Virus record (IMG/VR): IMGVR_UViG_2563366840_000001
DNA length: 64,000 bases
DNA from: a virus
Lineage: Duplodnaviria; Heunggongvirae; Uroviricota; Caudoviricetes
Reading direction: 5' to 3' (one strand)
Of the stretch, positions 1 to 64,000 are shown piece by piece. The notes under the pieces were generated by a model, which worked only from the letters and a program-made list of their open reading frames with translations, had not been told where the DNA came from and did not search any database. How positions within the stretch are numbered: the first letter of the stretch is position 1; every line of letters starts with the position of its first letter. A program made the translations under genes and the position numbers.

Positions 1-339
1 ATGGTGCAGAGACACCTCATTAGATATTACTCCATGCATATAGCAGGCAATGCAGGGGAGAGTGCCAAGAGCATTGGCGATGCGCCGTTCCTCCGCCGTT
101 GGTGTTCTCCCCTTCAAGCCACGAGATTTTATTTTTACCGCGCTTTTCCGCGTTTTGCTGGCTGGTGGGCGCTCTTTCTGTTTAGCGATACGGCGGTCGA
201 TAGTATCCCGCATTTTCTGATATTGAGATTCTCGCCAGACCGGATCAGCCAACTTCTCCCGTTGCCGAGCGATCGCTCGTTCTCTGGCTGCCTTCTGCCA
301 CTTGCGGCACTGTTCAATTTTTTGTTCGATTGTTTTCAT
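1..339 (-). CDS. ref: Ref, recombination enhancement function (HNH-type endonuclease); first 113 codons, 3' end beyond window start
   Basis: Minus-strand ATG at 337-339 gives MKTIEQKIEQCRKWQKAARERAIARQREK...CIACYMHGVISNEVSLHH; absent from ORF track because it runs off the window; sits next to cre as in P1. Confidence 0.65.
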   Translation of the reverse strand, partial: MKTIEQKIEQCRKWQKAARERAIARQREKLADPVWRESQYQKMRDTIDRRIAKQKERPPASKTRKSAVKIKSRGLKGRTPTAEERRIANALGTLPCIACYMHGVISNEVSLHH

Positions 340-345
340 ATGGTC

Positions 346-372
346 AAAAAAAAGGCGGCCTAATGGCCGCCT
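346..372 (-). terminator. GC hairpin GGCGGCC-TAAT-GGCCGCC followed by T8 on the minus strand, 6 nt upstream of the ref start codon
   Basis: Inverted repeat and T-run read directly from sequence. Confidence 0.4.
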
Positions 373-438
373 ATGATGTCAAGGAGTGAAGTAATGGCAA
401 CGTCTTCGTAGTTGGCAAAAACTGCGACTCAATTATAG

Positions 439-455
439 CAACCAATTAGAGCAAT
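439..455. promoter_or_regulatory. C1 repressor operator-like site (core ATTAGAGCAAT), Op2-like position upstream of ref
   Basis: Partial match to the 17-bp P1 C1 operator consensus ATTGCTCTAATAAATTT (reverse complement). Confidence 0.5.
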
Positions 456-586
456 TAAAGTTGTTTATTTATCGCGAATCACATTTTTTCACTTCAGTAC
501 CTGTGTGCTATACTCCTTCTTGATTGATTGGATGCGGAATACAAACCCGCTCTTTTGTGCAGCCTGGATCCTTGCCAGGCTTTTTT

Positions 587-898
587 TTATTTCATCATGG
601 AAGCTGTTAACGCTTTGGACCTTGCTGAACTGATTGAGAGGGCTTTGTCAACGTGCCCCAAAAATTCGCCAAACTCAGACATCACTTTAGCAAAACCGCG
701 CCGTGCTTCTTCCTCGGTGGCATTCATCACGAAATGTTCAGCACCACGCATACTTTTGACAGGGAACGCAACGGATATTGAATCAATATCAGGCATTCTA
801 TCGCTCAGCTTTACAGTGACAATGACGGCTGGCGACTGAATATTAGTGCTTACAGACAGCACTACATATTTTCCGTCGATGTTGAAATCCTTTCTCAT
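587..898 (-). CDS. Hypothetical 103-aa protein between cre and ref (cra-like position)
   Basis: ORF track; flanked by operator-like sites at 915-931 and 439-455. Confidence 0.45.
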   Translation of the reverse strand: MRKDFNIDGKYVVLSVSTNIQSPAVIVTVKLSDRMPDIDSISVAFPVKSMRGAEHFVMNATEEEARRGFAKVMSEFGEFLGHVDKALSISSARSKALTASMMK

Positions 899-914
899 AT
901 GTCACCATAAATAT

Positions 915-931
915 CAAAGAATTAGAGCAAT
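915..931. promoter_or_regulatory. C1 operator-like site (core ATTAGAGCAAT) between cre stop and the 103-aa gene
   Basis: Core match to C1 operator consensus. Confidence 0.45.
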
Positions 932-948
932 CATTTACGCGTTAATGG

Positions 949-1980
949 CTAATCGCCATCTTCCAGCAGGCGCACCATTGCCCCTGTTTCACTATCCAGG
1001 TTACGGATATAGTTCATGACAATATTTACGTTGGTCCAGCCACCAGCTTGCATGATCTCCGGTATTGAAACTCCGGCACGGGCCATATCTCGCGCGGCTC
1101 CGACACGGGCACTGTGTCCAGACCAGGCCAGGTACCTCTGGCCAGAGTCATCCTTAGCCCCGTAAATCAATCGGTGAGTTGCTTCAAAAATCCCTTCCAG
1201 GGCGCGAGTTGATAGCTGGCTGGTGGGTGATGGCGAGGCAACACCATTTTTTCTGACCCGGCAAAACAAGTAGTTATTCGGATCATCAGCCACACCAGAG
1301 ACAGAAATCCATCGCTCGACCAGTTTAGTTACCCCCAGGCTAAGTGCCTTCTCTACACCTGCGGTGCTAACCAGCGTTTTCGTTCTGCCAATATGGATTA
1401 ACATTCTCCCACCGTCAGTACGTGAGATATCTTTAACCCTGATCCTGGCAATTTCGGCTATACGTAACAGGGTGTTATAAGCAATCCCCAGAAATGCCAG
1501 ATTACGTATATCCTGGCAGCGATCGCTATTTTCCATGAGTGAACGAACCTGGTCGAAATCAGTGCGTTCGAACGCTAGTGCCTGTTTTGCACGTTCACCG
1601 GCATCAACGTTTTCTTTTCGGATCCGCCGCATAACCAGTGAAACAGCATTGCTGTCACTTAGTCGCGGCAGCCCGGACCGACGATGAAGCATGTTTAGCT
1701 GGCCCAAATGTTGCTGGATAGTTTTTACTGCCAGACCGCGCGCCTGAAGATATAGAAGATAATCGCGAACATCTTCAGGTTCTGCGGGAAACCATTTCCG
1801 GTTATTCAACTTGCACCATGCCGCCCATGACCGGCAAACGGACAGAAGCATTTTCCAGGTATGCTCAGAAAACGCCTGGCGATCCCTGAACATGTCCATC
1901 AGGTTCTTGCGAACCTCATCACTCGTTGCATCGACCGGCAATGCAGGCAAATTTTGGTGTACGGTCAGTAAATTGGACAT
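949..1980 (-). CDS. cre: Cre site-specific tyrosine recombinase (343 aa)
   Basis: Translation MSNLLTVHQNLPALPVDATSDEVRKNLMDMFRDRQAFSEHTWK... ends ...MVRLLEDGD; recognised as P1 Cre; loxP lies 419 bp upstream. Confidence 0.97.
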   Translation of the reverse strand: MSNLLTVHQNLPALPVDATSDEVRKNLMDMFRDRQAFSEHTWKMLLSVCRSWAAWCKLNNRKWFPAEPEDVRDYLLYLQARGLAVKTIQQHLGQLNMLHRRSGLPRLSDSNAVSLVMRRIRKENVDAGERAKQALAFERTDFDQVRSLMENSDRCQDIRNLAFLGIAYNTLLRIAEIARIRVKDISRTDGGRMLIHIGRTKTLVSTAGVEKALSLGVTKLVERWISVSGVADDPNNYLFCRVRKNGVASPSPTSQLSTRALEGIFEATHRLIYGAKDDSGQRYLAWSGHSARVGAARDMARAGVSIPEIMQAGGWTNVNIVMNYIRNLDSETGAMVRLLEDGD

Positions 1981-2398
1981 TTGACACTCAGATAATGGTT
2001 TTAAGTAAAGTGTACAGGATCGGCTCTGCCTTTACCTGTTTATGGTTCTCGTCATAGAAACGCCAACGACCGCGACTGCGTTCTATCTTTTCTTCACCGC
2101 GCGATAATGACAGTTGACAACTATCACGATCAAACCCTTTTGCCCGCCAGTAACCACGATTTTTCTCAAGCTCAAGATGAGTGGACACTTTAGCAGCTGA
2201 ATATCCCATTTTTCACCTCTGATTGATTGGTGGTGCTAAGTGCGCTACGCGAAATCTGGAGCACTAACACTGCCAACATTTCGCAGATTTTACGTAGCGC
2301 AACCTTGATCAAATGATCAAGTGATCACTATTTGACCTGGTAAGGTATTGAACTGTATGGATTTACAGGTAAATTGATCATGTTCAATAACCCTTAAG

Positions 2399-2432
2399 AT
2401 AACTTCGTATAATGTATGCTATACGAAGTTAT
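2399..2432. other. loxP recombination site (34 bp)
   Basis: ATAACTTCGTATA-ATGTATGC-TATACGAAGTTAT read directly; spacer is the reverse complement of GCATACAT, consistent with cre on the minus strand. Confidence 0.97.
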
Positions 2433-2481
2433 TAGGTCTGAAGAGGAGTTTACGTCCAGCTGCGCATAAAAATCAAGAATT

Positions 2482-2492
2482 ATTAGAGCAAT
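2482..2492. promoter_or_regulatory. C1 operator-like site (Op99-like, immC region)
   Basis: TTATTAGAGCAAT core, reverse orientation. Confidence 0.55.
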
Positions 2493-2558
2493 AAATTTTG
2501 AGAGAAAAATCCCACTCCACCAGCCAAAAACTGGATTGTTTTTCATAGTTGTTTGACA

Positions 2559-2574
2559 ATTGCTCTAATAAATT
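2559..2574. promoter_or_regulatory. C1 operator (Op99-like) overlapping a TTGACA -35-like hexamer upstream of coi/c1
   Basis: ATTGCTCTAATAAATT, 16 of 17 consensus positions, directly after TTGACA. Confidence 0.7.
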
Positions 2575-2813
2575 ATAGTTTTGCCGCCGTTACGTAATAC
2601 GACTTTGGATTCACTATTTAATGTGTCTTCAGCGTTGTAGAGCGGCTCAGAAGGAAATGAGCAAACAGGGAAACCTTATACAACGGCATTACAGCTATGC
2701 ATTGCTCATCTTACACACAGCGCAATGTTGTTAGATTACCCCAGCATGGATCATGGGTGAAACAGTAGGTCAGAGCTTCAGGCTCTGTGTTGTCAATACA
2801 GTGAGGCATAATT

Positions 2814-3023
2814 ATGGCTTTCATTCCACCAACCATCGACGACGTTAGACATTGCTCTAACGCTTTATCTGTAGACCCCGCCGAAACCGACGCTGCCCGC
2901 GCCATTGCTGAACACTACTCAAAGATATCCAATCAGGAGTACCGCATCACCCAAGACGACCTGGATGATCTCACTGACACAATCGAATATCTCATGGCCA
3001 CTAACCAGCCAGACTCACAATAA
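2814..3023 (+). CDS. coi: Coi, C1 inactivator (69 aa)
   Basis: Translation MAFIPPTIDDVRHCSNALSVDPAETDAARAIAEHYSKISNQEYRITQDDL...; immediately upstream of c1. Confidence 0.85.
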   Translation: MAFIPPTIDDVRHCSNALSVDPAETDAARAIAEHYSKISNQEYRITQDDLDDLTDTIEYLMATNQPDSQ

Positions 3024-3133
3024 ATGCACTAATAAATCTATTATTTTCGTTGGATCCTTCTATAATGGTGGCCAACAACTCCCAGTGTAATCCGCTGTGA
3101 GTTGTTGGCCATGTCAATTCTGGAGGAGGATCA

Positions 3134-3985
3134 ATGATAAATTATGTCTACGGCGAACAACTGTACCAGGAGTTCGTCAGCTTCAGGGATCTCTTTCTAA
3201 AAAAAGCTGTTGCACGCGCCCAACACGTTGATGCCGCCAGCAACGGTCGTCCTGTACGCCCGGTTGTCGTTCTACCGTTCAAAGAAACTGACAGCATTCA
3301 GGCTGAAATTGATAAATGGACTTTAATGGCGCGGGAACTGGAACAGTACCCAGACCTCAATATCCCAAAGACTATTTTATATCCAGTGCCTAACATCCTT
3401 CGCGGTGTGCGTAAGGTTACAACTTATCAGACAGAGGCTGTGAACAGCGTCAACATGACCGCTGGCCGCATTATTCATCTGATTGATAAGGACATTCGCA
3501 TCCAAAAAAGCGCGGGGATCAATGAGCACAGTGCGAAATACATAGAGAACCTGGAAGCAACAAAAGAGCTAATGAAGCAGTACCCGGAGGATGAAAAATT
3601 CCGTATGCGCGTACACGGCTTTAGCGAAACAATGCTGCGCGTCCATTACATTTCTAGTAGCCCTAACTACAATGATGGTAAATCAGTTAGTTACCATGTG
3701 CCGCTATGTGGTGTGTTTATCTGCGATGAAACTCTCCGTGATGGAATTATCATCAACGGTGAATTCGAGAAAGCAAAATTTAGCCTTTATGACTCCATAG
3801 AACCGATCATCTGCGACCGCTGGCCGCAAGCAAAAATATATCGCCTGGCAGATATTGAAAATGTAAAAAAACAAATTGCCATCACTCGCGAAGAGAAAAA
3901 GGTTAAGTCAGCCGCATCAGTTACGCGCAGTCGTAAAACCAAGAAGGGGCAGCCAGTAAACGACAACCCCGAAAGCGCGCAATAA
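3134..3985 (+). CDS. c1: C1 master repressor of lysogeny (283 aa)
   Basis: Translation MINYVYGEQLYQEFVSFRDLFLKKAVARAQHVDAAS... recognised as P1 C1. Confidence 0.95.
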   Translation: MINYVYGEQLYQEFVSFRDLFLKKAVARAQHVDAASNGRPVRPVVVLPFKETDSIQAEIDKWTLMARELEQYPDLNIPKTILYPVPNILRGVRKVTTYQTEAVNSVNMTAGRIIHLIDKDIRIQKSAGINEHSAKYIENLEATKELMKQYPEDEKFRMRVHGFSETMLRVHYISSSPNYNDGKSVSYHVPLCGVFICDETLRDGIIINGEFEKAKFSLYDSIEPIICDRWPQAKIYRLADIENVKKQIAITREEKKVKSAASVTRSRKTKKGQPVNDNPESAQ

Positions 3986-3989
3986 ATTA

Positions 3990-4016
3990 TGCCCGGCATC
4001 AACCGGGCATTCTTCC
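3990..4016. terminator. Hairpin TGCCCGG-CATCAA-CCGGGCA between convergent c1 and the antirepressor-like gene; possible bidirectional terminator
   Basis: Inverted repeat with T-rich flanks read from sequence. Confidence 0.4.
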
Positions 4017-4017
4017 A

Positions 4018-5130
4018 TTATTCAACCGCCACCGGTTTTAACAAGCCAGCATCGAGCAGTTTACGCGTCAACCACTGCTGGCCTTTACCCGTTAATTGAG
4101 GCGTCAACCGTATCTGGTAGCCATCTTCATCATCCAGCACCACTTCTTTCACCGTGAAATACCCCGCGTTGATGTACTGCTGGAACGGCACATTTTTACG
4201 TCCACCGGACGCTATCAGGATGCCGTTCTCCCGTAACCAGGCAAACAGCGCGTTTTGCTTAAGTCCAACAACCTTTGCAAAATTCCCAATCAGGATCCCT
4301 TTAGCTACTGATACCCGGTCGGCAAAATCGACCTTAGGAGCGGCGGCTACCAGCTGCTGATTTAGCTGGTGGGCTTTCTGTTCCAGAAGCTGCTTTTTTT
4401 CAGCCAGTTCGGCAGCCAGGCGTAGGGCTTCTGGTAATGTTTGGGGGATTGCAACCGGTTGCTGTTCTTTTTGCCGGAAGTAGCTGTCTTCCAGTTTTTC
4501 AAAGAATGCCCATGCTTCATTTGTGTCCACGATCTTAGACATGCGTGCCGCTCCGCGCTCGGCCCAGAGAATTACCTGACTTGTATATTTGCTAACCAAG
4601 TGACTAATAGTCACTAGCCTTTTAAATTCCTTTAATTTTGAACCAGTTAAGAGATAGTAATGCTTACCTTCTTCAAAGCGATCGGGGTTGCGAGACAAAT
4701 TTTTACGAATATTCGCTTCATCGGTCCCATACCCTTTAGCAAGAGTCTCAGTTGTCACTACACGCACTCCCAGCCATTCCAGAACGGGAATTTCATCAGA
4801 CTGATTCTGAACAACCACCAGCTCCGATTCCTGAACTGAAGGTGCATGAATTTTTTCTGATTTAACGTTAGTTGCTTTCATTCTGTGTGCCTCCTTGCGT
4901 GCTTCGGCTGCGACGGTTGCGTAATTCAGATGACCCTGTTCGAGCAGGTATTCGCGGATATCAGACAACAGAATGCGGTGAACAGCGTTCTTGTCCTTTC
5001 TCCGGTAAAGTTGTTTGGTGATCATGAAGTAGTTGGCTATAACGCCTGGTATATCCCTGGTACTGATACAGGCAGTGTGCTGTTCAATTGCCTCGATCAT
5101 CTCTTCACGGGTGACTAATGACGTTCTCAT
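4018..5130 (-). CDS. Antirepressor-like protein (Bro-N/ORF6N-like middle region plus KilA-C/ANT-like C-terminus), 370 aa
   Basis: Motifs ETLAKGYGTDEANIRKNLSRNPDRFEEGKHYYLL and VSVAKGILIGNFAKVVGLKQNALFAWLRENGIL resemble phage antirepressor domains; domain call is from memory. Confidence 0.55.
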   Translation of the reverse strand: MRTSLVTREEMIEAIEQHTACISTRDIPGVIANYFMITKQLYRRKDKNAVHRILLSDIREYLLEQGHLNYATVAAEARKEAHRMKATNVKSEKIHAPSVQESELVVVQNQSDEIPVLEWLGVRVVTTETLAKGYGTDEANIRKNLSRNPDRFEEGKHYYLLTGSKLKEFKRLVTISHLVSKYTSQVILWAERGAARMSKIVDTNEAWAFFEKLEDSYFRQKEQQPVAIPQTLPEALRLAAELAEKKQLLEQKAHQLNQQLVAAAPKVDFADRVSVAKGILIGNFAKVVGLKQNALFAWLRENGILIASGGRKNVPFQQYINAGYFTVKEVVLDDEDGYQIRLTPQLTGKGQQWLTRKLLDAGLLKPVAVE

Positions 5131-5348
5131 AGTCCCTCCTGAGCAGAAGCGTTAACAGGGAGGCACCAGTAACTGAGAGAATTGCGCGAATCAGTAGAAA
5201 AACGGGCGGAGAAAATACAGGGTGCATCAGGAAGCTGAGAGCGAGCCTCATCTTCTGTCGGTGCAATAACGAAGTGATAGTGACGTTTCTGGCAGGAGTA
5301 AAAGCGCCAGATAAATTCAGGATGAGTTGGGGTAGGGATAGTAGCCAT
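5127..5348 (-). CDS. Hypothetical 73-aa protein, translationally coupled (ATGA overlap) to the antirepressor-like gene
   Basis: Strong RBS AAAGGAGG 7 nt upstream of ATG on the minus strand; 4-nt overlap with downstream gene. Confidence 0.45.
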   Translation of the reverse strand: MATIPTPTHPEFIWRFYSCQKRHYHFVIAPTEDEARSQLPDAPCIFSARFSTDSRNSLSYWCLPVNASAQEGL

Positions 5349-5533
5349 AATGGCAGCCTCCTTTGACTAAGTTAAGGAGCTACCGCGTGAGGTTCCAATC
5401 TCAATGGCGGTAGCACTGACTGGGTTGGAACTACCGGCGTCAAAGGGAACCGGCCTGCCTTTCGGCAGCCCAGCCAGCACTACCATTGATCTCTGAGCTA
5501 AACGCTACGTATGGCCGTGCGATGGCATGACAC

Positions 5534-5555
5534 AAAAAAAGACGCTTTTGGCGTC
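5534..5555 (-). terminator. Rho-independent terminator on minus strand (GACGCC-AAAA-GGCGTC then T7), downstream of pacB
   Basis: Stem-loop plus T-run read directly. Confidence 0.55.
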
Positions 5556-5688
5556 TGTGTCGCCTTTGACATTATCCGGGGTTCCAATCCCGGCACCCGT
5601 TTTAATGAGGTGCCTGATAAGCATAAACCGAAAATGCCTCAAGGCGCAAGAGGTCAGGTTCAATGTAACATCGGTAGCTAAAAAACAC

Positions 5689-5705
5689 AATTTATTAGAG
5701 CAAAT
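5689..5705. promoter_or_regulatory. C1 operator-like site just past the pacB stop
   Basis: AATTTATTAGAGCAA matches 15 of 17 consensus positions. Confidence 0.5.
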
Positions 5706-5707
5706 GT

Positions 5708-7192
5708 TCATTCATTAAGCCATGCCAGAGCTTCATCAACCTGCGCTTCGTCTTCGACGCTAAGCACTTCATCCTGGGGAACATAATCCGCCAGCATAGC
5801 GAAACAATATGTATCCCAATGGTCTGGTGAGTGCAGGTTGAGTTTTTTCTTCATATCCTCCTTACTCATCACCTTCCATTGACCTGCGGAGTTAATCCCT
5901 ACAGGGATTTTCGACGCTTCCTCAATAGTTTCATTACCCTTATCCAGTCTCATACGACCAGATTTTACGGCCTCTGCGGCTTGAACGTTGGCATAAGCAC
6001 GTTTATCAAAGTACAGGCTCTTATCTTCACGGCTATGCATCTTTTTACCCCAGCGTATACGCTGTACGGTAATACCATAATACTCGTACATCAGATCCGC
6101 CGTTGCTTTACCCAGCCCATCACCGTCTATCGCTATGGTGATATTTGGGAATCGCTCAGGATTACATTCTGCGAAAATTTTGGCGGCAAGCTGCGTTTCT
6201 GTAACGTCTGTGTATTCCAGCATTCGATAGTTGATTACACGGCGTTTATTTCTCTGGCCGGACACCATCATGATATTGATAACGGACTTATCCCGTCCCG
6301 TACCACCAGCAACGTCCACACATGCAAGCCAGCCCCATCCTTTGGCAATCTTGACTTTCCGCCGCGTCGCACGTTCAACCTCATCACGTCCAAGAAGGAA
6401 GCCATCCTGTGATTTAGGGAATAGTCCGCGTACCTTAATCATGTACATAGGGTTATCACGCCCGCCGTACTCCGCCAGCTTCATTTTGATAAATGCTGGC
6501 GTTACCAGCGGTGATTCCTCACTGTTAAGCGTGATCGCCGTATAAACGCCATCAGGGTTACCAGGACGCTTGGCCAGTTTATGGTGAGTATCGTAGAAAT
6601 AGCCGCTTGGGCGTGTAGGCTGTGACAATAATAAGATGCGGTTATCCTGTCCGGTAAGAGCACCAGTGATGATACCGAAAGCTCTATCACTGACACCGGA
6701 GGCTTCATCGATAATATACAGAAGATGATCTGCGTGTTCACCGGCGAGAGCTTCTTCACTTCCCAGACGAAAGCCCTTCGGTACTACAGTCCATACACCT
6801 TTACCAGTAACCTCATAGAAAGCGGTTTCTGTCAGAACAAAATAATCAGCAAGCCATGGAAAACGGCTGGTGGCAGTAGCCCAGTTTATCTTGATGTACT
6901 TGAATATACCGGTCATTACCTGCTGAATTTTGTTCGCAACGATAATGGCGCGGGCACCGGGATACATGATTATGAACAACATGATCATGATAGAAGTCAT
7001 GTCTGATTTCCCGGTACCGTGACCAGACGAAACAGATGTCTTGCTACCCTGTTCCTGCACAGACTCAATAATCAGATCCTGCTGCCAGGTAGGTGTTTTG
7101 CCGAACAAAACATCAGCGGCAGCAATCCAGTCATAACGATATAGCGCCACCAGCTCGCGCCAACGTGGATCCGTTACGCAACTTCTGGCCAT
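5708..7192 (-). CDS. pacB: PacB, terminase large subunit (494 aa)
   Basis: Walker A GHGTGKS and YIIDEA motif; follows pacA with overlapping stop/start as in P1. Confidence 0.9.
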
Positions 7193-8385
7193 TAATCATC
7201 ATCCCCGTATAGCTTGCGGGTAACTTCTTCGTCTTCCTCCTCGTCTTCGTCCAGGTCTTGTTCCAGCCATGGGTCGTTTGATACACCTTCAGTATCAACA
7301 TCTCCATAACCGCCTGTATCAACGATATCGGCGATTTCTTCCCTACGCTGCTCAATCCACAATGCGGCATCGGCGCGGCGGTTGGCGGCCCGTTCTCGCG
7401 CAACTTTGTCCAGATCTTCAAGAGAAGGGCCACCGACGGCTGTTTGCCTTTCCTCATCATCGGTATTGGTCTTAGGAGCACGCAGATCGGCTTTGATTTG
7501 CTCCAGCATCAGGGGCGGAACTTTCCCACCATGCGCCTCGATGAATTCAGCTGCTTCCAGCACTGACCAGTTATTTTCACGCTTTCGTTCGTATGCCAGC
7601 TTAACAATGCCAGCTTGCCCCATAGACAAAGCGTGCTTTTCCGCCTCCCGGCTTTCTTTTCGATAGTTATTCCGGATGCTGTAAATGGTGTTGATCAGAC
7701 TGCTTATCTGCGCGGAACAGCTGTTTAGCATGCTCGCGATACGGTATTCAGGCGGAGTACCTCCATCATCGTCTTTTTGCTGATCGCGCATTTCCTGCAC
7801 CAGGCGAATACACGTATCCCTGGCGTTCTCCAGCATAAGGAGATGAGAAAGAGACTTTTCAAGAAGAGTGGTTTCCAGAACATCGGCCCCGGACCGACGC
7901 AACATAGCGCGCGCGGCCTTCCGCGCTTCAACGTTATCTATCAGGTAATCGCCAGCTTCGAATTCAAAGCGTTCACCATCATCATCCAGGGTGTCGCGTT
8001 CCAGACGATCACGTAAGGTCCGGTGGGCGCGGGTGATCACGTCATGATCATCTGAACGATCATTTATGCGCTTATTTTGGCGCTTCGCATTCTCGACTGC
8101 GGCACTGACAACGGCATTAACTCTCTGTTTTTCCGCTATTTCAGCCGCAATATGATCACCTGCATGTTGATCATTAGAGTGATCAATGATCATGCCTTTT
8201 AGTGGCTTCCTGACTGGCTTATTTGGCTTGCGGCTGTCCGCAGTCCTGGTGTCTTCTTTGAAGGCACGGAGATAACGACGTGCGGTATTAGGGTTAAGAT
8301 TAAACTCGGCGGCATACTGTGCGATGGTGTAACCACCATCTCGCGCCAGGCGAGCAAAATTCTTCTTGTGATCGTCCCAGGTCAC
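7192..8385 (-). CDS. pacA: PacA, terminase small subunit / pac-recognition protein (397 aa)
   Basis: Translation [39 protein letters not shown]...; contains the pac site. Confidence 0.9.
8035..8202. other. pac packaging site: two clusters of TGATCA hexamers (Dam sites) inside pacA
   Basis: TGATCA at about 8035, 8045, 8163, 8178, 8190, 8197 plus GATCAT at 8057; the two-cluster layout resembles P1 pac. Confidence 0.7.
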
Positions 8386-8470
8386 TTATGCTTCCTTTCG
8401 TAAAAACTCTTTTTGACGCGAGGGTAACGAAAGTCACATGTCAAAAGGCCCGGAACGGGCAAGCAATCAA

Positions 8471-8923
8471 TCAGATACGTGCGGATGTGGCATTACCGTA
8501 ATGACGGTGCTGACGGGCCACCTTATTGAAAAGTTGACGCGCCATTACCCAAGGCTGGTGCTCCCGGCGTTCCTTTTCGTCCTGCGTCATATAGAGTTCG
8601 TTCTGGAGTTTTTCATCAAACCGGCGCGGAGCGCGGCTGCGGCGAAAGAATTCAGGATTCAGAGAGTGGATCTGAAATCTACGTGGGCGTGTACTGTCAT
8701 CAATCAAAACAGACGAATACTTAGACACAGCGATAGCCTTTAAGCGCAGATAAACATCGCGCTTATCGACATCCAGATGCGGGTATTCCTTTTCAAGAAT
8801 TGCTGCGAGTTCTTTCGCTGATAGAAGAGATTTAGTGCGGATCATGTAATCCGCAATCTCGTACGATGTTATTCGTGAGTGATTTATTTCCATGAAGTGG
8901 CGTCCCTGCCAGTTAAGTAACAT
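8471..8923 (-). CDS. lpa: Lpa, late promoter activator (150 aa)
   Basis: Size and position upstream of pacA as in P1; C1 operator match immediately upstream. Confidence 0.75.
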   Translation of the reverse strand: MLLNWQGRHFMEINHSRITSYEIADYMIRTKSLLSAKELAAILEKEYPHLDVDKRDVYLRLKAIAVSKYSSVLIDDSTRPRRFQIHSLNPEFFRRSRAPRRFDEKLQNELYMTQDEKERREHQPWVMARQLFNKVARQHRHYGNATSARI

Positions 8924-8999
8924 CCTGTCACCTACTGATTAGCCCATGTCAACTAATCAACGTCGAATATAATACCATCGATTAAAGAAATAGCAATGC

Positions 9000-9010
9000 A
9001 TTAGAGCAAT
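9000..9010. promoter_or_regulatory. C1 operator-like site upstream of lpa
   Basis: ATTAGAGCAAT core about 80 bp upstream of the lpa start. Confidence 0.55.
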
Positions 9011-9011
9011 T

Positions 9012-10055
9012 TCATCTAACGCTCGACGAATGACTTGTGATAGCGCCGACTCCAAGCGCGTAATCAAAGAACAATCGTTGATGCATCGCCAGCCTACCGT
9101 GCGTCTTCTCCCAATTATCGCGGTCACGCTCAATATCACGCTGGCATGACTGGCACAGAGGAATAGCATAAATGTCATGCGCGCATAATCGACTATGACG
9201 AACGATATAAGGCGTAATGTGAGCGCCAGCTCCCGCAGCTCCACAGCCACAGCATGGACGGGAAGCCACAAAATCCATGTACTCGGGCAATTTTAGCGAT
9301 TGAAGTTTTGGTATTTTGAAATGCGCCATGCTAGGGTCGGAGTCAACATCCACAGGGCATACTTTTGCACGCATCGGCGCGGCGCGTTCTTCCATCATCT
9401 GAACATATGCTGTAGCGCGATCGTCATACGGGCGAATATCCGCCTCTTTCAGAGGTCCACTATCCTGCGGAGTAGCCTTCATCTTATTTATTGATATGCG
9501 GCAGACTTCTTCCGGCATCAGGTGCATCATGTTGCGCATGAAAGCCCACCAGCACAGCTCCTGAATACTTAAATCATGGCTATTTGAAAGGCCCATTTCC
9601 TGACGGGCGACATCCAGTATCCAGTTAACGCGATTATTGTGCAGCGTTTCTTTCAGCTCATTAAAACCACGCATCCGGTAATGGTTATCGTGATGCCAGC
9701 ACAACAACACCGCGCTATTGTCTCGTTCAGCGTGGACAATATGGTTGTCACACCAACTACGATCTGCGGCCTGGCATTGACCCTCTTTCCTACGCAACCA
9801 CGCAACCAGCGCGTCAATTCCACCAATACGGCGAAACAGTTCATCGCTGTTAAAAAACGGCTGCAACGCCTCATTTGTTGCCATGGTTTGCTCGGTAACA
9901 ACGAGGCCGTCTTCCATGTGCTCGATTAACTCACGCGGCACCGGCTCCATAATAAATTTACGGCCAGCCTCCACCAGCTTTCTGACCTCCTGATCCACTT
10001 TGAACGTGGCGAGGCCAAGCTCTTTCTGTACAAAGGGAGTAATTACGGCTTTCAC
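9012..10055 (-). CDS. pdcB: PdcB-like protein (347 aa), cysteine-rich
   Basis: Assigned by position and size between doc and lpa as in P1; function unknown. Confidence 0.55.
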
Positions 10056-10082
10056 ATCACACCTTTAATCACTGATTGGGCT

Positions 10083-10283
10083 TTATCTGCTGCCCGGCAT
10101 TCTCTGTTTAAGCACAGCCATTTCCTGACGGCATAACACAGCAATAGCGGTCCTGGCACCAATTTGCCTACCAACCAGGTATTGCTTTACCTCGCGGCGA
10201 CTCACGCCATCAAGAAGCATCTTTAACGCTTCACGGGACAACTTGTTGTATTTACGTGCCATTAATCTACTCCGCAGAACCAT
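10083..10283 (-). CDS. pdcA: PdcA-like small basic protein (66 aa)
   Basis: Assigned by position only; overlaps doc 3' end by 17 nt. Confidence 0.35.
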
Positions 10284-10647
10284 ACAATCTACGTAACGTG
10301 TCGGCGACAGAAGATACAGATATCTCGCCAGTCGCAGCGCCTACGGTAAGGTCTGCCAGTTCAGGTGAATCAAATACCTGCACCCCGTTACGGCGTAGAA
10401 ATAGCAGCGCACTGTTTAGCGCGGTACGCTTATTGGCATCATTGAATATATGCCCTCTCGCTGTAGCCACCAGGTAGGTGGCGGAGACTTCGAAAAGGTC
10501 GGTGATCTCTTCGTAGGCAACTCTGGCCTGAACTCTCCCGATAATGGCCTCTGCCCTACCCGGATCTGACATTCCCGGCAGGCCGCCGTAGCGGCTTATA
10601 TTCGCATCATGAAGCGCAATAAGTTCTTCCGGTGATATATGCCTCAT
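10267..10647 (-). CDS. doc: Doc toxin (Fic-fold kinase, death on curing), 126 aa
   Basis: Translation [39 protein letters not shown]... recognised as P1 Doc. Confidence 0.9.
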
Positions 10648-10868
10648 TATCGGTTAACCAGTTCCTTGTTGGTGGAGTCCAGAGTGTCAAACAGGGATGC
10701 AAATTCAGCATCCAGCGCCGCTTTTTTGTAGGCTTCGAAAGTAGCCTTGCTGACAATTACTGCTGGCTCACGGCCTCTGCGGGTGATTTCAACCTCTTCC
10801 CCGGCTTCAACATTGTTGAGCACTTCAGAAAGGTTGCCGCGCGCGGTACGGAAGTTAATGGATTGCAT
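10647..10868 (-). CDS. phd: Phd antitoxin (73 aa)
   Basis: [41 protein letters not shown]...; true start is the second Met of ORF 10647..10874; stop overlaps doc start. Confidence 0.9.
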
Positions 10869-10940
10869 AAACACCTCGTGTACTCGTTATGTGTACACAA
10901 TTATAAACTTCACAGGCATAAAGCACCAGCACTTTGCAGC

Positions 10941-11330
10941 TTAAATCACCGGACAATCATCAAACTCCCCACTTCGGGCATCATTGATGACATGAGTGAT
11001 CACACCAAAAACAGCATTACTGCCCGTGCATCCATCGTCATCTACTGGTAACGCCTCTTTCTTCCCGGTGCTTAAATCCTCCAGGTGCTGGCGCGGATAC
11101 TTCCTGTATCTCTTTATGCGATATTCACCCTCCATAGCGCACACAAGCAGAGAACCATCAACCGGAGTAAGCGAGGAATCAACCACCAGCAAAGCACCCT
11201 GCAATATTCCCTCACGGTGATGGCTATCAGCTGCCCGCATGAAGTAGGTTGCTGATGGATGCCTGATTAGTTGCTGATCAAGAGAAATTCGGCTTTCAAC
11301 ATAATCCGCCGCAGGAGAAGGGAAGCCCAT
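10941..11330 (-). CDS. humD: HumD, UmuD-like SOS mutagenesis protein (129 aa)
   Basis: UmuD'-like sequence; LexA box 20 bp upstream. Confidence 0.85.
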   Translation of the reverse strand: MGFPSPAADYVESRISLDQQLIRHPSATYFMRAADSHHREGILQGALLVVDSSLTPVDGSLLVCAMEGEYRIKRYRKYPRQHLEDLSTGKKEALPVDDDGCTGSNAVFGVITHVINDARSGEFDDCPVI

Positions 11331-11349
11331 AGCGTTTCCACCTCAATAA

Positions 11350-11369
11350 TACTGTTCATTTATACAGTA
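11350..11369. promoter_or_regulatory. LexA (SOS) box TACTGTTCATTTATACAGTA
   Basis: CTGT-N8-ACAG palindrome read directly, between humD and the divergent plus-strand ORFs. Confidence 0.7.
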
Positions 11370-11681
11370 TACATTAAAGAGACACCTTTGGTGCAAACGC
11401 GTTACGTACATCAACCACCGCTGATGATTTTGTGCGCTTTGCTACTATTCATCACCAACGGATCAGCGTAACCTCGTTGCCAATCAGTTAATAAGGAATT
11501 AGCTATGCCTAATCGCATTCCTCTCGATCCTGTATTGCCCAAAAATTTTGACTGCACTCCTAACGAGAAACGCTTTAAAGCTCAGCTGGACGCCTAGTGG
11601 GACCATCCATATGGGGTTACACAACCTGACGGGAAAATTGTAGTTTATTGTCTGAATGGTGGGGCGTGGGACCGTCCATCC

Positions 11682-12089
11682 GTGCTTTGTTTGGCAGATA
11701 ACTATGATGAAGCCTGTGAACTTGCCGAAAGACAGCAGGCAAGCTGGGTAAAAACACGGTCTGAACCGACATTCATGTTTTCAAAAGAACCGCCATTTAT
11801 ACTGGCGAGGATGTCGCAGCGACCGGATCATCAACAAGAAATTGTTGCTGAATTTTCCTCAAGGGATGAGATGAATCTCTTCTCATTAAAGCAGGAAGAA
11901 AGGGATCGCGTCGAAGTGTCTCCAACTCTCGACCACAACCGGATGAACCTGGCCCAGCTCGCCTGGTACAGCAAAGAATTAGAGATGTCTATTGCCCGGC
12001 TTGAAAACGAAAAAGCCGCTATCCAAGTCCAGCACGAAGTAGTTCTGAACCGGATTAGAGAAATGCAAAACGATAACAGGGGATTTTGA
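11682..12089 (+). CDS. Hypothetical protein (135 aa; start may be further downstream)
   Basis: ORF track; divergent from humD; stop overlaps start of next ORF (TGAATGG). Confidence 0.4.
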   Translation: MLCLADNYDEACELAERQQASWVKTRSEPTFMFSKEPPFILARMSQRPDHQQEIVAEFSSRDEMNLFSLKQEERDRVEVSPTLDHNRMNLAQLAWYSKELEMSIARLENEKAAIQVQHEVVLNRIREMQNDNRGF

Positions 12090-12446
12090 ATGGCTAAAAT
12101 CGAGTACCATCGCGATCGCAGTAATTACCTGGAAATATACGATCATGAATCTCTTAACGATATCAACGATGCGTTATATGAATACTGTGAAAAAACGAGC
12201 ATCACAGATGCACCTGATGCATTTGTCGAGCTGCCGGTATATCTCCGCGACATCTATGCAATACGAACACCGCCCGTATCGGTGATTCACATTGGCTATG
12301 TCCGCCTGTCCATCGAAGAAGATGAAGATCGTTATATCGTGCGCCACTATACATTGGACAGAAAAGAACTTCCTAATGAATGGAACATGAGTAATTTCTA
12401 CAACGGTGAATATGGCTTAAAATCCGCTAATAATTTACGGTCATAA
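12090..12446 (+). CDS. Hypothetical protein (118 aa)
   Basis: ORF track; coupled to upstream ORF. Confidence 0.45.
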   Translation: MAKIEYHRDRSNYLEIYDHESLNDINDALYEYCEKTSITDAPDAFVELPVYLRDIYAIRTPPVSVIHIGYVRLSIEEDEDRYIVRHYTLDRKELPNEWNMSNFYNGEYGLKSANNLRS

Positions 12447-13308
12447 TCTATACAGGCATGTATAACAACAACGAGCCTATTAGCTGTCAACAACGTTATT
12501 TCCTCAAATAAGAAAAAGCAGAAAACAAATTGTTTAAGGTCACAAATTGTGGCCTTGATGGAGGAGGGAGGCTTATTGGCTATGGCTAAAAATCAAATTA
12601 GACACTTCATGTTGCTGTAGCTCATCAAGATCCGAGGCCACAAAACCTTTTCCGAAAAACTTCACAAGTAACTCACTAGCCGCATCATTGTCACCTATTA
12701 CACGAAAGTCATACGGCAACGTCGCAAGTTGACGATGTAATCCTGCTGAGAAAGTCGAATCTAACAGCGCCCAGAATTCCCACCGCAGGATAATACTCGC
12801 CTCTTAATACTGTATATATGTTGTTACGATATGTTTTTCTGTCTCTAAAAAAAGATGTTAATAGAATGCTAACCATTGAAGGGGATAAAAATATACAATT
12901 CCAACAAACGTTATTTTTAACAATTTTTTTCTTTGCGTTGACTTTCCCGGACACCTTGTCTGACCGAAGGTGCGCGAAAGCCACTTTTTCCTTCCTGAGT
13001 TATCCACAAAGTTATGCACTTGCAAGAGGGCCATTTTCTACATATTGTGGTGGCTAACAGATGAAATGAATGTAGATTAATTGAAGATAAGGAGAAAATT
13101 TGAGATGCAATCATGACGTTAATAGATAGGGTCTGCATTACAGACCCCACCCGCATCAAGGAATTAGCCGTTCCCTGATGTTTTTCCGAAAACATGTGCC
13201 GTAAGCTCACGTTAACGACTTTCATTCACCGAATCCAACTATATAGGGGTTGGGTTTCTACGTCAACGTGAGCAAGTGCACCTTTACATTTGACAAGGAA
13301 CCACCTGA

Positions 13309-13446
13309 ATGAACGCTTTTTTTCAGTTCCTGAGTGCATTTTTAGATGCGCCTATTATTAGCCAGATTCTGGCTATTATCCTCATCATCGTTTTGATTTT
13401 GCTTTTAAGGTCAGTAAAAAATGGAATTATGCACTGGCTTACTTAA
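13309..13446 (+). CDS. Small hydrophobic protein (45 aa), candidate membrane peptide
   Basis: MNAFFQFLSAFLDAPIISQILAIILIIVLILLLRSVKNGIMHWLT; AAGGA 9 nt upstream of ATG; too short for the ORF track. Confidence 0.3.
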   Translation: MNAFFQFLSAFLDAPIISQILAIILIIVLILLLRSVKNGIMHWLT

Positions 13447-13521
13447 TGTTTCAGTGAAACATTAAAATCTCCTTGATGTGGAAACAATCATTTTCTGTAT
13501 GTGCTGGTGGGCACCTGTAGT

Positions 13522-13884
13522 TCAGCTTTCGTTGGCATTTAACTTCGTCTTTGCTTTCTCCACCAGCAACTTCCAGATGCCTATTTCATTAGCAGCCGCC
13601 TTGATGGCGGCATAAAAAGCATCTTGCTGATCGTAACGCTGGATCTGTTTTTTCAGTTTTGCCTCCACCAATTTAATTTCATTACGTGCTTTCTGAAGCC
13701 GCATCACCGCCCGGTTACGTCTGTTCTTGTATAGCGTGTTAATCTCTGACAATTGCTTTAATTTACCAGCCTGACTGCGGATTATCGCCTCCCTGGCTTC
13801 TGCCGTGCGTCTCATCTTATCTCTTAAGAGTTCACCGTTTTCGATAATTCTTTCAAGGTGTTTGATGTGATCTGCAACTCTCAT
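13522..13884 (-). CDS. Hypothetical coiled-coil protein (120 aa)
   Basis: ORF track; last gene of a minus-strand gene string. Confidence 0.5.
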   Translation of the reverse strand: MRVADHIKHLERIIENGELLRDKMRRTAEAREAIIRSQAGKLKQLSEINTLYKNRRNRAVMRLQKARNEIKLVEAKLKKQIQRYDQQDAFYAAIKAAANEIGIWKLLVEKAKTKLNANES

Positions 13885-14762
13885 ACTTCACCCTCGCTTG
13901 TATCACCAGCGTCCACCAACGACAATAAAGCCCTAGCCATCTTATGAACCAACAGTGCATCAATAATGCCAAGCGTATGCCCCGGCTTAATGTTTAATGC
14001 TGCCTCAAGATGACACCTTTCCAGACCGCTTTTCTCGGCTTGTTTATGATGATATGGCGTAATAACGTCGCCCAAAACACGGCTAATTCTTTCTCGTAAT
14101 TGCTGGGTGCCAGCACACTTGATCGCTGTATCGTGGAGACGGTTAACCAGTTCGCGATAAACATGCGGCTTAATGCGGATACGTTCACCGGTGACGCCCT
14201 TTCCTGGCGCAGGCACCGAACTATCCGGAATATCCGGATAGTTGCCAGCCAGTCTACGCAAAACAGCCTTAATTGCATCAATACGGTCATCATCAACTTT
14301 TTCTACAATATTGGAATTTAAATACTTCGAAGCCTTGCTATGCCAATCGCTGGTTTTAGGGTCTTGTCCATCCATCAAACGCCAAGCTTCAGCGATTAAC
14401 TCATAGCCAGTAACAGTGGCTTCCTGCGCATCACCAATCAGTTGTGTGATCTCTCTTTCAAGCATGCTTAGAGCGTTAGGCATTGGTTTTTCTTCCGGTA
14501 CTACTGGAACGGGGGGAGCGGCGTAGACCTCAATAATTCCATTATCAATAGGCCATTCTCCATCCTTGAGGTAGTCACTTGTGCCGTCAACTTGCTGTTC
14601 TGCAATGTGGAATGCACCTATTGGTTTTGCGTCCAGCGATGCCAGAGCAATTCGTGCCAGTTCTTCCGCTTCTTCTGCTGGCAGTACAACGTTGCTACCA
14701 GGTCCGTATGTTTCGCGCCACTGCTTGATTGTCAGTAGTCGCTCTTTGGTAATAGTGGTCAT
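13881..14762 (-). CDS. Hypothetical protein (293 aa)
   Basis: ORF track; 4-nt overlaps with both neighbours. Confidence 0.55.
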   Translation of the reverse strand: MTTITKERLLTIKQWRETYGPGSNVVLPAEEAEELARIALASLDAKPIGAFHIAEQQVDGTSDYLKDGEWPIDNGIIEVYAAPPVPVVPEEKPMPNALSMLEREITQLIGDAQEATVTGYELIAEAWRLMDGQDPKTSDWHSKASKYLNSNIVEKVDDDRIDAIKAVLRRLAGNYPDIPDSSVPAPGKGVTGERIRIKPHVYRELVNRLHDTAIKCAGTQQLRERISRVLGDVITPYHHKQAEKSGLERCHLEAALNIKPGHTLGIIDALLVHKMARALLSLVDAGDTSEGEV

Positions 14763-15274
14763 GCCGCGTTTCCTTCTTTCTTATTAACAATTACACCGTC
14801 ATATATTTCATTAAGGTGCCCTCTCAACTCCATGCGCCTTAATGCAGATAACATGTAATCGCATTCAACCTGCTTATTTCCAGTAAATGGCTTATCGTCA
14901 GGATTACCCCAACAGCAATTACCCTTGGGCCACCCATGTACTTTCCGTACTCTTCCGTTAACAACGTGAAGTAATCCCCAGCCAGGTGGTAAATCCTCAA
15001 TTGAAATAATTCCCGGCTCACTAATAAAGAATCGCCAGTCGCCCATTCCAAGAGACGGATTTTTACGAAAACGCTTTTTTCTATCTGCCAACAAGTCAGC
15101 ACGAGAACACTTCGCCTCTATCAGGCATGATGCTGAATTTCTGAATCCCATAGCATCTGGCTGTTCTCCGGTACTGGTTACAGCTATAAAGCGGTCATGA
15201 AAACAAACCTTGAACCCGTTGCGCTTAAGGAACTTGTACGCAATCTGACAGAGTTCGCGGTGTGTTAACGCCAT
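14759..15274 (-). CDS. Hypothetical protein with PD-(D/E)xK-like motif (171 aa)
   Basis: EQPDAMGF ... CLIEAKCS resembles a restriction-endonuclease-fold catalytic core; weak. Confidence 0.45.
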   Translation of the reverse strand: MALTHRELCQIAYKFLKRNGFKVCFHDRFIAVTSTGEQPDAMGFRNSASCLIEAKCSRADLLADRKKRFRKNPSLGMGDWRFFISEPGIISIEDLPPGWGLLHVVNGRVRKVHGWPKGNCCWGNPDDKPFTGNKQVECDYMLSALRRMELRGHLNEIYDGVIVNKKEGNAA

Positions 15275-15275
15275 A

Positions 15276-15965
15276 TCACTCTCCTTTGATGCGAATGCCA
15301 GCGTCAGACATCATATGCAGATACTCAACTGCATCCTGAACCCATTGACCGCCAATCCCGTAATAGCGATGCGTAATGATGTCGATAGTTACTAACGCGT
15401 CTTGTTCGATTAACTTCCGCAGAAACTCTTCCAGGTCACCAGTGCAGTGCTTGATGACAGGAGTTTTCCCAGGATGGCGAACAACAAGAAACTGATTTCC
15501 GACTTCACGGACTTCGTTGCTTTCCAGTTCTGCTATGCGCTTACTTCCATCCGCGATTACTCCCTCGTAATATTCACGCTGCTCGTTGAGTTTTGATTTT
15601 GCTGTTTCAAGCTCAACGCGCAGCTTCCCTACCGTTAGCGCAATATCCTCGTTCTCCTGGTCGCGGCGTTTGATGTATTGCTGGTTTCTTTCCCGTTCAT
15701 CCAGTAGTGCCAGCACGGTAGCTGGACTGGCTGCTGCGATGAATTCAGCATTGGCCTGCTGTTCCATTTGGAAATCTTCATCGAAACCGCTTTCTGGATG
15801 CGCTCCTTCAATTCTGCAAATGGGAATATATCCAGCAACTTCACGATGAATTAGCGCATCATCACCATCAAATCGGCTCTCTCCATATTCGAGCGACCAT
15901 ACACCACACGTTGCTTTTTCTGCCTTTTCACGCAGTGCCTGATAGTCAATTTTCATACTCGCCAT
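15276..15965 (-). CDS. Hypothetical protein, N-terminus resembles ead/Ea22-like family (229 aa)
   Basis: N-terminal YQALREKAEKATCGVWSL plus central coiled coil; family call from memory, unverified. Confidence 0.45.
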   Translation of the reverse strand: MASMKIDYQALREKAEKATCGVWSLEYGESRFDGDDALIHREVAGYIPICRIEGAHPESGFDEDFQMEQQANAEFIAAASPATVLALLDERERNQQYIKRRDQENEDIALTVGKLRVELETAKSKLNEQREYYEGVIADGSKRIAELESNEVREVGNQFLVVRHPGKTPVIKHCTGDLEEFLRKLIEQDALVTIDIITHRYYGIGGQWVQDAVEYLHMMSDAGIRIKGE

Positions 15966-16597
15966 CCTTCACAGTTGTAATCACGACATCCTTCAAAATC
16001 ATATGGGCTGTACTGCCAGGTAATTTTTCCGCAATGCGGACAATTCCAGCGCACCTTACCGCTTCGCGACTTTTTTCTTCTGTTTTGTTTTTTCAACCAG
16101 TCAGGTATGACCAAACCTGCGCCCTGAACCATTGTTCTGCGGTTAAAATTATTGATATTGAACGTCCGGCGCTTTGCTACATCGGCAATGGAAAATGGCA
16201 ACCAAACTATTCCTGGCTCGTTTTTGTTAGCGACGCTAAAGATGGTTGCTTTACTGAAGTCATCTGTTGGCAATCCACCGTGTTGAAGCCAGTAAACATC
16301 GTTGCCGTTCCAGCTACCTTTTTTGTAGGCCACATACGCAGTGCAATCTGACTCAATCAGGCTTTCTGTGGGGATGTACTGGCAATCAACGTGCCACAGA
16401 GCCATTGCATCCACGCTATCAGCGCAAACAGGCTGATCGATATCTCGTCCACAATTCCAGGCTTTTTGGGCTTCTTCCAGCGTGTAAACATGAGCGCGAT
16501 CGATATCAGAACTGTAACCATTGCCGTTATGGCAATGGAATGAGGCGTTATTACCCACAGTTTCACGCAAGCACATCATGTAAAAGCGGTTATTCAC
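15953..16597 (-). CDS. Hypothetical protein with C-terminal zinc-ribbon (214 aa)
   Basis: CPHCGK...CEGW cysteine pattern. Confidence 0.45.
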   Translation of the reverse strand: MNNRFYMMCLRETVGNNASFHCHNGNGYSSDIDRAHVYTLEEAQKAWNCGRDIDQPVCADSVDAMALWHVDCQYIPTESLIESDCTAYVAYKKGSWNGNDVYWLQHGGLPTDDFSKATIFSVANKNEPGIVWLPFSIADVAKRRTFNINNFNRRTMVQGAGLVIPDWLKKQNRRKKSRSGKVRWNCPHCGKITWQYSPYDFEGCRDYNCEGWRV

Positions 16598-16874
16598 TGG
16601 TTGCCTCCGCTTCCCACGTTTTCAGACTTTCACCACAGAACGGGCAAAATGAAACTCGAATAGGCGATTTAGAAAATTCACCAGACCGCAGCATGATCAG
16701 GTCTTGTGAATGAATTAATTCATGGTTATAGATTTTGTATTTCAGCAGACCTTTTCGCGTCGTGTATTCAGCGTCATGCTCCAGGGATTGTGCCAACGCC
16801 GCGCACGGTTCTATCTTGTTGCCATTAATTTGGCATTTTGACTCACTCACTGGTTGCCCCCTGAATACGCTCAA
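16590..16874 (-). CDS. Hypothetical small zinc-ribbon protein (94 aa)
   Basis: C...C...CPFCG pattern. Confidence 0.4.
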   Translation of the reverse strand: MSVFRGQPVSESKCQINGNKIEPCAALAQSLEHDAEYTTRKGLLKYKIYNHELIHSQDLIMLRSGEFSKSPIRVSFCPFCGESLKTWEAEATSE

Positions 16875-17424
16875 ACTCTATTACCCACACCCAAGGATTA
16901 GCGTTCCAACTATCTTCGCCATAAATTGATTTCCATAGGCTAGGGAAACCTGGGTAATGCTTATCGCCAATGAGGGTCGATTCTGTTGGTGCGCCCTCAG
17001 CCCTTGCATCGCATTCGCTGATATCGTTCAACCGCTCAACGCGAACGTTGGTAATTTCCAGAAGAATGCGCGATGCCCAGCGCGGCATGTGAATTGATGG
17101 CGTCCACTTTTCTGATACTGGTTTATTACAAACCTCGACCGGAACCCGGTGCGTTTGTTCTGTCCAGGAGTTACGCACGCTTGCGCGATAAACCAGCGTT
17201 GCGACGTCCGTCGCTTTGCCATGTACCCGGTAGGTTTCGCGAACCCAAATACGATCGCCCGGTTGACCATATGGACAATGCTTGGCAAGCAACTCTGCGG
17301 CCACTGCCCGTCCATAGAATTTTTCTTCAACAATCCTGCGAGTCTGTGTTTTATTCCCGCCAAGAATTGCCCGGACCATCTCATCGTTAAAAATCATGCC
17401 GCGCTCTTTCACTTCGCCTTTCAT
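16843..17424 (-). CDS. Hypothetical protein with ASCH-like N-terminus (193 aa)
   Basis: MIFNDEMVRAILGGNKTQTRR resembles the ASCH-domain N-terminal motif; from memory. Confidence 0.45.
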   Translation of the reverse strand: MKGEVKERGMIFNDEMVRAILGGNKTQTRRIVEEKFYGRAVAAELLAKHCPYGQPGDRIWVRETYRVHGKATDVATLVYRASVRNSWTEQTHRVPVEVCNKPVSEKWTPSIHMPRWASRILLEITNVRVERLNDISECDARAEGAPTESTLIGDKHYPGFPSLWKSIYGEDSWNANPWVWVIEFERIQGATSE

Positions 17425-17602
17425 GCATCCCCCTTACCCATGAGCGACGATGCCGCCAAAAGTGATAGAGAACAGCCAGAAATAGATCGCGGCCATAATG
17501 ATTTTGAATGCCGTGTTCATATTTTCAGCTCCTGTGATTGATTGGATACATGCCGCGCCTTGCGGCATGTTTTTATTTTCACTTTCTCTGTTTTAAAAAT
17601 CA

Positions 17603-17619
17603 ATATTTATTAGAGCAAT
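17603..17619. promoter_or_regulatory. C1 operator at the 3' end of the HAD-like gene
   Basis: ATATTTATTAGAGCAAT, 16 of 17 consensus positions. Confidence 0.6.
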
Positions 17620-18125
17620 TATTGTTGATGAAGAAGCGCGTTTTCATACTCCCTGACCATTAACGTAAGCACGCCGTGCCTCCTGAAAACACGCGCCACT
17701 TCAATCTTATCTTCCAGCGCGAACGCGATTTTACTTAGACCAATTTTCTTAAGGAGATCAATCTTTGCTGGGCCGTCATTTCTGTCATCGGTGGCAGGAC
17801 GCATAGATAGCAAAGGCTCAGCCCCATTTGTTACGTGCTTACGCAACCAAGCTCGTGTTTTATCCCTGGCTATCTCACAGCGCCCGGTTACAAACCAGAG
17901 CGTGTAAATGCTGGACAACTGGCGCACCATATCAATAACTGGAGTGATGGGAGCATCAGTGTCACAGGCAAGGTTAAACTCGTTCCAGTGCTCTGTTAAT
18001 GCACCTTTGCCAGGTGGTGGAAGTAAATGCAGCCTGTCTTCCGTTGCCTCTGATATTGTTCCATCAATATCAACTATGACGATATACGGACGTTCCTGGT
18101 GTGCGTGTTTATTGAAAATACTCAA
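17619..18125 (-). CDS. HAD-superfamily hydrolase-like protein (168 aa)
   Basis: IVIVDIDGTIS matches HAD motif I (DxDGT). Confidence 0.5.
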   Translation of the reverse strand: MSIFNKHAHQERPYIVIVDIDGTISEATEDRLHLLPPPGKGALTEHWNEFNLACDTDAPITPVIDMVRQLSSIYTLWFVTGRCEIARDKTRAWLRKHVTNGAEPLLSMRPATDDRNDGPAKIDLLKKIGLSKIAFALEDKIEVARVFRRHGVLTLMVREYENALLHQQ

Positions 18126-18197
18126 ATGCCCTCCTCATTGGACGAAAAAAATGCTGGTGGGCGCACTCCACCAGCATTAAAAGTGACACTGTAACTG

Positions 18198-30841: not shown

Positions 30842-32211
30842 TAATAATCCTCTTGCCAGTCAGCACCGGCATAGTTATCAAACCGTGAGTATTGGCCGTT
30901 AAAAGCCAATCTCACCGTGCCAATTGGGCCATTTCGTTGCTTACCGATAATTACCTCGGCAATGCCCTTCATTTCGCTATCCGGGTGATAAACTTCGTCG
31001 CGATACAGAAACATGATCAGGTCTGCGTCCTGTTCAATTGCTCCTGATTCGCGTAAATCTGAATTTACCGGTCGTTTGTCCGCGCGCTGTTCAAGCGAGC
31101 GATTAAGTTGTGACAATGCCACCACCGGTACTTGTAATTCCTTCGCCAACGCCTTCAGTGAGCGAGAAATCTCGGCAATTTCCAGCGTTCGGTTATCTTG
31201 CAGCTCGGGGACGCGCATAAGTTGCAGGTAGTCGATCATAATCATGCTCAAACCACCATTTTCTTTATAAACACGACGAGCGCGGGAACGTAGCTCTGTC
31301 GGCGTCAGGGCGCTTGAGTCATCAATAAAAATATTCTGCTTGTCCAACAGAATACCCATTGCGCCAGAAACCCGCGCCCAATCATCGTCGTTAAGTTGCC
31401 CCGTTCTAATACGAGTCTGATCAACGCGTGCAAGAGAAGCCAGTGAGCGCATCATCAGCTGGTGACTCGGCATCTCAAGGCTAAAAACCAATACGGGCTT
31501 ATCGTTACGAACTGCGGCATTTTCGACGAGATTCATCGCAAACGTGGTCTTCCCCATAGATGGGCGGGCGGCGACAATGATGAGATCGGACGGCTGAAGC
31601 CCCGCCGTCTTCTTATTGAGATCGGTAAATCCCGTATCAAGCCCCGTTACACCATCATGCGGTCGCTGAAACAACTCTTCTATGCGAGATACCGTTGCAT
31701 CGAGAATGCTGGCGATATCTTTTGGACCACTACCGCTATTTTGTCGTTTTTCAGCTATTTCAAAAACGCGGCGCTCGGCCATATCCAGCAATTCATTGCT
31801 GCCCCTGCCATCCTGCGCATATCCAGCTTCGGCTATTTCATTTGCGACGGAAATCATTTCACGAACAACCGCGCGTTCACGAACGATATCCGCATAAGCA
31901 CAAATATTTGCCGCGCTGGGCGTGTTCTTTGACATCTCCGCAAGGTACGCAAAACCACCGGCGCGTTCTAATTTACCGTTCTGTTCAAGTGCTTCAGCAA
32001 GTGTTATCAAATCAATCGGTTTGCCATGACTTAATAACCTCTCCATCTCACTGAAAATTTCACGATGAGCACTGGTATAAAAATCATCAGCAACTATACG
32101 ATCTGCAACTTCATCCCAGCGGCAGTTATCAAGCATTAAGCCACCAAGTACAGCTTGTTCTGCACTAAGGGAATTTGGCATGGATTCAAGAGGGGATGCA
32201 GACATTAGCAC
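30841..32211 (-). CDS. ban: Ban, DnaB-analog replicative helicase (456 aa)
   Basis: DnaB-family sequence (ARPSMGKTTFA Walker A) with N-terminus shorter than and diverged from E. coli DnaB, as expected for P1 Ban. Confidence 0.85.
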   Translation of the reverse strand: MLMSASPLESMPNSLSAEQAVLGGLMLDNCRWDEVADRIVADDFYTSAHREIFSEMERLLSHGKPIDLITLAEALEQNGKLERAGGFAYLAEMSKNTPSAANICAYADIVRERAVVREMISVANEIAEAGYAQDGRGSNELLDMAERRVFEIAEKRQNSGSGPKDIASILDATVSRIEELFQRPHDGVTGLDTGFTDLNKKTAGLQPSDLIIVAARPSMGKTTFAMNLVENAAVRNDKPVLVFSLEMPSHQLMMRSLASLARVDQTRIRTGQLNDDDWARVSGAMGILLDKQNIFIDDSSALTPTELRSRARRVYKENGGLSMIMIDYLQLMRVPELQDNRTLEIAEISRSLKALAKELQVPVVALSQLNRSLEQRADKRPVNSDLRESGAIEQDADLIMFLYRDEVYHPDSEMKGIAEVIIGKQRNGPIGTVRLAFNGQYSRFDNYAGADWQEDY

Positions 32212-32321
32212 TCCACCCAGGCGTGCTGAATGTCAGATATATGATTAGACTTGAGATAAATGACAGGGGATAAGTGAGATAATTATGGGAAGTACTGGGT
32301 CAACATGGGAAGAGACTGGAT

Positions 32322-32354
<33 letters not shown>

Positions 32355-32402
32355 AAGACTGGCCCGAAAAAAACAGAACTCGCACCAGCCTGATTGCAGA
32401 TA

Positions 32403-32822
32403 TTACTCCTTTTTCCCTGTATCGGCATCAGGTTCGCCATCAAACAGTTTGCCCTGCATCCGATCCAGTTCTTCTTTTCTGACCCGCTTCACCACGCTGT
32501 AAACCCACTGTAGTGAAACACCAAATTTGCGGGCCAGTTCGTGATGGTTGCGCCCGTCAAACTCCAGGAAAATTTCCCGGTCGCGCTGGCTGACCTTCCA
32601 GACCATGCCCATCGGAAAATAGACGTTTTGCCCACCCCAGACCTGCATCATGCGGTTCGCGACGGCCTGACCAATCTGGTCGGCAACTGCGGGTTCGATA
32701 TCAATAATCTCGCGGACAGTCTCAGAGGTATGCTGTGCCAGTTCCACCAACAGTTCCGGCCCTTTACTACGAAACTGATTCAGGTCGCTCATTGCTTCAC
32801 TCCCGCAGCTCTGCGCTGCCAC
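32403..32822 (-). CDS. Mor-like middle-operon transcription activator (likely start at Met 32792)
   Basis: Mor/C family pattern at C-terminus; position after GemA-like gene. Confidence 0.6.
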   Translation of the reverse strand: MAAQSCGSEAMSDLNQFRSKGPELLVELAQHTSETVREIIDIEPAVADQIGQAVANRMMQVWGGQNVYFPMGMVWKVSQRDREIFLEFDGRNHHELARKFGVSLQWVYSVVKRVRKEELDRMQGKLFDGEPDADTGKKE

Positions 32823-33217
32823 TTCTTCAGTTTCTCAATCACGCTACTTGCCTGCTCATTGCTGAGCCAGCGTAACGCGCTGATGCCGGTTTCCCGTTTA
32901 ACCCACAGCGCCAGCGCCTGCTCTGAACTGTCACGGACGATGCCTGCGGCAGCCATTTCAAGCCATAGCGCACGGATTTTCTTTGACTGCGGATGGCTGT
33001 CGAGCGGTAAGCCGGACTTGGCTTTCCCGGCAGGCTTAATGCGAAAGCCTTTCTTTTTCATTGATTCCAGCACGCGGTTTAGCTGTGGGGTATCCATCCC
33101 TTTGGTTGAGGCTTTGCCGGTCAGCCCCTGTAGCATCTGGCGGTAGGTGTCCTCATCCATCTGGAGGTCGCTGCGGGCAATATGAATGAGTTGAATAAGA
33201 CGCTGCTTAGTCATCAT
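32789..33217 (-). CDS. GemA-like protein (Mu gp16 family)
   Basis: MTKQRLIQLIHIARSDLQMDEDTYRQMLQ...; start taken at internal Met of ORF 32789..33406. Confidence 0.55.
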   Translation of the reverse strand: MMTKQRLIQLIHIARSDLQMDEDTYRQMLQGLTGKASTKGMDTPQLNRVLESMKKKGFRIKPAGKAKSGLPLDSHPQSKKIRALWLEMAAAGIVRDSSEQALALWVKRETGISALRWLSNEQASSVIEKLKKWQRRAAGVKQ

Positions 33218-33422
33218 TGCCACTCCTTTTACCTGCGCCACCGATATAGTCGACATATAAAGGAAGCGCGACAGGCCAGCACAGGAACATAACGGCCCAA
33301 CTGATCCAGTGTCCGGTACCGCTGTAACGTGAGTAAAACCCTGAACGGCGGTGCAGTTCAGCAGTACACCACCCCACGAGACCATACCAGAACAAGGCAC
33401 ATACAATTGATTCAGCCATCAT
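33207..33422 (-). CDS. Small membrane protein (71 aa)
   Basis: Two hydrophobic segments. Confidence 0.35.
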   Translation of the reverse strand: MMAESIVCALFWYGLVGWCTAELHRRSGFYSRYSGTGHWISWAVMFLCWPVALPLYVDYIGGAGKRSGNDD

Positions 33423-34108
33423 AAGCCACTCCCCAGCTTCCGCTGTTCCTGCCCGCTGACAGGCTGATGTAGACGGACGTTTTCTCCCTCTCTGTAACCG
33501 ATGTGGCGGGACATGTCCGCGTCACGGGATTTACCGGCTTTGCGGCCAGAGGTTGTTCCTGAATCAGGGTATTTTTGTTCAAGCCAGAGGTTTGCCAGCT
33601 CCCGTTCTTCGCGGGACATAGCAAATAAATGAACCTCACTACGCACGGCCAGAACCCATCCTTCGGCAAATTTGTCACCACGGCTGGTCTTGGTCGTGTT
33701 TTTGATTCTTTTATTCTGCTGTCGAATATAGTTTTTACGGGCCATGATTAACTGTCTGGCCAGTACCTCCCATGTATATGAGGCCAGTTCAACCCGGTCT
33801 TTATTACCGTAAAAGCCAACGCCGGGTTTAAAGCCGGAGTGAATAATAGACTTAACGCCAAATGCCACCTGGATAATATCCAGCAGACCCAGCATATAAC
33901 GCGGCGGATTAACGCTACCTGCAGCCCAGTAGTTACTGACGCTTTCATCAATATCACTGAGTGCGAGGTCAGCCTGGGTGATGTTATAGGCCTGCATCAG
34001 TTTCTGGGCGCGTTGCAGTGCCAGTGCCGCTTCATGGGGGTTATCGGATTTAGCCAGCGCAAGTAGCTTTTTTAACTTCTCCAGCAGCTTTTCATTATTC
34101 TGCGGCAT
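33419..34108 (-). CDS. Conserved early protein, DUF2786-like N-terminus (229 aa)
   Basis: EKLLEKLKKLLALAKSDNPHEAALALQRAQKLM motif; from memory. Confidence 0.5.
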   Translation of the reverse strand: MPQNNEKLLEKLKKLLALAKSDNPHEAALALQRAQKLMQAYNITQADLALSDIDESVSNYWAAGSVNPPRYMLGLLDIIQVAFGVKSIIHSGFKPGVGFYGNKDRVELASYTWEVLARQLIMARKNYIRQQNKRIKNTTKTSRGDKFAEGWVLAVRSEVHLFAMSREERELANLWLEQKYPDSGTTSGRKAGKSRDADMSRHIGYREGENVRLHQPVSGQEQRKLGSGL

Positions 34109-34391
34109 AAGTCACCCCCAGGCGTTCGGCAAGGCGTTCCAGCTTTTTCTGCTTATGAAAATCAATCATCAGGCCCATCCCGTTTAGGCGGAACTGTTCA
34201 ATCATGATTTCAACGTCAGCCAGTTCGCCTGCCAGATCAACTTCATTGCCCAGTCCGTTCATGTTGCGGGCAGCAGCAGCGGCCAGTTCGGCAGCTTCTT
34301 CCATCAGCTTCAGAGCCTGAGCTTCTGGGCCGAAGGTTTTGAGGGCCAGATTGTAGATCGTCGAACGGTTATATAATTTCATGCCTTTCAT
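34095..34391 (-). CDS. Hypothetical early protein (98 aa)
   Basis: ORF track. Confidence 0.45.
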   Translation of the reverse strand: MKGMKLYNRSTIYNLALKTFGPEAQALKLMEEAAELAAAAARNMNGLGNEVDLAGELADVEIMIEQFRLNGMGLMIDFHKQKKLERLAERLGVTYAAE

Positions 34392-34406
34392 CTTATCTTC
34401 CCCAAA

Positions 34407-34679
34407 TCAATGGCGTGATACGCTGATAACTTTCACGTGGCCGTCCTCAGTAATTTCCAGCTCGTACAGCGGCGGCATTTTTCTCAGGTGGTCACTGGTG
34501 GCGTGAAGAACGTAAATGGCCTGATCTAGGCCATTTGTTGCTACGATGGCGTGTGAAGCCATGCTGATTAATTTGATTAATACCTGCCGGATATGGTTGG
34601 GATTTTCACAACCACATTCACTGATATATTCCGCGACAATTTCACGGGTCCGTTTTTCGGCTTCTTTTGCAGTAATCAT
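34407..34679 (-). CDS. Hypothetical early protein (90 aa)
   Basis: ORF track. Confidence 0.45.
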   Translation of the reverse strand: MITAKEAEKRTREIVAEYISECGCENPNHIRQVLIKLISMASHAIVATNGLDQAIYVLHATSDHLRKMPPLYELEITEDGHVKVISVSRH

Positions 34680-34864
34680 TTCTTTGCCTCACAAGGGATG
34701 AATTCCATGGCCGGGACTTCGGTGTAGTAATGCTGGCTACAGTGTGGGCATACCAGCGTGATGAGGACGGCTGGTACGCGGTACTTACCGGAGGAAATGA
34801 CGCTGGCGTCGCTGAACTTCAGGGTGGTGATACCTTTCTGGCAGTTGATACATTTGATGGACAT
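34676..34864 (-). CDS. Small zinc-ribbon protein (62 aa)
   Basis: CINC ... CPHC pattern. Confidence 0.45.
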   Translation of the reverse strand: MSIKCINCQKGITTLKFSDASVISSGKYRVPAVLITLVCPHCSQHYYTEVPAMEFIPCEAKK

Positions 34865-34942
34865 GATTTATTCCTTAATGCTGTTTTCGGCGTGTAGAAG
34901 CCCACGGCACTGACGCCGAAATAAAAAGAAATTGAATTAAAA

Positions 34943-35554
34943 TTAAATGGCAGCGATATCTAACGGAATATTAATTAGCTTCCCGTGTTTATCTTTCTCC
35001 CGGAAATTAATATAGGTTTTGGACATTGCCACCTGCAGTGATTCCGATATGGCCTCCATTGCCCGGTTCCAGCGCTCGTCCTGAATCTTGACGCGGCGCA
35101 GGGAAAGAATACGTCCGGTATTAAGCTGGCCCTCTTTGTCCACCTGAAAAGCATCGCTGATGATGGCCCGCAGGTTGGCGTTCGCGCCTTCCGACCACTC
35201 GGTGACGCACTCGTCTATCAGGTCTTTGGCAATCTGCAGCTCTGGCCCGAAGGTCAGGGTTTCCTGCACGCGGATGGTGATCTGCTGAGCACCGTCGAAG
35301 CTGCTGAAGGTCACGTTGCCTTTGGCACCGCCACGCGTTCTGCCGTACTTCTCGGCCACAAGGTCAAGCCAGGCATAGCACTCGTCAAAGGCACGACGCT
35401 TGAAGTCACTGAGTTCATCGCGTTTAACCTTCGCGGCGACAACCTGTTCTTTAACGAAAGAGTCCATCGCAAGGTCATAGTCAGACACCTGGTCAACCGG
35501 CACCAGACGCCCCTTGCGGTCTTTCATGTAGTTTTCTTTATTTACTTCGCTCAT
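34943..35554 (-). CDS. Conserved Mu-like early protein (203 aa)
   Basis: ORF track; position downstream of B-like gene. Confidence 0.5.
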   Translation of the reverse strand: MSEVNKENYMKDRKGRLVPVDQVSDYDLAMDSFVKEQVVAAKVKRDELSDFKRRAFDECYAWLDLVAEKYGRTRGGAKGNVTFSSFDGAQQITIRVQETLTFGPELQIAKDLIDECVTEWSEGANANLRAIISDAFQVDKEGQLNTGRILSLRRVKIQDERWNRAMEAISESLQVAMSKTYINFREKDKHGKLINIPLDIAAI

Positions 35555-35571
35555 CTCTGTTCACCTTATGG

Positions 35572-35841
35572 TTAATGTAACGACTCTGACCAGGTAATAC
35601 GGCAGCCATGCAACTCAAAGACACCCTGACGGAAGCGCCCTGAGCCGTCATGGCCAACATGGGTATAACTCGCTTTGCCCTGCTCCAGCAGGCGGGCACA
35701 GTGCCCGTTGCGGGCGATACGGATAACCGGCTTACTGCCAGCAATCATGACGCTCTGCACGGTAGTGTTCATGGCGTTGAGCGCCATAATGGCGGACTGC
35801 ACCTTGTTCATCTGCTGGTTGATATCGGCGATGGATTTCAT
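35572..35841 (-). CDS. Hypothetical early protein (89 aa)
   Basis: ORF track. Confidence 0.4.
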   Translation of the reverse strand: MKSIADINQQMNKVQSAIMALNAMNTTVQSVMIAGSKPVIRIARNGHCARLLEQGKASYTHVGHDGSGRFRQGVFELHGCRITWSESLH

Positions 35842-35843
35842 GC

Positions 35844-37010
35844 TTAAACTCCTTTGACGACGTCGGCGTTGACCTGCGGGACCCCGATTTCAGCAGCCAG
35901 ATTCATGGCGGCTATCACCAGGTTACTGACGGCCAGCGGATACAGCAGGCTGACCATGCTTTTACGGCTACTACCCAGATTGCTCAGACGGGCGCGGATG
36001 GCTTCCACTGCGCTGGCGTCCATGATGTCGGCCAGCTGCTTACCGGCACGTTGCAGTTTGAACGTCAGAAACTCTTCGAGGCTGTTGTCCAGCGGCAGCA
36101 ATTCAACCAACTCGCAGCGCTGGACGACCTCACGGACTTCCATGTTGCGTTCGGACAGTTTGTCCGCCAGTTCAGGCTGGCCAATCAGCACGATGGACAG
36201 CAGTTTTTTGAAGCCGGACTCCAGTTCGAAGAAGCGTTTAAGGTGCTTCAGCGTCGGAATGGGAAGGCTGTGGGCCTCCTCAATCACCAGAACGTGGCTG
36301 AAACCCGCCTGACTGCTGTCCTTCAGGACTCGGTGCAACTGGCGGAAGCGGGCGTCCTGGCTGCGTTTGATACTCTCCAGCGGCGCGATGGTGCTGATGA
36401 TGGCCTCGGCGATAGCTGCCGCCTTCAGGGTTTTGCCCTTCACGTCGTTGTCTTCCATGGCGATGATGTATGGCTCGATTACAATCACCGGCGCGTTCTC
36501 GCGGTTGACGCGTTCAATCAGGTCGCGGCGCAGCGTGGATTTACCCGCACCGGACTCGCCGATAACCGCCAGAAAGCCACCATGGCGGGCGGTCTGGAAC
36601 AGCGCCTCACGCACGTAGCGGATATCCGGCGTGGTGAACACATCGTCCGCGCCCTGCATGGCTTCATCGGCGAACGGATCACGGAAAAGGCCAAACGCTT
36701 TTTTGGTTGCTGGAAATAACACCTGCTTTTTGAGTAACATGTTCTCTTCCTCACTGAGGTTGGTTTTATCGGTAGTACCCGCTGTACGGGGCGTGACAGC
36801 GCCCTGTGCAGCATCAAAACTTTTCACTGTATCAATCCCCTTACTTTCCAGATACAACGCCAGACGCTGGCGTACCTCTTCGGGGCTGGTGCGTGGCCAC
36901 TCGTTATGGTTCACAATCTGGGCCAGCGTGGCCTCGGAAACGGCGACGGCTCTTGCCACCACCGCCTGCGGGATGCGGGCCTCTTTCAGTTGTTGCTTCA
37001 GTACCAGCAT
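35844..37010 (-). CDS. Transposition ATPase, MuB-like AAA+ protein (388 aa)
   Basis: Walker A GESGAGKST; directly downstream of the transposase. Confidence 0.8.
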   Translation of the reverse strand: MLVLKQQLKEARIPQAVVARAVAVSEATLAQIVNHNEWPRTSPEEVRQRLALYLESKGIDTVKSFDAAQGAVTPRTAGTTDKTNLSEEENMLLKKQVLFPATKKAFGLFRDPFADEAMQGADDVFTTPDIRYVREALFQTARHGGFLAVIGESGAGKSTLRRDLIERVNRENAPVIVIEPYIIAMEDNDVKGKTLKAAAIAEAIISTIAPLESIKRSQDARFRQLHRVLKDSSQAGFSHVLVIEEAHSLPIPTLKHLKRFFELESGFKKLLSIVLIGQPELADKLSERNMEVREVVQRCELVELLPLDNSLEEFLTFKLQRAGKQLADIMDASAVEAIRARLSNLGSSRKSMVSLLYPLAVSNLVIAAMNLAAEIGVPQVNADVVKGV

Positions 37011-37020
37011 GCCTTCCTCC

Positions 37021-38790
37021 TCAGTTACCGTTAACGATGCTGATAACGCTGTTGCGGGCCGGAGTGGTCAGGGTAACCATCACCTCATCCAGCGCGGCTT
37101 CAGGTACGCCATCCGGGTACTGCGCCGTTAACTGGCGGTAATGTTCCGGCGTCCAGATATGGCCGTTAGCGCCAAACTTCTCGCGCAGGGCTTTCGCCGC
37201 CTCCACATGGGTCAGCGGACGCTGCTCAATACGCGGCCCGCGCACGTCTGAAGCCTGACCGCGCTTCGGCATATAGGCCGGAAGCGTGGTGTCGTCGATA
37301 TGTTTGTACGGGTCAAGTCGCCCGCCGAACGGCAGCGCCTTCGCCTTGCGTGCAGCAGCTGCATCGGTGGCGTTATCGGTGCCCGTAACCAGCTCTTCGA
37401 TTTCTTTTGCCGCCGTCTGCGCCGGGGTCTCCGGCAGGGCTTTGTAGTTTTCGCCAAATACCGCCGCGTTTTCGGCAAAGCCGAACTCGTTCTTTCTGAC
37501 CTCCTCGACCAGGAAGAACGTCTCGTGACCGTCCTCACCGGTCAGCACCACCTGCGCCACATCGCTGCGCCACGGGTTACGGGTAATCATCAGTTTTTCG
37601 CCGACCAGTACGCCCGGTACCGTCGAAACGTCAAACTCATTGCCCCGGAACGAGACGCGCAGTTTTGGTGTGACCTTACGGAGTTCCGGTGCGGCCACCG
37701 CCAGTTCGCGGCAAACCTCAACGGATGGCGCTTTTTTCAGCTGGTCAGCAGTAATCTTCAGCCAGATATCCGTGCGGGTTTTACCGTGGCGGCTGTGGAC
37801 CGCCGTGGCGTTAAAGTGGCTGCGCCATTTCACCGCCAGTGCGTTCAGTTCGTCCAGGCTATGAACCGGCTGGAATTTGAGACCCGGCTCCAGTTTACGT
37901 TCGATAATGTCACGGGCCTTTTCCACCTGCCCGGTGGCGCGGGCGTTATGCGGCTTGTGCGCTATCAGATTGATGCCCAGCGAGCGGCACATGTTTTTCG
38001 TCATGCCAGCGGTGTTCGCCGAACCGGGATCAAGGTAGAGTATTTTCGGCACGCCGTGCAGCACGTCCGCGCCGCCGCGCTCCTGCATGGCGTTGATAAG
38101 CACAGAACAGAGGTTCTCACCAGATTCCGCACCCATCACGTACTCAACGTAAATCCAGCCGCTGGTATGGTCGGTAATCTCGTAACTCCACACGCGGTCA
38201 CTGGCGATGCGGGCGATGTTGGCAGGCTTGTTCTTGTAGAACTTCGAGCTGTCCATCACCTGCAACCCTTTATGGCCGTTGCTCAGGTAGTAAAGCGTAC
38301 AAAGTGAGGCATCAATCTCCCAGACGTGATTGGGATGCAGGCTGGCCATCTCGGACGACGGGGCCGGTGCGTCAAGCTGTTCCGGGTGCAGACCATAGTT
38401 CCGCAGGGCGCGGCTGATGGTGTCCTCGGACAGCGGGAAAAACTCGCCTGTGGCCTCGTCCGTTCTGCCAGCAGTGATAAAGCCGTTTGACCGCAGGGTC
38501 TCCACCGCATCCGCGATGGAATACAGGCGCTTACCGTTCTTACGGGTGGCCTCGCGCAGCGTGGCAGATATCAGCGCGGCTTCGTCGCGGCTCAGGGCAC
38601 TGCGCCCGGCATCGGCGCGTTTTTTACGTTTGTCAGTCACTGATACCTCCTTCAGCTTGCGCAGCAGGGTGGCGCGGGAAATGCCCAGTTCGGCGCAGGC
38701 GGCATCATATATCGCACCACGCTTACCATGCCCCGCGTCACGTGCCGCGCGGGCAACATAAACCAGTCGTTCAGTCAGGGCGGCACTCAT
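37021..38790 (-). CDS. DDE transposase, rve/integrase-core type (589 aa)
   Basis: WEIDAS ... LYLDPGS ... GQVEKA candidate D,D,E triad spacing; N-terminal HTH. Confidence 0.8.
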   Translation of the reverse strand: MSAALTERLVYVARAARDAGHGKRGAIYDAACAELGISRATLLRKLKEVSVTDKRKKRADAGRSALSRDEAALISATLREATRKNGKRLYSIADAVETLRSNGFITAGRTDEATGEFFPLSEDTISRALRNYGLHPEQLDAPAPSSEMASLHPNHVWEIDASLCTLYYLSNGHKGLQVMDSSKFYKNKPANIARIASDRVWSYEITDHTSGWIYVEYVMGAESGENLCSVLINAMQERGGADVLHGVPKILYLDPGSANTAGMTKNMCRSLGINLIAHKPHNARATGQVEKARDIIERKLEPGLKFQPVHSLDELNALAVKWRSHFNATAVHSRHGKTRTDIWLKITADQLKKAPSVEVCRELAVAAPELRKVTPKLRVSFRGNEFDVSTVPGVLVGEKLMITRNPWRSDVAQVVLTGEDGHETFFLVEEVRKNEFGFAENAAVFGENYKALPETPAQTAAKEIEELVTGTDNATDAAAARKAKALPFGGRLDPYKHIDDTTLPAYMPKRGQASDVRGPRIEQRPLTHVEAAKALREKFGANGHIWTPEHYRQLTAQYPDGVPEAALDEVMVTLTTPARNSVISIVNGN

Positions 38791-38793
38791 GGG

Positions 38794-39702
38794 TTATGCC
38801 TCCTGCCCGTTAATCTCTGGCGTCGGGTCAGTCAGCCATGAAGGGGCGGCGTTGCCTGTCGGCTCGTCCGGCAGGTCAAATGTGGAGCGTAGGCTACGCG
38901 CGGTGCTTTCCAACTGGCAGACCAGACCGGCCATAAAGTCTCTGGGGGTATCAATCATATTTTCAGCACAGTATGCGCACAGGGTCTCAAAGGCGCTGGA
39001 CAGTCGAACGGCGATGGCAGATTCCGCCTCAACCGCTAACGCTGTAACTTCCGCACGCAGCTTCTTCACCTCTTCGTCAGGCTTGGGCGGCTGGATACGG
39101 GATTTCTTCTCCAGTTTTGTGGAGAGCGAGTCGATTTTTTCGTTTTTGTCGGCAAGCACGCGCTGTTGTGCTGCGTTGGTTTCGCGGGCTTCACGTAGGG
39201 CTTGACGCAATTCTCTACAGCTCATGCGGTCGACATCATCTAGTTTCAGACCCGCTACAGTGCCACCATCAGCCAGTTCAGCGAGAGATTCATCATCTTC
39301 AGTCATCAATTCAAAAAGTTTGGATTTACCCAAATGTGCCAACGTTGGCACATTTGATTTCAGTGCGGGGGATAAGTATTTAGTCGATGCTTGCATCATC
39401 CGCACAGAAGTTCGGTATGGTAAGCCCAACTCATTTTCAAGAATGTTAATAAATTCCCCGTGCGGCTCATTTTCTTTAAGAATTACAAGGCGCTTACCTG
39501 CTTCCAGCATCGCCTCAGCACTCTGTGCCATATAAAACCGTGTTTCGTGAACAATACGATCACGTTCATACGGCAGACCATCACCGAACTGCTGCATGAT
39601 TTCGAGGCGATGTTCGGTCATGGCATTAAGACTAACGTTGAGGCCATCACTCAGCGGAGCATCTTCCATTAGTTCAACTGGTTGTGATTTTGTGCGTCCC
39701 AT
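38794..39702 (-). CDS. Conserved early protein, DUF3102-like (302 aa)
   Basis: ORF track; family call from memory. Confidence 0.45.
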   Translation of the reverse strand: MGRTKSQPVELMEDAPLSDGLNVSLNAMTEHRLEIMQQFGDGLPYERDRIVHETRFYMAQSAEAMLEAGKRLVILKENEPHGEFINILENELGLPYRTSVRMMQASTKYLSPALKSNVPTLAHLGKSKLFELMTEDDESLAELADGGTVAGLKLDDVDRMSCRELRQALREARETNAAQQRVLADKNEKIDSLSTKLEKKSRIQPPKPDEEVKKLRAEVTALAVEAESAIAVRLSSAFETLCAYCAENMIDTPRDFMAGLVCQLESTARSLRSTFDLPDEPTGNAAPSWLTDPTPEINGQEA

Positions 39703-39711
39703 TTCAACTCC

Positions 39712-40017
39712 TTAGCGACTACCAGCCATAACACGCTGGTTGATTTCATTAATACGATCCTGCGCCCGCGCCATTTCGGTACTGTGCGCCATGGCGATTT
39801 GTAAGAGCTGGACTCCAGGGGCAAAACGCCCGTTATCCAGTTTCAGGGCCAGTCCTTCTTCGATAAGGGTATTGAGCGCCCGATTGATATTCGCCGGGGA
39901 CTCGCCCAGAGCTGACGCCAGCTCGCCGTTAGAAACACCGTTCAGAGCGTGACCGCGTAAAGCCTTAAGGACACGCAAAATACGGGTACCTGAGCTTGAT
40001 GTATTTGGTTTACTCAT
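39712..40017 (-). CDS. Winged-helix DNA-binding protein (101 aa)
   Basis: HTH-like segment LNGVSNGELASALGESPANINRALNTLIEEG. Confidence 0.45.
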   Translation of the reverse strand: MSKPNTSSSGTRILRVLKALRGHALNGVSNGELASALGESPANINRALNTLIEEGLALKLDNGRFAPGVQLLQIAMAHSTEMARAQDRINEINQRVMAGSR

Positions 40018-40244
40018 GACGCCTCCTTGAGGATGCCGGGGGTAACTTCTTTGCCTATTGCGACCGAAAGGTCTCGCAAAATCCGATAAGTCAAACGACC
40101 GCGTGGAAGTTCGCTTTTGCCTGCCCAGCGGCTGACAGCCTGGGTGACTGTTCGTGGCTCATAGCCCGCGTTAAGCGCGAACTGGCGCAAGCTACTGCCT
40201 CTTTCAACCAGCCGTGCCCGAACTTGTTGTTTGTTCATATGCAC
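40014..40244 (-). CDS. Ner-like DNA-binding regulator (76 aa; GTG or nearby ATG start)
   Basis: SLRQFALNAGYEPRTVTQAV resembles the Ner/Nlp HTH; divergent from repressor. Confidence 0.6.
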   Translation of the reverse strand: MHMNKQQVRARLVERGSSLRQFALNAGYEPRTVTQAVSRWAGKSELPRGRLTYRILRDLSVAIGKEVTPGILKEAS

Positions 40245-40326
40245 CGTGTTCCTGTTGGGTTATGATGTACTCTATTGGGTCTATTGTACGCACCCGAACG
40301 GGTATGTCAAATTGAGATATGTTCAA

Positions 40327-40737
40327 ATGAGTATAAAAGAGAGATTGCGCGAAGCGATGGATGCTAAGAGTCTGACAATTAAGGCATTGTCAGACTTGTC
40401 AAAAATTCCATATCGCTCACTTCAAAACTATCTGCGTGGAGAGAGAGAACCTAATGCAGAGGCTCTTGTTGCGCTAAGCACCCATTTGAACATATCAATA
40501 GATTGGCTACTTACTGGTAAAGGGGAAGCTGTTGGGGTAGAGAAAGCACAGCCAGCTAATCAGGAGCAGCATTTCAACCAGTCTGATCTGAAGTTATTGG
40601 AGCTGCTCAACCAACTGGAGCCAGAGGTGCGAAAAGAGTTGCTGCGAGGCGCTGAGGAAAAACAGCGAATGATTGATATGGAAAAACAGCTTAAGGAGCT
40701 GTCCGCAGCGTTCGAAAGATTAAAAAATACGGGTTAA
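40327..40737 (+). CDS. Prophage repressor, XRE-family HTH (136 aa from Met 40327)
   Basis: SLTIKALSDLSKIPYRSLQNYLRGEREP HTH; divergent from ner-like gene with 82-bp spacer. Confidence 0.65.
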   Translation: MSIKERLREAMDAKSLTIKALSDLSKIPYRSLQNYLRGEREPNAEALVALSTHLNISIDWLLTGKGEAVGVEKAQPANQEQHFNQSDLKLLELLNQLEPEVRKELLRGAEEKQRMIDMEKQLKELSAAFERLKNTG

Positions 40738-40772
40738 TCTGTTCCTATTAAGAACATTAGAGGTATAAGGAC

Positions 40773-41306
40773 ATGACTATGCGCAAATTATTTTTACCGT
40801 TGATATTTGTTTTATCTGGGTGTGGAGATAATACCGATCCTGCTGATACGTCCACCACAGCTAAGGAGCACGCGGTTTTTAGCGTTGAAACAGATAATCC
40901 GGTTGTAAATCGCGAATTACCGTTTATTCGCCAACAACTCCCCGGCCTGGATAAGTACGCGGACAGTTTTGAAAAAGTCGAAGTATCCGAGGATAGCGAA
41001 CGTCCGGTGACAACGGTGCAGTTTCATATTAAAGACGAAAATAATATTCCAAGTGACTACATAGCCTCTGGTCATAATTGTTATTTGTTCATATCAAATA
41101 ATGCCCACGAAGTGAAAATATCTAAATCAGCATGTCAGGCTGTTTTTTTCGATAAAACGGATGTTCCTGGTGGAGACCTGACCGTGAAACTTGATAAGGA
41201 AAAAGTTCCTATGACAGATGATGGTAAGACCCCGCGAGCAGGTTGTTTGAAAGCTTATTCACCAGAGCCAGATAATGATTATTGGACTTGTCCAAGGCAG
41301 GATTAA
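40773..41306 (+). CDS. Lipoprotein (177 aa)
   Basis: Signal peptide with lipobox LSGC; AT-rich; co-oriented with repressor. Confidence 0.65.
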   Translation: MTMRKLFLPLIFVLSGCGDNTDPADTSTTAKEHAVFSVETDNPVVNRELPFIRQQLPGLDKYADSFEKVEVSEDSERPVTTVQFHIKDENNIPSDYIASGHNCYLFISNNAHEVKISKSACQAVFFDKTDVPGGDLTVKLDKEKVPMTDDGKTPRAGCLKAYSPEPDNDYWTCPRQD

Positions 41307-41353
41307 ATGTTTAGGTGGTGCTGCAGATGCACCACCACCTTTAACTACCTCTT

Positions 41354-42148
41354 TCAAAAATTACAAATTACCAGCTCTTTCTTCGGGCTGGGTTTGCCTG
41401 TTACCTTAAGGTTGTAGCTGATATCAACCGACTGCATGTTCAGACCGTTGAATACCTGCCGCATTTCCGGGATATCGTTCACTGATATAATCATCTTCCC
41501 TTTGATCCTTCGCGCTAAATCTGCCATGTGATCATAGTTTTCCAGCCCGAACTCCACACCATAGCCTTCCGTTCCCCAGTACGGTGGGTCACAGTAGAAC
41601 AGCGTATGCGGGCGATCATATCGCTCTATGCACTGGTGCCAGTCCAGATGCTCTATCAGCGTTCTCGACAGGCGCAGGTGTGCCATCGACAGTTCTTCCT
41701 CAATACGCAGCAAATTGAAGCGCGGCGCACTGGTTGTAGAGGTACCGAATGTGTGATCGGCGACCTTGCCGCCAAATGCCTGTTTCTGCAGGTAGTAGAA
41801 CCGGGCCGCCCGCTGAATGTCGGTGAGCGTTTCTTCCGGCGTATCCTGCAACCATTTGTAAATCTGACGGCTGACCAGCGCCCATTTGAACTGGCGAATA
41901 AATTCTTCCAGATGATGCTTGACCACCCGATAGAGGTTCACCAGTTCCCCGTTGATATCGTTAATGACTTCGGTCTTGCTGGGAGTCTTTAGGAAATAGA
42001 GCGCAGCTGCCCCGCAGAACGGCTCCACATAGCAGGTATGGGCCGGAAACAATGGTAAAATATGCTTCGCCAGACGACGTTTACCGCCAATCCATGGGAC
42101 GATGGGTAAAGATTGTTCTTTCATTATCCGTAAGCCTTTTGCAATCAA
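41354..42148 (-). CDS. DNA adenine methyltransferase, Dam family (264 aa)
   Basis: Motif I EPFCGAAALYF and motif IV DPPY (YCDPPYWG); WIGGKRRL N-terminus. Confidence 0.85.
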   Translation of the reverse strand: MIAKGLRIMKEQSLPIVPWIGGKRRLAKHILPLFPAHTCYVEPFCGAAALYFLKTPSKTEVINDINGELVNLYRVVKHHLEEFIRQFKWALVSRQIYKWLQDTPEETLTDIQRAARFYYLQKQAFGGKVADHTFGTSTTSAPRFNLLRIEEELSMAHLRLSRTLIEHLDWHQCIERYDRPHTLFYCDPPYWGTEGYGVEFGLENYDHMADLARRIKGKMIISVNDIPEMRQVFNGLNMQSVDISYNLKVTGKPSPKKELVICNF

Positions 42149-42338
42149 TGAAAATATGGCAGGCTAGTCTGGTCTCGCGAGACTGACTGAACCCTGGTCG
42201 GCTCACAGTGCATACCTGTGGGTTGATGACCAGCCTGGTGTTACCGCACCGGGCTGGTCGTTCTTTCAAAGCCATCATGCGGTTCACGTCTGCATCCTCA
42301 CTATTAACGCTGTTTAAAATCCCTTTCCCCGACCATTT

Positions 42339-42722
42339 GTGATGCTGTCTCCACTACACAAGGAGACGCTCATGAAAAACCTGAAAAAATTCATTCCCCC
42401 TGTTAAAAAGCCACGTCTCAGCGGCTGGCTGCTGACCGCTGTGCTGCTGCTCGGCACCATCGGTCTGGTATCGCCCCAGCAGCTGCCGGTGGTTGTCTAC
42501 AAGCTATCACTCATCACGCTGGCGGCAGTATTGGGCTACTGGCTTGACCGTTCGCTTTTCCCCAAAGCCCGTCCCGGTCAGTACCTGAAGCATGATGACA
42601 GGCTGATGGCTGATGGTCGCTTCCCTGTCCAGACTGGCCTTCACCTGGTCTTTTCTGCTGCGCTAATCCGCCGTGCGCTGATTGTTGCTGCAGTCTGTCT
42701 GGCCGTAGCGATGGGGCTTTAA
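42339..42722 (+). CDS. Membrane protein, putative holin
   Basis: Hydrophobic segments; first gene of lysis cassette. Confidence 0.45.
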   Translation: MMLSPLHKETLMKNLKKFIPPVKKPRLSGWLLTAVLLLGTIGLVSPQQLPVVVYKLSLITLAAVLGYWLDRSLFPKARPGQYLKHDDRLMADGRFPVQTGLHLVFSAALIRRALIVAAVCLAVAMGL

Positions 42723-43459
42723 TGATGACCCTCTATATGTACTGGCCTCAGGTTGTCTGGGCCGTGCTGGTACTGCTGGGGCTGGGCATCGAACTGGCCC
42801 GCTACGGGCAGGCCCGAACGGGTAAGCACAGTTTCTGGTGGCAGCTCTTTGGTTCAGTAACGGTAGCCTGGCTGCTCTGGTGTGGCGGCTTCTTCAGTCA
42901 GGCCCGCGCTGCCCAGCCACCGCAGACCGCGCTGCAGTATCGCGACGATGTGATCCGTAATGCCCGGCTTGAATGGGGAATGTCTGCGCCGGTGGCCGAC
43001 TTCGCCGCGCAGCTGCATCAGGAAAGCGGCTGGCGACCTGATGCGGTCTCGCCGGTTGGCGCTCAGGGACTGGCGCAGTTTATGCCCACCACCGCTGACT
43101 GGATAAGTCAGCTGATGCCGGGGCTTAACAGCCGTGAACCGTTTAATCCGTCTTGGGCCATCCGGGCGCTGGTCAGCTATGACCGCTGGCTGTGGCAACG
43201 CGTCAGCGCCGTCAATGACTGCGAGCGTATGGCCATGACGCTGTCAGGCTATAACGGTGGTCTGGGCTGGGTACAGCGGGACAAACGGCTGGCCTCGCAG
43301 CAGGGGCTGGACAGCACCCGCTGGTTTGGTCATGTCGCCACGGTGAATGCCGGACGCAGCACTGCCAACTGGCGGGAGAACCGTCATTATCCGCAGCGCA
43401 TCCTGCACGAACTGGCCCCGCGTTATCTCACCTGGGGAGGCGGCAGCTGTGTGGACTAA
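42722..43459 (+). CDS. Endolysin, lytic transglycosylase (SLT domain) with N-terminal membrane anchor (245 aa)
   Basis: ESGWRPDAVSPVGAQGLAQFMP SLT catalytic motif. Confidence 0.75.
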   Translation: MMTLYMYWPQVVWAVLVLLGLGIELARYGQARTGKHSFWWQLFGSVTVAWLLWCGGFFSQARAAQPPQTALQYRDDVIRNARLEWGMSAPVADFAAQLHQESGWRPDAVSPVGAQGLAQFMPTTADWISQLMPGLNSREPFNPSWAIRALVSYDRWLWQRVSAVNDCERMAMTLSGYNGGLGWVQRDKRLASQQGLDSTRWFGHVATVNAGRSTANWRENRHYPQRILHELAPRYLTWGGGSCVD

Positions 43460-44102
43460 CCTGCTAAAAAATCTGCCGTGGCGCAGTCTGCTGCTGGCGG
43501 TGGTCATAAATGCTTTTCTGATTGGGCTTTATTACCTGGGCTACAAAAGCGGGCATGAAAACGCCACGCGCGACGGCGATAAGGCGGTCAGTGAGTTGCA
43601 GTCAGCATTCGACACGTACAAAACGGAGCAGGCAACGCTTGAGAACGCTGCGTTGCGGGCTTGGGCGAAACGGTATCAGGAACAGGTAGCCGCCGGGCAG
43701 CAGGCTGAAGCCAGTTACCTTGAGCAGATTGCTCAACTGGAGAGCCAGAACAAACAACTACAGGGGCAAATTAACGATGTCACACAGCGCTGGATTGATG
43801 AAAAAGGTAAGAGCCATCCCATTGAGTGCGTGTTTACTCGCGGTTTCGTGCGCCAGTACAACGCCGCGCTCGGATATGACAACGCATCCGTCGACACCGG
43901 TCATTCAGACGCAACTGCCGCCGCTGGCACCGGCACTGGCGCAGCGTCCGGGCAACCTGAAGCCGCTGACGCCTGGCTACGCAACTCAGGCGTCTCCCAG
44001 CGTGATGTCCTCGCCAACATCATCGACAACGCGAAGCAGTGCCGCATCTGGCGCAGCCAGATAAACGGGATGCTGGACGAACGGGAAGGATTACAGAAAT
44101 GA
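43449..44102 (+). CDS. i-spanin-like protein (start uncertain: GTG 43449 or ATG 43347)
   Basis: N-terminal TMD WRSLLLAVVINAFLIGLYYLGY then coiled coil. Confidence 0.5.
   Translation: MWTNLLKNLPWRSLLLAVVINAFLIGLYYLGYKSGHENATRDGDKAVSELQSAFDTYKTEQATLENAALRAWAKRYQEQVAAGQQAEASYLEQIAQLESQNKQLQGQINDVTQRWIDEKGKSHPIECVFTRGFVRQYNAALGYDNASVDTGHSDATAAAGTGTGAASGQPEAADAWLRNSGVSQRDVLANIIDNAKQCRIWRSQINGMLDEREGLQK
43798..44064 (+). CDS. o-spanin-like lipoprotein embedded in the +1 frame of the i-spanin gene
   Basis: MKKVRAIPLSACLLAVSC lipobox followed by proline-rich segment. Confidence 0.5.
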   Translation: MKKVRAIPLSACLLAVSCASTTPRSDMTTHPSTPVIQTQLPPLAPALAQRPGNLKPLTPGYATQASPSVMSSPTSSTTRSSAASGAAR

Positions 44103-44431
44103 CGTTGCAGGTTGAATTCTGGACGGTGGTGGGCTTTCTCATCACCTTCATGAGCTTTGTCGGCGGTATGGCCAAGTGGCTGTTCAGTAAAGCGGAGGAG
44201 CGTCAGGCGGCGCGGTTCGCCTCTCTTGAGCAGTCGCTGCAACAGTCCGCTTCCAACTGGGGCGAGCTGGAAAAAGAATTTATGCGGTTTAAGGCGGATT
44301 TACCGCTGAACTACGTCCGCCGCGAGGATTACATCCGTGGGCAGACGGTCATCGAGGCCAAGCTGGACGCACTCTACAACAAACTGGAAGTGGTACAGCA
44401 GTATCGTCATACAGGAGGTCACCATGGTTGA
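44099..44431 (+). CDS. Small membrane protein
   Basis: MTLQVEFWTVVGFLITFMSFVGG TMD. Confidence 0.4.
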   Translation: MTLQVEFWTVVGFLITFMSFVGGMAKWLFSKAEERQAARFASLEQSLQQSASNWGELEKEFMRFKADLPLNYVRREDYIRGQTVIEAKLDALYNKLEVVQQYRHTGGHHG

Positions 44432-44735
44432 TATCGCCCGCGTGCGCCGGGAATCCCTGCGCTGGAGTCTGCTGGTTGCTCTGAACAAAACCCGCCCGTA
44501 CACCGCCAGCGAGACGCTGCTGCTGGACGTGTCCCGCGCCATCTACCCGGACACCACTCCGCTGGAGCTGCGCCGTGAGCTGGATTATCTGTCCGACCGC
44601 AAGATGGTTGATCTGGAGAAAAAACCCTCCGGCGACTGGTTTGCCGACCTGACCCGCCTCGGCGTTGACCTGGTGGAATATACCGTGGAATGCGGCCCCG
44701 GTATCGCCCGCCCGGAAAAGTACTGGAGTGAATGA
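44424..44735 (+). CDS. Hypothetical protein
   Basis: AGGAGG RBS before ATG 44424. Confidence 0.4.
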   Translation: MVDIARVRRESLRWSLLVALNKTRPYTASETLLLDVSRAIYPDTTPLELRRELDYLSDRKMVDLEKKPSGDWFADLTRLGVDLVEYTVECGPGIARPEKYWSE

Positions 44736-45280
44736 TGGCCAGACGCAGCACGATAGAAAAGCTGCCGGAAGACGTGCGTCGCTGGCTTGAGCGGGCGCTG
44801 ACTGAATCCGGCTTCAGCGGGTATAACGAGCTGGAGTCCCTGCTGCGTGAGCAGGGTTATGTCATCAGCAAATCGGCTATCCATCGCTATGGCCAGAAGA
44901 TTGAGCGCCGCTATGGCGCTATCCGTGCAGCCACTGAAGCGGCCCGGATGCTGACCGAAGGTGCGGCTGACGATCAGGATGCACGTTCGGAGGCGGTGAT
45001 CGCCCTGATTCAGACCGAGCTGTTCGAGAGCATCGTCCAGCTGCAGGAAGCGGAAGAAGGCGAAGTCGACCCCAAAGAGCGCGTGGCGCTGTTGTCGAAG
45101 GTGGCAAAGAACGTGGCCACGCTGTCCCGCGCTTCCGTCAACCTCAAGAAGTTCCAGTCTGAAGTCCGGGCCAGAGCGCAGCAGGCGGCCAGCAACGCCG
45201 AGAAAATTGCCCGTAAGGGTGGACTGTCAACCGATGCGGTACAGGCGCTGCGTCGTGAAATTCTGGGGATTGCCTCATGA
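44732..45280 (+). CDS. Mu gp27-like protein, putative terminase small subunit (182 aa)
   Basis: Position immediately upstream of terminase large subunit. Confidence 0.55.
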   Translation: MMARRSTIEKLPEDVRRWLERALTESGFSGYNELESLLREQGYVISKSAIHRYGQKIERRYGAIRAATEAARMLTEGAADDQDARSEAVIALIQTELFESIVQLQEAEEGEVDPKERVALLSKVAKNVATLSRASVNLKKFQSEVRARAQQAASNAEKIARKGGLSTDAVQALRREILGIAS

Positions 45281-46800
45281 GCCAGCTTGCTCCTGTTTTG
45301 CCTGACACCTCGGCGCTGGATATCCCCGCCGTTCTGATGCCCTACCAGCAGCGCTGGGTGGCTGACACGTCTCCGCTCAAGGTGATTGAGAAGAGCCGCC
45401 GAACCGGTATCACCTGGGCTGAGGCGTCCGATGACGTGCTGACCGCAGCCTCTTCAGCCCCTGCGGGTGGGATGAACGTGTATTACATCGCCTATAACCA
45501 GGACATGACCGTCGAATATATTCAGGCGTGTGCGATGTGGGCGCGGGCATTCAACTATGCCGCCAGTGAAATCGAAGAGGGTTTCTGGGAAGAGGACGAA
45601 GACGACAAGCATATCAAGACCTACACCATCAAATTCCCTGACTCCGGCTTCCGCGTTGTCGCGCTCTCCAGCCGTCCGTCTAACCTGCGTGGCCGTCAGG
45701 GCATCATCGTTATCGACGAAGCGGCGTTCCATGAGCAACTGGACGAACTGCTGAAGGCGGCGCTGGCGATGCTTATCTGGGGCGGTAAAGTGCGCGTTAT
45801 CTCCACCCATGACGGTGACGATAACCCGTTCAATACGCTTATCGGTGATATCCGGGCCGGGCGTCAGGGGGGCAGCGTACATCGCATTACTTTTCAGGAG
45901 GCTGTGTCCCAAGGGCTGTTCCACCGCGTCTGCCTGCGTACCGGGAAAGAATGGTCGGAAGCATCCGAGCAGGCGTGGATGGCATCGGTGTACAAATTCT
46001 ACGGTGCCGGTGCATCGGAGGAGCTTGACTGTGTTCCGGCCAACGGTGGCGGAGCCTGGCTGTCCCGCGCCCTGATTGAGTCCCGTATGTCGGCTGGCAC
46101 GCCGGTGTTGCGTCTGACCTGCCCGGAGGGTTACGAGCTGAAGCCCGATGATGTCCGCTGGAGCGAGACGCAGGAGTGGCTTGATACACATCTGAAACCG
46201 TTGCTGGAGGCGCTCCCCGCTGACGCACGTTCTTTCCTGGGTCGCGACTTTGGCCGCAGCGGTGACCTGTCGGTGGACTATCCCCTGCTGCAGGAGAAGA
46301 ACCTAGTTCGCCGCGTGCCGTTCGTGCTGGAGCTGCGCAACGTGCCGTTCAAACAGCAGGAGCAAATCGCCTGGTACCTGATGGATGGCCTGCCAAACCT
46401 GATGGGCGCGGCGCTTGATGCCCGTGGTAACGGCTCTTACCTCGCCGAATACGCCATGCAGCGCTACGGCTCCAGCCGGGTTAAGCAGGTGATGCCAACT
46501 GAAAACTGGTATCGCGAGCATATGCCGCCGGTCAAGGCTGCGCTGGAAGATGGCAACCTGGTGGATTTACCGAAGGATGAAGATACGCTGGATGACCTGC
46601 GGGCCGTTCAGGTGGTAAACGGCGTTCCCCGCGTGCCGGAACAGCGCTCAAAAGCGAAGTCTGACAGTGGCAAGCGTCACGGGGATTCAGCCATCGCACT
46701 GGCGCTGGCGTACTTCGCCAGTCGTGAAATTAACAAAGGGCCGGTGAAGGCAAGCTCACGCCGTCGTCGTCAGGCGGCCCGTATGCTGGAGGATTACTGA
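45277..46800 (+). CDS. Terminase large subunit, Mu gp28-like (507 aa)
   Basis: ATPase/nuclease terminase pattern; position before portal. Confidence 0.8.
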   Translation: MSQLAPVLPDTSALDIPAVLMPYQQRWVADTSPLKVIEKSRRTGITWAEASDDVLTAASSAPAGGMNVYYIAYNQDMTVEYIQACAMWARAFNYAASEIEEGFWEEDEDDKHIKTYTIKFPDSGFRVVALSSRPSNLRGRQGIIVIDEAAFHEQLDELLKAALAMLIWGGKVRVISTHDGDDNPFNTLIGDIRAGRQGGSVHRITFQEAVSQGLFHRVCLRTGKEWSEASEQAWMASVYKFYGAGASEELDCVPANGGGAWLSRALIESRMSAGTPVLRLTCPEGYELKPDDVRWSETQEWLDTHLKPLLEALPADARSFLGRDFGRSGDLSVDYPLLQEKNLVRRVPFVLELRNVPFKQQEQIAWYLMDGLPNLMGAALDARGNGSYLAEYAMQRYGSSRVKQVMPTENWYREHMPPVKAALEDGNLVDLPKDEDTLDDLRAVQVVNGVPRVPEQRSKAKSDSGKRHGDSAIALALAYFASREINKGPVKASSRRRRQAARMLEDY

Positions 46801-48296
46801 TGGCCCGTGGACTCTGGGTTTCACCCAGTGAGTTCGTCAAATTTGCCGAACCTAATAAAACACTGACGGAGCAGATCGCCTCGCGCAGCCGCTCCATCGA
46901 CTTCTTCGGGCTGGGGATGTACCTGCCTAACCCTGACCCCATTCTGAAATCTCAGGGCCGGGATATCCGCATCTATCGCGAGCTGCGTACCGACCCGCTG
47001 GTCGGTGGCTGCATCCGCAGGCGTAAGGCGGCGGTCAAATCGCTGGAGCGCGGTCTTGAACGTGGCCATGCCCCGGCGCGGGTATTCAGCTTCATCCGGG
47101 ATATGCTCGACGATCTGGATCTGTCCCGCATCATCGGCGAGATGACCGACGCCGTTCTCTACGGGTATCAGCCCTGTGAGATCATGTGGGGACGCTCTGT
47201 TAAATCCTGGGCCATTGCCGATATCGTAGGTAAACCCCCTGAGTGGTTCCAGTTCGACAACGACAACCTGCTGCGCTTTCGCGCCAAGGACGCCGGGCTG
47301 GAAGGCGAGCCGGTACCGCTGAACAAGTTTGTGGTACCGCGTCAGGACGCGACCTACGATAACCCGTATGGCTTCCCTGACCTGTCGATGTGCTTCTGGC
47401 CCGTGACCTTCAAAAAAGGCGGCATGAAGTTCTGGGTGCGCTTTGCCGAGAAATATGGCTCACCGTGGGTTATCGGCAAGCATCCGCGCGGTACCGCTCA
47501 GGGTGAGATTGACCTGCTGCTGGATTCCATGGAGGCAATGGTGGAAGACGCGGTGGCCGCTATCCCCGACGATTCCTCCATTGAAATTAAGGAGGCCGCA
47601 GGCAAGGCCGACAGCAGCGATATTTATCAGAACCTGATAACGCTTGCCCGCAGTGAAATCTCCATCGCCCTGCTGGGGCAGAACCAGACCACCGAGGCCA
47701 ACAGTAACCGCGCCTCCGCGCAGGCCGGACTGGAGGTTACTGATGATATCCGTGACGCTGACGCTGATATCGTGGAAAGCGCGGTGAATCAGGCCATCAG
47801 GATGGCGGTATCAATGAACTTTGGCGACGTGGCCAGCCCCGTCTGGAAGATGTGGGAACAGGGAACGGTCGACGATACCCAGGCAACCCGCGACGAGAAA
47901 CTCAGCCGCTCCGGTGTGGTCTTCACCCCGCAATACTTCAAGCGTGAGTACCAGCTGCAGGACGGTGATATTGACGAGACACCACCGTCAGAACGCCAGA
48001 AGAACATGCTGCCGCTGTCATTTGCCGAAGCTATTGATGCCGATATTCAGGCACAGCAGGCCCTGGACGACGCGCTGGATATTATGATGAACGGAGGCGC
48101 GTTAAATGGCACGCTGGAACCCGTACTGGCTCCTTTGTTTAAGCGGGTTGAAGATGGCGTCAATCCGTCTGAGCTGCTGGGCGAACTGGCCGAGCTGTAC
48201 CCGCAGATGAACGCTGAAGACCTGCAGGAACGGCTGGCACGGATTATGTTTGTTGCAACTGTCTGGGGGCGTCTGCATGAGCGTGACAACGGCTGA
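46800..48296 (+). CDS. Portal protein, Mu gp29-like (498 aa)
   Basis: Size and position. Confidence 0.75.
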   Translation: MARGLWVSPSEFVKFAEPNKTLTEQIASRSRSIDFFGLGMYLPNPDPILKSQGRDIRIYRELRTDPLVGGCIRRRKAAVKSLERGLERGHAPARVFSFIRDMLDDLDLSRIIGEMTDAVLYGYQPCEIMWGRSVKSWAIADIVGKPPEWFQFDNDNLLRFRAKDAGLEGEPVPLNKFVVPRQDATYDNPYGFPDLSMCFWPVTFKKGGMKFWVRFAEKYGSPWVIGKHPRGTAQGEIDLLLDSMEAMVEDAVAAIPDDSSIEIKEAAGKADSSDIYQNLITLARSEISIALLGQNQTTEANSNRASAQAGLEVTDDIRDADADIVESAVNQAIRMAVSMNFGDVASPVWKMWEQGTVDDTQATRDEKLSRSGVVFTPQYFKREYQLQDGDIDETPPSERQKNMLPLSFAEAIDADIQAQQALDDALDIMMNGGALNGTLEPVLAPLFKRVEDGVNPSELLGELAELYPQMNAEDLQERLARIMFVATVWGRLHERDNG

Positions 48297-49098
48297 ACTG
48301 GCGTACTGCATGACGTTGCCCCCCAAACGGGCTATCAGTTACCTGAAGTCCAAAGGGTATAGCTTCACGTGGGACTGGGAGGAGATGTGGCAGGATGCCC
48401 ATGCCCGCGCCTTTACCGTCGCCAAAGTGACCCGCCTTGATATCCTGGAAGATATTCGCGGGGCACTGCAGCAGGCTGTCGATGAAGGAAAAACAGGCCG
48501 CTGGTTCCGGCAGGAGCTGGAGCCGGAGCTGCAGCGTAAGGGATGGTGGGGGCCACGTGACACCACCGACCCGGTAACGGGCGAGCCGGTCACCATCCAG
48601 CAGGGCAGCCCATGGCGTCTCGACACCATCTTTCGCACAAATATGTCCGTACTCTACAGCGCCGGTCGCTGGGCTGAGCAGATGGAGAACGTCGACGACA
48701 GGCCGTACTGGATGTATACCGGCATCAACGACAGCCATACCCGCAAGAGCCATCTGGCGCTGCATGGTCTGGTGCTGCGCTATGATGACCCGTTCTGGCA
48801 GGCGTTCTATCCGCCGAACGGCTGGCGCTGCCGTTGTGGCGTGATTGCCCTGAGCGCGGCGGATGTGCGTGCCCGTGGCCTGAAGGTGTCAGGTTCTGGC
48901 GCAGCTCTGGGATGGGAGCTGAAGCTGGTCTCAGAGAAAACCGGCGAGATGCAGAACGTCGCCACCTTCAATACCGGCACCACGAAGGTGGCTACCGACG
49001 TCGGCTGGTCTTATGCGCCGGGGGCAGCATACCGTCCCGACCTTGCCCGCTATCAGGGGACGCTTCAACCGCTGGCACAGCAGGAACTGAGAGGATAA
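48277..49098 (+). CDS. Head morphogenesis protein, Mu F-like
   Basis: Position after portal; start at ATG 48277. Confidence 0.6.
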   Translation: MSVTTAELAYCMTLPPKRAISYLKSKGYSFTWDWEEMWQDAHARAFTVAKVTRLDILEDIRGALQQAVDEGKTGRWFRQELEPELQRKGWWGPRDTTDPVTGEPVTIQQGSPWRLDTIFRTNMSVLYSAGRWAEQMENVDDRPYWMYTGINDSHTRKSHLALHGLVLRYDDPFWQAFYPPNGWRCRCGVIALSAADVRARGLKVSGSGAALGWELKLVSEKTGEMQNVATFNTGTTKVATDVGWSYAPGAAYRPDLARYQGTLQPLAQQELRG

Positions 49099-49100
49099 CG

Positions 49101-49559
49101 ATGGCTTCCGATAACCTGGTCAATGTCACCATTAACGATGAATCCCTGCGCCGGAGCCTCCGTGCGCTGGATCTTGCTGCCACAGACCTGGAACCCGCGA
49201 TGCGCAAAATCGCCGGAACCCTGCTGGCGGAAACGCAGTTTAACTTTCTCGATGAGGGGCGTCCGGGGTGGACTCCCTCGCTGGCAGCGCAGGAGCGCGA
49301 CGGGCAAACGCTGCAGGATACCGGGCGTCTGATGGGGTCGGTATCAACCGACCATGACGACCGGCAGGCAGCGGTTGGCACTAATGTCGTTTATGGGCCG
49401 ATTCACCAGTTTGGGGGTAAAACGGGGCGTAATGAGTCCGTTGAACTTCCTGCCCGTCCGTTCCTGCCGCTGACGGGGGACGGTGAGCTGCAGCCTGAAG
49501 TGGTTGTCCCTATCCTCGATACGATTGTCCGCCATCTTGAAGCAGCGGCCCGTCGCTGA
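49101..49559 (+). CDS. Virion morphogenesis protein, Mu G-like
   Basis: MASDNLVNVTINDESLRR...; start at ATG 49101 inside longer ORF. Confidence 0.5.
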   Translation: MASDNLVNVTINDESLRRSLRALDLAATDLEPAMRKIAGTLLAETQFNFLDEGRPGWTPSLAAQERDGQTLQDTGRLMGSVSTDHDDRQAAVGTNVVYGPIHQFGGKTGRNESVELPARPFLPLTGDGELQPEVVVPILDTIVRHLEAAARR

Positions 49560-49773
49560 GTTTTGTCTCTGCAGGCGGGTGATTTATCATTGCCAGCCGC
49601 TGAGGGGCTGTATTACCTTTATAAAGGCTTTACAGCCCCCGCTTTGCACCACTATTCGCCCGCAGCGTGACATTCCCCGTACTGATACCCCCGATTTTTT
49701 CTAAAGCAGATTAAAAGCGCTGCTGACGCTTTTTCCACAGACTGTCCCCGACAACGTAACGCGGGACAGCAAA

Positions 49774-50871
49774 ATGCCAGCCATTCACATTTTTAAAGCC
49801 GGTACTCATACCGATATGCACGGCACGAAATTGCCGTTCACGCAAAGCGATCTTGCCGCCTGCGTGAAAGCCTATGACCCGTCCGTCCATGAAGCACCAC
49901 TCGTTATCGGCCACCCCAAAACGGAAGACCCGGCGTGGGGCTGGGTGAAATCCCTGTCGCTTAACGGCGGCGATCTGCTGGCTGAGCCTGACCAGCTCGA
50001 CCCGCAGTTTGCCGAACTGGTGGGCAACGGGCGCTTCAAGAAGGTCTCAGCCTCGTTCTATCTCCCGGACTCACCGAACAACCCGAAGCCCGGCACGCTT
50101 TACCTGCGTCATGTCGGCTTTCTGGGGGCGCAGCCACCGTCCATTAAGGGGCTTAAGCAGGTTTCGTTTGGTGAGAAAGAAGAAGGCGTCGTGGAGTTTG
50201 CCGACTGGAGTGATATCACCAACGCCTCTTTATGGGGCCGTCTGCGCGATTTTCTGATCGCCCAGTTCGGGCTGGACGAGACCGACAAGGTGCTTCCTTC
50301 ATGGCAGGTGGACTCCCTGCGTGAAGAGGCTTACCGCGACACCGGGAAGTCTGAACCGGACTTCAGTGAACACAATCCCACCCCTCAAAAAGAGAACAGC
50401 ACCATGACTGAAGAAGAAATCAAAGCGCTTCAGGCGGAAAACACGCGTCTGAAAGCGGAAGCCACCCAGCGGGCGGAACAGGAAGCGAAGGCTAAGCAGG
50501 ACAAACTGCACGCGGACAACGTCTCCTTTGCCGAGAAGCTGGTTGGCGATGGCCGACTGGCTCCTAAAGCGAAGTCGGTTGTCGTGGCCATTCTGGACGC
50601 GGTCTCTGCAGGCGACAAGCCGGTTGAGTTTGCCGAAGGCGATATCCGCACCCCTCTGGCCACGGCGTTTAAGACGCTGCTGGACAGCACTGAGCCGGTA
50701 CTGAATTTCAGTGAGCACGCGACCAAAGACCGCGTGAACACGGAGATCAAAACGACGTCAGCAGAGTTCGCTGAAGCCGACCCGGAACGTCTGGCGCTGC
50801 ATCAGAAAGCGCTGGAACTGTCGAAAAAAGAAGGCATCAGCTACGACGCTGCTGTCTCCCGCTGCCTGTAA
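49774..50871 (+). CDS. Head protease/scaffold, Mu I-like (365 aa)
   Basis: Position before major capsid gene; coiled-coil C-terminal half. Confidence 0.6.
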   Translation: MPAIHIFKAGTHTDMHGTKLPFTQSDLAACVKAYDPSVHEAPLVIGHPKTEDPAWGWVKSLSLNGGDLLAEPDQLDPQFAELVGNGRFKKVSASFYLPDSPNNPKPGTLYLRHVGFLGAQPPSIKGLKQVSFGEKEEGVVEFADWSDITNASLWGRLRDFLIAQFGLDETDKVLPSWQVDSLREEAYRDTGKSEPDFSEHNPTPQKENSTMTEEEIKALQAENTRLKAEATQRAEQEAKAKQDKLHADNVSFAEKLVGDGRLAPKAKSVVVAILDAVSAGDKPVEFAEGDIRTPLATAFKTLLDSTEPVLNFSEHATKDRVNTEIKTTSAEFAEADPERLALHQKALELSKKEGISYDAAVSRCL

Positions 50872-50884
50872 TTAAGGAGAGAAC

Positions 50885-51838
50885 ATGTCTGACTATTTAA
50901 AGGGTAAGCGCGTTGTTGACCCGGTGCTGACCAGCATCGCTCGCGGTTATAAAAATGCCGCATTTATCGGCGAACGCATCTTCCCCATTGTCCAGACCGA
51001 TAAGGAAGGTGTGACCGTCCCGACCTTCGGTAAATCCGCCTTTGTTGAGTACGACACCGAGCGTGCCGTGGGGGCTGACAGTAACGTCCTGGTACGTGAG
51101 AAGACCGGCAAACTGGATCTGGTTCTTAACGAGCACGATCTGGCCGCGCCGGTGGACTACCGCGAGCAGGCGGAGTCGATGTTCAACGAAGAGGCCAAGG
51201 CCATTCGTCGCGTGACCAGTGGCGTCAACCTGAAGCGCGAACTGTATGCGGCCCGTCTGGCGCAGGACAAAAACGTTTACCCGGCATCGTCCGTTAAAGC
51301 ACTGGCAGCTGCTGAACGCTGGGTCGGTGGTAAAGGTGATCCAATTGGCATTATTGAAGGTGGCATTGAGGCGGTACGTAACAAAACCGGCCTGCGCCCA
51401 AACCTGATGACCATGGGGGCCAGCGTCATGTCGCTGCTGAAGTTCCACCCGGCGATTCAGGCCGCGATTGGAGCCAACGAGCGCAAGCGTATCACCATCG
51501 AAATTCTGAAAGACCTTTTCCAACTGGAAGATGTGGCGATCGGCGAGCCGGTCTCCATGGCCTCCATGAAAGACGCGCAGAACAAGGACAAAGTCCCGAC
51601 CGATATCTGGGGTGACAACCTGATGCTGCATTACGTTGGCAAACCGCAACCAGGCACCGACAGCGCCGACGAAAACGAGCCGTCATTCGGTTACACCCTG
51701 CGCCGTAAAGGGATGCCGGTGGCGGATAAATACGACGGTGTCGGCGGCAAAGTGAAGTACTGCCGTTATACCGATATCTACAAAGTCGCCGTGGTCGGTG
51801 GCGATGCCGGGTATCTCGTCACCAACATTGTGAAATAA
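50885..51838 (+). CDS. Major head subunit, Mu T-like (317 aa)
   Basis: Size and position. Confidence 0.7.
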   Translation: MSDYLKGKRVVDPVLTSIARGYKNAAFIGERIFPIVQTDKEGVTVPTFGKSAFVEYDTERAVGADSNVLVREKTGKLDLVLNEHDLAAPVDYREQAESMFNEEAKAIRRVTSGVNLKRELYAARLAQDKNVYPASSVKALAAAERWVGGKGDPIGIIEGGIEAVRNKTGLRPNLMTMGASVMSLLKFHPAIQAAIGANERKRITIEILKDLFQLEDVAIGEPVSMASMKDAQNKDKVPTDIWGDNLMLHYVGKPQPGTDSADENEPSFGYTLRRKGMPVADKYDGVGGKVKYCRYTDIYKVAVVGGDAGYLVTNIVK

Positions 51839-51848
51839 GGAGACGGTC

Positions 51849-52205
51849 ATGGGTACAACTCAACAGGTCATTCTGACCACCACCGTGACGGCCAGCGCGG
51901 CGCTGACGCAACAGCGCTTTGTCGGTGCCGATAATGGCCCCTGTCAGGCCGGTGCCGTGGCGCTCGGTGTGGCAGAGGTGGATGCTGCTGCCGGTGATGT
52001 AACGCCGGTCAACGTACTGGGTATTGTTGCCGTCGAGGCTGGTGCTGCGATTGCTAAAGGGCAGAACGTCCAGTCGGATGAGAATGCCTGCGCCGTTCCC
52101 CAGACAGCCGCATCGGGCGAGACCCCGGCGGGCATTTCTGCCGGGATTGCGCTGGATGAGGCGCTGGCCGAAGGTGACGTTATCCGTATCCTGCGCGGGG
52201 TGTGA
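51849..52205 (+). CDS. Hypothetical head-associated protein (118 aa)
   Basis: Ala/Gly/Val-rich. Confidence 0.4.
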   Translation: MGTTQQVILTTTVTASAALTQQRFVGADNGPCQAGAVALGVAEVDAAAGDVTPVNVLGIVAVEAGAAIAKGQNVQSDENACAVPQTAASGETPAGISAGIALDEALAEGDVIRILRGV

Positions 52206-52206
52206 T

Positions 52207-52653
52207 ATGTACTGCACCCTCGCGGATTTGCTTGAACAGGTTCCTGAGCGGACGCTAATCCAGCTCACCAATGAGGAGCTGGACTTCGACTCGCCCGCGA
52301 CGGTGAAAACTGAGGTGGTGGACAGCTGTATTCGCTATGCCGATGAACTGATTGATGCCCATCTGCGCGGACGCTATACCCTGCCGCTGGCGGAAATACC
52401 GACCGTTCTGCGGGACATTGCCATCACGCTGGTGCGTTACCGGCTCTACACCCGCCGCCCGGAAGGGGCTGTCCCGGATACCGTGAAGGATGACCACAAA
52501 GAGGCCCGGCGACAGCTGGAGGGGTTGCGTGACAACAAGCTGACGCTGGGGCTGCAGTCCACTCAAAAAGACGTGCCTGAGTCCGGTGAAATCCGGGCGC
52601 GGGCACGTCGCCCCACCTTTGGCGGGCGCGATGGCTTACTGGAGAAATACTGA
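52207..52653 (+). CDS. Mu gp36-like protein
   Basis: Start at ATG 52207 (MYCTLADLLEQ). Confidence 0.5.
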   Translation: MYCTLADLLEQVPERTLIQLTNEELDFDSPATVKTEVVDSCIRYADELIDAHLRGRYTLPLAEIPTVLRDIAITLVRYRLYTRRPEGAVPDTVKDDHKEARRQLEGLRDNKLTLGLQSTQKDVPESGEIRARARRPTFGGRDGLLEKY

Positions 52654-53117
52654 TGAACGTTCTGCCCGTCCTCGATGCAGTACTGACCCGGTTACGGGAG
52701 AAGCTGCCGCAGCTGCAGGTGGAGTACTTCCCGGAGAAACCGGCTGAGTATCGCCTGAATCATCCGGTTGGGGCGCTGCTGGTGAGCTATGCCGGGTCGC
52801 GCTTCGATAAGCCGAATGATATCGGTGCGGTGCTCCAGACTCAGACTATCCAGCTCTGCGTCACGGTAGTTTTCCGCCAGCTCAACGGTAAAAGAGGCGC
52901 GATTGACGTTCTGGATGCAGTCCGTCGCATCCTCGGTGGCTACACCCCGCCGAACTGCCGCCGTCGCATCTGGCTGACCCGCGAGGTGTTTATCGGTGAG
53001 GTCAAGGGGCTGTGGCAGTACGCCCTCGACTTTGCCACTGAAAGCGTCTTTATCGAAGACAGCGATTTACCGTCCGGCCCGCTGTTAACCGAAGTGAACT
53101 ATGAGGAAAGCGAGTGA
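52653..53117 (+). CDS. Mu gp37-like protein (154 aa)
   Basis: Position. Confidence 0.5.
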   Translation: MNVLPVLDAVLTRLREKLPQLQVEYFPEKPAEYRLNHPVGALLVSYAGSRFDKPNDIGAVLQTQTIQLCVTVVFRQLNGKRGAIDVLDAVRRILGGYTPPNCRRRIWLTREVFIGEVKGLWQYALDFATESVFIEDSDLPSGPLLTEVNYEESE

Positions 53118-53368
53118 TGAAAGAATACCGCTATTCCGGCCCGGCCAGCGGCGTCACGCTGTCGGACGGAACCGAAATCCTGCTCTGGCCGGGGAAGAAT
53201 GTTTCCCTGCCGGAGGAGCATGACTATGTGAAGGTACTGGTGGCGCTGAAGCATCTGACACCGGTATCTGAAGAGACTAAACCCGCCAGCACACCGGTTG
53301 TGCAGTCACCAAAGCGCAGGAACGCCGGCGACAACGATGTGAAAACGGAGGACTCCCATGGCAGCTAA
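53114..53368 (+). CDS. Hypothetical protein (84 aa)
   Basis: ORF track. Confidence 0.4.
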   Translation: MMKEYRYSGPASGVTLSDGTEILLWPGKNVSLPEEHDYVKVLVALKHLTPVSEETKPASTPVVQSPKRRNAGDNDVKTEDSHGS

Positions 53369-54785
53369 CTATCTGCATGGCGTCGAAACCATTGAGGTGG
53401 AAAACGGTGCCCGCCCGGTAAAAATGGTGAAGTCTGCCGTCATTGGCCTGATTGGTACCGCCCCGATGGGGGACGTCAATACGCTGGTGCAGTGCCTGTC
53501 TGAGAAAGATGCAGCGGCGTTTGGCAGCCAGCTCACCGGTTTTACCATTCCGCAGGCGCTGGATGCGATCTACGACCATGGGGCAGGCACCGTTCTGGTC
53601 ATTAACGTGCTTGATCCGGCTGTGCATAAAACCGCTGTGGCCGATGAAGATGTAACGTTCGACAAGGCGACGGGCAAGGCACAGCTGGCTAATCCGGTGG
53701 TCGCGCAGCTGGTACTGAAACCGGACAGCGATGGCCAGCCTTATGTGGAAGGTCAGGACTACTCGCTTGATGCACAGACCGGAGTGATTACCAACCTTGG
53801 TAAGAGCATTGCCGCAGATGCAACGGTGAAGGCCAGCTATAACTATGCTGATCCAACTAAAGTCACCCCGGCTGATATCATCGGTGCCGTTAACGCTGCG
53901 GGCAACCGTACCGGCATGAAGCTGCTTAACGACAGCTTCAACCTGTTTGGCTACTTCGCAAAAATACTGATTGCCCCGGTCTTCTGCACCCAGAACAGCG
54001 TCTCGGTTGAGCTTATCGCCATGGCTGAGAAGCTGGGCGCGGTGACCTACATCGACGCGCCGATTGGTACCACTTTTGCGCAGGCTCTGGCGGGGCGTGG
54101 CCCGGAAGGCACCATTAACTTCAACACCAGCTCCGACCGCGTCCGTCTGTGCTACCCGCACGTCAAGGTGTACGACGCGGCCACCAACAGCGAACGGCTG
54201 GAGCCGCTGAGCCAGCGTGCTGCAGGTCTGCGTGCCAAAGTCGACCTGGACAAGGGCTACTGGTGGTCGTCCTCCAACCAGGAAATTCTGGGTATCACCG
54301 GCGTGGAGCGCCAGCTGTCGGCAATGATTGACGACCCGCAGAGCGAGGTGAACCTGCTCAACGAACAGGGCATCACCACGGTCTTCAGCAGCTACGGCAG
54401 CGGCCTGCGTCTGTGGGGCAACCGTATGGCGGCATGGCCAACGGTCACCCATATGCGCAACTTTGAGAACGTTCGCCGTACCGGTGATGTGATCAACGAG
54501 TCCCTGCGTTACTTCAGCCAGCAGTACATCGACATGCCGATTACCCAGGCGCTGATTGATGCGCTGACGGAGTCGGTCAACGCCTACGGTCGCAAGCTGA
54601 TTGGCGACGGTGCGCTGCTGGGCTTCAGCTGCTGGTTTGATCCGGCCCGCAACGAAGAGACGGAGCTTGCCGCCGGTCACCTGTTGCTGAGCTACAAATA
54701 CACGCCACCACCACCGCTGGAGCGACTGACGTTTGAGACCGAGATCACCTCGGAATATCTGTTAACCCTGAAGGGGAATAGCTGA
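53358..54785 (+). CDS. Tail sheath protein (475 aa)
   Basis: Size, position before tube gene. Confidence 0.8.
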   Translation: MAANYLHGVETIEVENGARPVKMVKSAVIGLIGTAPMGDVNTLVQCLSEKDAAAFGSQLTGFTIPQALDAIYDHGAGTVLVINVLDPAVHKTAVADEDVTFDKATGKAQLANPVVAQLVLKPDSDGQPYVEGQDYSLDAQTGVITNLGKSIAADATVKASYNYADPTKVTPADIIGAVNAAGNRTGMKLLNDSFNLFGYFAKILIAPVFCTQNSVSVELIAMAEKLGAVTYIDAPIGTTFAQALAGRGPEGTINFNTSSDRVRLCYPHVKVYDAATNSERLEPLSQRAAGLRAKVDLDKGYWWSSSNQEILGITGVERQLSAMIDDPQSEVNLLNEQGITTVFSSYGSGLRLWGNRMAAWPTVTHMRNFENVRRTGDVINESLRYFSQQYIDMPITQALIDALTESVNAYGRKLIGDGALLGFSCWFDPARNEETELAAGHLLLSYKYTPPPPLERLTFETEITSEYLLTLKGNS

Positions 54786-55306
54786 TGGCAAAGATTGAGA
54801 TCAACCGCATCACGAATGCCAACATCTACCTGGATGGCGCTAACCTGCTGGGCCGGGCCGAGGAGGTCAAACTCCCGGACGTCTCCATGACCATGCAGGA
54901 GCATAAGGCGCTGGGGATGGTGGGCAAAGTGGAACTCCCGGCAGGCTTCGACAAGCTGGAGGGTGAGATCAAGTGGAACAGCTTTTACCGCGACGCGATG
55001 CTGTCTGCTGCGAACCCGTATAAGTCGCTGGCGCTGCAGTGCCGTTCCAGCGTCCAGCGCTACAGTTCGCAGGGGCTGATTGACGAAATCCCGCTGGTCA
55101 CATTCCTGACGATCATGTTCAAGAAGAACCCGCTGGGGACGTTCAAACAGCACGAGAACGCCGAGTTCTCTAGCAGCTTCACCTGCACGTACATCAAGCA
55201 GGTACTGGATGGTGAAGAGCTGCTGGAGCTGGACTATCTGGCCAACATCTTCCGAGTCGGCGGCGTTGACCAGTTGACTGACTACCGCATCAATATCGGG
55301 GGTTGA
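54785..55306 (+). CDS. Tail tube protein (173 aa)
   Basis: Size and position after sheath. Confidence 0.7.
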   Translation: MAKIEINRITNANIYLDGANLLGRAEEVKLPDVSMTMQEHKALGMVGKVELPAGFDKLEGEIKWNSFYRDAMLSAANPYKSLALQCRSSVQRYSSQGLIDEIPLVTFLTIMFKKNPLGTFKQHENAEFSSSFTCTYIKQVLDGEELLELDYLANIFRVGGVDQLTDYRINIGG

Positions 55307-55590
55307 CGGTGACCGTCGAGATTGAAGATAAAGGCGGGAACTGTGGTTCGATTGGCATGGGAAATGGTACGTGGTTTACCATCCTTGATATTCCGGGGGT
55401 GGAAAACCTTTTTAATACCCAGAAAACCAATGATCCGATTGACTGCACCCGCTCTAAAGCACGGAAGCTCGCTGACCTGATTGAGGCATGGGAGCCACCT
55501 GACCACTGGTTCACCGGCATCGGCAAATCTGAAGGAAAGGCGCTTCTTATCGCCTTCCTGCGTAACTGCAAAGGCTTTCGCACTCACTGA
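55303..55590 (+). CDS. Hypothetical protein (95 aa), possible moron
   Basis: Followed directly by an intrinsic terminator. Confidence 0.4.
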   Translation: MTVTVEIEDKGGNCGSIGMGNGTWFTILDIPGVENLFNTQKTNDPIDCTRSKARKLADLIEAWEPPDHWFTGIGKSEGKALLIAFLRNCKGFRTH

Positions 55591-55597
55591 TATCACA

Positions 55598-55620
55598 GGG
55601 GCTTCGGCCCCTTTCTTCTT
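55598..55620 (+). terminator. Intrinsic terminator GGGGC-TTCG-GCCCC plus T-rich tract
   Basis: Read directly. Confidence 0.6.
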
Positions 55621-55688
55621 AATCCCCTTTAATATCCGTCACGTCCACCTCCAGACATACTGCTCTGAACTTACACAGGAGCACGATC

Positions 55689-56003
55689 ATGTCACAGACC
55701 CAATCCGATACTTTTAAGCTGTCTTACCCCTTCACCACCGCAGCAGGCACCAGAGTTGAGCAGGTTGAACTGAAACGCCTGACGGTCAAAGACCTGAAGC
55801 AGGTGCGCAAAATCAGTAAAGACCCGGCTGACTGGGACGAACCGCTCATTGCCCGTAGCACCGGTATTCTCCCCGAAGACCTCGATAACATGGATCTTGC
55901 CGATTACATGGAGCTGCAGAAACGATTTCAGCAAGTCACTGGGCTGGGCAAGAGCGACGAAAACGCTGATGCAGGCGCAGGGGCTGCTGGCGAGGTGGTT
56001 TAG
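55689..56003 (+). CDS. Tail assembly chaperone (104 aa)
   Basis: Position between tube and tape measure. Confidence 0.55.
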   Translation: MSQTQSDTFKLSYPFTTAAGTRVEQVELKRLTVKDLKQVRKISKDPADWDEPLIARSTGILPEDLDNMDLADYMELQKRFQQVTGLGKSDENADAGAGAAGEVV

Positions 56004-56106
56004 ATTTCAGCCGGGGGAGATTGATGCCCTCGATACTGACGATCTGGAGATGTGGCTGGAGCAGGCTGAAGAGCAAATCAAAAGCGAGTTCGGCGACAAT
56101 CAGTAA
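55849..56106 (+). CDS. Overlapping ORF in +1 frame, candidate frameshift extension of the chaperone
   Basis: Overlaps chaperone 3' end by 155 nt and ends just before tape measure gene. Confidence 0.35.
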   Translation: MPVAPVFSPKTSITWILPITWSCRNDFSKSLGWARATKTLMQAQGLLARWFRFQPGEIDALDTDDLEMWLEQAEEQIKSEFGDNQ

Positions 56107-56198
56107 CGACTCATCACTTAACAGCCGCCCCTCGCGGCTGTTCTGCATGGCTCTCAGACATTTTCCTTCCGTTTTTCCGCTTTCAGAGGATAACAACC

Positions 56199-58664
56199 GT
56201 GGCCAGTGAATTTTCAGTCGGCGTCATTATTGGCGGCATTGTCGGAAGCAGCTTCCGCTCAGCCGTCAGTGGCACCCGACGCGCCCTAGATTCCCTGGGC
56301 GATACATCGCGCCGCCTGCAGGAACGCCAGAATGCCTTAACTCGTGCAACTGAACGTTATGGCCAGTTAGGCTCTTCCCGGATGCAGCGCCTCAACAGCG
56401 AACTGCTGCGGGTAAGCCGCACAATGGAGCAAATTGAACGCCAGCAGCGCCGTCTGTCAGCAGTATCAGCCACCAGTGACGCGCTGAAAGCTAACCGCAT
56501 GGCGCTCTATGGCCAGGGAGCAGAGACTTATGGTATCGCCCGAACGCTGGGCGCACCGGTCATGGCCTCTGTCAAACAATATTCATCGTTTGAATCCCAG
56601 CTACGCGATATCAGTGTCACCGGTGATCTGGATTCAAGGCAGGAACAGGCCATCGGTACTGCCATTCGTCGGGCATCCCTGCAGGTCAATCAGCTCCAGG
56701 AATCTCTGTTGAGCGGCGTTGGTCAACTGGTTGCCGATGGCATGAATCCGCAGCAGGCAGCGACCTTTGCCGGGATGCTCGGTAAAGCGGCCACGGCCAC
56801 CAAAGCAGATATGACTGACCTCGCAAAAATGACCTATGCCTTTAGCGATGCGCTGAAAATTACCGATGCCAAAGAGCTGGAGCAGGCGTTTGGGATTGCG
56901 GCAACCGGGGCCAAGCTAGGCTCGTTTGAGCTGAAGGATATGGCGAAAGCGTTACCCGGTATGGCCAAAGCCTTCGCTGCACGTGGTATTTACGGCAAAG
57001 ACGCCATAACCCAGATCGTAGCCAGTCTGGAAGTGGGTAAAGGCAGCGGCTCAGCGGAAGAGGCCGTCACCAATATGTCAAACTGGCTGGCGGCAATGGG
57101 ACGCGGAGATACCACGCAGAAATACGCTAAGGCTGGCGTGGATTACCAGGGATCAATGCAAAATTATGTAGCCCAGGGGTTCTCTCAATATGAAGCCTCC
57201 CTGATGATTGCCAACCGGTTTATCGACGGTAAAGGCAAGGCATTTGTGCAGCAATGGAAGGCGGCAGGCTCAAGAGGCGATCAGGAAGGCCAGCAGAGGC
57301 TGATGGAGTCCTTCGGACTGGCGGAAGTCTTTACCGATATCCAGACCGTGAACCATCTACTGTCTATGCGTCAGGGCTGGGATAAGTACCAATCTAACAA
57401 GCAGGAAATGAACACTCCCTCTGCAATGTCTACGCTGGACAAGGATGCAGCGAAACAAAATGATACGCTCGAAGGACGTTGGCGCAGAACGCAGATTGGG
57501 TTTAACGACTCGGCCATTAGCATCGGAGAATCATTACGTCCGGCGTTGATCCAGCTGGGGGAAACATTCATCCCCTTAATGAACAGCGTTGGAAAATGGA
57601 TTGCGGCTAATCCGCAACTCGTGAGCGGCACAATTCAAGTGATTGGCGCATTACTTGCGTTCAAGATGGCAACCATCGGCCTCAAGCTCGGGCTGAATCT
57701 CCTTATTTCACCTTTCGTCAACGTCTGGAAAAATGCCGTGCTCCTGCGGGCCAACTGGCTTCGCCTGACACTCGCGCTGGGTGAAGGCGGCAAACTTCGC
57801 TGGCTGGTGACCGGCTTCAGCGCCGTCGCCAGAGGAGCCAGAACACTGGGTGGTGTGCTGTCAGGTGGGCTGGTTCGCGGCATTATGATCGCCGGGCGTG
57901 CCGTTCTCTGGATTGGGCGGGCATTGCTGATGAATCCCATTGGTCTTGCTATCACCGCCGTCGCGGCGGCGGCTTATCTTATTTATCGTAACTGGGGGGC
58001 TGTCAGCAGTTGGTTCAAACTGCGCTGGGCTGACATTAAAGAGGCTTTTAACGGCGGTATCGTGGGGATTGGTAAACTGCTGATTAACTGGTCGCCGGTT
58101 GGTCTGCTCTATAAAGCCTTTGCGGCTGCGCTGAAATATCTCGGCGTTGATCTGCCCGCGAAGTTCACTGACTTCGGTGGCCATCTTATCGACGGGCTGA
58201 TAAACGGCATCAAAAACAAATGGGAGTCGCTCAAAACCACCGTCACAGATATGGGTGACAGTGTCGGCGGCTGGTTCAAGGAAAAGCTGGGTATCCATTC
58301 GCCGAGCCGCGTGTTTATGGGCTTTGGTGACAACATCGCGCAGGGTGCCGCTATCGGCCTGCAGCGTACCACACCACTGGCAGCGCTCGCCGGACAACGC
58401 CTGGCAACAGAGATGACTCCCGATGTTCCCCGTATCCCGTCGCCGGAAATCATGGCTGCGGGATATTCAGGTCGTGGCGCAGTTGCAACTGGCGGCGGAA
58501 CATCTGGCGGTATCCAGGTCAGCTTTAATCCTCAGTTTTTCCTCAATGGCAAAGAAACCGCAGCGCCTGCCGGACTGACCGGCGCACTGAATATGAGCCT
58601 GCATGAACTGGAGAAAATGCTGGAGCGTCTGCTGGCTCAGAAACAACGTCGGGGGTACGAATAA
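56199..58664 (+). CDS. Tail tape measure protein (821 aa)
   Basis: Length, coiled coil, hydrophobic central segment. Confidence 0.8.
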   Translation: MASEFSVGVIIGGIVGSSFRSAVSGTRRALDSLGDTSRRLQERQNALTRATERYGQLGSSRMQRLNSELLRVSRTMEQIERQQRRLSAVSATSDALKANRMALYGQGAETYGIARTLGAPVMASVKQYSSFESQLRDISVTGDLDSRQEQAIGTAIRRASLQVNQLQESLLSGVGQLVADGMNPQQAATFAGMLGKAATATKADMTDLAKMTYAFSDALKITDAKELEQAFGIAATGAKLGSFELKDMAKALPGMAKAFAARGIYGKDAITQIVASLEVGKGSGSAEEAVTNMSNWLAAMGRGDTTQKYAKAGVDYQGSMQNYVAQGFSQYEASLMIANRFIDGKGKAFVQQWKAAGSRGDQEGQQRLMESFGLAEVFTDIQTVNHLLSMRQGWDKYQSNKQEMNTPSAMSTLDKDAAKQNDTLEGRWRRTQIGFNDSAISIGESLRPALIQLGETFIPLMNSVGKWIAANPQLVSGTIQVIGALLAFKMATIGLKLGLNLLISPFVNVWKNAVLLRANWLRLTLALGEGGKLRWLVTGFSAVARGARTLGGVLSGGLVRGIMIAGRAVLWIGRALLMNPIGLAITAVAAAAYLIYRNWGAVSSWFKLRWADIKEAFNGGIVGIGKLLINWSPVGLLYKAFAAALKYLGVDLPAKFTDFGGHLIDGLINGIKNKWESLKTTVTDMGDSVGGWFKEKLGIHSPSRVFMGFGDNIAQGAAIGLQRTTPLAALAGQRLATEMTPDVPRIPSPEIMAAGYSGRGAVATGGGTSGGIQVSFNPQFFLNGKETAAPAGLTGALNMSLHELEKMLERLLAQKQRRGYE

Positions 58665-59548
58665 TGTTTGCGGTACTGGGTGATATTGAGTTTGAACTGA
58701 TTACCTACTGGGACGGCTTTGAGGCCACTTTCGGTGTCGATTATGCGGAACATGCCCGCATAGAGGGTAAGCCCGGCCTGCAGTTCGTCGGCGACAAGCT
58801 GGACGAAATCCAGATAAGCCTGGTCTTCCATCAGCATTATTGTGTGCCCGACGTGGAGCTGGCGAGACTGAGAACGGCCATGAAAGCCCATCAGGCGCTG
58901 GCACTGGTTTTCGGCAACGGTGACTATCGCGGCTGGTTTGTGATTACCGACGTGACCGCGACCAGCGAGCAGACCGACAGCACAGGCAACGTGCTGGCCG
59001 TCAATGCCACCGCATCTCTCCGGGAGTACATCGGCGACCCGAAGAACCCGCTACAGCCTCCTGCGATACGCACGCAGGTTCCCGGCGTCGGGGCGGTCTC
59101 CGGTGCCGTACCTTCTCCCTCCGGGGTGGCGCAGTACGTTCGCGACGGCGTCAACTATGCCAAACAGGCGCAGTCTGTTCTCCAGACCACCATCAGCGCC
59201 GTTCGGGTGGCGCAGAAAATGAAGGATAACCCCGCCGTCGCGCTGACCCGCGTGCCGGGGCTGATGAGCGGACTGGGCAACGTGTCCGGGGCGTTAGGCC
59301 AGAGCGTTCCGGCATTCAATGCGCTCTCTGAATCCATGCCTGATGCCATCAGTCTGGCCAGAGCCACCAGCGATGCGGCCACGTATGTACAACAGGCACA
59401 GTCTTCGCTGAGCGGCGTGGACGGCAGCAATATCGCGGCAGCGCTGGATGCCGTTTCCGGGCAGCTTAACTCCGCCAGCACCACCTTCACTCGTATGTCG
59501 CCGGGGTTAAGCACCATGGCAGCTAAAATTCTGGCGAGGAGTGTGTGA
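58664..59548 (+). CDS. DNA circularisation protein, Mu N-like (294 aa)
   Basis: Position after tape measure. Confidence 0.55.
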   Translation: MFAVLGDIEFELITYWDGFEATFGVDYAEHARIEGKPGLQFVGDKLDEIQISLVFHQHYCVPDVELARLRTAMKAHQALALVFGNGDYRGWFVITDVTATSEQTDSTGNVLAVNATASLREYIGDPKNPLQPPAIRTQVPGVGAVSGAVPSPSGVAQYVRDGVNYAKQAQSVLQTTISAVRVAQKMKDNPAVALTRVPGLMSGLGNVSGALGQSVPAFNALSESMPDAISLARATSDAATYVQQAQSSLSGVDGSNIAAALDAVSGQLNSASTTFTRMSPGLSTMAAKILARSV

Positions 59549-59760
59549 TGTTTCTTGAACATGTTACCCGTGACGGAGAGCGCTGGGACTCTCTGGCATG
59601 GCAGTACTACGGCGACCCACTGGGCTATCCCCGGATAATTGCCGCCAATCCGCACGTGGCCATTACGCCGGTGCTGCCCTCCGGGCTGTTGTTACTGATC
59701 CCGGTTATCGAGGCTGAAGAAGCCACCACAGAAGAGGATATTGCCCCATGGCTGAGATAA
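59545..59760 (+). CDS. Tail protein X-like (71 aa)
   Basis: WDSLAWQYYGD ... ANP pattern resembles P2 gpX. Confidence 0.5.
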   Translation: MMFLEHVTRDGERWDSLAWQYYGDPLGYPRIIAANPHVAITPVLPSGLLLLIPVIEAEEATTEEDIAPWLR

Positions 59761-60917
59761 ACAGCACTGCACAGGTCGCATCAGCGTTAACCGGCGTCAG
59801 CGATGTTCTGAGTCCGGTGTTCACGCTGTGGTATCTGCAGAAGAACATCACCACCGATATCGCCCCCTATGTCACCCGCGTAACCTACAGCGATAACATC
59901 AAAAGCGAGTCCGATACCATTGAGGTGGAGCTGGACGACACCGATGGCCGCTGGCTGGATAAGTGGTATCCGGGCAAGGGTGACACGCTGACGCTGAAAA
60001 TGGGTTATCAGGGCGAGAAGCTGCTGTCCTGTGGTACGTTCTCGATAGACGAGATCGAGGTGAGTTCGCCCGCGTCCGTTGTCGCTATCCGGGGCGTGAC
60101 CACGTCGGTCAACAACGCCCTGCGGACAAAATCCAGTCGTGGTTTCGAGAGCACCACGCTGGCGGCTATAGCCGGACGGATTGCCAAAAAGCATCAGCTG
60201 AAGCTGGTTGGCAGTATTGAGTCCATCAAAATTGACCGGGTGACCCAGTATGCTGAAACGGACGTGGGCTTCCTGCGTCGACTGGCCAGCGAGTATGGTT
60301 ATGCCGTGAAAGTGGTCAGCGACCAGCTGATTTTCTCTCATCTGGCCACGCTGCGCGATCAGGAGCCGGTAAAACAGTTGAAGCCACAGGATGTGGCCAG
60401 CTTTTCCCTGCGTGACACCATCAACCGCGTCTACAAATCCGCAAAGGTAAAACACCAGAAGAGCAGCGATAAAAAGCTGATCGTCTACGAAGCTGATGGC
60501 GGTACCAGCGAAAGCGACAAACAAACCAAAGGCGGTAAGGTCACCAGTGCCGACTCACTGAAGGTCAACAGCCGCGTCAGTGATCCGGACAGCGCCCGGA
60601 TTAAAGCAGATTCGGCGCTGGCCAGGCATAACGAATACCAGCAGAACGGCTCGCTGTCGCTGATGGGGACGCCTCAGTTGACTGCAGGCAACAAAATTGA
60701 ACTGGTGGGTTTTGGTCAGTTATCCGGGCCATGGCTGATAACTACTGCCCGCCATGCGTTTGACCGTAACAGCGGCTACATCACCGAACTGGAAGTGGCA
60801 CGAGGGCCGGTTACGCAGGGCAAAGCGAAGAAAGGTAAAAAGACCGGAAAAACCCAGACGCTGACCGTCTATAAACCGGACGGCAGCACGTCCACGGTAA
60901 TAAAGGAGAAAAAATAA
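59748..60917 (+). CDS. Baseplate hub / tail protein D-like (389 aa)
   Basis: Size and position. Confidence 0.6.
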   Translation: MAEINSTAQVASALTGVSDVLSPVFTLWYLQKNITTDIAPYVTRVTYSDNIKSESDTIEVELDDTDGRWLDKWYPGKGDTLTLKMGYQGEKLLSCGTFSIDEIEVSSPASVVAIRGVTTSVNNALRTKSSRGFESTTLAAIAGRIAKKHQLKLVGSIESIKIDRVTQYAETDVGFLRRLASEYGYAVKVVSDQLIFSHLATLRDQEPVKQLKPQDVASFSLRDTINRVYKSAKVKHQKSSDKKLIVYEADGGTSESDKQTKGGKVTSADSLKVNSRVSDPDSARIKADSALARHNEYQQNGSLSLMGTPQLTAGNKIELVGFGQLSGPWLITTARHAFDRNSGYITELEVARGPVTQGKAKKGKKTGKTQTLTVYKPDGSTSTVIKEKK

Positions 60918-61429
60918 TGGCAGGCGTCACCCGTCAGGTCGGTACGGTCAGCGCCGTCGATGCCGACAAGGTTCAGGCCCGCGTTCGTCTGCCTGAGTGC
61001 GATAACCTGCGCACTAACTGGCTTAACGTACTGCAGCGCAACACCCAGGATAACAAGGATTACTGGCTACCTGACGTGGGGGAGCAGGTTGAGGTGCTGC
61101 TCGATGCCAACGGCGAGGATGGTGTCATTCTGGGCGCGGTGTATTCAGACGTCGATAAGCCACCGTTCAGCGACAAAAACGTCCGGGGCACGAAATACGC
61201 GGATGGCGCAGAGTTCAGCTATAACCGCGCGACCCATACGCTGACGGTCAAAGGTGGTATCGAGCGCGTAGTAATCGAGGTTGCGGTAGGTATCAGCCTG
61301 AAGGGGAAAACCATTGATTTGACCGCTGACACCACCACGGTGAACGGCAACCTTGAAATCAACGGCAATGCCCACTCCACAGGCAGCATGCTCTCTGACG
61401 GCCAGAACTCCAATCATCACTCCCACTGA
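60917..61429 (+). CDS. Baseplate spike, gpV-like (170 aa)
   Basis: OB-fold N-terminus. Confidence 0.55.
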   Translation: MAGVTRQVGTVSAVDADKVQARVRLPECDNLRTNWLNVLQRNTQDNKDYWLPDVGEQVEVLLDANGEDGVILGAVYSDVDKPPFSDKNVRGTKYADGAEFSYNRATHTLTVKGGIERVVIEVAVGISLKGKTIDLTADTTTVNGNLEINGNAHSTGSMLSDGQNSNHHSH

Positions 61430-61483
61430 CCTTCTTAAACGCCTTTAATATCGGCGTTCCCGCACAGGGGCAATACTGCCCCC

Positions 61484-61831
61484 ATGAAAACAACTTCCGT
61501 ATTCTGGCAACCGGCCCTGCAGGCCCCTGGCGAAATCGTCCGGGGGCTGGATGATATCTGGCAGGCCATTCAAATCATCCTGCGAACTCCTCGCGGCAGC
61601 GACCCGCATCGCCCGGAGTTCGGCAGCAACCTGCATCTTTATATCGACTGGCCCATCGACCGGGCTATCCCACATGTGGTGCGCGAGTCCGTTGATGCCA
61701 TCCGGCGCTGGGAGCCTCGCTGCCAGCTTATGTCGGTTAAACCCGCCGTCGACGGTGAACATCTTACGCTCCGGGTGAGCTGGAAAGGCTCTGACGGACA
61801 GCCCCGGACTCAGGAGCTTTTATGGCGCTGA
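61484..61831 (+). CDS. Baseplate wedge protein, GPW/gp25-like (115 aa)
   Basis: Size and position. Confidence 0.55.
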   Translation: MKTTSVFWQPALQAPGEIVRGLDDIWQAIQIILRTPRGSDPHRPEFGSNLHLYIDWPIDRAIPHVVRESVDAIRRWEPRCQLMSVKPAVDGEHLTLRVSWKGSDGQPRTQELLWR

Positions 61832-62925
61832 CAGAACCCGATTTTATTGAACGCGATGCCGACAAAATCACGGCTGAAATGATTGCTCAGTACGAAGCCG
61901 CAACCGGCAAGACGCTGTACCCCGCCCAGGCTGAGCGCCTGTTGATTGACCTGTGGGCATACCGCGAAATGCTGGTCAGGGTAGCGGCGCAGGAAGCGGC
62001 CAAACAGAATCTGGTCGCCTTTGCCCGTGAGCCGATGATTGATTACCTCGGTGAACTGGTCGGTGTTTACCGCCTTGCCGCGCAGCCTGCCACCACCACT
62101 CTCCAGTTCTCCGTGGATGAGGCACTGGCCATTGATGTGCTGATTCCGGCAGGCACCCGCGTCAGCGCTTCCGACAGCATTATTTTTGCCACCGATACGG
62201 ACGTGGTGCTGAAAGCCGGATTGCTTCTGGTCAATGCCACGGCCACCTGTACCGAACCGGGAGCCGCTGGCAATGGCTGGCAACCTGCGCAGGTCAGTCA
62301 GTTGCTCGATGAGATTGATAACGTCGACCTGCAGGTGACCAATCTGATGGCAAGTTCTGGCGGTTCAGAGCAGGAAGACAATGACAGGCTCCGCGAGCGT
62401 ATCAAACTGGCCCCGGAGTCATTCACCAACGCCGGAAGCCGTATGGCATACCGCTTTCATGCCATGCAGGCCCATCCCAACATCGTCGACGTCGCTGTGC
62501 TCTCCCCGGTTCCCGGCACCGTAGAACTGTATCCGCTGCTCAGTACCGGCCTGCCGGAGGACAGCATCCTTACGCTGGTAGAGAGTTTCTGCTCGGACGA
62601 AAAAGTCAGGCCGCTCACTGACACCGTGCGGGCTAAAACACCTGTGCAGGTGGATTACGCCATTGAAGCCAACATCACTATCTATCGTGATCAGGATGCC
62701 AACTCGATAAAGGACAACGCCAACAGCGCCATACAGAACTGGGTGGCGTCCCGTACCGCCACGCTGGGGCGCGATATTGTCCCCAGTCAGATTATCAGCG
62801 TGCTGTCCGTTGCCGGAGTGTATCAGGTCGAACTGGTGACACCAGTGCTGAAGGTAGTGGCAGAAAACGAATGGGCAAACTGTACGGCGATCACTCTTAA
62901 CATGACCGGGGTGTCCGATGGCTGA
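61822..62925 (+). CDS. Baseplate J-like protein (367 aa)
   Basis: Size and position. Confidence 0.65.
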   Translation: MALTEPDFIERDADKITAEMIAQYEAATGKTLYPAQAERLLIDLWAYREMLVRVAAQEAAKQNLVAFAREPMIDYLGELVGVYRLAAQPATTTLQFSVDEALAIDVLIPAGTRVSASDSIIFATDTDVVLKAGLLLVNATATCTEPGAAGNGWQPAQVSQLLDEIDNVDLQVTNLMASSGGSEQEDNDRLRERIKLAPESFTNAGSRMAYRFHAMQAHPNIVDVAVLSPVPGTVELYPLLSTGLPEDSILTLVESFCSDEKVRPLTDTVRAKTPVQVDYAIEANITIYRDQDANSIKDNANSAIQNWVASRTATLGRDIVPSQIISVLSVAGVYQVELVTPVLKVVAENEWANCTAITLNMTGVSDG

Positions 62926-63496
62926 GCCGCTACAACTCCCGCCACCGCTTGAGGGTGATATCAGTCTCAGAACGCTGGGAAGACTCGCCGGGCGGCTGGA
63001 TAACATCGACCTGAGCGTACTGATGGTCTATCTCGTCGATATTGTCGACAGTTCCGCGCTGCCATGGCTGGGCGAGCAGTTCTCACTGTTCGGCGATGGC
63101 TGGGAGCTGGCGGAATCTGACGATGTACGCCGCATGCTTATCAAATCCGCTATCGAGCTGCACCGCTACAAAGGGACGCCGTGGTCAATCAGGGAAATTA
63201 TCCGCCGTTTCGGCTTCGGCGAAGTGGATCTGATTGAAGGCACTGGCCAGATTGGCTACGACGGCAAACACACTTACAACGGGCTTTTCGTTCATGGCGA
63301 TGCGGAAGCCTGGGCGGTATATCGCGTCATCCTTCAACAGCCCATCACTAACGATCAGGCGGCGCTGTTACGCCAGACGCTCGCTGCTTTTGCTCCGGCC
63401 CGCTGCCATCTGGCAAGCCTGGAGTATCAGTCTGTCGCCATTCGCTACAACAACACCGCCAACTATGACGGCAGCTATAACCACGGGAGCAGTTAA
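62918..63496 (+). CDS. Tail protein I-like (192 aa)
   Basis: Position between baseplate J and tail fibre. Confidence 0.55.
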   Translation: MAEPLQLPPPLEGDISLRTLGRLAGRLDNIDLSVLMVYLVDIVDSSALPWLGEQFSLFGDGWELAESDDVRRMLIKSAIELHRYKGTPWSIREIIRRFGFGEVDLIEGTGQIGYDGKHTYNGLFVHGDAEAWAVYRVILQQPITNDQAALLRQTLAAFAPARCHLASLEYQSVAIRYNNTANYDGSYNHGSS

Positions 63497-63498
63497 TT

Positions 63499-64000
63499 AT
63501 GGCAAACCTACCTGAAACACCGCAGTGGGAAGAAGGCATCTACCAGATTGAGGTCTCTGACCCCGTTCTGGGTGGGCCTGACGGAATCTCTAACCGTCAG
63601 GGTAAACAACTGGCCAGCCGCACGCTGTACCTGAAGCAACAGGTTGAAAAAGGCGGTTCTGAACTTGCGAAACACATCGCGGCAGCAGACCCGCATACCC
63701 AGTACGCACCGAAAGCCAGCCCGACATTCACCGGCACGCCAACAGCGCCTACGCCTGCAAATAGTGATAACAGCAAGAAGCTGGCGACGACAGAGTTTGT
63801 GGCCAAAGCACTTGCGGCGCTTGCTGGCAGCGCTCCTGAGACGCTGGATACGCTCAAAGAGCTGGCTGATGCCCTCGGCAACGATCCGAATTTTGCGACC
63901 ACGGTGTTGAACAAGCTGGCGGAAAAGCTGGCCAAAGACCAGCACGGCGCAGATATTCCTGACCCGGCGCTCTTTGTCAAAAACCTTGGTTTGGGAGAAG
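63499..64000 (+). CDS. Tail fibre protein, N-terminal part; continues beyond window end
   Basis: ATG at 63499 gives MANLPETPQWEEGIYQIEVSDPVLGG...; open to the window edge, so absent from ORF track. Confidence 0.6.
   Translation, partial: MANLPETPQWEEGIYQIEVSDPVLGGPDGISNRQGKQLASRTLYLKQQVEKGGSELAKHIAAADPHTQYAPKASPTFTGTPTAPTPANSDNSKKLATTEFVAKALAALAGSAPETLDTLKELADALGNDPNFATTVLNKLAEKLAKDQHGADIPDPALFVKNLGLGE

Follow-up and report, generated by a model that had tools for sequence, protein, structure and literature searches.

Background

P1-like phage-plasmids are common in Escherichia coli and Salmonella, where they often carry resistance genes, and P1 itself is a vehicle for transduction and DNA delivery. 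In the annotation of P1, the Ant1 and Ant2 proteins of the immI operon antagonise the repressor C1, and the c4 RNA sets the immunity specificity of P1 and P7. In P4 the immunity region codes for the CI RNA, over which lies an ORF termed 'ash'; this RNA acts by terminating transcription of the P4 early operon prematurely and not by blocking icd-ant translation, and Icd or Ant genes are not known to follow it. A further system is the isrK-orf45-anrP locus of Gifsy-1, which is situated after the Q antiterminator of this lambdoid prophage. When IsrK was provided in trans in that system, translation of the antirepressor lying downstream was activated 140-fold, and the published model, which has IsrK pairing with orf45, does not have a C4 antisense RNA among its terms (Hershko-Shalev et al. 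2016, PMC4825925).

Here we describe a cassette (positions 3986-5707) lying between the c1 and pacB genes of a P1-like element, which we consider likely to be a second, complete copy of the c4-icd-ant1/ant2 operon of P1 and P7, controlled by C4 and with an Ant protein that antagonises C1. On the minus strand, starting directly behind the stop codon of pacB and running towards c1, it comprises an operator-like site with a weak promoter, an IsrK-class RNA containing the a1 and b1 targets and a terminator, the C4 RNA, the a2 and b2 targets, icd, the nested ant1/ant2 frames and a hairpin.

Results and discussion

A cassette that occupies the c1-pacB junction in about half of the P1-like plasmids

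The window, i.e. the entire stretch of 64,000 nt that we analysed, had been the subject of an earlier note made from the sequence alone. This took the P1 map to have pacB directly followed by c1, and proposed that an antirepressor-like gene and a coupled 73-aa ORF were wedged between them here as an unusual insertion at 4018-5348. Alignment to the references bore out this map: the stop codons of c1 and pacB are 24 bp apart in both P1 and P7, and neither of the two genes is found at this position in either phage. Further, the alignments of P1, P7, SJ46 and phiW39 to the window each break into two pieces that skip the c1-pacB interval. The extent proposed was too small, as the extra DNA reaches from 3986 to 5707, amounting to 1.72 kb, and replaces the 24-bp spacer exactly, from the stop codon of c1 to that of pacB. 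With edges that are exact stop codons, and with neither target-site duplication nor terminal repeats seen, a simple transposon-like insertion was rejected.

The term insertion holds relative to P1 but not in general, because the occupied site is about as frequent as the empty one: among the c1-bearing plasmids of PLSDB approximately half have an occupied pacB-c1 site and about 45% an empty one. Nor can the genes be regarded as unusual, since the same cassette is present at this site in RCS47 (where the gene is annotated as ant), JL22 and 673R5, and in at least 301 PLSDB plasmids; a scan of contigs restricted to one genome per species recovered three loci. The presence or absence of the cassette is independent of the flanking alleles, occupied and empty sites alike being found beside PacB of the 100% type and beside PacB of the 89% type. 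An ant gene between c1 and pacB has already been reported (Venturini et al. 2019, PMC6906374), and the paper on JL22 (PMC9603915) does not discuss the region. The 3986-5707 cassette is common in P1-like plasmids and known in the literature, and every part of it is of a known kind.

The Ant protein and its variable central domain

The larger of the two coding genes of the cassette codes for a protein of 370 aa (4018..5130, minus strand, as had been claimed) with an Ant1-type N-terminus, an ORF6N centre and a KilAC/ANT C-terminus. Searches with Pfam profiles upheld the ORF6N and KilA-C/ANT assignments of the note: residues 117-200 match ORF6N (61.6 bits, cut-off 27.8; E = 9e-17) and residues 258-359 match ANT/KilAC (109.6 bits, cut-off 25.3; E = 1.2e-31), both thus above the gathering scores. 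The Bro-N part of the earlier domain assignment was not borne out, in that the Pfam search did not report this domain for the protein. The order of ORF6N followed by KilAC/ANT is the layout of the ORF6N-KilAC phage antirepressors, and the protein matches PHROG 63 ('anti-repressor Ant') over residues 1-369 (2e-131). A search of solved structures with Ant returned no meaningful relative, only chance matches to ribosomal protein L9 (E ~2e-3).

BLASTP comparison with P1 Ant1 gave 56% identity overall, with conservation concentrated in residues 1-93 (~70% identity over these 93 N-terminal residues) and 227-369 (~88% over these 143 C-terminal residues), and a middle that is unrelated between the two proteins. 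At the DNA level, the portions of ant coding for the N- and C-terminal parts are respectively 70.7% and 81.4% identical to P1 immI. The ATG of the ant1-like frame is preceded by GGAGG 6 nt upstream, and an in-frame internal ATG at codon 84 opens an ant2-like nested frame of 287 aa (4018..4881, minus strand). The start of the latter, AAGGAGG-N8-ATG at 4896..4879, agrees with that of P1 Ant2 (AAGGAGGCACAtAGAATG), and its Shine-Dalgarno sequence and ATG are kept in all 76 related loci examined.

The unrelated, ORF6N-type centre raises the question of what Ant acts upon, because with a centre unlike that of P1 Ant1 its target could differ from C1. The same RNA-based control might then govern a trans-acting antirepressor that, like those of the Gifsy phages, is aimed at the repressor of another prophage in the same cell, or else a regulator of the Roi/Rha kind that binds DNA. 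The variation of this region is what diversifying selection on a target-recognition module would be expected to produce: among the cassettes at the pacB-c1 site the central domain ranges from 64% to 100% identity, and some cassettes have a P1-type centre in place of ORF6N. Moreover, in JL22 the gene bears the annotation 'roi, DNA binding protein', many Stx phages have a leader of the same type ahead of genes for Ant, Rha-family proteins or regulators, and AnrP of Gifsy-1 switches on the antQ operon (PMC4825925). Against this stand the close resemblance of both ends of the protein to P1 Ant1, the conserved Ant2 start, the C1-operator-like site carried by the cassette, and its position in P1-like genomes beside c1. 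In addition, some P1-like contigs have an ORF6N-type Ant in the classical immI locus, with kilA-repL behind it, which indicates that the two types of centre are interchangeable within immI. We accordingly consider a target other than C1 unlikely, and favor antagonism of C1 as the predicted function, a prediction that for C1 inactivation and prophage induction draws solely on the homology of the cassette Ant to its P1 counterpart.

The Icd-like protein and a probable shared terminator

Preceding ant is a gene coding for a 73-aa Icd-like protein (5127..5348, minus strand), which is recovered by the NCBIfam model NF033153 (phage_ICD_like) with an e-value of 2.6e-13 (49.8 bits; cut-off 25) and by PHROG 1426 (1e-45), and which shares 54 of its 73 residues with P1 Icd (74% identity). 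The coupling of the two ORFs that had been proposed was recovered in the form of an ATGA overlap at 5130..5127, where the stop codon of icd and the start codon of ant share nucleotides, just as in the icd/ant1 pair of P1.

The P1 Icd protein, likewise of 73 aa, is reported to target FtsZ, inhibit the growth of E. coli and rapidly block Z-ring formation (PMC11897509). This allows the cassette to be read instead as a device of the host or plasmid, akin to an RNA-antitoxin/toxin pair or an abortive infection system, in which C4 would restrain Icd and the KilAC-containing protein, and division would be stopped upon loss of C4 or disturbance by a foreign phage. Overproduction of IsrK in Salmonella indeed leads to growth arrest via AnrP and AntQ (PMC4825925), and PADLOC recovered matches of the ORF6N region to the candidate family PDC-S05. 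These matches are weak (E = 4e-5 to 9e-5) and involve only a generic domain, no known defence system was matched, and PADLOC gave no match for the Icd-like protein. Moreover, the cassette is built like an immunity operon and has a putative C1 operator, and a toxin mRNA controlled by an RNA from the same transcript offers no obvious post-segregational logic. Such a defensive or addictive role hence appears improbable to us, and the second-immI reading is retained in what follows.

Of the terminators that the note had placed on both sides of the genes, one is where it was expected. The terminator scan detected a GC-rich hairpin with a 9-bp stem at 3989..4010, between the convergent c1 and ant genes (ATGCCCGG-TTGA-TGCCGGGCAT), which lies 4 nt past the c1 stop and 8 nt past that of ant. 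T-runs are weak on either side of it, and it is probably a two-way terminator common to both genes. The other terminator (5556..5540 with its T-run) is internal to the cassette and forms the 3' end of the IsrK-class RNA.

A predicted RNA-based control region upstream of icd

The region between pacB and icd contains a layer that the earlier reading had missed, consisting of two RNA genes, a C1-operator-like site and two sets of target sequences. The first RNA gene in the direction of transcription is an element of the IsrK class (5535..5613, minus strand; Rfam RF01394, 62.6 bits, cut-off 50) that contains both a1 (UUGGAAC; 5587..5581) and b1 (GUCAAAGG; 5570..5563) and ends in the intrinsic terminator, a hairpin followed by a run of seven T residues. 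In P1 the corresponding slot is occupied by a match to RF03163 (c4-a1b1). The second is a C4 antisense RNA gene (5403..5490, minus strand), which matches Rfam RF01695 over its full length (77.1 bits, gathering score 45; E = 2.4e-13). Its recognition loops are b' (CCUUUGAC; 5446..5439) and a' (GUUCCAA; 5431..5425), and a CCA is visible after the closing stem. RCS47 and JL22 carry the same pair of C4 and isrK Rfam matches.

Downstream of C4, complementarity to the a' loop identifies the a2 target (UUGGAAC; 5392..5398, minus strand), which pairs with it over 7 bp. The b2 target (GUCAAAGG; 5367..5360), which pairs with the b' loop over 8 bp, is fused to the Shine-Dalgarno sequence of icd (GGAGG; 5361..5357), so that the two together cover 5357..5367 on the minus strand. 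An ORF of 39 aa runs across C4 (5486..5367, minus strand) and ends in UAG 17 nt before the icd AUG. PGAP names its product 'ash family protein'. An interpretation of this ORF as spurious was abandoned, as it is the positional counterpart of Gifsy-1 orf45; its translation may matter, while its protein probably does not.

The C1-operator-like site (TTTGCTCTAATAAATTG; 5688..5704, minus strand) overlaps the upstream -35 hexamer and agrees with the consensus ATTGCTCTAATAAATTT at 15 of 17 positions, with the two mismatches at the outermost positions. Sites with up to three mismatches to the consensus number nine in the window, against 0.22 expected by chance. Its position and orientation are those of Oc4 in P1 immI, and it is nearly invariant in 47 distinct leaders. 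The promoter hexamers beside it are weak: alignment to P2c4 and P1c4 of P1 is the only basis for the two promoter-like pairs in 5614..5690 (minus strand), namely TTGTGT-17-TACATT (5690..5662) and TTGAGG-17-TATCAG (5642..5614), and a scan with the promoter consensus made no call upstream of the leader. A 68-aa ORF in this stretch (5505-5711), the ATG of which overlaps the pacB stop codon and which corresponds to the hypothetical gp120 of JL22, was rejected as coding. It overlies the promoters and the IsrK-like RNA, its PHROG match reaches only 9e-4, and its relatives differ internally by 1-nt indels and in the length of a T-run.

Compensatory changes and specificity alleles of C4

To assess the conservation of the predicted pairings we used a sample of 25 distinct natural leaders. 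All 1050 cells of the aligned pairs were found to be paired, as opposed to 26-49% when the partners were slid relative to each other. Sixteen pairs change on both sides, and these include 7 of the 15 long-range pairs, whether the loops are matched with a2 and b2 or with a1 and b1. For the downstream targets the seven are three of the eight b2-b' pairs and four of the seven a2-a' pairs, without a single unpaired cell in either. The stems of C4 itself are 100% paired, with nine pairs compensated on both sides (alignment A3). The pairings of the a' and b' loops with a2 and b2, as well as those with a1 and b1, all co-vary without any unpaired cell. Predicted control of the icd-ant operon by C4 is thus well supported. 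The preservation of every pair by compensatory changes requires ongoing selection on the RNA interactions.

This bears on the notion that the cassette is an inert passenger, i.e. a decaying duplicate of immI without current function. The cassette is evidently dispensable, given that P1, P7 and the above-stated fraction of plasmids have an unoccupied site, and ant is missing from the listed features of the four closest plasmids (99.1% identical); as the PLSDB gene table is incomplete, the gene may be either a pseudogene in these or merely omitted. Conversely, the two ORFs are complete in this element as well as in almost every one of 79 IMG/VR loci, the Ant2 start is kept in all 76 loci, and every RNA pair is maintained across the 25 leaders. 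Decay without function is thereby rendered very improbable, and we return to a working second operon of the immI type.

The loops of C4 and both sets of targets change jointly with pairing kept, which indicates the existence of several specificity alleles. There are at least three a-alleles and at least three b-alleles, and the two assort independently. The cassette loops are wholly different from those of P1 (a' CUGUCAA, b' UCACUAAC) and of P7. P1 and P7 are themselves 2 nt apart in a' and 2 nt apart in b', and the cassette alleles are separated by 2-nt swaps, i.e. changes of the same size. As its loops are unlike those of P1 and P7, the module should not respond to the classical immI RNAs and should bring in an immunity specificity of its own. 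In RNAduplex calculations cognate pairs were always the best, with some non-cognate cassette pairs only a few kcal/mol weaker; these energies are crude, since stem bases were included, and we accord them little weight.

Comparison with the classical immI, Gifsy-1, D6 and P4 loci

Every element of the cassette occurs in the P1/P7 immI operon in the same order and orientation. The shared features include copies of the C4 targets both up- and downstream of a C4 RNA that belongs to one Rfam family in both, b2 lying over the ribosome-binding site of icd, an Icd of the same length, the ATGA overlap, the nested Ant2 and the KilAC C-terminus. Where P1 has the C1 operator over its upstream promoter, the cassette has the putative one. 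The differences are that the classical locus lies between sim and kilA-repL whereas the cassette lies between pacB and c1; that the a1/b1 element is of the c4-a1b1 class there and of the IsrK class here; that the centre of Ant is ORF6N here; and that the ORF through C4 has only 14 codons in P1 as against 39 aa. The map position next to sim and kilA-repL is a property of the classical locus and not of the mechanism. In RCS47, JL22 and 673R5 the cassette is present on top of a classical immI.

The likeness to isrK-orf45-anrP of Gifsy-1 lies in the leader and what follows it: both open with an IsrK-class RNA that ends in an intrinsic terminator, and a C4-family RNA follows (69 bits in Gifsy-1, where isrK overlaps a c4-a1b1 match), the a1/b1, a'/b' and a2/b2 sequences are complementary, b2 adjoins the Shine-Dalgarno sequence of the next gene (anrP in Gifsy-1), an ORF begins in the AUGG that is conserved at the C4 5' end, and an antirepressor-like gene lies downstream. 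Gifsy-1 differs in having no icd, such that orf45 itself overlaps anrP by AUGA, whereas in the cassette icd is interposed and overlaps ant. It also differs in its shorter AnrP (gene of 564 nt), in the absence of a C1 operator and in its location after Q.

The leader of the phage-plasmid D6 is 91.6% identical to that of the cassette over the IsrK-like element, C4 and the start of icd, and its downstream gene is annotated as Icd-like. D6 belongs to another phage-plasmid genus, where this is its own locus, and the DNA likeness is limited to the leader and icd start. The immunity region of P4 is 73.7% identical over ~155 nt from the C4 part onward, which explains the PGAP name of the ORF over C4.

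A predicted second antirepressor switch and its implications

The steps of a likely mechanism can be taken from P1 (its annotation and literature) and from Gifsy-1 (PMC4825925). C4 would be excised from the leader transcript, by RNase P in the case of P1, and would pair with a2 and b2 to block the translation of icd. As ant depends on icd translation, C4 would also keep Ant off, and the resident prophage would stay repressed. Ant1 and Ant2 would be made once C4 is absent or titrated: the former upon entry of the phage into a cell without a matching C4, the latter through a build-up of the short IsrK-like RNA, which would take up the loops of C4. Ant would then antagonise C1. The transcription of the cassette, C4 processing, repression of icd and activity of Ant are each predicted by homology. 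The earlier proposal of an alternative induction switch or anti-immunity function accordingly survives insofar as an antirepressor module paralogous to P1 immI does lie beside c1, and falls short in lacking its defining features, namely the control by C4, both sets of target sites, the IsrK-type leader and the putative C1 operator. A Mu-like prophage breaks the P1-like backbone of this element at 32,242, and classical immI, kilA and repL were not found within the window, which suggests that the element carrying the cassette may be defective.

If the cassette works as predicted, about half of the natural P1-like elements would possess a second antirepressor switch blind to the classical c4 RNA. 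Typing by the P1/P7 immI alone would then mispredict the mutual exclusion of elements, as well as which incoming phages override the resident C1 and which plasmids block P1-based vectors. More broadly, it is a serious possibility, though one we put forward tentatively, that P1-like phage-plasmids possess a two-locus, RNA-coded immunity, that the pacB-c1 junction is a hot spot for the exchange of immI modules, and that Gifsy-1 orf45 is a C4 gene. If so, the exchanged parts would be a limited set of recombining C4 alleles and interchangeable Ant central domains, yielding many immunity groups that decide superinfection, coexistence and mutual induction among P1-like elements, many of them with resistance genes; two bodies of literature that are unconnected in the searchable papers would also merge. 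The natural series of alleles would further constitute ready-made orthogonal pairs of antisense RNAs and targets. As a side result, identifying IsrK of Gifsy-1 with an a1b1 element and the orf45 region with a C4 RNA allows two systems that have been studied by experiment to be understood in one simple way.

Architecture of the c1-pacB interval

A P1-like (Punavirus) phage-plasmid backbone, reversed in orientation relative to the P1 map, makes up the window's first 32 kb, with cre (949-1980, -), coi, c1 (3134-3985, +), pacB (5708-7192, -), pacA and lpa. The c1 and pacB stop codons lie 24 bp apart in reference P1, as against 1.72 kb in the window. This bears out the earlier note's statement that the two genes are neighbors in P1, where the two additional genes it described are absent. 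Against P1, P7, SJ46 and phiW39 the flanks align in two separate segments, leaving the interval out; with RCS47, JL22 and vB_EcoM-673R5 the alignment is uninterrupted across it.

Both of these genes are encoded at the coordinates originally proposed, with the 73-aa ORF overlapping the start of the 370-aa protein (Ant; 4018-5130, -) by ATGA. The ORF6N and KilAC/ANT domains attributed to the latter were recovered far above the Pfam cut-offs, and the 73-aa product belongs to the NCBIfam Icd-like family, with 74% identity to P1 Icd. Upstream of the 73-aa ORF and on the same strand, an Rfam scan at gathering thresholds identified a C4 antisense RNA (5490..5403, -; 77.1 bits against a threshold of 45) and an IsrK-class RNA (5613..5535, -; 62.6 bits against 50). 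Of the terminators thought to bracket the genes, the upstream one exists, but it is the 3' hairpin and T-run of the IsrK-class RNA and thus lies inside the unit. Just four bases past the pacB stop is a C1-operator-like site on the cassette strand (5704..5688, -) that matches the P1 consensus at 15 of 17 positions. Searching the window with this consensus, allowing up to three mismatches, yielded nine sites against 0.22 expected. The eight others are at 2476-2492, 2559-2575 and 3023-3039, all in the cre-coi-c1 region, at 8994-9010, a short way upstream of lpa, and at 17603-17619, 19695-19760 and 24681-24697.

Alignment with the annotated P1 immI operon shows the same order of elements, namely an operator (in the cassette a candidate one) over the putative upstream promoter, a second putative promoter, a1/b1, a hairpin of terminator type, c4, a2/b2, icd and ant1/ant2. 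DNA identity to it is 70.7% over icd and the 5' part of ant and 81.4% over the 3' part of ant, with an unrelated middle. The predicted internal start of Ant2 (AAGGAGG-N8-ATG) has a layout identical to that of P1 and is kept in all 76 related loci. On each feature that can be tested in sequence save map position, the cassette (3986-5707, -) belongs to the c4-icd-ant family. At the protein level Ant resembles P1 Ant1 over residues 1-93 and 227-369; its central part contains the ORF6N domain, whereas the center of P1 Ant1 has no Pfam domain. This partial homology suggests that Ant might inactivate C1, which is the main uncertainty of our interpretation.

RNA pairing and specificity alleles

The complements of the b' loop (CCUUUGAC) and the a' loop (GUUCCAA) of the cassette C4 RNA are GUCAAAGG and UUGGAAC respectively. 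Each target occurs twice, as b1/a1 inside the IsrK-class element and as a2/b2 between C4 and icd, where b2 extends into the GGAGG of icd. We collected the loci encoding this Icd allele (79 from IMG/VR and three from genomes), aligned their 25 distinct leaders, and counted pairs in the C4 stems and in both long-range pairing sets. Standard pairing was observed in 1050 of 1050 cells, as opposed to 26-49% when the partners were slid by 1-3 columns. Across these leaders both partners have changed in 16 pairs, of which seven belong to the long-range helices. The a site occurs as UUGGAAC, UUGAGAC or UUGGCCU/UUGGUCU, and the b site as GUCAAAGG, GCAAAAGG or GUCUAAGG. Each of the two common a alleles is found with each of the two common b alleles, indicating recombination between the a and b sites.

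For comparison, a' and b' each differ by two bases between P1 and P7, and the targets have changed to match; heteroimmunity between these two phages is due to immI. The cassette alleles differ from each other by changes of equal size, and in all of them the C4 loops are unrelated to those of P1 and P7. Classical P1-type immI leaders from IMG/VR (c4-a1b1 plus C4; loci L072-L087, with P1 as L008 and P7 as L091) have their own allele series. Their a site has two alleles (UUGACAG and UUAGCAG) and their b site at least five, all with a matching C4 loop; P7 represents one combination of these. From comparison, the covariation and allele pattern of the cassette leaders argue strongly for selection on the C4-target interactions and for specificity being encoded in them. 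Together with two experimentally studied relatives, the covariation makes the RNA-level mechanism well supported.

Equivalence of IsrK and the a1b1 element

The IsrK family originates from the Salmonella prophage Gifsy-1, where IsrK provided in trans activates translation both of a downstream ORF, orf45, and of AnrP, the antirepressor coupled to it, and where a processed species of ~80 nt arises from the orf45 region (PMC4825925). Scanning this locus (NC_010392, 34076-34330; L092) we found that a c4-a1b1 match falls on the isrK match and that the orf45 region contains a full C4 RNA (34214..34131, 69 bits), with orf45 starting within the conserved AUGG at the C4 5' end. The a1/a'/a2 (UUGGCGU/ACGCCAA) and b1/b'/b2 (UCACCG/CGGUGA) elements are complementary, with a2 and b2 at the anrP Shine-Dalgarno sequence. 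Given this complementarity and the coinciding matches, IsrK is an a1b1 element and "orf45" overlies a C4 gene. Gifsy-1 and P1 immI therefore have a single RNA design in common, and the cassette combines a Gifsy-type leader with P1-type genes. The Gifsy-1 result suggests that a short IsrK-like RNA might activate the operon by occupying the C4 loops. The terms "phage P1" and "c4 antisense RNA" do not occur in the IsrK paper (PMC4825925).

The C4 RNA gene is exactly overlain by a 39-aa ORF (5367-5486, -), named "ash family protein" by PGAP in relatives. Like Gifsy-1 orf45, this ORF begins within the conserved AUGG of C4, and its UAG stop overlaps b2, 17 nt upstream of the icd AUG; the L030 group, which has a diverged leader type, shows an in-frame fusion of the ORF with icd. 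Translation of the ORF could contribute to opening C4, or be coupled to that of icd. In JL22 a 68-aa ORF (5505-5711, -) is annotated as a hypothetical protein, and its ATG and the pacB stop overlap (ATGA); since it overlies the putative promoters and the IsrK-like RNA and shows frame-breaking indels among relatives, it is almost certainly not a gene.

Distribution and exchange

In 314 of the 703 PLSDB plasmids that contain the c1 and pacB ends, the junction is the empty one of P1, and in the remainder it is occupied or rearranged; 301 PLSDB plasmids contain at least 80% of the cassette. About 60 of the 79 IMG/VR loci show the order pacB, cassette, c1. The cassette-type leader and Ant also occur at the classical immI position before kilA-repL (L035, L045, L064) and in D6, and some pacB-c1 cassettes have the P1-type Ant center (L009, L042); parts have therefore been exchanged between the two loci. 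RCS47, JL22 and 673R5 possess both the classical immI and the cassette. The leader design is widespread among Stx-converting phages, and the P4 CI RNA region is similar to its C4 part.

Every component is of a known kind, and that the gene occurs at this site has already been published, with RCS47 named (Venturini et al., PMC6906374). The gene is annotated as ant in RCS47, and PGAP names all three ORFs of the interval. In the open literature searched, which takes in few subscription journals, we found no account of the cassette as a second immI under c4 control that has specificity alleles of its own. Our contribution consists of the complete anatomy, the system of alleles and the equivalence of IsrK and a1b1.

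Certain loci warrant separate mention. A single 42-kb IMG/VR contig (2698536372_000019; L015, L081, L086) has three separate c4-icd-ant modules, and several other contigs have two. A 3.8-kb contig from a "Bacillota bacterium" MAG (JAFAFU010000035.1, L090) contains pacB, the cassette and c1, its proteins being 96-99% identical to the E. coli P1-like ones encoded in the window, and its assignment is probably a binning error or contamination. In the four plasmids that match the cassette most closely (99.1% identity; NZ_CP019262.1, L007, and three others) the listed features include the icd-like and "ash" ORFs but lack ant, which may be a pseudogene or only missing from the PLSDB gene table, itself incomplete.

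The classical immI lies outside the window. The P1-like backbone is broken at 32,242 by a directly abutting Mu-like transposable prophage (32242-64000) that continues past the window end. This junction, found in no complete E. coli genome of the collection searched, looks like the insertion of one phage into another, and may have inactivated the P1-like element. The prophage has 96.8% identity to Klebsiella phage KP12, and genes for a DDE transposase and an ExeA/MuB-like product lie at its end. Within the P1-like part lies an ALIL pseudoknot (20935-21051, -; 120 bits), the signal for frameshifting in an IS3-family insertion sequence.

Follow-up and report, generated by a model that had tools for sequence, protein, structure and literature searches.

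What kind of element is the leader that stands upstream of the antirepressor genes at positions 5349-5707 of the window (the whole stretch of 64,000 nt analysed here, IMG/VR virus record IMGVR_UViG_2563366840_000001)? A preliminary description of this DNA, made from the sequence itself, had seen in it a structured non-coding leader with a C1 operator and a terminator, compatible with an attenuator or riboregulator of the antirepressor genes or with the remnant of an integration target. It had also suggested RNA structure prediction, an Rfam covariance search and the conservation of the hairpins in related phages as ways of checking this reading.

The analysis presented here indicates, with high confidence, that the leader belongs to a complete P1 immI-type antisense-RNA immunity cassette, a second copy that a P1-like phage-plasmid carries between its pacB and c1 genes. 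The immI-type switch of phage P1, in which a small antisense RNA (C4), together with a decoy copy of its targets, keeps an antirepressor operon repressed, is of a well-known kind. What is described here is an additional cassette whose recognition code is its own, which departs in nothing from known mechanisms and is recognisable with curated models.

Genomic context of the cassette

The window corresponds to a P1-like (Punavirus) phage-plasmid, RCS47 and JL22 being its closest relatives (96–97% identity). Its P1 backbone ends at ~32.2 kb, and the region between 40 and 64 kb is a Mu-like prophage. When the window is mapped on P1, the cassette (3985–5709) takes the place of the 27 bp that separate pacB and c1 in P1. 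On the minus strand, the order of elements is pacB, the C1 operator, two weak promoters, the a1/b1 element with its terminator, C4, a2/b2, icd, and ant, and c1 converges on ant at the downstream end of this order. The genes and open reading frames around the leader are the following:

7192..5708, minus strand: pacB
5711..5505, minus strand: 68-codon ORF coupled to the pacB stop codon
5367..5486, minus strand: 39-codon ORF on the C4 gene, 'ash family protein' in RefSeq (Pfam Phage_ASH, 32 bits)
5127..5348, minus strand: icd-like gene, 73 aa (NCBIfam phage_ICD_like, 49.8 bits)
4018..5130, minus strand: antirepressor gene ant, 370 aa (Pfam ANT/KilAC, 109.6 bits; ORF6N, 61.6 bits)
3134..3985, plus strand: c1 repressor gene (283 aa), with a c1 annotation in RCS47 and RefSeq plasmids

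Both icd and ant are intact in the window, and the stop codon of the former overlaps the start codon of the latter (ATGA, 5130..5127). The Icd-like protein shares 81% identity over 63 aa with P7 Icd, and Ant is 56% identical to P7 Ant1, with conserved ends and a replaced middle. The c1 gene shows 98% nucleotide identity to P1 93232-94800, and its product is presumed to be both the target of Ant and the protein that binds the operator.

The cassette does not lie at the canonical genome position of immI (sim, then immI, then kilA-repL), and no canonical immI was found in the window. RCS47, JL22, 673R5, and D6 carry the cassette together with a separate canonical P7/P1-type immI elsewhere. Taking into account its location between pacB and c1, and the fact that related phages keep a canonical immI, it has to be considered an additional cassette of immI type, distinct from the immI locus proper. 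D6-like plasmids have also been described as containing a second c4/icd region (PMC6799933), and a passage on RCS47 can also be cited on the question of a second cassette (PMC6906374). Of 5,426 complete E. coli genomes, 472 (~9%) contain the leader, mostly on plasmids.

Structured RNA elements of the leader

The minimum free energy (MFE) of the 321-nt leader is -128.7 kcal/mol, against -101.5 +/- 5.1 kcal/mol for shuffled sequences (z = -5.4), and an Rfam scan of the whole window returned two families above their gathering scores in this region, isrK and C4. Thus, both the structure prediction and the covariance search that had been suggested gave positive results. All coordinates of the RNA cassette elements refer to the minus strand.

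The isrK family (RF01394) matches 5613..5535 with 62.6 bits, over model positions 1-77 and against a gathering score of 50. This match is overlapped by that of family c4-a1b1 (RF03163, described as "a1, b1 targets of C4"), which reaches 23.1 bits and stays below its gathering score of 46.7, a threshold that is passed by P1/P7-type leaders, unlike the window leader. The leader of P1 is matched by the same three Rfam families, and the isrK element is the same entity as a1/b1 of P1 and seqA of P4. The upstream part of the leader comprises these features:

5534..5613, minus strand: IsrK/a1b1/seqA-type element, from Rfam isrK (RF01394) and covariation
5613..5593, minus strand: hairpin 1 of the upstream element, with compensatory changes at 5 of its 6 pairs
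5593..5576, minus strand: hairpin 2 of the upstream element (CCGGGATTGGAACCCCGG, "T-arm-like"), with a1 in its loop and an invariant stem
5587..5581, minus strand: a1 (UUGGAAC), in the loop of hairpin 2, co-varying with C4
5571..5563, minus strand: b1 (UGUCAAAGG), just before the terminator, co-varying with C4
5556..5540 (stem) with U-run to 5534, minus strand: intrinsic terminator, found by a terminator scan
5529..5561, minus strand: outer helix (GACAC 5561..5557 / GUGUC 5533..5529), enclosing the terminator and its U-run

The terminator is present in all the 24 loci compared below, with stems that differ in sequence. As a separate observation, the outer helix, which falls outside the Rfam isrK model, can be drawn with 4-8 bp in 24 of 24 loci and shows several compensatory variants, its non-cognate control being weak (6.5 vs 5.5). 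Tentatively, this helix would be able to form only in read-through transcripts.

Downstream of the terminator, the C4 family (RF01695) matches 5490..5403 over its full length (model positions 1-87), with 77.1 bits against a gathering score of 45 and an E-value of 3e-15. In P1 and P7, the C4 precursor is a substrate of RNase P, which trims it at the 5' end. The C4 gene and its target sites are arranged as follows:

5403..5490, minus strand: C4 antisense RNA gene (Rfam C4, RF01695)
~5484..5406, minus strand: predicted mature C4 (~79 nt), its ends placed by alignment to the annotated 77-nt c4 of P1
5484..5469 / 5424..5409, minus strand: C4 closing stem, followed by GCCA
5468..5455, minus strand: C4 hairpin 1
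5454..5433, minus strand: C4 hairpin 2
5446..5439, minus strand: b' (CCUUUGAC), in the loop of C4 hairpin 2
5431..5425, minus strand: a' (GUUCCAA), in the single-stranded stretch after hairpin 2
5357..5398, minus strand: C4 target region in the icd-ant mRNA, with a2 and b2
5398..5392, minus strand: a2 (UUGGAAC), just after C4, forming 7 bp with a'
5367..5360, minus strand: b2 (GUCAAAGG), overlapping the Shine-Dalgarno sequence AAGGAGG (5363..5357) and forming 8 bp with b'

The MFE structure of the predicted mature C4 (-46.7 kcal/mol) reproduces the fold of the family, a long closing stem around two hairpins, and 13 of the 22 consensus pairs of the C4 stems show compensatory changes among 18 sequences. 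The window contains exactly three occurrences of the pair TTGGAAC..GTCAAAGG, where chance would give 0, namely a1b1, a2b2, and, as the reverse complement, C4. The energies of single loop-target duplexes of 7-9 bp were marginally better than those of shuffles (p ~0.02-0.13), and are a weakly discriminating measure.

Operator and promoters

Upstream of the isrK element lie an operator-like site and two putative promoters:

5688..5704, minus strand: C1 operator-like site, equivalent to P1 Op51/Oc4 (TTTGCTCTAATAAATTG, with 2 mismatches to ATTGCTCTAATAAATTT)
5662..5690, minus strand: putative P51a-like promoter, read by eye (-35 TTGTGT 5690..5685, 17-nt spacer, -10 TACATT 5667..5662)
5620..5649, minus strand: putative promoter equivalent to P51b and to P4 P_LE (-35 TTGCGC 5649..5644, 18-nt spacer, -10 TATGCT 5625..5620)

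The operator-like site starts 4 nt past the pacB stop codon, and it is one of nine such sites observed in the window, where 0.22 would be expected. Its distance to the start of the RNA element is conserved: the operator lies 86-93 nt upstream in every P1-type locus, be it canonical or second module, and is found at the conserved distance in 61 of 61 IMG/VR cassettes of the window type. The site of the window is at -91, compared with -90 to -93 in P1/P7-type immI, and is predicted to bind C1. In a comparison of the upstream regions of the loci, the operator was absent from the lambdoid, P4 and D6 copies.

The two promoters have been proposed from positional conservation and the P1 annotation only; a consensus promoter scan returned nothing at its threshold in this region, both being weak matches (7/12). 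The -35 box of the P51a-like promoter overlaps the operator by 3 nt, as it occurs in P1 with the annotated P2c4 (P51a) and Op51. For the P51b-like promoter, the predicted start is at ~5613. A -35/-10 pair is present at this position in 24 of the 24 loci, with +1 coinciding with position 1 of the Rfam isrK model; this position is occupied in P1 by the annotated P1c4 (P51b) and matches the place of P_LE in P4. Since no promoter is recognisable in the interval between the terminator and C4, C4 must derive from read-through of the terminator. In P1, likewise, both annotated promoters are located upstream of a1/b1.

All the landmarks given in the preliminary description were recovered in this way. 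The C1-operator match is real (5704..5688, 2 mismatches), although it lies one base off the place first assigned to it, and so is the terminator, whose stem (5556..5540) is followed by a run of seven T to 5534. The stable hairpins that it had listed are present, including CTGCC-GAAA-GGCAG with its GNRA loop (5468..5455), and the strong RBS that it had placed at the end of the leader corresponds to AAGGAGG, 8 nt before the ATG at 5348. The T-arm-like hairpin also exists, but it is located upstream of the terminator (5593..5576) and not within the ~180 nt that follow it. Among the loci collected from related phages, the stems of C4 and of hairpin 1 of the upstream element are kept with compensatory changes.

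Co-variation of the recognition sequences

A set of 24 loci was collected in which an isrK/a1b1 element is followed by C4, an arrangement found in 24 of 24. This set includes the window, five IMG/VR variants of the same cassette and the second module of D6; phiP27, several Stx phages, Ss-VASD, one Salmonella phage, one Klebsiella phage, and P4; and P1, P7, and five P1-type variants. The leaders were aligned by subfamily and the sequences extracted with the help of anchors, a global MAFFT alignment of window-type and P1-type leaders being out of register in the structured parts. In the same way, the C4 loops were anchored on the conserved hairpin arms, as MFE-based parsing misplaced hairpin 2 in about half of the sequences.

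In every locus, b' and a' are complementary to four sites (a1, b1, a2, and b2), in spite of the variety of the recognition sequences (15 distinct b and 11 distinct a). Regarding the downstream targets (a'-a2/b'-b2), all of the 240 cells from 16 loci are paired and 13 of 15 pairs have changed on both sides, with a covariation score of 0.78 (0.16 when shuffled); none of 500 shuffles was as good, and the slid controls were 25-45% paired. Regarding the upstream element (a1-a'/b1-b'), 99.5% of the cells from 13 loci are paired and again 13 of 15 pairs have changed on both sides, the covariation score being 0.82 (0.18 when shuffled), with 0/500 shuffles as good and slid controls paired at 34-49%. 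Furthermore, a and b each exist as two types among near-identical cassettes; the four possible combinations all occur, and in each of them the three copies match one another. The fact that all three copies of each recognition sequence change together requires selection on the pairing.

Comparison with known systems

The annotated order of P1 immI is Oc4/Op51, P2c4 (P51a), P1c4 (P51b), a1, b1, c4, a2, b2, icd, and ant. The cassette of the window has the same order of elements, with nearly the same spacing, and, taking into account that the same Rfam families match both leaders, it is identified as an immI-type module. As in P1/P7 immI, the C1 operator is placed ~90 nt upstream of the RNA start, the two recognition sequences of a C4-family RNA each have one matching site upstream and another downstream, the icd RBS is covered by b2, and icd and ant overlap by 4 nt and encode proteins similar to those of P7 (81% for Icd and 56% for Ant). 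Unlike these loci, which are found between sim and kilA, the cassette of the window is located between pacB and c1, its recognition sequences differ, the centre of its Ant is replaced by an ORF6N domain, and the spacer from terminator to C4 has 43 nt instead of ~25. The leader itself is closer to the D6 (88%) and lambdoid (~70% identity) versions than to that of P1.

Gifsy-1 (isrK, orf45/STnc1160, anrP) shares with the window an isrK member having two hairpins and a terminator, with a C4-like RNA and a gene of antirepressor type downstream. In this prophage, compensatory mutagenesis has established that G28 and G31 of IsrK pair with C162 and C159 downstream (PMC4825925). These pairs map onto a1–a', the numbering used here being 3 nt off the published one, and thus correspond to the a1-a' pairing of the window. 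The window differs from Gifsy-1 in having a separate icd between the RNA and ant, as well as a C1 operator, and no AntQ-type antiterminator is known downstream in its circuit.

In P4 (P_LE, seqA, the CI RNA containing seqB, and seqC), the isrK element matches the position of seqA, and C4 matches CI; the promoter position, the kind of terminator, and the triplicated recognition sequences are also alike. However, P4 controls replication genes, its reported effect is premature termination of transcription, its spacer to CI reaches 106 nt, and it has no protein-repressor operator. In the literature, it is stated that sequences related to CI and seqA of P4 are picked up by the C4 and isrK profiles of Rfam (PMC10111431), and SeqA has been called a structural homolog of IsrK, the processed downstream RNA being likened to CI (PMC4825925).

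Alternative explanations

It could be argued that the leader is protein-coding, its RNA structures being secondary, through either the 39-aa 'ash' ORF (5486..5367) or the 68-codon ORF (5711..5505). The former has a Pfam Phage_ASH match of 32 bits and a RefSeq CDS, and the three ORFs of the window lie in one reading frame and are fused into one open frame in L004-type relatives. Moreover, orf45 of Gifsy-1, to which the 39-aa ORF corresponds, has been reported to be translated and needed for the translation of anrP (PMC4825925), and its first AUG maps to the 5'-terminal AUG of the C4-like RNA. In P4, termination is prevented by translation of the eta gene, which contains the RNA sites (PMC10111431). 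However, the ORF located on C4 has 14 codons in P1, 31 in P7, 28 in the Klebsiella phage, and 39 in the window, and is open in many lambdoid loci; an in-frame stop interrupts it in 12 of the 24 loci. Several close relatives lack the start of the 68-codon ORF, the substitutions observed are compensatory and preserve pairing, and the RNase P cut predicted from the alignment with mature P1 C4 falls inside the AUG that corresponds to the first one of orf45. Conservation of orf45 has itself been described at the nucleotide and not at the amino-acid level (relayed in PMC12197685). A coding function as the main role of the leader is therefore improbable on these data; it is possible that a leader ORF is kept as an upstream ORF of unprocessed transcripts, which would not be its main function, and the 39-codon 'ash family protein' ORF is probably an annotation artefact, at most such an upstream ORF. 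Somewhat less probable again is that a decaying, non-functional duplicate of immI is being observed, with hairpins that persist by descent alone. Such a fate would suit a second copy that sits beside a canonical P7-type immI in RCS47, JL22, 673R5, and D6, and in the RefSeq plasmid NZ_CP019262 the ant of the cassette contains an internal stop and bears a pseudogene flag. Because this occurs in at least one RefSeq plasmid, some copies of the cassette may be decaying. Against decay as a general explanation stand the integrity of icd and ant in the window, the four matched combinations of a and b among near-identical cassettes, in which all three copies change together, and the presence of the leader in 472/5,426 complete E. 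coli genomes.

The preliminary proposal of an attenuator or riboregulator was right in spirit as regards the riboregulation of the antirepressor genes, but the module is not a generic attenuator, being composed of C4 and an IsrK/seqA-type element. A purely cis-acting attenuator, in which alternative leader folds or a leader peptide would govern the terminator without any trans-acting RNA, is very unlikely. There is a real intrinsic terminator between the promoters and the genes, and an ORF can be drawn across it; nevertheless, neither the MFE nor the consensus structure, both static folds, contains a competing antiterminator fold, the cis-regulatory families of Rfam gave no match in the region even at E <= 1, the triplicated recognition sequences co-vary with a separately folded C4-family RNA, and the homologous RNAs C4 of P1 and CI of P4 act in trans according to the cited literature. 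As for the remnant of an integration target, the other possibility first envisaged, or of a tRNA gene, it can practically be discarded. Its appeal came from an acceptor-like long stem followed by GCCA and from a hairpin superficially similar to a T-arm. ARAGORN, however, found 0 tRNA or tmRNA genes in the window, the supposed T-arm is the a1 target hairpin, with a loop that co-varies with C4, and the host element is a plasmid-type P1-like phage in which the cassette stands exactly in the place of the pacB-c1 spacer; C4 itself, with its long acceptor-like stem followed by GCCA, accounts for the tRNA-like features.

Proposed mechanism of the immI-type cassette

For the immI-type cassette, the steps proposed for RNA processing, translational repression, Rho polarity, and the role of a1/b1 are drawn by analogy from its homologs. 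Thus, transcription would start at ~5613 from a promoter of a weak, constitutive type and, when C1 is lacking, an additional start would be provided by the upstream promoter, whose -35 box overlaps the C1 operator. The first ~80 nt would fold into two hairpins and the intrinsic terminator, with a1/b1 as copies of the two targets of C4. Transcripts ending at this terminator would give rise to a short IsrK/seqA-like RNA. Those reading through it would contain the C4 precursor, which would then be shortened (in P1/P7, RNase P acts on its 5' end), releasing an RNA of ~79 nt with a long closing stem and with a' and b' exposed.

It is proposed that C4 would then pair with a2 and b2 of the read-through mRNA, leaving icd untranslated because b2 covers the icd RBS. 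As ant, through its ATGA overlap, would depend on the translation of icd, no antirepressor would be made, and C1 would stay active. In P1, the untranslated icd-ant RNA is also terminated by Rho. The translational part of this scheme agrees with the block that C4 exerts at the RBS of the ant mRNA in P1 (summarised in PMC12197685 and PMC8198154).

Two roles can be considered for a1/b1. In one of them, C4 would pair with the nascent leader and favour termination, following the model of CI and seqA in P4. There, the pairing of CI with seqA leads to early termination of transcription. In the other, the short RNA would titrate C4, or compete with it, turning on the translation of icd-ant, as in the IsrK model of Gifsy-1. 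In that prophage, the short terminated IsrK acts in trans and turns on the translation of the read-through mRNA, and it is only for Gifsy-1 that a short Hfq-bound RNA acting in trans on the read-through mRNA is known (PMC4825925). The two literature models for the upstream element, termination and activation of translation, point in opposite directions.

Specificity and significance of the second cassette

The recognition code of the window (a = UUGGAAC, b = GUCAAAGG) is different from those of P1 (UUGACAG/GUUAGUG) and P7 (UUAGCAG/GAUUGUG), and no cross-complementarity was found between the C4 code of the window and the target sites of P1 and P7. In the second cassette of RCS47, a is UUGAGAC and b is the same as in the window. 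Judging by complementarity alone, the two modules of an RCS47-type phage should not cross-talk.

A wider reading, which is offered only as a conjecture and seems to us rather doubtful as a whole, is that RCS47-type phage-plasmids could run two orthogonal C4/antirepressor switches on one C1, the operator being at the same spacing in both, and that the second code would be undergoing a combinatorial reshuffling. According to this conjecture, the extra cassette might widen or retarget heteroimmunity, and the IsrK-like RNA might be a terminated decoy that sets the C4 threshold across the C4 family, P1 included.

In current annotation, RefSeq labels the C4 gene of the cassette as an "ash family protein" CDS, and the descriptions of RCS47 and pTZ20_1P give hypothetical ORFs plus ant only. 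With the C4 gene mislabelled and the RNAs undescribed, the RNA logic of the cassette is invisible. Its recognition ties three literatures (a1/b1 of P1, seqA of P4, and IsrK of Salmonella) to one co-varying element, and provides a comparative framework for distinguishing a decoy role of the upstream element from the promotion of termination. The coexistence and mutual induction of P1-like phage-plasmids, many of which carry resistance genes, could be altered by a second antirepressor that is wired to C1 and under orthogonal antisense control.

The isrK and c4-a1b1 families and a tentative helix around the leader terminator

The Rfam families isrK (RF01394) and c4-a1b1 (RF03163) match the same element in all loci (window 5403-5626, L002, L003 and others), and both families thus describe a single element. 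The leaders of the window type and of lambdoid phages passed isrK and failed c4-a1b1, and those of the P1 type passed c4-a1b1 and failed isrK. RF03163 is placed in clan CL00128 and RF01394 in no clan.

The leader terminator and its U-run are bracketed by a further pairing, which is not included in the Rfam isrK model:

5557-5561 / 5529-5533, minus strand: outer helix GACAC/GUGUC

This helix could form only in transcripts that read through the leader terminator. It is present, with 4-8 bp, in all of the 24 isrK/a1b1 and C4 loci collected, with compensatory variants such as CGATAC/GTATCG and TGCGGACA/TGTCCGTA, and the signal relative to a control with mismatched partners is weak (6.5 vs 5.5).

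Reading frames across the leader and the C4 gene

Two open reading frames precede icd in the cassette:

5505-5711, minus strand: 68-codon ORF, whose start codon overlaps the stop codon of pacB (ATGA)
5367-5486, minus strand: 39-aa 'ash family protein' CDS (RefSeq annotation; Pfam Phage_ASH, 32 bits)

The 68-codon ORF spans the operator, a1/b1 and the terminator, and shares one reading frame with the 39-codon ORF (5367-5486) and icd (5127-5348), two stop codons lying between them. In relatives of the type represented by locus L004 the same frame stays open between the ends of pacB and icd, a situation reminiscent of the eta gene of P4, whose translation prevents termination (PMC10111431). In other close relatives the start of the 68-codon ORF is missing.

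The ash CDS coincides exactly with the C4 RNA gene, its start being the AUGG at the 5' end of C4, and its counterparts are 'orf45' of Gifsy-1 and the old 'cI' ORF of P4. Taking into account that ORFs of this type show no conservation of length (14 aa in P1, 31 in P7 and 39 in the window, with an open frame in many lambdoid loci), the ash protein family may for the most part represent the translation of an RNA gene.

Multiple cassettes and possibly inactive copies

Two complete isrK-C4 modules (1005-1193 and 1661-1849) are found in tandem, 656 nt apart, in the lambdoid Enterobacteria phage PPyecE_EH1910 (L090), and they differ from each other in their a and b recognition sequences. Several viral contigs of IMG/VR (L010/L076/L082, L070/L077 and L015/L072) carry 2-3 icd-like genes each, every one preceded by its own C4 module. 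More than one immI-type cassette per element appears to be common. In NZ_CP019262.1 (L096, 2391-3503), whose cassette is near-identical to that of the window (leader identity 99%), an internal stop interrupts ant, which RefSeq marks as a pseudogene; thus, the second module may be inactive in some copies.

The P1 backbone and the C1 regulon

Homology to P1 stops a short distance upstream of ban, at window position 32241. Klebsiella phage KP12 and Escherichia phage Phi06_2974 B, both Mu-like/BcepMu-like transposable phages, match the region 40000-64000 with 97% identity, which suggests that a Mu-like prophage is inserted in the P1-like plasmid at about 32,300-64,000, the direct comparison covering 40000-64000. 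An insertion of ~1.3 kb (about 20082-21384) splits the backbone between P1 positions 81831 and 81840. The inserted segment probably represents an IS629-like member of the IS3 family; it contains an ALIL frameshift pseudoknot (20935-21051), whose Rfam score, 120.2 bits, equals that of the IS629 copy annotated in L092.

Sites resembling the C1 operator were found in the window:

2476, 2559, 3023, 5688, 8994, 17603, 19695, 19744 and 24681: nine C1-operator-like sites

These nine sites, against 0.22 expected, appear to match, through the window-to-P1 map, known locations of P1 operators (upstream of c1/coi, pmgT, pmgR, etc.), and the C1 regulon therefore appears to be intact.

Follow-up and report, generated by a model that had tools for sequence, protein, structure and literature searches.

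A LexA box with perfect arms lies between humD and two divergent genes, lxr and upf93.6, in a P1/P7-type phage-plasmid. In our reading, the box is probably the operator of humD, and lxr-upf93.6 is a separate piece of cargo that is probably not under direct LexA control; lxr itself is interrupted by an amber codon here. The DNA analyzed is a viral stretch of 64,000 nt, which we call the window and whose positions we use throughout. The region around the box is 97-99% identical to P1, P7, and SJ46, and the gene order lpa, pdcB, pdcA, doc, phd, humD, box, lxr is common to all four. The features that the analysis concerns are:

10941-11330, minus strand: humD, encoding a UmuD'-like protein of 129 aa (ORF list, Pfam Peptidase_S24, PHROG 811)
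11350-11369, no strand assigned: LexA (SOS) box TACTGTTCATTTATACAGTA, the predicted humD operator (perfect arms, top PWM score, P1/P7 annotation, arm constraint)
11366-11396, minus strand: candidate humD promoter, predicted (our own hexamer scan, recurrence in relatives)
11440-11448, plus strand: candidate lxr promoter, predicted, with the extended -10 element TGcTACTAT (hexamer scan, invariance)
11505-12089, plus strand: lxr homologue of the P7 upf94.2 type, 194 codons, a pseudogene in the window (translation, alignment to P1, P7, and SJ46)
11574-11576, plus strand: TCT to TTT, turning Ser24 into Phe; it precedes the amber codon and is absent from all compared records
11595-11597, plus strand: in-frame amber codon TAG replacing Trp31 (TGG) (alignment)
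11682-12089, plus strand: "135-aa ORF", a remnant ORF with a GTG start, downstream of the amber codon
12090-12446, plus strand: upf93.6 homologue, 118 aa, intact (ORF list, P7 annotation Upf93.6, PHROG 5797)

The box as the probable LexA operator of humD

Judged by its sequence, the palindrome has all the properties of an E. coli-type LexA operator. A pattern search showed that TACTGTTCATTTATACAGTA is the sole perfect TACTGT-N8-ACAGTA within the 64-kb window. It matches the consensus TACTGTATATATATACAGTA at 17 of 20 positions, including all 12 in the arms, and seven of its eight spacer bases are A or T. When scored with a PWM from 22 E. coli LexA sites, the box reaches 23.9 bits, which is the best match in the window and exceeds 18 of the 22 sites in the set. 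The preliminary description had noted a near-perfect SOS box just upstream of humD and had proposed motif scoring; the score supports a LexA-like site, and the gap to the humD start codon (complement of 11328-11330) measures 19 nt. Among 48 related loci comprising 19 distinct intergenic haplotypes, the core CTGT/ACAG is variable at none of its eight positions and the spacer at five of eight. RCS47, D6, and CMS-2020a likewise preserve the arms. An Rfam scan of 10800-13600 returned a sole match, a chance miRNA match on the palindrome.

The site is not new. It has been annotated for about two decades in the P1 GenBank record (NC_005856 / AF234172) as a "LexA binding site in the regulatory region of lxr and humD", with lxr described there as "LexA regulated function". 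The P7 record (AF503408) names the facing genes upf94.2 and upf93.6 and annotates the identical box as a LexA protein_bind feature of humD only.

HumD of the window matches Pfam PF00717 (Peptidase_S24; E = 5.7e-9) and PHROG 811 "UmuD-like" (E = 7e-55) and shares 99-100% identity with the HumD proteins of P1-type loci. It has the S24 domain and the size of UmuD' without the N-terminal cleavage segment, phd-doc adjoins it, and the gene is intact at every surveyed locus at which it could be read from end to end. A study with humD primers measured lytic induction, not SOS induction (PMC4713147).

Our scan places a candidate humD promoter directly over the box, with a -35 hexamer TTGCAC (complement of 11391-11396), a 19-nt spacer, and a -10 hexamer TATACT (complement of 11366-11371), such that the LexA box covers part of the predicted -10 and start-site region. 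At the same place, CMS-2020a has TTGCAC-19-TATACT and the phages RCS47, D6, and 813R1 have TTCACA-18-TATACT. Hexamers resembling -35 and -10 elements recur at one and the same offset in three upstream sequences that are unrelated to each other. Three points count against this candidate: the -10 in P1 itself is TGTACT, the -35 of the window requires a 19-nt spacer, and the PhumD predicted by the P1 annotators lies far upstream, inside lxr.

In the E. coli umuDC operator, a CTGT-N8-ACAG box lies over the promoter of a UmuD-family gene, and LexA cleavage relieves repression. The window resembles it in having a LexA-like box over the predicted promoter of the UmuD-family gene humD, but differs in two respects: the humD product has only the size of UmuD' (129 aa) and is thus pre-processed, and no umuC adjoins the gene. 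We propose that host LexA would bind the 20-bp palindrome where the probable humD promoter has its -10 and start site. Owing to this overlap, humD would be kept off until RecA-stimulated LexA cleavage after DNA damage, an arrangement of the umuDC type.

Does the box also control lxr and upf93.6?

For the rightward genes, a standard promoter scan, which admits only 16-18 nt spacers and requires at least 4/6 matches per hexamer, for that reason gave no intergenic candidate; we therefore used our own scan. In it, TGcTACTAT (11440-11448) ties for the best plus-strand score in 11300-11505, and no other top candidate has the canonical A2/T6 of the -10 hexamer. None of its nine positions varies over the 19 haplotypes. 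The predicted start site would lie near 11455, placing the LexA box at about -105 to -86. If lxr and upf93.6 are transcribed from this extended -10 promoter of their own, which we consider most likely and which lies about 70 bp past the box, then on that reading they would probably be without direct LexA control.

One LexA box can act on divergent promoters, as in the E. coli uvrA-ssb intergenic region. It is conceivable, if doubtful, that the box is likewise a bidirectional operator that represses humD leftwards and lxr-upf93.6 rightwards, so that DNA damage would induce both. The P1 record assigns the site to both genes, whereas the P7 record gives it to humD alone. The box sits in the sole intergenic region between the divergent genes, at a near-fixed distance from the lxr ATG (134-136 nt in almost all P1/P7-type loci, 124 nt in one); constant spacing would also be expected of a shared regulatory region, though these loci are 90-99% identical anyway. 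Weak plus-strand hexamer pairs such as TTTCCA-17-ATTTAT do overlap the box, but their -10 hexamers are without the canonical A2/T6, and they do not stand out from shuffled sequence: 29% of shuffles equal the best plus-strand promoter score near the box. The best canonical plus-strand promoter candidate lies 71 bp downstream of the box.

The distribution of the box among relatives also argues against bidirectional control. RCS47, D6, and 813R1 have no lxr; they carry hot and then humD in tandem with the box in between at the same position, and their homology to the window stops at about 11378, just past the box. CMS-2020a also has humD and the box at the same position, and its upstream DNA departs from that of the window just past the box. 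Conversely, six diverged loci (L030 and L138-L142, with Lxr 63-69% identical) have no humD, and the best LexA score within 400 nt upstream is at most 7.3; upf93.6 is present at +584 to +588 in four of the six. No LexA-like site was found at 57 species-level genome loci or at the diverged viral loci, with the qualification that the E. coli motif is inapplicable to alpha-proteobacteria. Thus the box stays with humD where lxr is absent, and is absent where lxr-upf93.6 occurs without humD.

The preliminary description had suggested that the two plus-strand ORFs may be SOS-induced, the same guess that the P1 annotators had made in naming lxr. These comparisons speak against it and for the reading that the box is the humD operator, beside which lxr and upf93.6 would have been inserted as a separate, movable cargo module. 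Among the papers covered by our literature search, none reports a function of lxr, its expression profile, or LexA binding.

lxr is a pseudogene and upf93.6 is intact

The lxr frame opens at an ATG at 11505, preceded by a Shine-Dalgarno sequence AAGGA at 11493-11497, and ends with TGA at 12087-12089. It is 97-99% identical to its orthologues across all 194 codons and keeps the position divergent from humD. Codon 31, however, is TAG. Trp31 is kept as TGG in P1, P7, SJ46, and pJIE250_3; of the two tryptophans in the invariant QLDAWWDHP motif, it is the first. The reading frame is therefore not intact, and lxr is a pseudogene in this window.

The 135-aa ORF that had been described as a gene is instead the tail of this 194-codon frame, cut by the stop at codon 31. 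It has no evident Shine-Dalgarno sequence, and its product would lack residues 1-59 of the conserved domain. Of the two coupled plus-strand ORFs in the preliminary description, the 118-aa ORF thus stands as a real and intact gene and the 135-aa ORF does not. With the amber codon inside the most conserved motif, only upf93.6 would still be makeable from the pair.

The stop is not confined to the window. The lxr segment matches eight complete E. coli plasmids, with one mismatch in 106 nt and no gene annotated there; the TAG allele was confirmed in pEC21Z048-103K and pMRE162, the two of the eight that we read, and is also present on three IMG/VR contigs. The exact sequence of the 135-aa ORF occurs on 24 contigs, and in the TAG-allele plasmids PGAP names its equivalent "hypothetical protein" (WP_001354543.1). 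Premature lxr stops at codons 31, 72, 112, and 137 affect about 12-13 of about 42 loci. We observe that lxr has been knocked out repeatedly and independently in natural P1-like plasmids, at these four codons, and the neighboring humD never. A CRISPRi screen of P1 found lxr to be non-essential (PMC10695390).

The ATG of upf93.6 abuts the lxr TGA and is preceded by a Shine-Dalgarno sequence AGGGGA at 12078-12083. The protein is 99-100% identical to the copies in IMG/VR P1-type loci and matches PHROG 5797, of unknown function; it has only 17 database relatives, nearly all of the named ones enterobacterial. Its AlphaFold2 model, built from seven sequences, has a pLDDT of 39.6 and was unusable for fold search. 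Sequence-profile searches of the PDB with Lxr and Upf93.6 found nothing, and when both proteins were searched against Pfam, NCBIfam, PHROGs, and PADLOC, nothing emerged beyond PHROGs labeled "unknown function" and noise below threshold (PKK, DUF7491, DUF7588), in agreement with the earlier statement that the genes facing humD are of unknown function.

The two genes had also been put forward as toxin-antitoxin candidates. We regard it as very unlikely that lxr and upf93.6 work together as a toxin-antitoxin or anti-defence module of two components, both of them required. The genes are small and abutting (TGA then ATG) in a variable, cargo-rich region beside phd-doc, diverged P1-like elements retain the pair at 57-69% identity, and Lxr N-domain homologues occur among conjugative-element accessory genes near ArdC, TraG, WGR, and DUF736, in regions known to be rich in anti-defence genes (PMC11541004). 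The partners are nevertheless found apart: P1 has lxr without upf93.6, Salmonella plasmids have upf93.6 without lxr, and most members of the Lxr family stand alone. Several lineages carry a truncated lxr beside a still intact upf93.6, so upf93.6 does not encode an Lxr-dependent toxin. PADLOC assigned zero families to the two proteins of the window, and neither matched a toxin or antitoxin family. The separate occurrence, the truncation of lxr with upf93.6 intact, and the lack of family matches together make a toxin-antitoxin pair unlikely. For an anti-defence role of lxr or upf93.6, the genomic context offers a vague hint.

Finally, it is extremely improbable that the palindrome has no LexA function and is just an inverted repeat of chance or structural origin: the pattern is not enriched in the window when two mismatches are allowed (two matches found, 0.96 expected), but the zero-mismatch match is unique, its score is in the upper range of known sites, its arms are fixed and its spacer free over the 19 haplotypes, even in phages with other surrounding DNA, and it sits on the predicted promoter of a gene whose class, the UmuD homologues, is canonical for SOS.

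Relation to P1, P7, and E. coli plasmids

P1 has the identical 20-bp box at the same offset from humD, the same flanking genes, and an Lxr protein about 90% identical over the first ~175 residues. The window departs from P1 at about 12039 and has a P7-type Lxr C-terminus (194 aa versus 190 in P1), and P1 has hot on the opposite strand where the window has upf93.6; the amber codon 31 is a further difference from P1. P7, SJ46, and pJIE250_3 are closer, aligning over the whole 1.1-1.7 kb region at 98.7-99.7% with the same plus-strand genes and box. Their first plus-strand gene is intact (194 aa), whereas the window has the Trp31 stop and S24F. The plasmids pEC21Z048-103K and pMRE162 share the TGG to TAG change at codon 31 but carry the box variant TACTGTTTATCTATACAGCA and several other intergenic differences. 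Given the same TAG allele with a different box and intergenic sequence, the window looks recombinant between lineages.

The Lxr N-domain

The N-terminal domain of Lxr, of about 125 aa, is strongly conserved and occurs on plasmids, conjugative elements, and phage-plasmids of Proteobacteria, in at least 462 clusters at 50% identity with E ≤ 0.001. Its motifs are IPLDPxLPxxFDxTPNExRSKxQLDxWWDxP, CLNGGAWDR, and QRPD. The domain has no match in Pfam, NCBIfam, or PADLOC, and we found no NCBIfam model from which the PGAP name "DNA-binding protein" could originate; an AP2 or integrase-arm-type DNA-binding fold of the beta-beta-beta-alpha unit is a candidate explanation of that name. The AlphaFold2 model of Lxr (pLDDT 87) consists of two beta-beta-beta-alpha units and a helix at 149-191, and the predicted fold has no clear match in PDB or BFVD.

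P1-like versions of Lxr carry an extra C-terminal coiled coil. Stand-alone Lxr N-domain proteins (~133 aa), found on plasmids, ICEs, and phage-plasmids, are 50-65% identical to Lxr within residues 1-125 and carry QLDxWWDxP, CLNGG.WDR, and QRPD as common invariant motifs, but lack the C-terminal coiled coil, the LexA box, humD, and upf93.6. Recurrent neighbors of the domain include the TraG/VirD4 coupling protein, WGR, DUF736, resolvase, and repABC or RepA; its surroundings are regions for maintenance and establishment, with rep/par and toxin-antitoxin genes nearby. Some stand-alone genes are translationally coupled to a serine resolvase or adjoin repABC or TraG; one Pseudomonas/Xanthomonas plasmid operon combines genes of 67 and 135 aa with a resolvase. 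We considered whether coupling to a resolvase characterizes the family as a whole and rejected this, as such coupling is confined to two groups.

As a working guess, Lxr may be a dispensable accessory factor for establishment or maintenance that binds DNA or a conserved host protein. At a low level of confidence, we suggest that the Lxr N-domain may represent a large undescribed family whose members could target a highly conserved partner, either DNA or a host component, and be useful on entry into a new host and costly or counter-selected during long carriage. An establishment or anti-defence factor that is sensed by some hosts would be one example.

Three consequences follow for annotation. 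The name lxr rests on adjacency alone, and the comparative evidence favors humD as the owner of the operator, so annotation pipelines and reviews that repeat "LexA-regulated function" may be passing on a conjecture. In one E. coli plasmid lineage, as in the window, lxr is an amber pseudogene, and annotations list its 135-aa remnant as a hypothetical protein. The Lxr N-domain, which is widespread and conserved and has no Pfam or NCBIfam model, merits definition as a family.

A LexA-like box upstream of humD

The intergenic region between humD and the plus-strand gene lxr contains the palindrome TACTGTTCATTTATACAGTA at 11350-11369, confirming the preliminary description of an SOS box about 20 bp upstream of humD. 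The gap to the humD start codon is 19 nt, 17 of 20 positions match the E. coli consensus, and this is the sole perfect TACTGT-N8-ACAGTA within the 64 kb. Motif scoring agreed: with an approximate position weight matrix from 22 E. coli LexA sites, the box scores 23.9 bits, exceeding 18 of the 22 E. coli sites and every other site in the window. The second-best site, AACTGTATGGATTTACAGGT (2351-2370; 19.7 bits, near the median of the known E. coli sites), is located in the coi/imcA/imcB/cra-cre region. A P1 LexA site in the coi/imcB/cra region was described earlier (PMC4713147), and the 2351-2370 site is probably this known site of the coi promoter, which couples SOS to lytic induction.

Positions 10900-12600 share 97-99% identity with P1, P7, the Salmonella phage SJ46 and numerous P1-like plasmids of E. 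coli and Salmonella, and the gene order is that of the P1 record (lpa, pdcB, pdcA, doc, phd, humD, LexA site, lxr).

Features of the region (doc, phd and humD from the window ORF list)
10267-10647, minus: doc
about 10647-10868, minus: phd
10941-11330, minus: humD; start codon 11328-11330 (complement)
11366-11371 (complement), minus: candidate humD -10, TATACT, overlapping the box; TTGCAC upstream at 19 nt
11440-11448, plus: candidate lxr promoter, extended -10 TGcTACTAT; sole canonical plus-strand candidate
11505-12089, plus: lxr frame; ATG 11505, good Shine-Dalgarno, 194 codons
11595-11597, plus: in-frame TAG at codon 31; TGG (Trp31) in P1, P7, SJ46 and plasmid pJIE250_3
11682-12089, plus: 135-aa ORF from GTG 11682, a mechanical remnant of the lxr frame
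12090-12446, plus: upf93.6, 118 aa; ATG abuts the upstream TGA; Shine-Dalgarno AGGGGA at 12078-12083

The box is real but already annotated. The P1 RefSeq record labels the identical 20-mer "LexA binding site in the regulatory region of lxr and humD" and calls the facing gene lxr, "LexA regulated function," and the P7 record labels its LexA site "regulation of humD expression" and lists the two plus-strand genes as upf94.2 (194 aa; the P7 name of lxr) and upf93.6 (118 aa). Later comparative papers merely name lxr as part of a variable region (PMC9603915, PMC6906374), and a P1 CRISPRi screen scored both lxr and humD as non-essential (PMC10695390). Among the papers searched, we found no expression, binding or functional data on lxr. 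Past upf93.6, about 1 kb of AT-rich DNA (12450-13500; GC 0.38-0.41) contains nothing but short ORFs, which occur on both strands; comparative papers name this variable region RD-5 or region 8, and its counterpart has no annotated gene in SJ46 and IS903 in P7.

We gathered 122 related loci and scored them for the box, humD and lxr. All P1/P7-type loci (Lxr at least 80% identical) that reach far enough upstream have the divergent humD at -561 and a box, which scores 19.6-27.1 bits; the distance from box to lxr ATG is 134-136 nt in all but one of them (124 nt). Across 19 distinct intergenic haplotypes, variation affects none of the 8 positions of the CTGT/ACAG core, 1 of the 12 positions of the two 6-nt arms and 5 of the 8 spacer positions, as would be the case if the arms were constrained by LexA contacts.

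Assignment of the operator

The preliminary description further proposed that the two plus-strand genes may be SOS-induced, an idea for which the comparison gave no support. The related phages RCS47, D6 and 813R1 lack lxr; in them humD follows hot in tandem, and the box TACTGTTTATTCATACAGTA sits between these two genes. Their homology to the window ends at about 11378, just past the box. In another related phage, CMS-2020a, the box TACTGTTCATTTACACAGTA is followed by DNA unlike that of the window. Six diverged P1-like elements (L030 and L138-L142; Lxr 63-69% identity) lack humD, and no LexA score in the 400 nt upstream of their lxr exceeds 7.3; an upf93.6 homolog (57%) is found at the unchanged offset in four of the six. 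Because the box is kept without lxr, and lxr without the box or humD, the box travels with humD, and by this comparison the lxr-upf93.6 pair is a module independent of it.

At the same offset as the candidate humD -10, but with unrelated upstream DNA, we found TTCACA-18-TATACT in the RCS47-type phages and TTGCAC-19-TATACT in CMS-2020a. With LexA on the box, the predicted humD -10 and start site would be covered, a umuDC-like layout. Plus-strand promoter candidates overlapping the box did not stand out from shuffles, 29% of which reached an equal score. The extended -10 at 11440-11448 is unchanged in 19/19 haplotypes, and the box would lie at about -86 to -105 from its predicted start, too distant for simple occlusion. 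From these predicted promoters, we assign the candidate operator, with moderate confidence, to humD. In the P1 GenBank record, a sigma-70 promoter "PhumD" is predicted within the lxr coding region, some 480 bp upstream of humD (87080-87106; 3409-3435 of locus L001). The lxr-less phages, with -35/-10-like hexamers beside the box, argue for a humD promoter that is box-proximal and not inside lxr.

A bidirectional operator, with one box serving humD and lxr-upf93.6, would agree with the P1 record, which assigns the site to the regulatory region of both genes. We consider this possible but less likely, as the box stays with humD where lxr is absent and the plus-strand overlap is no better than shuffles. 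LexA control of lxr/upf93.6 is unsupported by these comparisons, and of the original observation, the suggestion that SOS governs the plus-strand genes holds up least well.

Disruption of lxr

The 118-aa plus-strand ORF is as first described, but the 135-aa ORF turned out to be what remains of a 194-codon lxr broken by TAG. Eight complete E. coli plasmids each align to a 106-nt segment surrounding codon 31 with just one mismatch, and none of them has a gene annotation in it; in the two inspected (pEC21Z048-103K and pMRE162), the TAG is present and PGAP labels the 135-aa remnant a hypothetical protein. The TAG allele is also on three IMG/VR contigs, and the exact remnant sequence of the window is on 24 contigs. 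S24F in the window lxr was not seen in the compared records. In the window, the amber allele known from the pMRE162/pEC21Z048 lineage occurs together with the pJIE250_3 intergenic haplotype and P104S (11320-11510 compared with loci L013/L014), which suggests that P1-like lineages recombined here over a span of about 250 bp.

Further premature stops in P1-type loci occur at codons 72, 112 and 137. Altogether, about 12-13 of roughly 42 scorable P1-type loci (L104, L106, L108, L110, L111, L118-L125 and L135; lxr at ~4001-4582 of each) have a prematurely ended lxr, through at least four separate mutations, whereas humD is intact wherever its full length is readable. Thus lxr is dispensable and decays readily, and the repeated stops beside an intact humD point to relaxed or negative selection on lxr specifically. 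Judging by its early stop, Lxr is non-functional in the window, leaving only upf93.6 as potentially expressed, at a level that polarity from this stop could reduce.

The Lxr family and its genomic contexts

Homology search and fold prediction, suggested for both proteins, gave a family and a usable model for Lxr but neither for Upf93.6. Pfam, NCBIfam and PADLOC yielded nothing for Lxr, and its PHROG matches are only to families of unknown function (best: 6164); NCBI records call Lxr "DNA-binding protein," a name not traceable to any model. Residues 1-125 are strongly conserved, with 50-65% identity to Klebsiella, Pseudomonas, Xanthomonas, Burkholderia, Bradyrhizobium and Sphingobium proteins. 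Invariant positions include W31, on which the amber codon of the window falls, W32, D33, C49, N51, G52, G53, D56, R57, R106, P107 and D108. An exhaustive profile search with Lxr retrieved 462 clusters (50% identity) at E <= 0.001. Many distant members of this Lxr-N family (P0140, P0145, P0147, P0151, P0168, P0191) have a conserved N-terminal extension of ~60 aa with the motif PTATLVAKxKRxAKxxAR...SHSEALExxARxxGYxSWHEL, which weakly resembles the initial ~50 positions of Pfam Glyoxalase_8; in one protein, P0151, it also contains a PaaA2 "stability determinant" motif above the Pfam threshold. The AlphaFold2 model of Lxr (37 sequences; pLDDT 87) has two beta-beta-beta-alpha units, followed in P1-like Lxr by a long helix (149-191). 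Weak matches to AP2/ERF, integrase arm-binding domains and HicB N-domains recur.

Lxr-N genes are found in maintenance and establishment regions of mobile elements.

Genomic contexts of Lxr-N
Pseudomonas/Xanthomonas plasmids (L008-L011, 6001-7040): overlaps serine resolvase start by 4 nt; RepA, Fic/VbhA and ArdC adjoining
Burkholderia gladioli (L156, 3291-4342): again overlaps serine resolvase start by 4 nt
Bradyrhizobium plasmid: beside repABC and trb genes
Klebsiella phage-plasmid: near gp32, RecA, exonuclease and Pol III alpha genes
Salmonella plasmid: near Y-family polymerase and Tus-like gene
Alpha-proteobacterial elements: near TraG/VirD4 (10/45 non-redundant groups), WGR and DUF736

In the Pseudomonas/Xanthomonas plasmids, a 66-67-aa gene lies ahead of the stand-alone Lxr-N homolog. 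The overlap with the resolvase gene hints that Lxr-N may be connected with site-specific recombination or multimer resolution.

For Upf93.6 there are only 17 relatives, the named ones nearly all enterobacterial, with no match to a family of assigned function (Pfam, NCBIfam, PHROG, PADLOC), no PDB match and an unusable model (pLDDT 39.6). Salmonella plasmids (L026-L029, 2754-4345) carry upf93.6 homologs (54% identity) without Lxr, downstream of unrelated 81-aa and 320-aa genes and beside ccdAB; the 320-aa protein is uncharacterized. That lxr-upf93.6 forms an obligate toxin-antitoxin or anti-defence pair is very improbable: the genes failed a co-occurrence test, upf93.6 occurring without Lxr, and neither has family support. 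Least credible is a palindrome by chance, which the fixed arms and variable spacer contradict.

We propose that humD would be repressed by LexA via the box and that DNA damage would lift this repression, the derepressed gene supplying pre-processed UmuD' to host UmuC, a HumD function reportedly established by McLenigan et al. in 1999. The lxr-upf93.6 pair would be adjoining cargo with its own predicted constitutive, weak extended -10 promoter. Lxr may be an accessory factor, itself dispensable, that helps mobile elements to become established or to be maintained; it probably dimerizes via its coiled coil, with DNA or a conserved host protein as its binding partner. Our confidence is high in the gene and site identities, moderate in the regulatory assignment (humD via LexA; lxr-upf93.6 separate) and low in the protein function of Lxr/Upf93.6. 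The mildly novel thread is a widespread, uncharacterized Lxr N-domain family that is recurrently lost in P1-like plasmids.

Follow-up and report, generated by a model that had tools for sequence, protein, structure and literature searches.

A module of P1-like phage-plasmids that joins a copy of the host nrdA regulatory region to a conserved, structured leader and a probable 45-residue membrane peptide

In hok/sok systems, a one-helix membrane peptide is encoded on a folded mRNA that has an upstream leader ORF and 5'-3' pairing, and the antisense promoter lies within the leader. In tisB/istR-1 and dinQ/agrB, small membrane peptides are placed under a host regulator of DNA status, and a long 5' untranslated region (UTR) is the target of the antitoxin. 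Many type I loci are duplicated. In general, type I toxins are small hydrophobic peptides with a transmembrane (TM) helix and a polar or charged C terminus (PMC2887945). [quoted passage not shown]

Here we describe positions 12447 to 13521 of a 64,000-nucleotide stretch of viral DNA (the window), which derives from a P1-like phage-plasmid of the P7/SJ46 type (99.9% identity to P7 and SJ46). P1 is a reference phage; it also serves as the model for the phage-plasmids with resistance genes, a large group of clinical relevance. [quoted passage not shown]

Two joined parts of an AT-rich interval

An earlier, sequence-only reading had described the interval as AT-rich and poor in genes, and this description holds. 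It is the lowest-GC kilobase of the window (GC content of 0.393, compared with a mean of 0.520 and a standard deviation of 0.054 for windows of the same size); 0.2% of same-size windows are equally low, every one of them overlapping this locus, and the gap is bounded by upf93.6 (plus strand), which ends at 12446, and pmgV (minus strand), whose stop codon lies at 13522. It is not the single island that had been supposed, however, but consists of two joined parts, namely, ~460 bp of recombination debris on the left (12447 to 12909) and a conserved module on the right (~12910 to 13515). We hold this anatomy of both halves with high confidence. Only the sequence from 12970 to 13700 is shared with P1 (96.6% identity); compared with P1, the window lineage lacks hot, lxr, and upfO and instead carries upf94.2, upf93.6, a Toprim gene fragment, and a relic LexA box.

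The left part begins with a spacer after upf93.6 (12447 to 12572), which from 12492 onward shares homology with the 3' flanking sequence of a Toprim-like gene in other phage-plasmids; CMS-2020a and PhiR41_1 match the window from 12492 to 12784 at ~90%. A hairpin in this spacer (AAGGTCACAAATTGTGGCCTT, 12537 to 12557) is positioned 3' of the remnant of that gene and, judging from its position, would be the terminator of the Toprim/primase-like gene. The remnant itself (12573 to 12800, minus strand) corresponds to an open frame without a Met codon that had been taken for a decayed gene, correctly so: its product is 88% identical over 66 aa to the C-terminal residues 109 to 174 of a 174-aa PhiR41_1 protein and matches PHROG "DNA primase" families (phrog_17952, E value of 6e-39; phrog_849, positions 258 to 334 of 435). 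These ~66 to 75 codons are a pseudogene remnant, the 3' fragment of a Toprim/primase-like gene; a full-length ORF is absent, as only the last ~66 residues of the 174-aa homologue are present and the start codon is missing. In P7, IS903 is inserted within this remnant, at ~12710 in window coordinates. The segment from 12790 to 12909 (GC content of 0.275) aligns to the D6-like plasmid L010 and represents the relic of a region upstream of humD. The only LexA box in the interval (~12805 to 12825) lies here and is a dead relic, destroyed by an 11-bp deletion; its intact version, TACTGTATATGCATACAGTA, abuts humD in L010.

Three allelic types of the module exist, at 100, 96, and 78% identity, and their neighbors differ: hot/lxr or upf93.6 on the left and pmgV, hsdM, or others on the right. 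It was present in 216 of 5426 E. coli genomes, with 222 of 223 places on plasmids, and it was found only in P1-like elements and as a single copy; a search of the E. coli genomes revealed no chromosomal paralogues of the leader or of the small ORF, here referred to as ORF45. A pattern and tblastn search of 185,579 species-representative genomes returned 0 modules, and the loci recovered from IMG/VR (54 loci) and metagenomes (15 loci) belonged to the same three allelic types. Since the scans of species representatives, IMG/VR, and metagenomes yielded nothing beyond these types, the comparison could not be widened. Plasmid L008 matches the window at 94% in the flanks but at only 77% in the module, which is thus an old allele that has been kept through recombination. 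On the right, the module ends in a conserved 3' tail (13466 to 13515, plus strand), where homology between types stops at ~13512 (blastn), before the stop codon of pmgV.

It is conceivable that nothing in this stretch is functional and that ORF45, the hairpins, and the promoter-like sites are chance features carried by AT-rich junk at a recombination hot spot. The locus lies inside a hypervariable region of P1-like phage-plasmids (PMC9603915), the region was found to be dispensable for lytic growth by CRISPRi and deletion work (PMC10695390), a result that concerns the lytic cycle and not a role in the lysogen or plasmid, the left half is demonstrably debris in which P7 tolerates IS903, and promoter and terminator scans returned no more sites than in shuffled sequence. 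We consider this explanation very unlikely, as three lineages with differing flanks have all kept the right half and the core of its leader (13193 to 13272) is 96% identical between types, compared with 76% in ORF45 and 58 to 65% in the adjacent spacers. Moreover, the sequence folds with a z-score of about -4 relative to shuffles, two hairpins show compensatory changes, and the frame of ORF45 is intact with a p value of ~0.016.

A scan for tRNA and tmRNA genes gave no hits. Nine C1 operator-like sites (ATTGCTCTAATAAATTT-like) were located in the window and 0 in 12447 to 13521, the nearest on the right-hand (pmgV) side being at 17603. An operon controlled by the P1 C1 repressor was considered and rejected, as there is no C1 operator at the module promoter, and this absence is compatible with expression of the module in the lysogen.

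A copied host promoter and a structured leader

The module opens with a copy of the E. coli nrdA regulatory region (12910 to 13050, plus strand; 96.3% identity over 109 nt, 12930 to 13038). The sequence directly upstream of chromosomal nrdA that matches 12930 to 13038 was found in 5426 of 5426 E. coli genomes. The match contains the 45-bp inverted repeat (~12944 to 12985), two DnaA 9-mers, i.e., the DnaA boxes TTATCCACA (13000 to 13008) and TTATGCACT (13012 to 13020), and the -35 hexamer TTGCAA (13020 to 13025), which is followed after a 17-nt spacer by the -10 hexamer TATTGT (13043 to 13048). A further check confirmed the DnaA box. Homology ends at the -10 hexamer, where a 2-bp deletion has produced TATTGT in place of the TATCTT of E. 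coli, and the sequence downstream is unrelated to nrdA, with the phage leader and ORF45 replacing the nrdA leader and gene. The nrdAB operon is regulated by DnaA-ATP and the inverted repeat (PMC2500167). The copy is likely to be the promoter of the ORF45 transcript, which would start at ~13055; no separate ORF45 promoter was found in 13190 to 13300 by eye or by scan.

The site is already labeled "nrdA-like promoter," with a dnaA box, in the P1 record M95666, and the minus-strand PupfN prediction discussed below is likewise in the P1 records; ORF45 is absent from the annotations of P1 and P7. The copy in the window lineage is longer and nearer to E. coli than that in P1 (109 nt at 96%, compared with the 56 bp at 94% that are annotated in P1). 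The near-exact host copy with its DnaA boxes at 12910 to 13040 had been overlooked in the sequence-only reading. NrdR boxes, which sit in the E. coli nrdA leader, were also considered for the copy and rejected by eye against the E. coli boxes and the NrdR consensus, since the sequence diverges where the first box is expected. A CTATATA motif at 13241 is, by eye, better explained as the antisense -10 element than as an NrdR box.

Downstream of the promoter lies a conserved leader of ~250 nt (13055 to 13308, plus strand) with folding z-scores of -3.9 to -4.4 (-3.9 for the plus strand from 13056 to 13470 compared with shuffles). It contains a Shine-Dalgarno (SD) sequence, AAGGAG (13089 to 13094); a 3-codon mini-ORF, ATG CAA TCA TGA (13105 to 13116); and, overlapping the latter by ATGA, a 21-codon leader ORF (13113 to 13178). 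The SD sequence and both ATGs are invariant, and the bases between these vary. The hairpins that had been noted at ~13110 to 13180 are indeed present, as HP1 (13129 to 13147, -11.8 kcal/mol) and the terminator-like HP2 (13153 to 13181, -11.5 kcal/mol), whose 3' arm contains the stop codon of the leader ORF and which is followed by a T run to 13185. In the window, HP2 has an 11-bp stem with one mismatch, followed by UUUUUCC; in P1, the tract is interrupted (UUGUU), and the 78% type has a weaker stem of -7.2 kcal/mol together with UUUUUAUA. HP2 was not called as a terminator by the consensus scanner. A third, bipartite hairpin, HP3, pairs 13206 to 13217 with 13261 to 13272 and encloses an inner hairpin at 13231 to 13257.

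Between divergent types, leader identity is 88 to 96%, and the few substitutions in the leader core avoid the stems and both hexamers of the antisense promoter. A consensus fold has 98.6% of cells paired and includes 2 compensatory pairs, one of them a U-A-to-C-G change in HP1, and 13 one-sided compatible changes; this covariation amounts to two independent compensatory events in three clades, measured on a structure derived from the same sequences. For the ORF and 3' part, the structure conservation index was 0.77 on the plus strand and 0.47 on the minus strand; overall, plus-strand values ranged from 0.77 to 0.81. A long, highly structured 5' UTR is present, and the leader may control translation.

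At the other end of the transcript, a perfect palindrome had been reported right after the stop codon of the small ORF. It is real and larger than described, with 23 bp (11+1+11 nt; 13443 to 13465) that begin within the TAA stop codon of ORF45, and as RNA it folds at -7.8 kcal/mol (z-score, -4.7). The palindrome is not invariant, as a subclade of P1-type loci has a 1-nt deletion, and the 78% type keeps it only as a plus-strand RNA hairpin, in which a compensatory U-A-to-C-G change and a single G-C-to-G-U change are seen. A stem-loop at the 3' end of the ORF45 mRNA is therefore a better explanation than a DNA operator, a candidate that was rejected because the divergent type retains the palindrome via G.U pairs only and because no C1 operator is present. 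The stem-loop is not a canonical terminator, since it has no U tract. Within the conserved tail, UCUCCUUG (13468 to 13475) is complementary to UAAGGAGA in the leader (13088 to 13095) and to CAAGGA in the SD region of ORF45 (13294 to 13299). The tail-leader pairing forms helix 1 of the consensus fold (seven pairs, with one G-C-to-G-U change) and might conceivably be of functional relevance.

ORF45 and the opposite strand

The 45-aa hydrophobic ORF with a plausible ribosome-binding site was located exactly as it had been quoted, at 13309 to 13446 on the plus strand (MNAFFQFLSAFLDAPIISQILAIILIIVLILLLRSVKNGIMHWLT), with an AAGGA SD sequence (13295 to 13299) 9 nt before the ATG. Its single TM helix (approximately residues 15 to 33), whose mean Kyte-Doolittle hydropathy is 3.1 (divergent type, 2.6), precedes a basic, Trp-containing tail (RSVKNGIMHWLT or KSVINRGVRWLI) in which Trp43 is invariant. 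Consistent with a gene for such a protein, ORF45, alone among the ORFs of both strands, is intact in all three allelic types, always with 45 codons. Across 24% nucleotide divergence, its frame, length, SD sequence, and hydrophobic character are kept; the dN/dS ratio is 0.41 to 0.45, and replacements are conservative, hydrophobic for hydrophobic. In a simulation, the probability that the frame stayed intact and scored at least as well by BLOSUM was ~0.016; the coding signal is modest and comes from essentially one deep comparison with 33 differences (12/8/13 by codon position). Taken together, we think it probable that ORF45 is a real, translated membrane peptide. Its only annotation is that of a hypothetical protein in SJ46 (J46_0085), it is disrupted in a few natural isolates with no obvious consequence, and a literature search retrieved no P1 transcriptome and no report on ORF45.

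The reference records place genes on the other strand instead, with upfM, upfN, and upfO in P1 (AF234172/NC_005856, 85.7 to 86.5 kb of the latter) and upf91.3, upf91.4, upf91.6, and upf91.7 in P7 (AF503408), and upfN sits after a promoter-like site at 13266 to 13238. That these minus-strand ORFs are the real genes of the region is nonetheless highly improbable. In the 78% type they are broken, upfM stopping after 12 codons and the upfN frame being interrupted by stop codons and indels; the length of the upfN equivalent is inconsistent, with 65 aa in P1 and 102 aa in the window; none of the ORFs has a family match; and RefSeq PGAP mostly calls no gene at these positions. This also bears on the comparison with P1 that had been proposed in the sequence-only reading, in which alignment to noncoding P1 sequence was to count against the small ORF. 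The right half is present in P1, but it is annotated there with upfM, upfN, and upfO on the opposite strand. As only this half is in P1 and as the ORFs annotated in it are not conserved, the alignment does not discriminate.

The promoter-like site, named PupfN in P1, lies inside the leader on the minus strand (TTGACG-17-TATAGT, 13238 to 13266) and matches the sigma-70 consensus at 10 of 12 positions. Both hexamers are invariant in 25 of 25 distinct sequences of the three types, with changes in the spacer only. From its sequence, an antisense RNA would be expected to start at ~13231 and to be complementary to the 5' arm of HP3, HP2, HP1, and the leader ORFs. The minus-strand RNA from 13086 to 13231 has a folding z-score of -3.7 and contains a -20.4-kcal/mol hairpin; no canonical terminator was found for the predicted transcript. 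The predicted P1 promoters P1upfM and P2upfM were also considered as a source of antisense RNA over ORF45 and were rejected, since by eye the 78% type does not conserve them. As for the minus-strand promoter inside the leader, its role in P1 and the 78% type could be no more than to drive hot, which lies downstream.

In another explanation, the conserved core mainly regulates its neighbors at the level of DNA or transcription, and ORF45 is incidental. PupfN would be the lysogenic promoter of hot, which encodes a homologue of DNA polymerase III theta, with a long 5' UTR, and it would face the DnaA-controlled nrdA-like promoter such that the convergent promoters interfere. In P1 and the 78% type, hot is indeed the next gene on the minus strand, codiverged with the module as a single block (81% for hot plus the module and ~90% for hot), the two promoter-like sites face each other ~190 bp apart, and the surroundings (humD, lxr, hot, and the LexA box) relate to replication and repair. 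Set against this, the window, P7, and SJ46 have lost hot and yet retain an intact module, including ORF45, that is 96 to 100% identical to the P1 types; the features of ORF45 listed above are kept across 24% divergence; the RNA structure over ORF45 and the 3' end is conserved on the plus strand only (0.77 versus 0.47); and hot of P1 already has a late promoter, LPhot. We therefore regard control of the neighbors as distinctly unlikely.

A further alternative is that ORF45 is a real but nontoxic membrane protein, i.e., a lysogenic-conversion, exclusion, or regulatory peptide that is expressed from the nrdA-like promoter and has no antitoxin RNA. The leader would then be an ordinary regulated 5' UTR or attenuator, and the minus-strand site would be unused or would serve other genes. 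The conservation of the frame, the SD sequence, and the hydrophobic helix fit such a protein equally well, and many small one-helix proteins of enterobacteria are regulators and not toxins. In addition, ORF45 matches no toxin family, natural truncations are tolerated, and the locus is single copy. What a nontoxic peptide leaves unexplained is that the leader, especially 13193 to 13272, is more conserved than the protein and that the hexamers of the antisense promoter are invariant; an autonomous cassette with changing neighbors is also more typical of selfish modules. On balance, we view a nontoxic ORF45 as a doubtful but substantial contender.

Comparison with known type I systems

Under the explanation that we tentatively prefer, in which expression of a small membrane peptide is controlled by antisense RNA or attenuation, the captured host nrdA regulatory region would start the plus-strand transcript near 13055. 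Given a leader with a perfect SD sequence, a mini-ORF, and a leader ORF that stops in the 3' arm of HP2, most transcripts would end near 13185 unless translation of the leader ORF melted HP2; read-through would cross the highly conserved HP3 to reach ORF45 and its single-pass peptide, and the 3' stem-loop would end the mRNA. The antisense RNA from the promoter at 13266 to 13238 on the minus strand would cover HP2, HP1, and the start of the leader ORF and would block leader translation or trigger cleavage, turning the ORF45 peptide off. That ORF45 is a toxin held in check by antisense RNA in this manner is possible, albeit open to considerable doubt. As the promoter appears to have been hijacked from host nrdA, we propose that transcription of such a toxin would respond to DnaA-ATP and replication status. 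The more specific proposal that ORF45 founds a new membrane toxin family specific to P1-like elements, which combines the hijacked nrdA promoter with gating by a leader-ORF terminator and a cis-antisense RNA, seems unlikely to us; were it true, one of the best-studied phages would possess, beside phd/doc, a second, RNA-based addiction or abortive module, and the upfM and upfN annotations would lie on the wrong strand.

If the preferred reading is true, upfM and upfN of the reference genome and their P7 equivalents are annotation artifacts, and what the interval really encodes is a membrane peptide that has escaped annotation and has an unusually conserved regulatory leader. P1-like elements would then have copied a host cell cycle promoter to time the expression of a peptide, and a toxin wired to DnaA would add replication status to the known SOS-wired inputs of type I toxins. 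The unit could also have a part in maintenance of the plasmid prophage or in abortive responses. Should the peptide prove benign, the locus is still a compact natural case of promoter capture and leader-based control, of interest mainly to specialists.

The likeness to type I toxins that had been suggested from the sequence is borne out in layout, with a structured leader and a conserved antisense promoter-like site, and ORF45 has the general attributes of a type I toxin peptide (<60 aa, a TM helix, and a charged C terminus); it does not extend to membership in a known toxin family. ORF45 gave no significant match in Pfam, NCBIfam, PADLOC, or PHROGs (best, phrog_1184, E value of 0.058), and Pfam at an E value of <=1 returned only the irrelevant ASFV_J13L (E value of 0.25). 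Rfam searches with 4 kb at an E value of <=1 and with 661 nt at an E value of <=10 gave chance-level matches only (mir-4012, E value of 0.97; BsrG, 15 bits, where the gathering score is 55). When 1.84 billion protein representatives were searched exhaustively with phmmer, 0 relatives outside P1-like elements emerged, and this search together with a word-indexed search of 5.8 billion proteins returned only truncated or frameshifted copies of the ORF45 gene.

The locus resembles tisB/istR-1 and dinQ/agrB in that it sits beside SOS genes (humD and a LexA box) and would be driven by a promoter with DnaA boxes. It differs in that the regulator would be DnaA with the nrdA cell cycle element and not LexA, and in that the candidate antitoxin is cis-antisense and not divergently encoded. 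Pfam, NCBIfam, and Rfam revealed no sequence or covariance-model similarity to TisB, Ibs, ShoB, DinQ, ZorO, or their small RNAs.

The resemblance to ldr/rdl lies in the peptide, with a TM helix that is followed by a basic tail with the invariant Trp43. Unlike in Ldr and Fst, this Trp comes after the basic residues and not before them, and ORF45 has 45 aa compared with ~35; the locus is also single copy and plasmid borne, whereas ldr is tandemly repeated. A "D-A-P-I" stretch in ORF45 resembles by eye the "AAPIL" of Ldr, and we treat the resemblance between the two peptides as a lead and not as demonstrated homology. ORF45 has no Ldr or Fst match in Pfam (E value of <=1) or NCBIfam, and no RdlD, Rdl, or Fst RNA was detected with Rfam.

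Hok/sok, together with pnd and srnB, offers a parallel in logic, with a one-helix peptide, a long folded mRNA with a leader ORF upstream, and carriage on a plasmid prophage, to which a possible 5'-3' pairing and a putative strong antisense promoter within the leader, directed back over the start of the leader ORF, can be added. ORF45 has no Pfam match to Hok/Gef (PF01848, HOK_GEF), and Rfam gave no match to Sok or hok RNA. The leader ORF of hok/sok overlaps the toxin ORF, whereas the one described here ends 130 nt before ORF45; its coupling may run via the terminator hairpin and not via translational coupling as in hok/sok. The overall logic would be comparable to that of hok/sok and ldr/rdl, with transcription wired to the DnaA and replication status of the host.

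Composite structure of the AT-rich island

The interval 12447-13521 had been described in the sequence-only reading as an AT-rich island with a 45-aa hydrophobic ORF, a perfect palindrome, hairpins and a decayed gene remnant, and all five observations were confirmed. Its GC content is 0.393, compared with 0.520 for the window, which places it in the lowest 0.2% of same-size windows. It is bordered by upf93.6 (12090-12446, plus strand) and pmgV (13522-13884, minus strand). Since the sequence from 12300 to 13700 is 99.9% identical to phages P7 and SJ46, whereas the match to P1 itself is confined to 12970-13700 (96.6% identity), the window, with doc, phd and humD at 10267-11330, can be assigned to a P1-like phage-plasmid of the P7/SJ46 type. 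P1 carries lxr and hot where the window has upf94.2, upf93.6 and the left half of the island. The upf94.2 and upf93.6 genes (11682-12446, plus strand) match only PHROGs of unknown function, with no significant match in Pfam and none in PADLOC. A published survey lists the pmgT-to-humD interval among the hypervariable regions of P1-like phage-plasmids (PMC9603915), and CRISPRi and deletion data indicate that the P1 genes of this region are non-essential for lytic growth (PMC10695390).

The left half, 12447-12909, is recombination debris, and the island is thus composite; we count this among our most secure new points. The Met-less minus-strand frame is indeed a gene fragment, with 88% identity to the last 66 residues of the 174-aa PhiR41_1 protein and additional matches to PHROG primase families. 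The region 12492-12784 is ~90% identical to other phage-plasmids, which have an intact Toprim-like gene with the same hairpin after it. In P7 (AF503408, 92007-93063), IS903 is inserted into the Toprim gene fragment at a position equivalent to ~12710; the window lacks this element. The adjoining 12790-12909 can be aligned with sequence upstream of humD in a D6-like plasmid, where an intact LexA box adjoins humD; the LexA box in the window (12805-12825) is dead, as an 11-bp deletion removes half of it, the CAG half-site. This box lies in a second copy of the humD upstream sequence, the functional humD box being located near 11350-11370.

The nrdA promoter copy and the distribution of the module

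In the right half of the island, a module spanning ~12910-13515, the stretch 12930-13038 shares 96.3% identity with a chromosomal site in all E. coli genomes searched, and this site sits immediately upstream of nrdA. The copy includes the inverted repeat, both DnaA 9-mers and the -35 element TTGCAA; homology stops at the -10 element, where a 2-bp deletion leaves the phage with TATTGT. P1 record M95666 already annotates an "nrdA-like promoter" and a dnaA box here, and it is the extent and quality of the copy that belong to the most secure new points. We infer that it is an active promoter with a start near 13055. The P1 type and a divergent type of the module have the same copy in an older form that has diverged further. 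Upstream of the DnaA boxes, the window-type copy (96%) resembles the E. coli chromosome far more closely than the P1-type copy does, which suggests that it recombined or underwent conversion more recently, either with the host chromosome or with a D6-like element. In D6-like phage-plasmids (plasmid pPSUO78_2, CP012114, 2905-3562), humD, a LexA box and an outward-facing nrdA-like promoter are arranged in the same way with different cargo, namely, a downstream region of ~90 nt with a strong bidirectional terminator at its end (AAAAAGCCCAG...CTGGGCTTTTT, 3148-3178) and, further on, a 27-31-aa ORF (3467/3480-3562) with its own terminator. The nrdA promoter copy may be a shared platform for small RNAs or peptides.

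Searches of plasmids, phages, IMG/VR, metagenomes and E. coli genomes returned only three allelic types, the window/P7/SJ46 type, the P1 type (~96%) and the divergent type (~78%), and this limited diversity caps the strength of every evolutionary argument made here. Homology between types extends from ~12948 to 13512, and the flanks differ, with hot/lxr or upf93.6 on the left and pmgV, a type I restriction-modification system or other genes on the right. In one plasmid (L008), the flanking 2 kb is 94% identical to the window but the module only 77%; this is an old allele retained through recombination. The module is present in 216 of 5,426 complete E. coli genomes, with 222 of its 223 places on plasmids; none was found in 185,579 species-representative genomes. 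An operator-site scan of the window found no C1 operator in the module, and expression in a lysogen is therefore possible. Nine C1-operator-like sites (ATTGCTCTAATAAATTT, ≤3 mismatches; 0.2 expected by chance) were located in the window, at 2476-2575, 3023, 5688, 8994, 17603, 19695-19760 and 24681, with none in 12447-13521.

A folded leader with an embedded antisense promoter-like site

Conservation within the module peaks not in the ORF (76% identity between types) but in its leader (13055-13308), with 88% identity at 13086-13192 and 96% at 13193-13272, compared with 58-68% for the adjoining spacers. P1 and the divergent type give the same profile, the leader being at least as conserved as the hot coding sequence. 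Plus-strand RNA folds far better than shuffled sequences (z, -3.9 to -4.4). In the consensus fold, 98.6% of cells are paired, with 13 one-sided compatible changes and compensatory changes in HP1 (one U-A to C-G) and in the 3' hairpin (another), although the few sequences that gave these counts also gave the structure, so that the counts are biased and supportive only. The structure conservation index for the ORF and 3' end is 0.77 on the plus strand versus 0.47 on the minus strand; for the leader, the strands are equal.

The hairpins seen at about 13110-13180 are HP1 (13129-13147) and HP2 (13153-13181). On the plus strand, the leader contains a perfect Shine-Dalgarno (SD) sequence (13089-13094) and a mini-ORF of 3 codons, the stop of which forms an ATGA overlap with the start codon of a 21-codon ORF (13113-13178). 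Neither the SD sequence nor either ATG varies, whereas the bases separating the two ATGs depend on the type (CAATC, CATTT or TAATC). As the stop codon of the 21-codon ORF lies within the 3' arm of HP2 and a U run then follows, the leader could act as a translation-sensitive attenuator: without leader translation the transcript would end near 13185, and with it there would be read-through to the 45-aa ORF. This step is uncertain, since the divergent type has a weaker HP2 and P1 has an interrupted U-tract. The HP2 loop (13165-13169) differs by type (UUAGCCG versus UUCACAG), both versions keeping, by eye and with weak statistics, a 5' YUNR motif. Such motifs are a feature of antisense-RNA recognition loops.

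Our scan detected a single strong promoter-like site, on the minus strand (TTGACG-17-TATAGT, 13266-13238), which also appears as a prediction of the P1 annotators under the name "PupfN." Neither hexamer varies among the 25 distinct sequences. Substitutions in the 80-nt core fall in the promoter spacer, which is also the apical loop of hairpin HP3 (13206-13217 with 13261-13272), or in an unpaired stretch, or are pairing-preserving C-G to U-G changes, the pattern expected if one strand were constrained by an RNA structure and the opposite strand by a promoter. The leader with this embedded site is the most constrained element, again one of the most secure new points. The main rival explanation for the promoter element is that in P1 and the divergent type it could feed hot instead. 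An antisense transcript predicted to start at ~13231 would run opposite HP2, HP1 and the starts of the leader ORFs, with complementarity to all of them; its fold (z, -3.7) includes a hairpin of -20.4 kcal/mol, and no canonical terminator was found for it.

The 45-codon ORF, its 3' end and likeness to known systems

ORF45 (13309-13446, plus strand) has AAGGA 9 nt upstream, in line with the proposed ribosome binding site. It is intact in all types, with 45 codons and the same start and stop positions, except in one record, phage vB_EcoM-813R1, which has a 1-nt deletion in a T7 run. Between deep types there are 33 differences, no indels and a dN/dS of 0.41-0.45, and every change in the helix is hydrophobic for hydrophobic; in trials of random mutation of equal size, 1.6% retained the frame with a BLOSUM score at least as high as that observed. 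The coding signal is real but modest, as it comes from a single deep comparison. The annotated minus-strand ORFs of P1 and P7 do not pass the same test: upfM stops after 12 codons and upfN is broken in the divergent type, and the lengths of both differ between P1 and the window. That the conserved ORF is ORF45, not these, also ranks among the most secure new points. Natural disruptions were found (proteins P0001-P0004 and the loci of vB_EcoM-813R1 and GCA_902846855), several being C-terminal frameshift variants; in GCA_902846855 (2501-2707), a recombination breakpoint after ~residue 31 fuses the ORF to unrelated sequence. It follows that, in some hosts at least, the peptide is dispensable.

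The palindrome (11+1+11, 13443-13465) overlaps the stop codon and has no U-tract. In the divergent type, DNA symmetry is lost at 3 of 11 arm positions, whereas the plus-strand RNA hairpin survives through G·U pairs and one compensatory change. On these grounds a role as an operator was rejected, and we read the palindrome as a stem-loop at the 3' end of the ORF45 mRNA. A P1-type subclade (19 of ~64 fetched loci, including L057 and 11 identical loci) has lost 1 nt from the palindrome, whose perfection is therefore not under strict selection. Pairing is possible between the downstream sequence UCUCCUUG (13468-13475) and either the SD region of the leader or the SD of ORF45 itself, reminiscent of fold-back elements in toxin mRNAs, although here the pairing is short and only partly conserved.

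ORF45 gave nothing significant in Pfam, NCBIfam, PADLOC or PHROGs, its only database name is "hypothetical protein," and no relatives beyond truncated copies of itself were present among 1.84 billion representative proteins. The suggestion of a type I toxin or small membrane regulator is plausible but only partly supported: the conserved ORF and the leader layout favor it, and no known family was matched when membership was tested. The likeness to hok/sok and ldr/rdl is one of logic, in that a putative small membrane peptide is preceded by a folded leader that holds a leader ORF and a candidate antisense promoter.

Follow-up and report, generated by a model that had tools for sequence, protein, structure and literature searches.

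A probable repressor-controlled early accessory operon in a P1/P7-like phage-plasmid and its variable lambdoid-type cargo

Why would a phage keep a tight block of seven genes, none of them recognizably structural or replicative, and when would it express them? The block lies in a window, by which we mean the whole stretch of 64,000 nucleotides analyzed here (IMG/VR record IMGVR_UViG_2563366840_000001). We identify the window as a P1/P7-like phage-plasmid and the block as its operon downstream of pap, already known as pmgT-pmgU-pmgV in P1 and as upf86.8-upf90.8 (the 'hea' operon) in P7; the locus is variable region 8 of P1-like phage-plasmids (PMC9603915). We think it rather probable that the block is a repressor-controlled early accessory operon of P1/P7-type phage-plasmids, whose middle cassette is exchanged with lambdoid and P22-like phages. 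The features discussed below are as follows, in the order of transcription.

17603-17619, minus strand: C1 repressor operator, ATTGCTCTAATAAATAT, one mismatch to the consensus used
17548-17570, unstranded: G+C-rich hairpin, ACATGCCGCAAGGCGCGGCATGT, in the mRNA leader between promoter and first cistron
17434-17520, minus strand: hydrophobic ORF of 28 aa, MNTAFKIIMAAIYFWLFSITFGGIVAHG, between operator and g1, with AGGAG 7 nt upstream
16843-17424, minus strand: g1, 193 aa, predicted ASCH-fold (PUA-like) protein, P7 Upf86.8
16847-16861, minus strand: junction motif copy 1, GGGGGCAACCAGTGA, g1/g2 boundary, holding the ribosome-binding site and GTG start of g2
16590-16850, minus strand: g2, 86 aa, small cysteine protein, P7 Upf87.4 (phrog_4030, E 5e-44)
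16594-16608, minus strand: junction motif copy 2, GGAGGCAACCAGTGA, g2/g3 boundary
15953-16597, minus strand: g3, 214 aa, P7 Upf87.6
15276-15965, minus strand: g4, 229 aa, Ead/Ea22 protein (PF13935, E 7e-38)
14759-15274, minus strand: g5, 171 aa, predicted MmcB-like PD-(D/E)xK nuclease fold, P7 Upf89.0
13881-14762, minus strand: g6, 293 aa, three-part chimera
13522-13884, minus strand: g7, 120 aa, PmgV orthologue, P7 Upf90.8 (phrog_4403, E 3e-77)

Block architecture and control region

The program-made ORF list gives seven minus-strand ORFs with outer limits at exactly 13522 and 17424. From g1 to g7, successive genes overlap by 8, 8 and 13 nt, are separated by a 1-nt gap, and overlap again by 4 and 4 nt, which bears out the preliminary description of seven co-oriented, tightly coupled genes. 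A purine-rich, Shine-Dalgarno-like stretch lies ahead of all seven starts. Since every protein matches a PHROG family (E 5e-44 to 2e-123), public homologues of g1, g3 and g5 are many, and annotated CDSs of plasmid pJIE250_3 are 99.5% identical to the whole block, g1 to g7 are, on sequence grounds, genuine genes and not chance ORFs. Plus-strand ORFs within the block gave no family match, except for one ORF family antisense to ea22 that looks like a mis-call. An Rfam search of the block returned no RNA family, and no promoter-like site was found on the coding strand inside it. The pJIE250_3 annotation gives g5 as a shorter CDS of 333 nt, and some loci hold fragmentary ORFs.

The operator lies directly 3' of the pap stop codon and is one of nine C1 operator-type sites in the window, where 0.22 would be expected by chance. 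The same operator is annotated OpmgT/Op88 in P1 and Op(hea) in P7; our copy is one base off the P1 site and matches the P7 site exactly. By position, it overlaps the -35 hexamers predicted in the P1 record for P1pmgT and P2pmgT. The operator/promoter/leader region is 99% identical to its P1 and P7 counterparts, and operator and leader are kept in 38 copies recovered from P1-like loci. Because the block sits behind a C1 operator, we expect from the sequence that it stays off in the lysogen and is turned on early. The earlier characterization as an early, non-structural accessory module thereby gains support, with 'early' read solely from operator and promoter homology.

The leader hairpin is terminator-like on the plus strand only and is conserved across loci. 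Downstream of it, the 28-aa ORF is most likely an eighth, first cistron of the operon that the preliminary description missed. It is found in P1-like loci holding this end of the operon, with seven alleles in 40 copies; four of the six kinds of nucleotide change are silent in the peptide, and both kinds that alter it are singletons. The ORF is annotated as a 44-aa CDS in pJIE250_3 and JL22 and is unannotated in the P1 record.

This control region bears on the suggestion that the block is defence-related. A nuclease and its partners could protect the lysogen by attacking other incoming phages (superinfection exclusion): g5 has a predicted PD-(D/E)xK nuclease fold whose catalytic motif is intact, and defence genes are frequent in prophages and phage-plasmids (PMC10879196). 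However, with a C1 operator in front and no internal promoter-like site, the operon should be off in the lysogen. The best PADLOC match, to PglZ (E 0.0014), covers a short stretch and no match is significant; nor did domain and profile searches find the usual sensor modules (ATPase, NTPase, TIR, Sir2 and others). A repressor-controlled operon is also unsuited to protecting a lysogen. The defence reading is unsupported, and we regard it as very unlikely.

Predicted products of the operon

Protein g1 is homologous to residues 1-232 of P1 PmgT (47% identity) and is predicted to adopt an ASCH fold, although the Pfam ASCH model does not match it directly. Compared with the ASCH proteins 3S9X, PH0355 and the E. 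coli ac4C amidohydrolase YqfB, g1 is about twice the size of YqfB and has further conserved segments, namely PSIHMPRWASR and, at the C-terminus, an NPWVWV strand. The ASCH fold is known for binding RNA or modified bases, with amidohydrolase activity in YqfB.

The second gene encodes 86 aa from the GTG start of public annotations, or 94 aa from a TTG at 16874, and is present in about 12 of 38 P1-like loci. With a CxxC and two upstream cysteines, g2 is probably a zinc ribbon; its zinc-ribbon-type matches are weak (DUF6980, E 0.009; TFS4, E 0.009; RpoM 7OQY, E 0.012). In g3, an N-terminal domain without known fold is joined by a basic linker to a C-terminal four-cysteine zinc ribbon. The g3 family comprises about 136 clusters at 90% identity, from Enterobacterales, Acinetobacter and one Methyloprofundus; three of the cysteines are invariant (C186, C189, C204) and C209 is almost invariant. 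The sole PDB matches of g3 are weak zinc-ribbon matches to eL43. The P7 record labels the g3 counterpart a 'tyrosine phosphatase', a label that found no support in domain or profile searches.

Lambda Ea22 is 182 aa long, against 229 aa for g4 here. Residues 149-229 of g4 (81 residues) share about 93% identity with the C-terminal domain of lambda Ea22 (PDB 8DSX, E 6e-47). In lambda and Phi24B, ea22 promotes lysogeny and is one of the first genes to be transcribed (PMC7093339; PMC10834534), and the pro-lysogenic role has been demonstrated in these two phages only. Ea22 is the only operon member with experimental data, which come from integrating lambdoid phages. A link to integrase was proposed (PMC7093339); as P1-like elements do not integrate, this link is not directly transferable.

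Although no Pfam or NCBIfam model matches g5, structure prediction suggests a PD-(D/E)xK nuclease fold; g5 is 22% identical to the MmcB-like protein SPO1766 (PDB 3DNX), from which it differs by a C-terminal helical extension. Protein g6 combines an N-terminal leader of about 100 aa, of the lambdoid EaA/DUF551-protein type, a unique middle part, and a C-terminal 111 aa that is P1 PmgU at 93% identity. DNA homology to POCJ13 begins at 14463, and homology to the P1 backbone stops at 14250. The conserved last gene of the operon, g7, is 96% identical to P1 PmgV and probably encodes a coiled-coil protein.

The five domain guesses made beforehand (ASCH-like, Ea22-like, PD-(D/E)xK and two zinc ribbons) thus hold, weakly for the g2 ribbon, and so does the statement that none of the seven products is a recognizable structural or replication protein. 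Aligned gene for gene with P1 morphogenetic or regulatory genes, the block matches PmgT (47%), PmgU (93%, C-terminal 111 aa of g6) and PmgV (96%), and g2 to g5 have no such counterpart. A morphogenetic function would agree with these three homologies, with the pmg names in P1 and the RefSeq labels 'minor tail protein' and 'morphogenetic protein', and with the neighboring pmgR/pmgS, called shtA/shtB (sheath structure and contraction) in the P7 record. The matches do not strengthen this reading, since pmg means 'putative morphogenetic' in name only and pmgT, pmgU and pmgV are non-essential in P1 according to CRISPRi and earlier data (PMC10695390). Furthermore, otherwise similar phages range from almost nothing (540 bp) to 8.4 kb between the anchors, the predicted ASCH and nuclease folds are not those of virion proteins, and the operon has a C1 operator, with no late promoter annotated ahead of it in the P1 record. 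We find a morphogenetic role scarcely credible.

A variable cassette between fixed ends

Using g7 as query, we recovered 49 IMG/VR loci, in which g7 identity is 93-100%. Among the 38 loci with both anchors, the distance from pap to pmgV ranges from 540 to 8454 bp and takes more than 20 different lengths. Only the two ends are constant, with pap, the operator and the small ORF on the upstream side and the PmgU part and PmgV on the downstream side. Of the loci examined, just pJIE250_3 and one IMG/VR contig have exactly the architecture of the window. Cargo found in other loci includes further Ea22 alleles, proteins with DUF1382, DUF4752, DUF551 or DUF7739, a PAPS-reductase-like protein and an orphan N6/N4 DNA methylase.

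Over genes 3 to 5 and into the beginning of gene 6, the nucleotide sequence is 90-96% identical to DNA of lambdoid and P22-like phages, with g3 96% identical to phage 611R6. The 611R6 homology ends at 16608, the last base of motif copy 2, and megablast homology to Stx/lambdoid phages stops at the same base. Depending on the locus, one and the same g1 3' end is followed, via the motif, by g2, by g3 or by either of two Ea22 alleles, and g3 is preceded via the motif by four different upstream contexts. Scanning IMG/VR with the 16-mer GGAGGCAACCAGTGAG returned at least 120 stretches, with at least 130 junctions and at least 25 different downstream N-termini; among the matches listed, most copies precede Ea22 alleles. 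The motif could also be conserved merely as a good translational-coupling signal, or be shared by descent.

Such cargo might be largely neutral, hitch-hiking and kept by frequent recombination with co-resident lambdoid prophages and not by selection. The 90-96% identity implies recent transfer, P1 and some loci fare well without most of the cassette, and the shortened g5 CDS and fragmentary ORFs noted above would fit. However, none of the seven reading frames is broken and their coupling is tight, relatives down to 47-60% identity keep the catalytic and zinc-binding residues without change, and many phages retain these gene families in their early-left regions. Neutrality therefore seems unlikely to us.

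The block may instead be a counter-defence arsenal of early, fast-evolving inhibitors or modifiers that shield the DNA and RNA of incoming or induced phage from host immunity, for example restriction, retrons, tRNA nucleases or modification-dependent systems, with cassettes matched to host repertoires. Early, repressor-controlled expression, as expected here from sequence, and extreme presence/absence variation between conserved anchors, typical of arms-race loci, are what this would entail. The orphan methylase or PAPS-reductase-like gene of some alleles could modify DNA, the ASCH fold belongs to a PUA-like group that includes sensors and processors of modified bases, the neighboring pap encodes a PNKP-type 3'-phosphatase, an end-healing type of enzyme, and the homologues in P1 are not needed on a laboratory host. 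On the other hand, the searches made here with the block proteins revealed no resemblance to a characterized anti-defence protein, and the sole characterized homologue, Ea22, has a lysogeny phenotype. We hold this arsenal to be possible but less likely than not; an 'anti-host' role, as first suggested for the block, is plausible, and the varied cargo and occasional orphan methylase fit counter-defence at least as well as tuning of lysis versus lysogeny.

For the preferred reading, an exchangeable early accessory operon, we propose the following sequence of events, whose regulatory steps draw on P1/P7 homology. In the plasmid prophage, C1 would occupy the operator, which overlaps the promoters, and keep the operon off; upon infection or C1 inactivation, one polycistronic mRNA would be made, its cistrons translationally coupled via overlapping stop and start codons. 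The products, identified by sequence and structure prediction, would be a 28-aa membrane peptide, an ASCH-fold protein, two zinc-ribbon proteins, a lambda-type Ea22, an MmcB-like PD-(D/E)xK protein, an EaA/PmgU chimera and a coiled-coil PmgV. None would build virions or replicate DNA. Nucleic acids and host factors may be their targets during the opening minutes of the lytic/lysogenic decision, by analogy with the homologous lambdoid early-left 'ea'/exo-xis genes, among which Ea22 biases lambda and Phi24B towards lysogeny. The middle would be a cassette swapped with lambdoid and P22-like phages, a process suggested by the observed pattern, and exchange may occur partly at the conserved motif of copy 2, which includes the ribosome-binding site and GTG start of the downstream gene.

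Comparison with P7, P1 and lambdoid early-left regions

Among the closest known systems is the P7 operon, 98.4% identical over 83% of the block length and holding six of the seven genes. Proteins g1, g2, g3, g5 and g7 are shared at 97-100% identity, and the g6 C-terminus is shared too; P7 differs in its Ea22 allele, which is 37% identical, and in gene 6, which is longer (432 aa, versus 293 aa in the window). In P1 the operon occupies the same position downstream of pap, but lacks window positions 14251-16991, which hold the g1 3' end, g2 to g5 and roughly 170 codons at the 5' end of g6. P1 PmgT has a C-terminal tail that aligns with an alternative frame read across the g6 region.

The cargo itself resembles the early-left 'ea'/exo-xis region of lambdoid and P22-like phages. 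P22-like 611R6 has the order g3, Ea22, small ORF and DUF551 protein between recT and xis, and POCJ13 has Ea22, g5 and DUF551 protein; this matches the order g3, Ea22, g5 and EaA-type protein in the window, and the same junction motif stands at gene boundaries in the lambdoid and P22-like region. Repressor-controlled early transcription, as predicted for the window, and dispensability are likewise common to both. However, the lambdoid genes are transcribed from pL between exo and xis, whereas those of the window lie under a P1 C1-controlled promoter in a non-integrating plasmid prophage. Unlike in lambdoid regions, the cargo is flanked here by P1-specific genes (the ASCH-fold PmgT-type gene, PmgU and PmgV), and g6 fuses a lambdoid N-terminus in frame to a P1 PmgU C-terminus.

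A P1/P7-type operon downstream of pap

On sequence identity, the window can be assigned to the P1/P7 type of phage-plasmids: in megablast comparisons a 5.2-kb region shows 99.5% identity to the IncY plasmid pJIE250_3 from end to end and 98.4% identity to phage P7 over 83% of its length, and P1 matches at the two ends only. The preliminary description had delineated seven co-oriented, tightly coupled genes, and an ORF list covering 11.5-19.5 kb of the window returns exactly their outer limits. The genes are designated here g1 (first cistron) to g7 (last cistron).

Genes of the block, in the order of the operon
16843-17424, minus strand: g1, 193 aa
16590-16850, minus strand: g2, 86 aa from the GTG of public annotations, 94 aa from an upstream TTG
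15953-16597, minus strand: g3, 214 aa
15276-15965, minus strand: g4, 229 aa
14759-15274, minus strand: g5, 171 aa
13881-14762, minus strand: g6, 293 aa
13522-13884, minus strand: g7, 120 aa

From g1 to g7, the junctions consist of overlaps of 8, 8 and 13 nt, a gap of 1 nt, and two overlaps of 4 nt each; a purine-rich ribosome-binding site precedes every start. We consider all seven to be genuine genes because each of the proteins matches a PHROG family (E 5e-44 to 2e-123). One probable mis-called antisense family aside, no plus-strand ORF of the block gave a credible family match. The ORF concerned lies antisense to ea22 (15586-15849, plus strand) and matches phrog_13760 (E 6e-27), a family probably built of mis-called antisense ORFs from other phage annotations. 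An Rfam scan of the block detected no RNA family.

In P7, the counterparts of these genes are annotated as upf86.8, upf87.4, upf87.6, upf88.3 (Ead/Ea22-like), upf89.0, upf89.5 and upf90.8, downstream of pap and behind a C1 operator described as "Op(hea); predicted to regulate expression of hea operon". At the same position P1 carries pmgT, pmgU and pmgV behind the operator OpmgT (formerly Op88). The block shares the hallmarks of this P1 Op88 (pmgT)/P7 hea operon: it lies directly 3' of pap with a promoter-overlapping C1 operator, its first gene is of the PmgT type, and PmgU- and PmgV-type sequences come last. The locus corresponds to the published "variable region 8" of P1-like phage-plasmids (PMC9603915). 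The operon is an already-catalogued variable operon of P1-like elements, with another combination of known lambdoid accessory genes; as found, it adds one more allelic arrangement to a known hypervariable locus and changes no picture. Only the junction motif and the apparent deletion origin of the P1 genes, both described below, go somewhat beyond public annotations.

A search of the window with the C1 operator consensus gave nine sites against 0.22 expected by chance. The region between pap and g1 contains three elements.

Features of the operator and leader region
17603-17619: C1 operator, ATTGCTCTAATAAATAT, one mismatch to the consensus, abutting the pap stop codon
17548-17570: conserved G+C-rich hairpin of the operon leader, 10-bp stem, T-run on the plus strand only
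17434-17520, minus strand: small ORF of 28 aa, hydrophobic, with a strong AGGAG ribosome-binding site, placed after the C1 operator and ahead of the first cassette gene

Over the 216 nt that run from the pap stop into g1, the window, P1 and P7 share 99% identity; a C1 operator is annotated in both phage records, and operator and leader are conserved in 38 copies from P1-like loci. As no promoter-like site was detected on the coding strand inside the block, we infer a single polycistronic transcript that would be C1-repressed and hence early, the timing being predicted by homology with the annotated operator region of P1. The leader hairpin has its T-run only on the plus strand, so it would terminate antisense transcription and not read-through from pap. 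The 28-aa ORF is conserved in P1-like loci, with mostly synonymous variation at the nucleotide level; it is annotated in pJIE250_3 and JL22 and absent from the annotation of the P1 reference record.

Several observations concern neighboring or distant parts of the window. The Pap protein (17619-18125, minus strand) matches a PNKP-type HAD phosphatase domain (PF25109, E 9e-12) as well as polynucleotide-kinase families of PHROG; an enzyme that heals 3' ends of nucleic acids is a likelier identity for it than a generic "acid phosphatase". Rfam models detect the C4 antisense RNA of the P1 immunity region (5403-5490, minus strand), an adjoining isrK-like RNA (5535-5613, minus strand), and an ALIL frameshifting pseudoknot (20935-21051, minus strand), the last of which points to an insertion sequence of the IS3 family at about 21 kb. 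The G+C content rises to 56-60% at about 34000-64000. The segment searched, 34-58 kb, is a transposable prophage of the Mu-like kind (DDE transposase, DUF935 portal-type protein, tail sheath, tape measure) and shares about 95% identity with stretches of two plasmids, one from Enterobacter kobei and one from E. coli; a Mu-like phage therefore lies beside or inside the P1-like backbone.

Predicted folds and misleading names

The domains initially proposed, namely a PD-(D/E)xK-like protein, an Ea22-like protein, two zinc ribbons and an ASCH-like protein, were recovered for the proteins named, the g2 ribbon only as a probable one with weak matches. As had also been proposed, nothing among the products points to a virion or replication role. 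Scans with Pfam, NCBIfam and PADLOC returned nothing significant for g1, g2, g3, g5, g6 and g7; weak matches to FlgN, DndD, PglZ and M17 aminopeptidase were dismissed as noise.

The g1 product is predicted to adopt the ASCH beta-barrel fold (PF04266, PUA-like). Its family is large (44,164 clusters of 50% identity at E <= 0.001), and relatives were drawn from a 50%-identity representative library, a close-homologue search having given near-identical sequences only. An AlphaFold2 model built from 55 diverse relatives reaches a pLDDT of 89. No Pfam family matches g1 itself at E <= 0.1; 31 of the 55 relatives match Pfam ASCH weakly (best E 2.4e-4). K25, T28, R29 and R30 are invariant in the 55 sequences and the N-terminal Lys/Thr/Arg motif of ASCH proteins (GxKxxExR-type) is present as the variant GxKTQTRR, which aligns to GRKTITIR in YqfB. 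A profile search of the PDB from the g1 alignment found nothing, nor did single-sequence PDB searches of g1 and g6; those of g5 and g3 returned noise only.

By sequence, g4 qualifies as a true Ea22. It scores 130.7 bits against PF13935 (Ead/Ea22; cut-off 27, E 7e-38), and its residues 149-229 share about 93% identity with the solved C-terminal domain of lambda Ea22 (8DSX), so that the dimeric C-terminal domain is of the lambda type. For g5, the structure model (pLDDT 83) argues for a restriction-endonuclease-like fold of the MmcB-like PD-(D/E)xK subgroup, and viral structural neighbors include proteins named MmcB-like. Residues D40, E53 and K55, as well as E37 and D27, are invariant in 35 homologues at 59-88% identity; a profile search aligned the catalytic D...(D/E)xK motif with that of 3DNX, with a PDB match of E 0.19 only, and no Pfam or NCBIfam family was matched at E <= 0.1. 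We describe g5 as a predicted nuclease-fold protein in which the catalytic residues are conserved.

In g3, a basic linker separates an N-terminal domain of unknown fold from a four-cysteine ribbon. The latter shows the CxxC...C(x4)C arrangement of zinc ribbons and weak matches to the eL43 zinc ribbon; across 29 sequences down to 47% identity, C186, C189 and C204 never vary and conservation of C209 is at least 90%. In g2, a CxxC pair is accompanied by two upstream cysteines, and zinc-ribbon-type matches are weak (TFS4, RpoM and DUF6980, E ~0.01).

Four public names mislead and are corrected here. Three are P7 names attached to RefSeq NC_050152, which we reject because the fold or profile evidence contradicts them or fails to support them: "minor tail protein" for upf89.0, the protein with the MmcB-like PD-(D/E)xK fold; "DNA primase" for upf86.8, the ASCH-fold protein; and "putative tyrosine protein phosphatase", in a note on upf87.6, a zinc-ribbon protein of unknown function. 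The fourth is "morphogenetic", the pmg prefix of the P1 genes standing for "putative morphogenetic".

A probable P1 remnant, lambdoid cargo and a recurrent junction sequence

Identity to the P1 proteins is 96% between g7, the last gene, and PmgV, 93% between the final 111 residues of g6 and PmgU in its entirety, and 47%, with insertions, between g1 and PmgT residues 1-232. At the DNA level, P1 matches the window at 13000-14250 and next only from 16992 onward. Taken together, these alignments make P1 pmgT/pmgU/pmgV look like a shorter, deletion-like version, or remnant, of the operon found in the window and in P7. Furthermore, the C-terminal ~60 residues of PmgT match an alternative-frame ORF over the PmgU-coding DNA of the g6 region (P1 6021-6950 compared with window 13994-14296); this points to an out-of-frame fusion, generated by a deletion, as the origin of the annotated 309-aa PmgT. 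The preliminary description had named a gene-for-gene match to characterised P1 morphogenetic or regulatory genes as speaking against its anti-host or defence reading. Such a match exists in name only: of the seven genes three do align, but their P1 counterparts are uncharacterised and dispensable. All three are non-essential in P1 by CRISPRi and earlier data (PMC10695390).

To describe the locus more widely, we fetched 49 IMG/VR loci with PmgV, which together with annotated records gave 38 loci containing both pap and pmgV. These anchors lie 540 to 8454 bp apart, and over 20 distinct spacings occur. Nearly always kept are pap, the operator, the small ORF, the PmgU part and PmgV. Raw ORF clustering was rich in shadow ORFs, and only clusters confirmed by Pfam or public annotation were used; alternative cargo then comprises other Ea22 alleles, DUF4752, DUF1382, DUF551, DUF7739, a PAPS-reductase-like protein and an orphan N6/N4 DNA methylase. 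Among the loci examined, the architecture of the window recurs only in pJIE250_3 and one IMG/VR contig.

The cargo has lambdoid relatives. In the P22-like phage 611R6, the interval between recT and xis contains, in this order, g3, Ea22, a small ORF and a DUF551 protein; POCJ13, a phage of the Stx type, has Ea22, g5 and a DUF551 protein. Window segments 14463-15302, 15521-15950 and 15910-16608 are 90-96% identical in DNA to these phages; the flanks (13000-14250 and 17333 onward) are P1 backbone. By sequence, g6 itself is a chimera between a lambdoid N-terminus of the EaA/DUF551-protein type and a PmgU C-terminus.

Two gene boundaries share the sequence GG(G/A)GGCAACCAGTGA, which contains the ribosome-binding site and GTG start of the downstream gene.

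Copies of the junction motif
16847-16861: g1/g2 boundary
16594-16608: g2/g3 boundary

This ~15-nt junction, GGAGGCAACCAGTGA, links varying pairs of genes among phages of the P1-like, lambdoid and P22-like groups (loci L001-L137). In P1-like loci, one g1 3' end is linked through the motif to g2, to g3, or to either of two different Ea22 alleles, and four distinct contexts precede g3 through it. Where loci differ in having g2 or lacking it, the two copies mark the exact limits of the difference, and homology to 611R6 stops at the final base of the motif (16608). Scanning IMG/VR with the 16-mer GGAGGCAACCAGTGAG gave at least 120 stretches, holding at least 130 junctions with at least 25 different downstream N-termini, mostly of Ea22 alleles and including several unrelated proteins. 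The genes upstream of the motif use at least two frames across it and end in ...GGNQ or ...ATSE before the stop.

These junctions fit the older "conserved boundary sequence" model of phage mosaicism, as it is cited in PMC3233612 (Susskind and Botstein 1978; Clark et al. 2001). The motif also offers a plausible way for lambdoid prophages and P1-like plasmids residing in one cell to exchange cassettes. However, the copies lie mostly in front of Ea22 and could have been inherited from a common ancestor, and translational coupling may be the main reason for which the motif is kept. In any case, it provides a sequence-level handle on early-gene trade between P1-like phage-plasmids and lambdoid prophages.

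Possible roles of the operon

The sole experimentally studied relative of the block's products is Ea22, which is transcribed very early (PMC10834534) and whose pro-lysogenic effect was shown in lambda and Phi24B only (PMC7093339). Our best reading is that of an early, dispensable accessory operon whose products would act on nucleic acids and host factors in the first decision window.

The main rival is a counter-defence role, favored by the hypervariability of the locus, the occasional presence of an orphan methylase, the PUA-like ASCH fold and the adjacent PNKP-type phosphatase Pap. A literature search on Ea22 with anti-defence, and on ASCH with phage defence, found nothing on these proteins. 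Counter-defence should be distinguished from the "defence-related" role suggested initially, which we do not retain: PADLOC-DB 2.0 defence models gave nothing significant (only a marginal PglZ match for g6, E 0.0014, 15 bits), and an operon kept off by C1 would be ill-suited to the protection of a lysogen. A classic defence island was considered and rejected in view of this regulation and of the absence of any defence signature.

A far-reaching form of the rival can be stated as one joint claim, which we hold to be rather unlikely: that this is a plug-and-play early counter-defence/host-takeover locus; that its cassettes are swapped among P1-like plasmid myoviruses, lambda-like and P22-like phages by homologous recombination at a dedicated ~15-nt sequence serving as ribosome-binding site, start codon and crossover at once; and that at least one of the ASCH-fold protein, the MmcB-like nuclease and the 214-aa zinc-ribbon protein neutralises a specific host immune system. 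If any product were a counter-defence factor, or the missing partner of Ea22 in lysogeny, the locus would offer a convenient natural library of such genes.

The three phage groups named in this claim (P1-like, lambda-like and P22-like) are temperate and morphologically unrelated. For the early accessory operon that we favor, the parallel proposed is with the ea/exo-xis genes of lambdoid phages.
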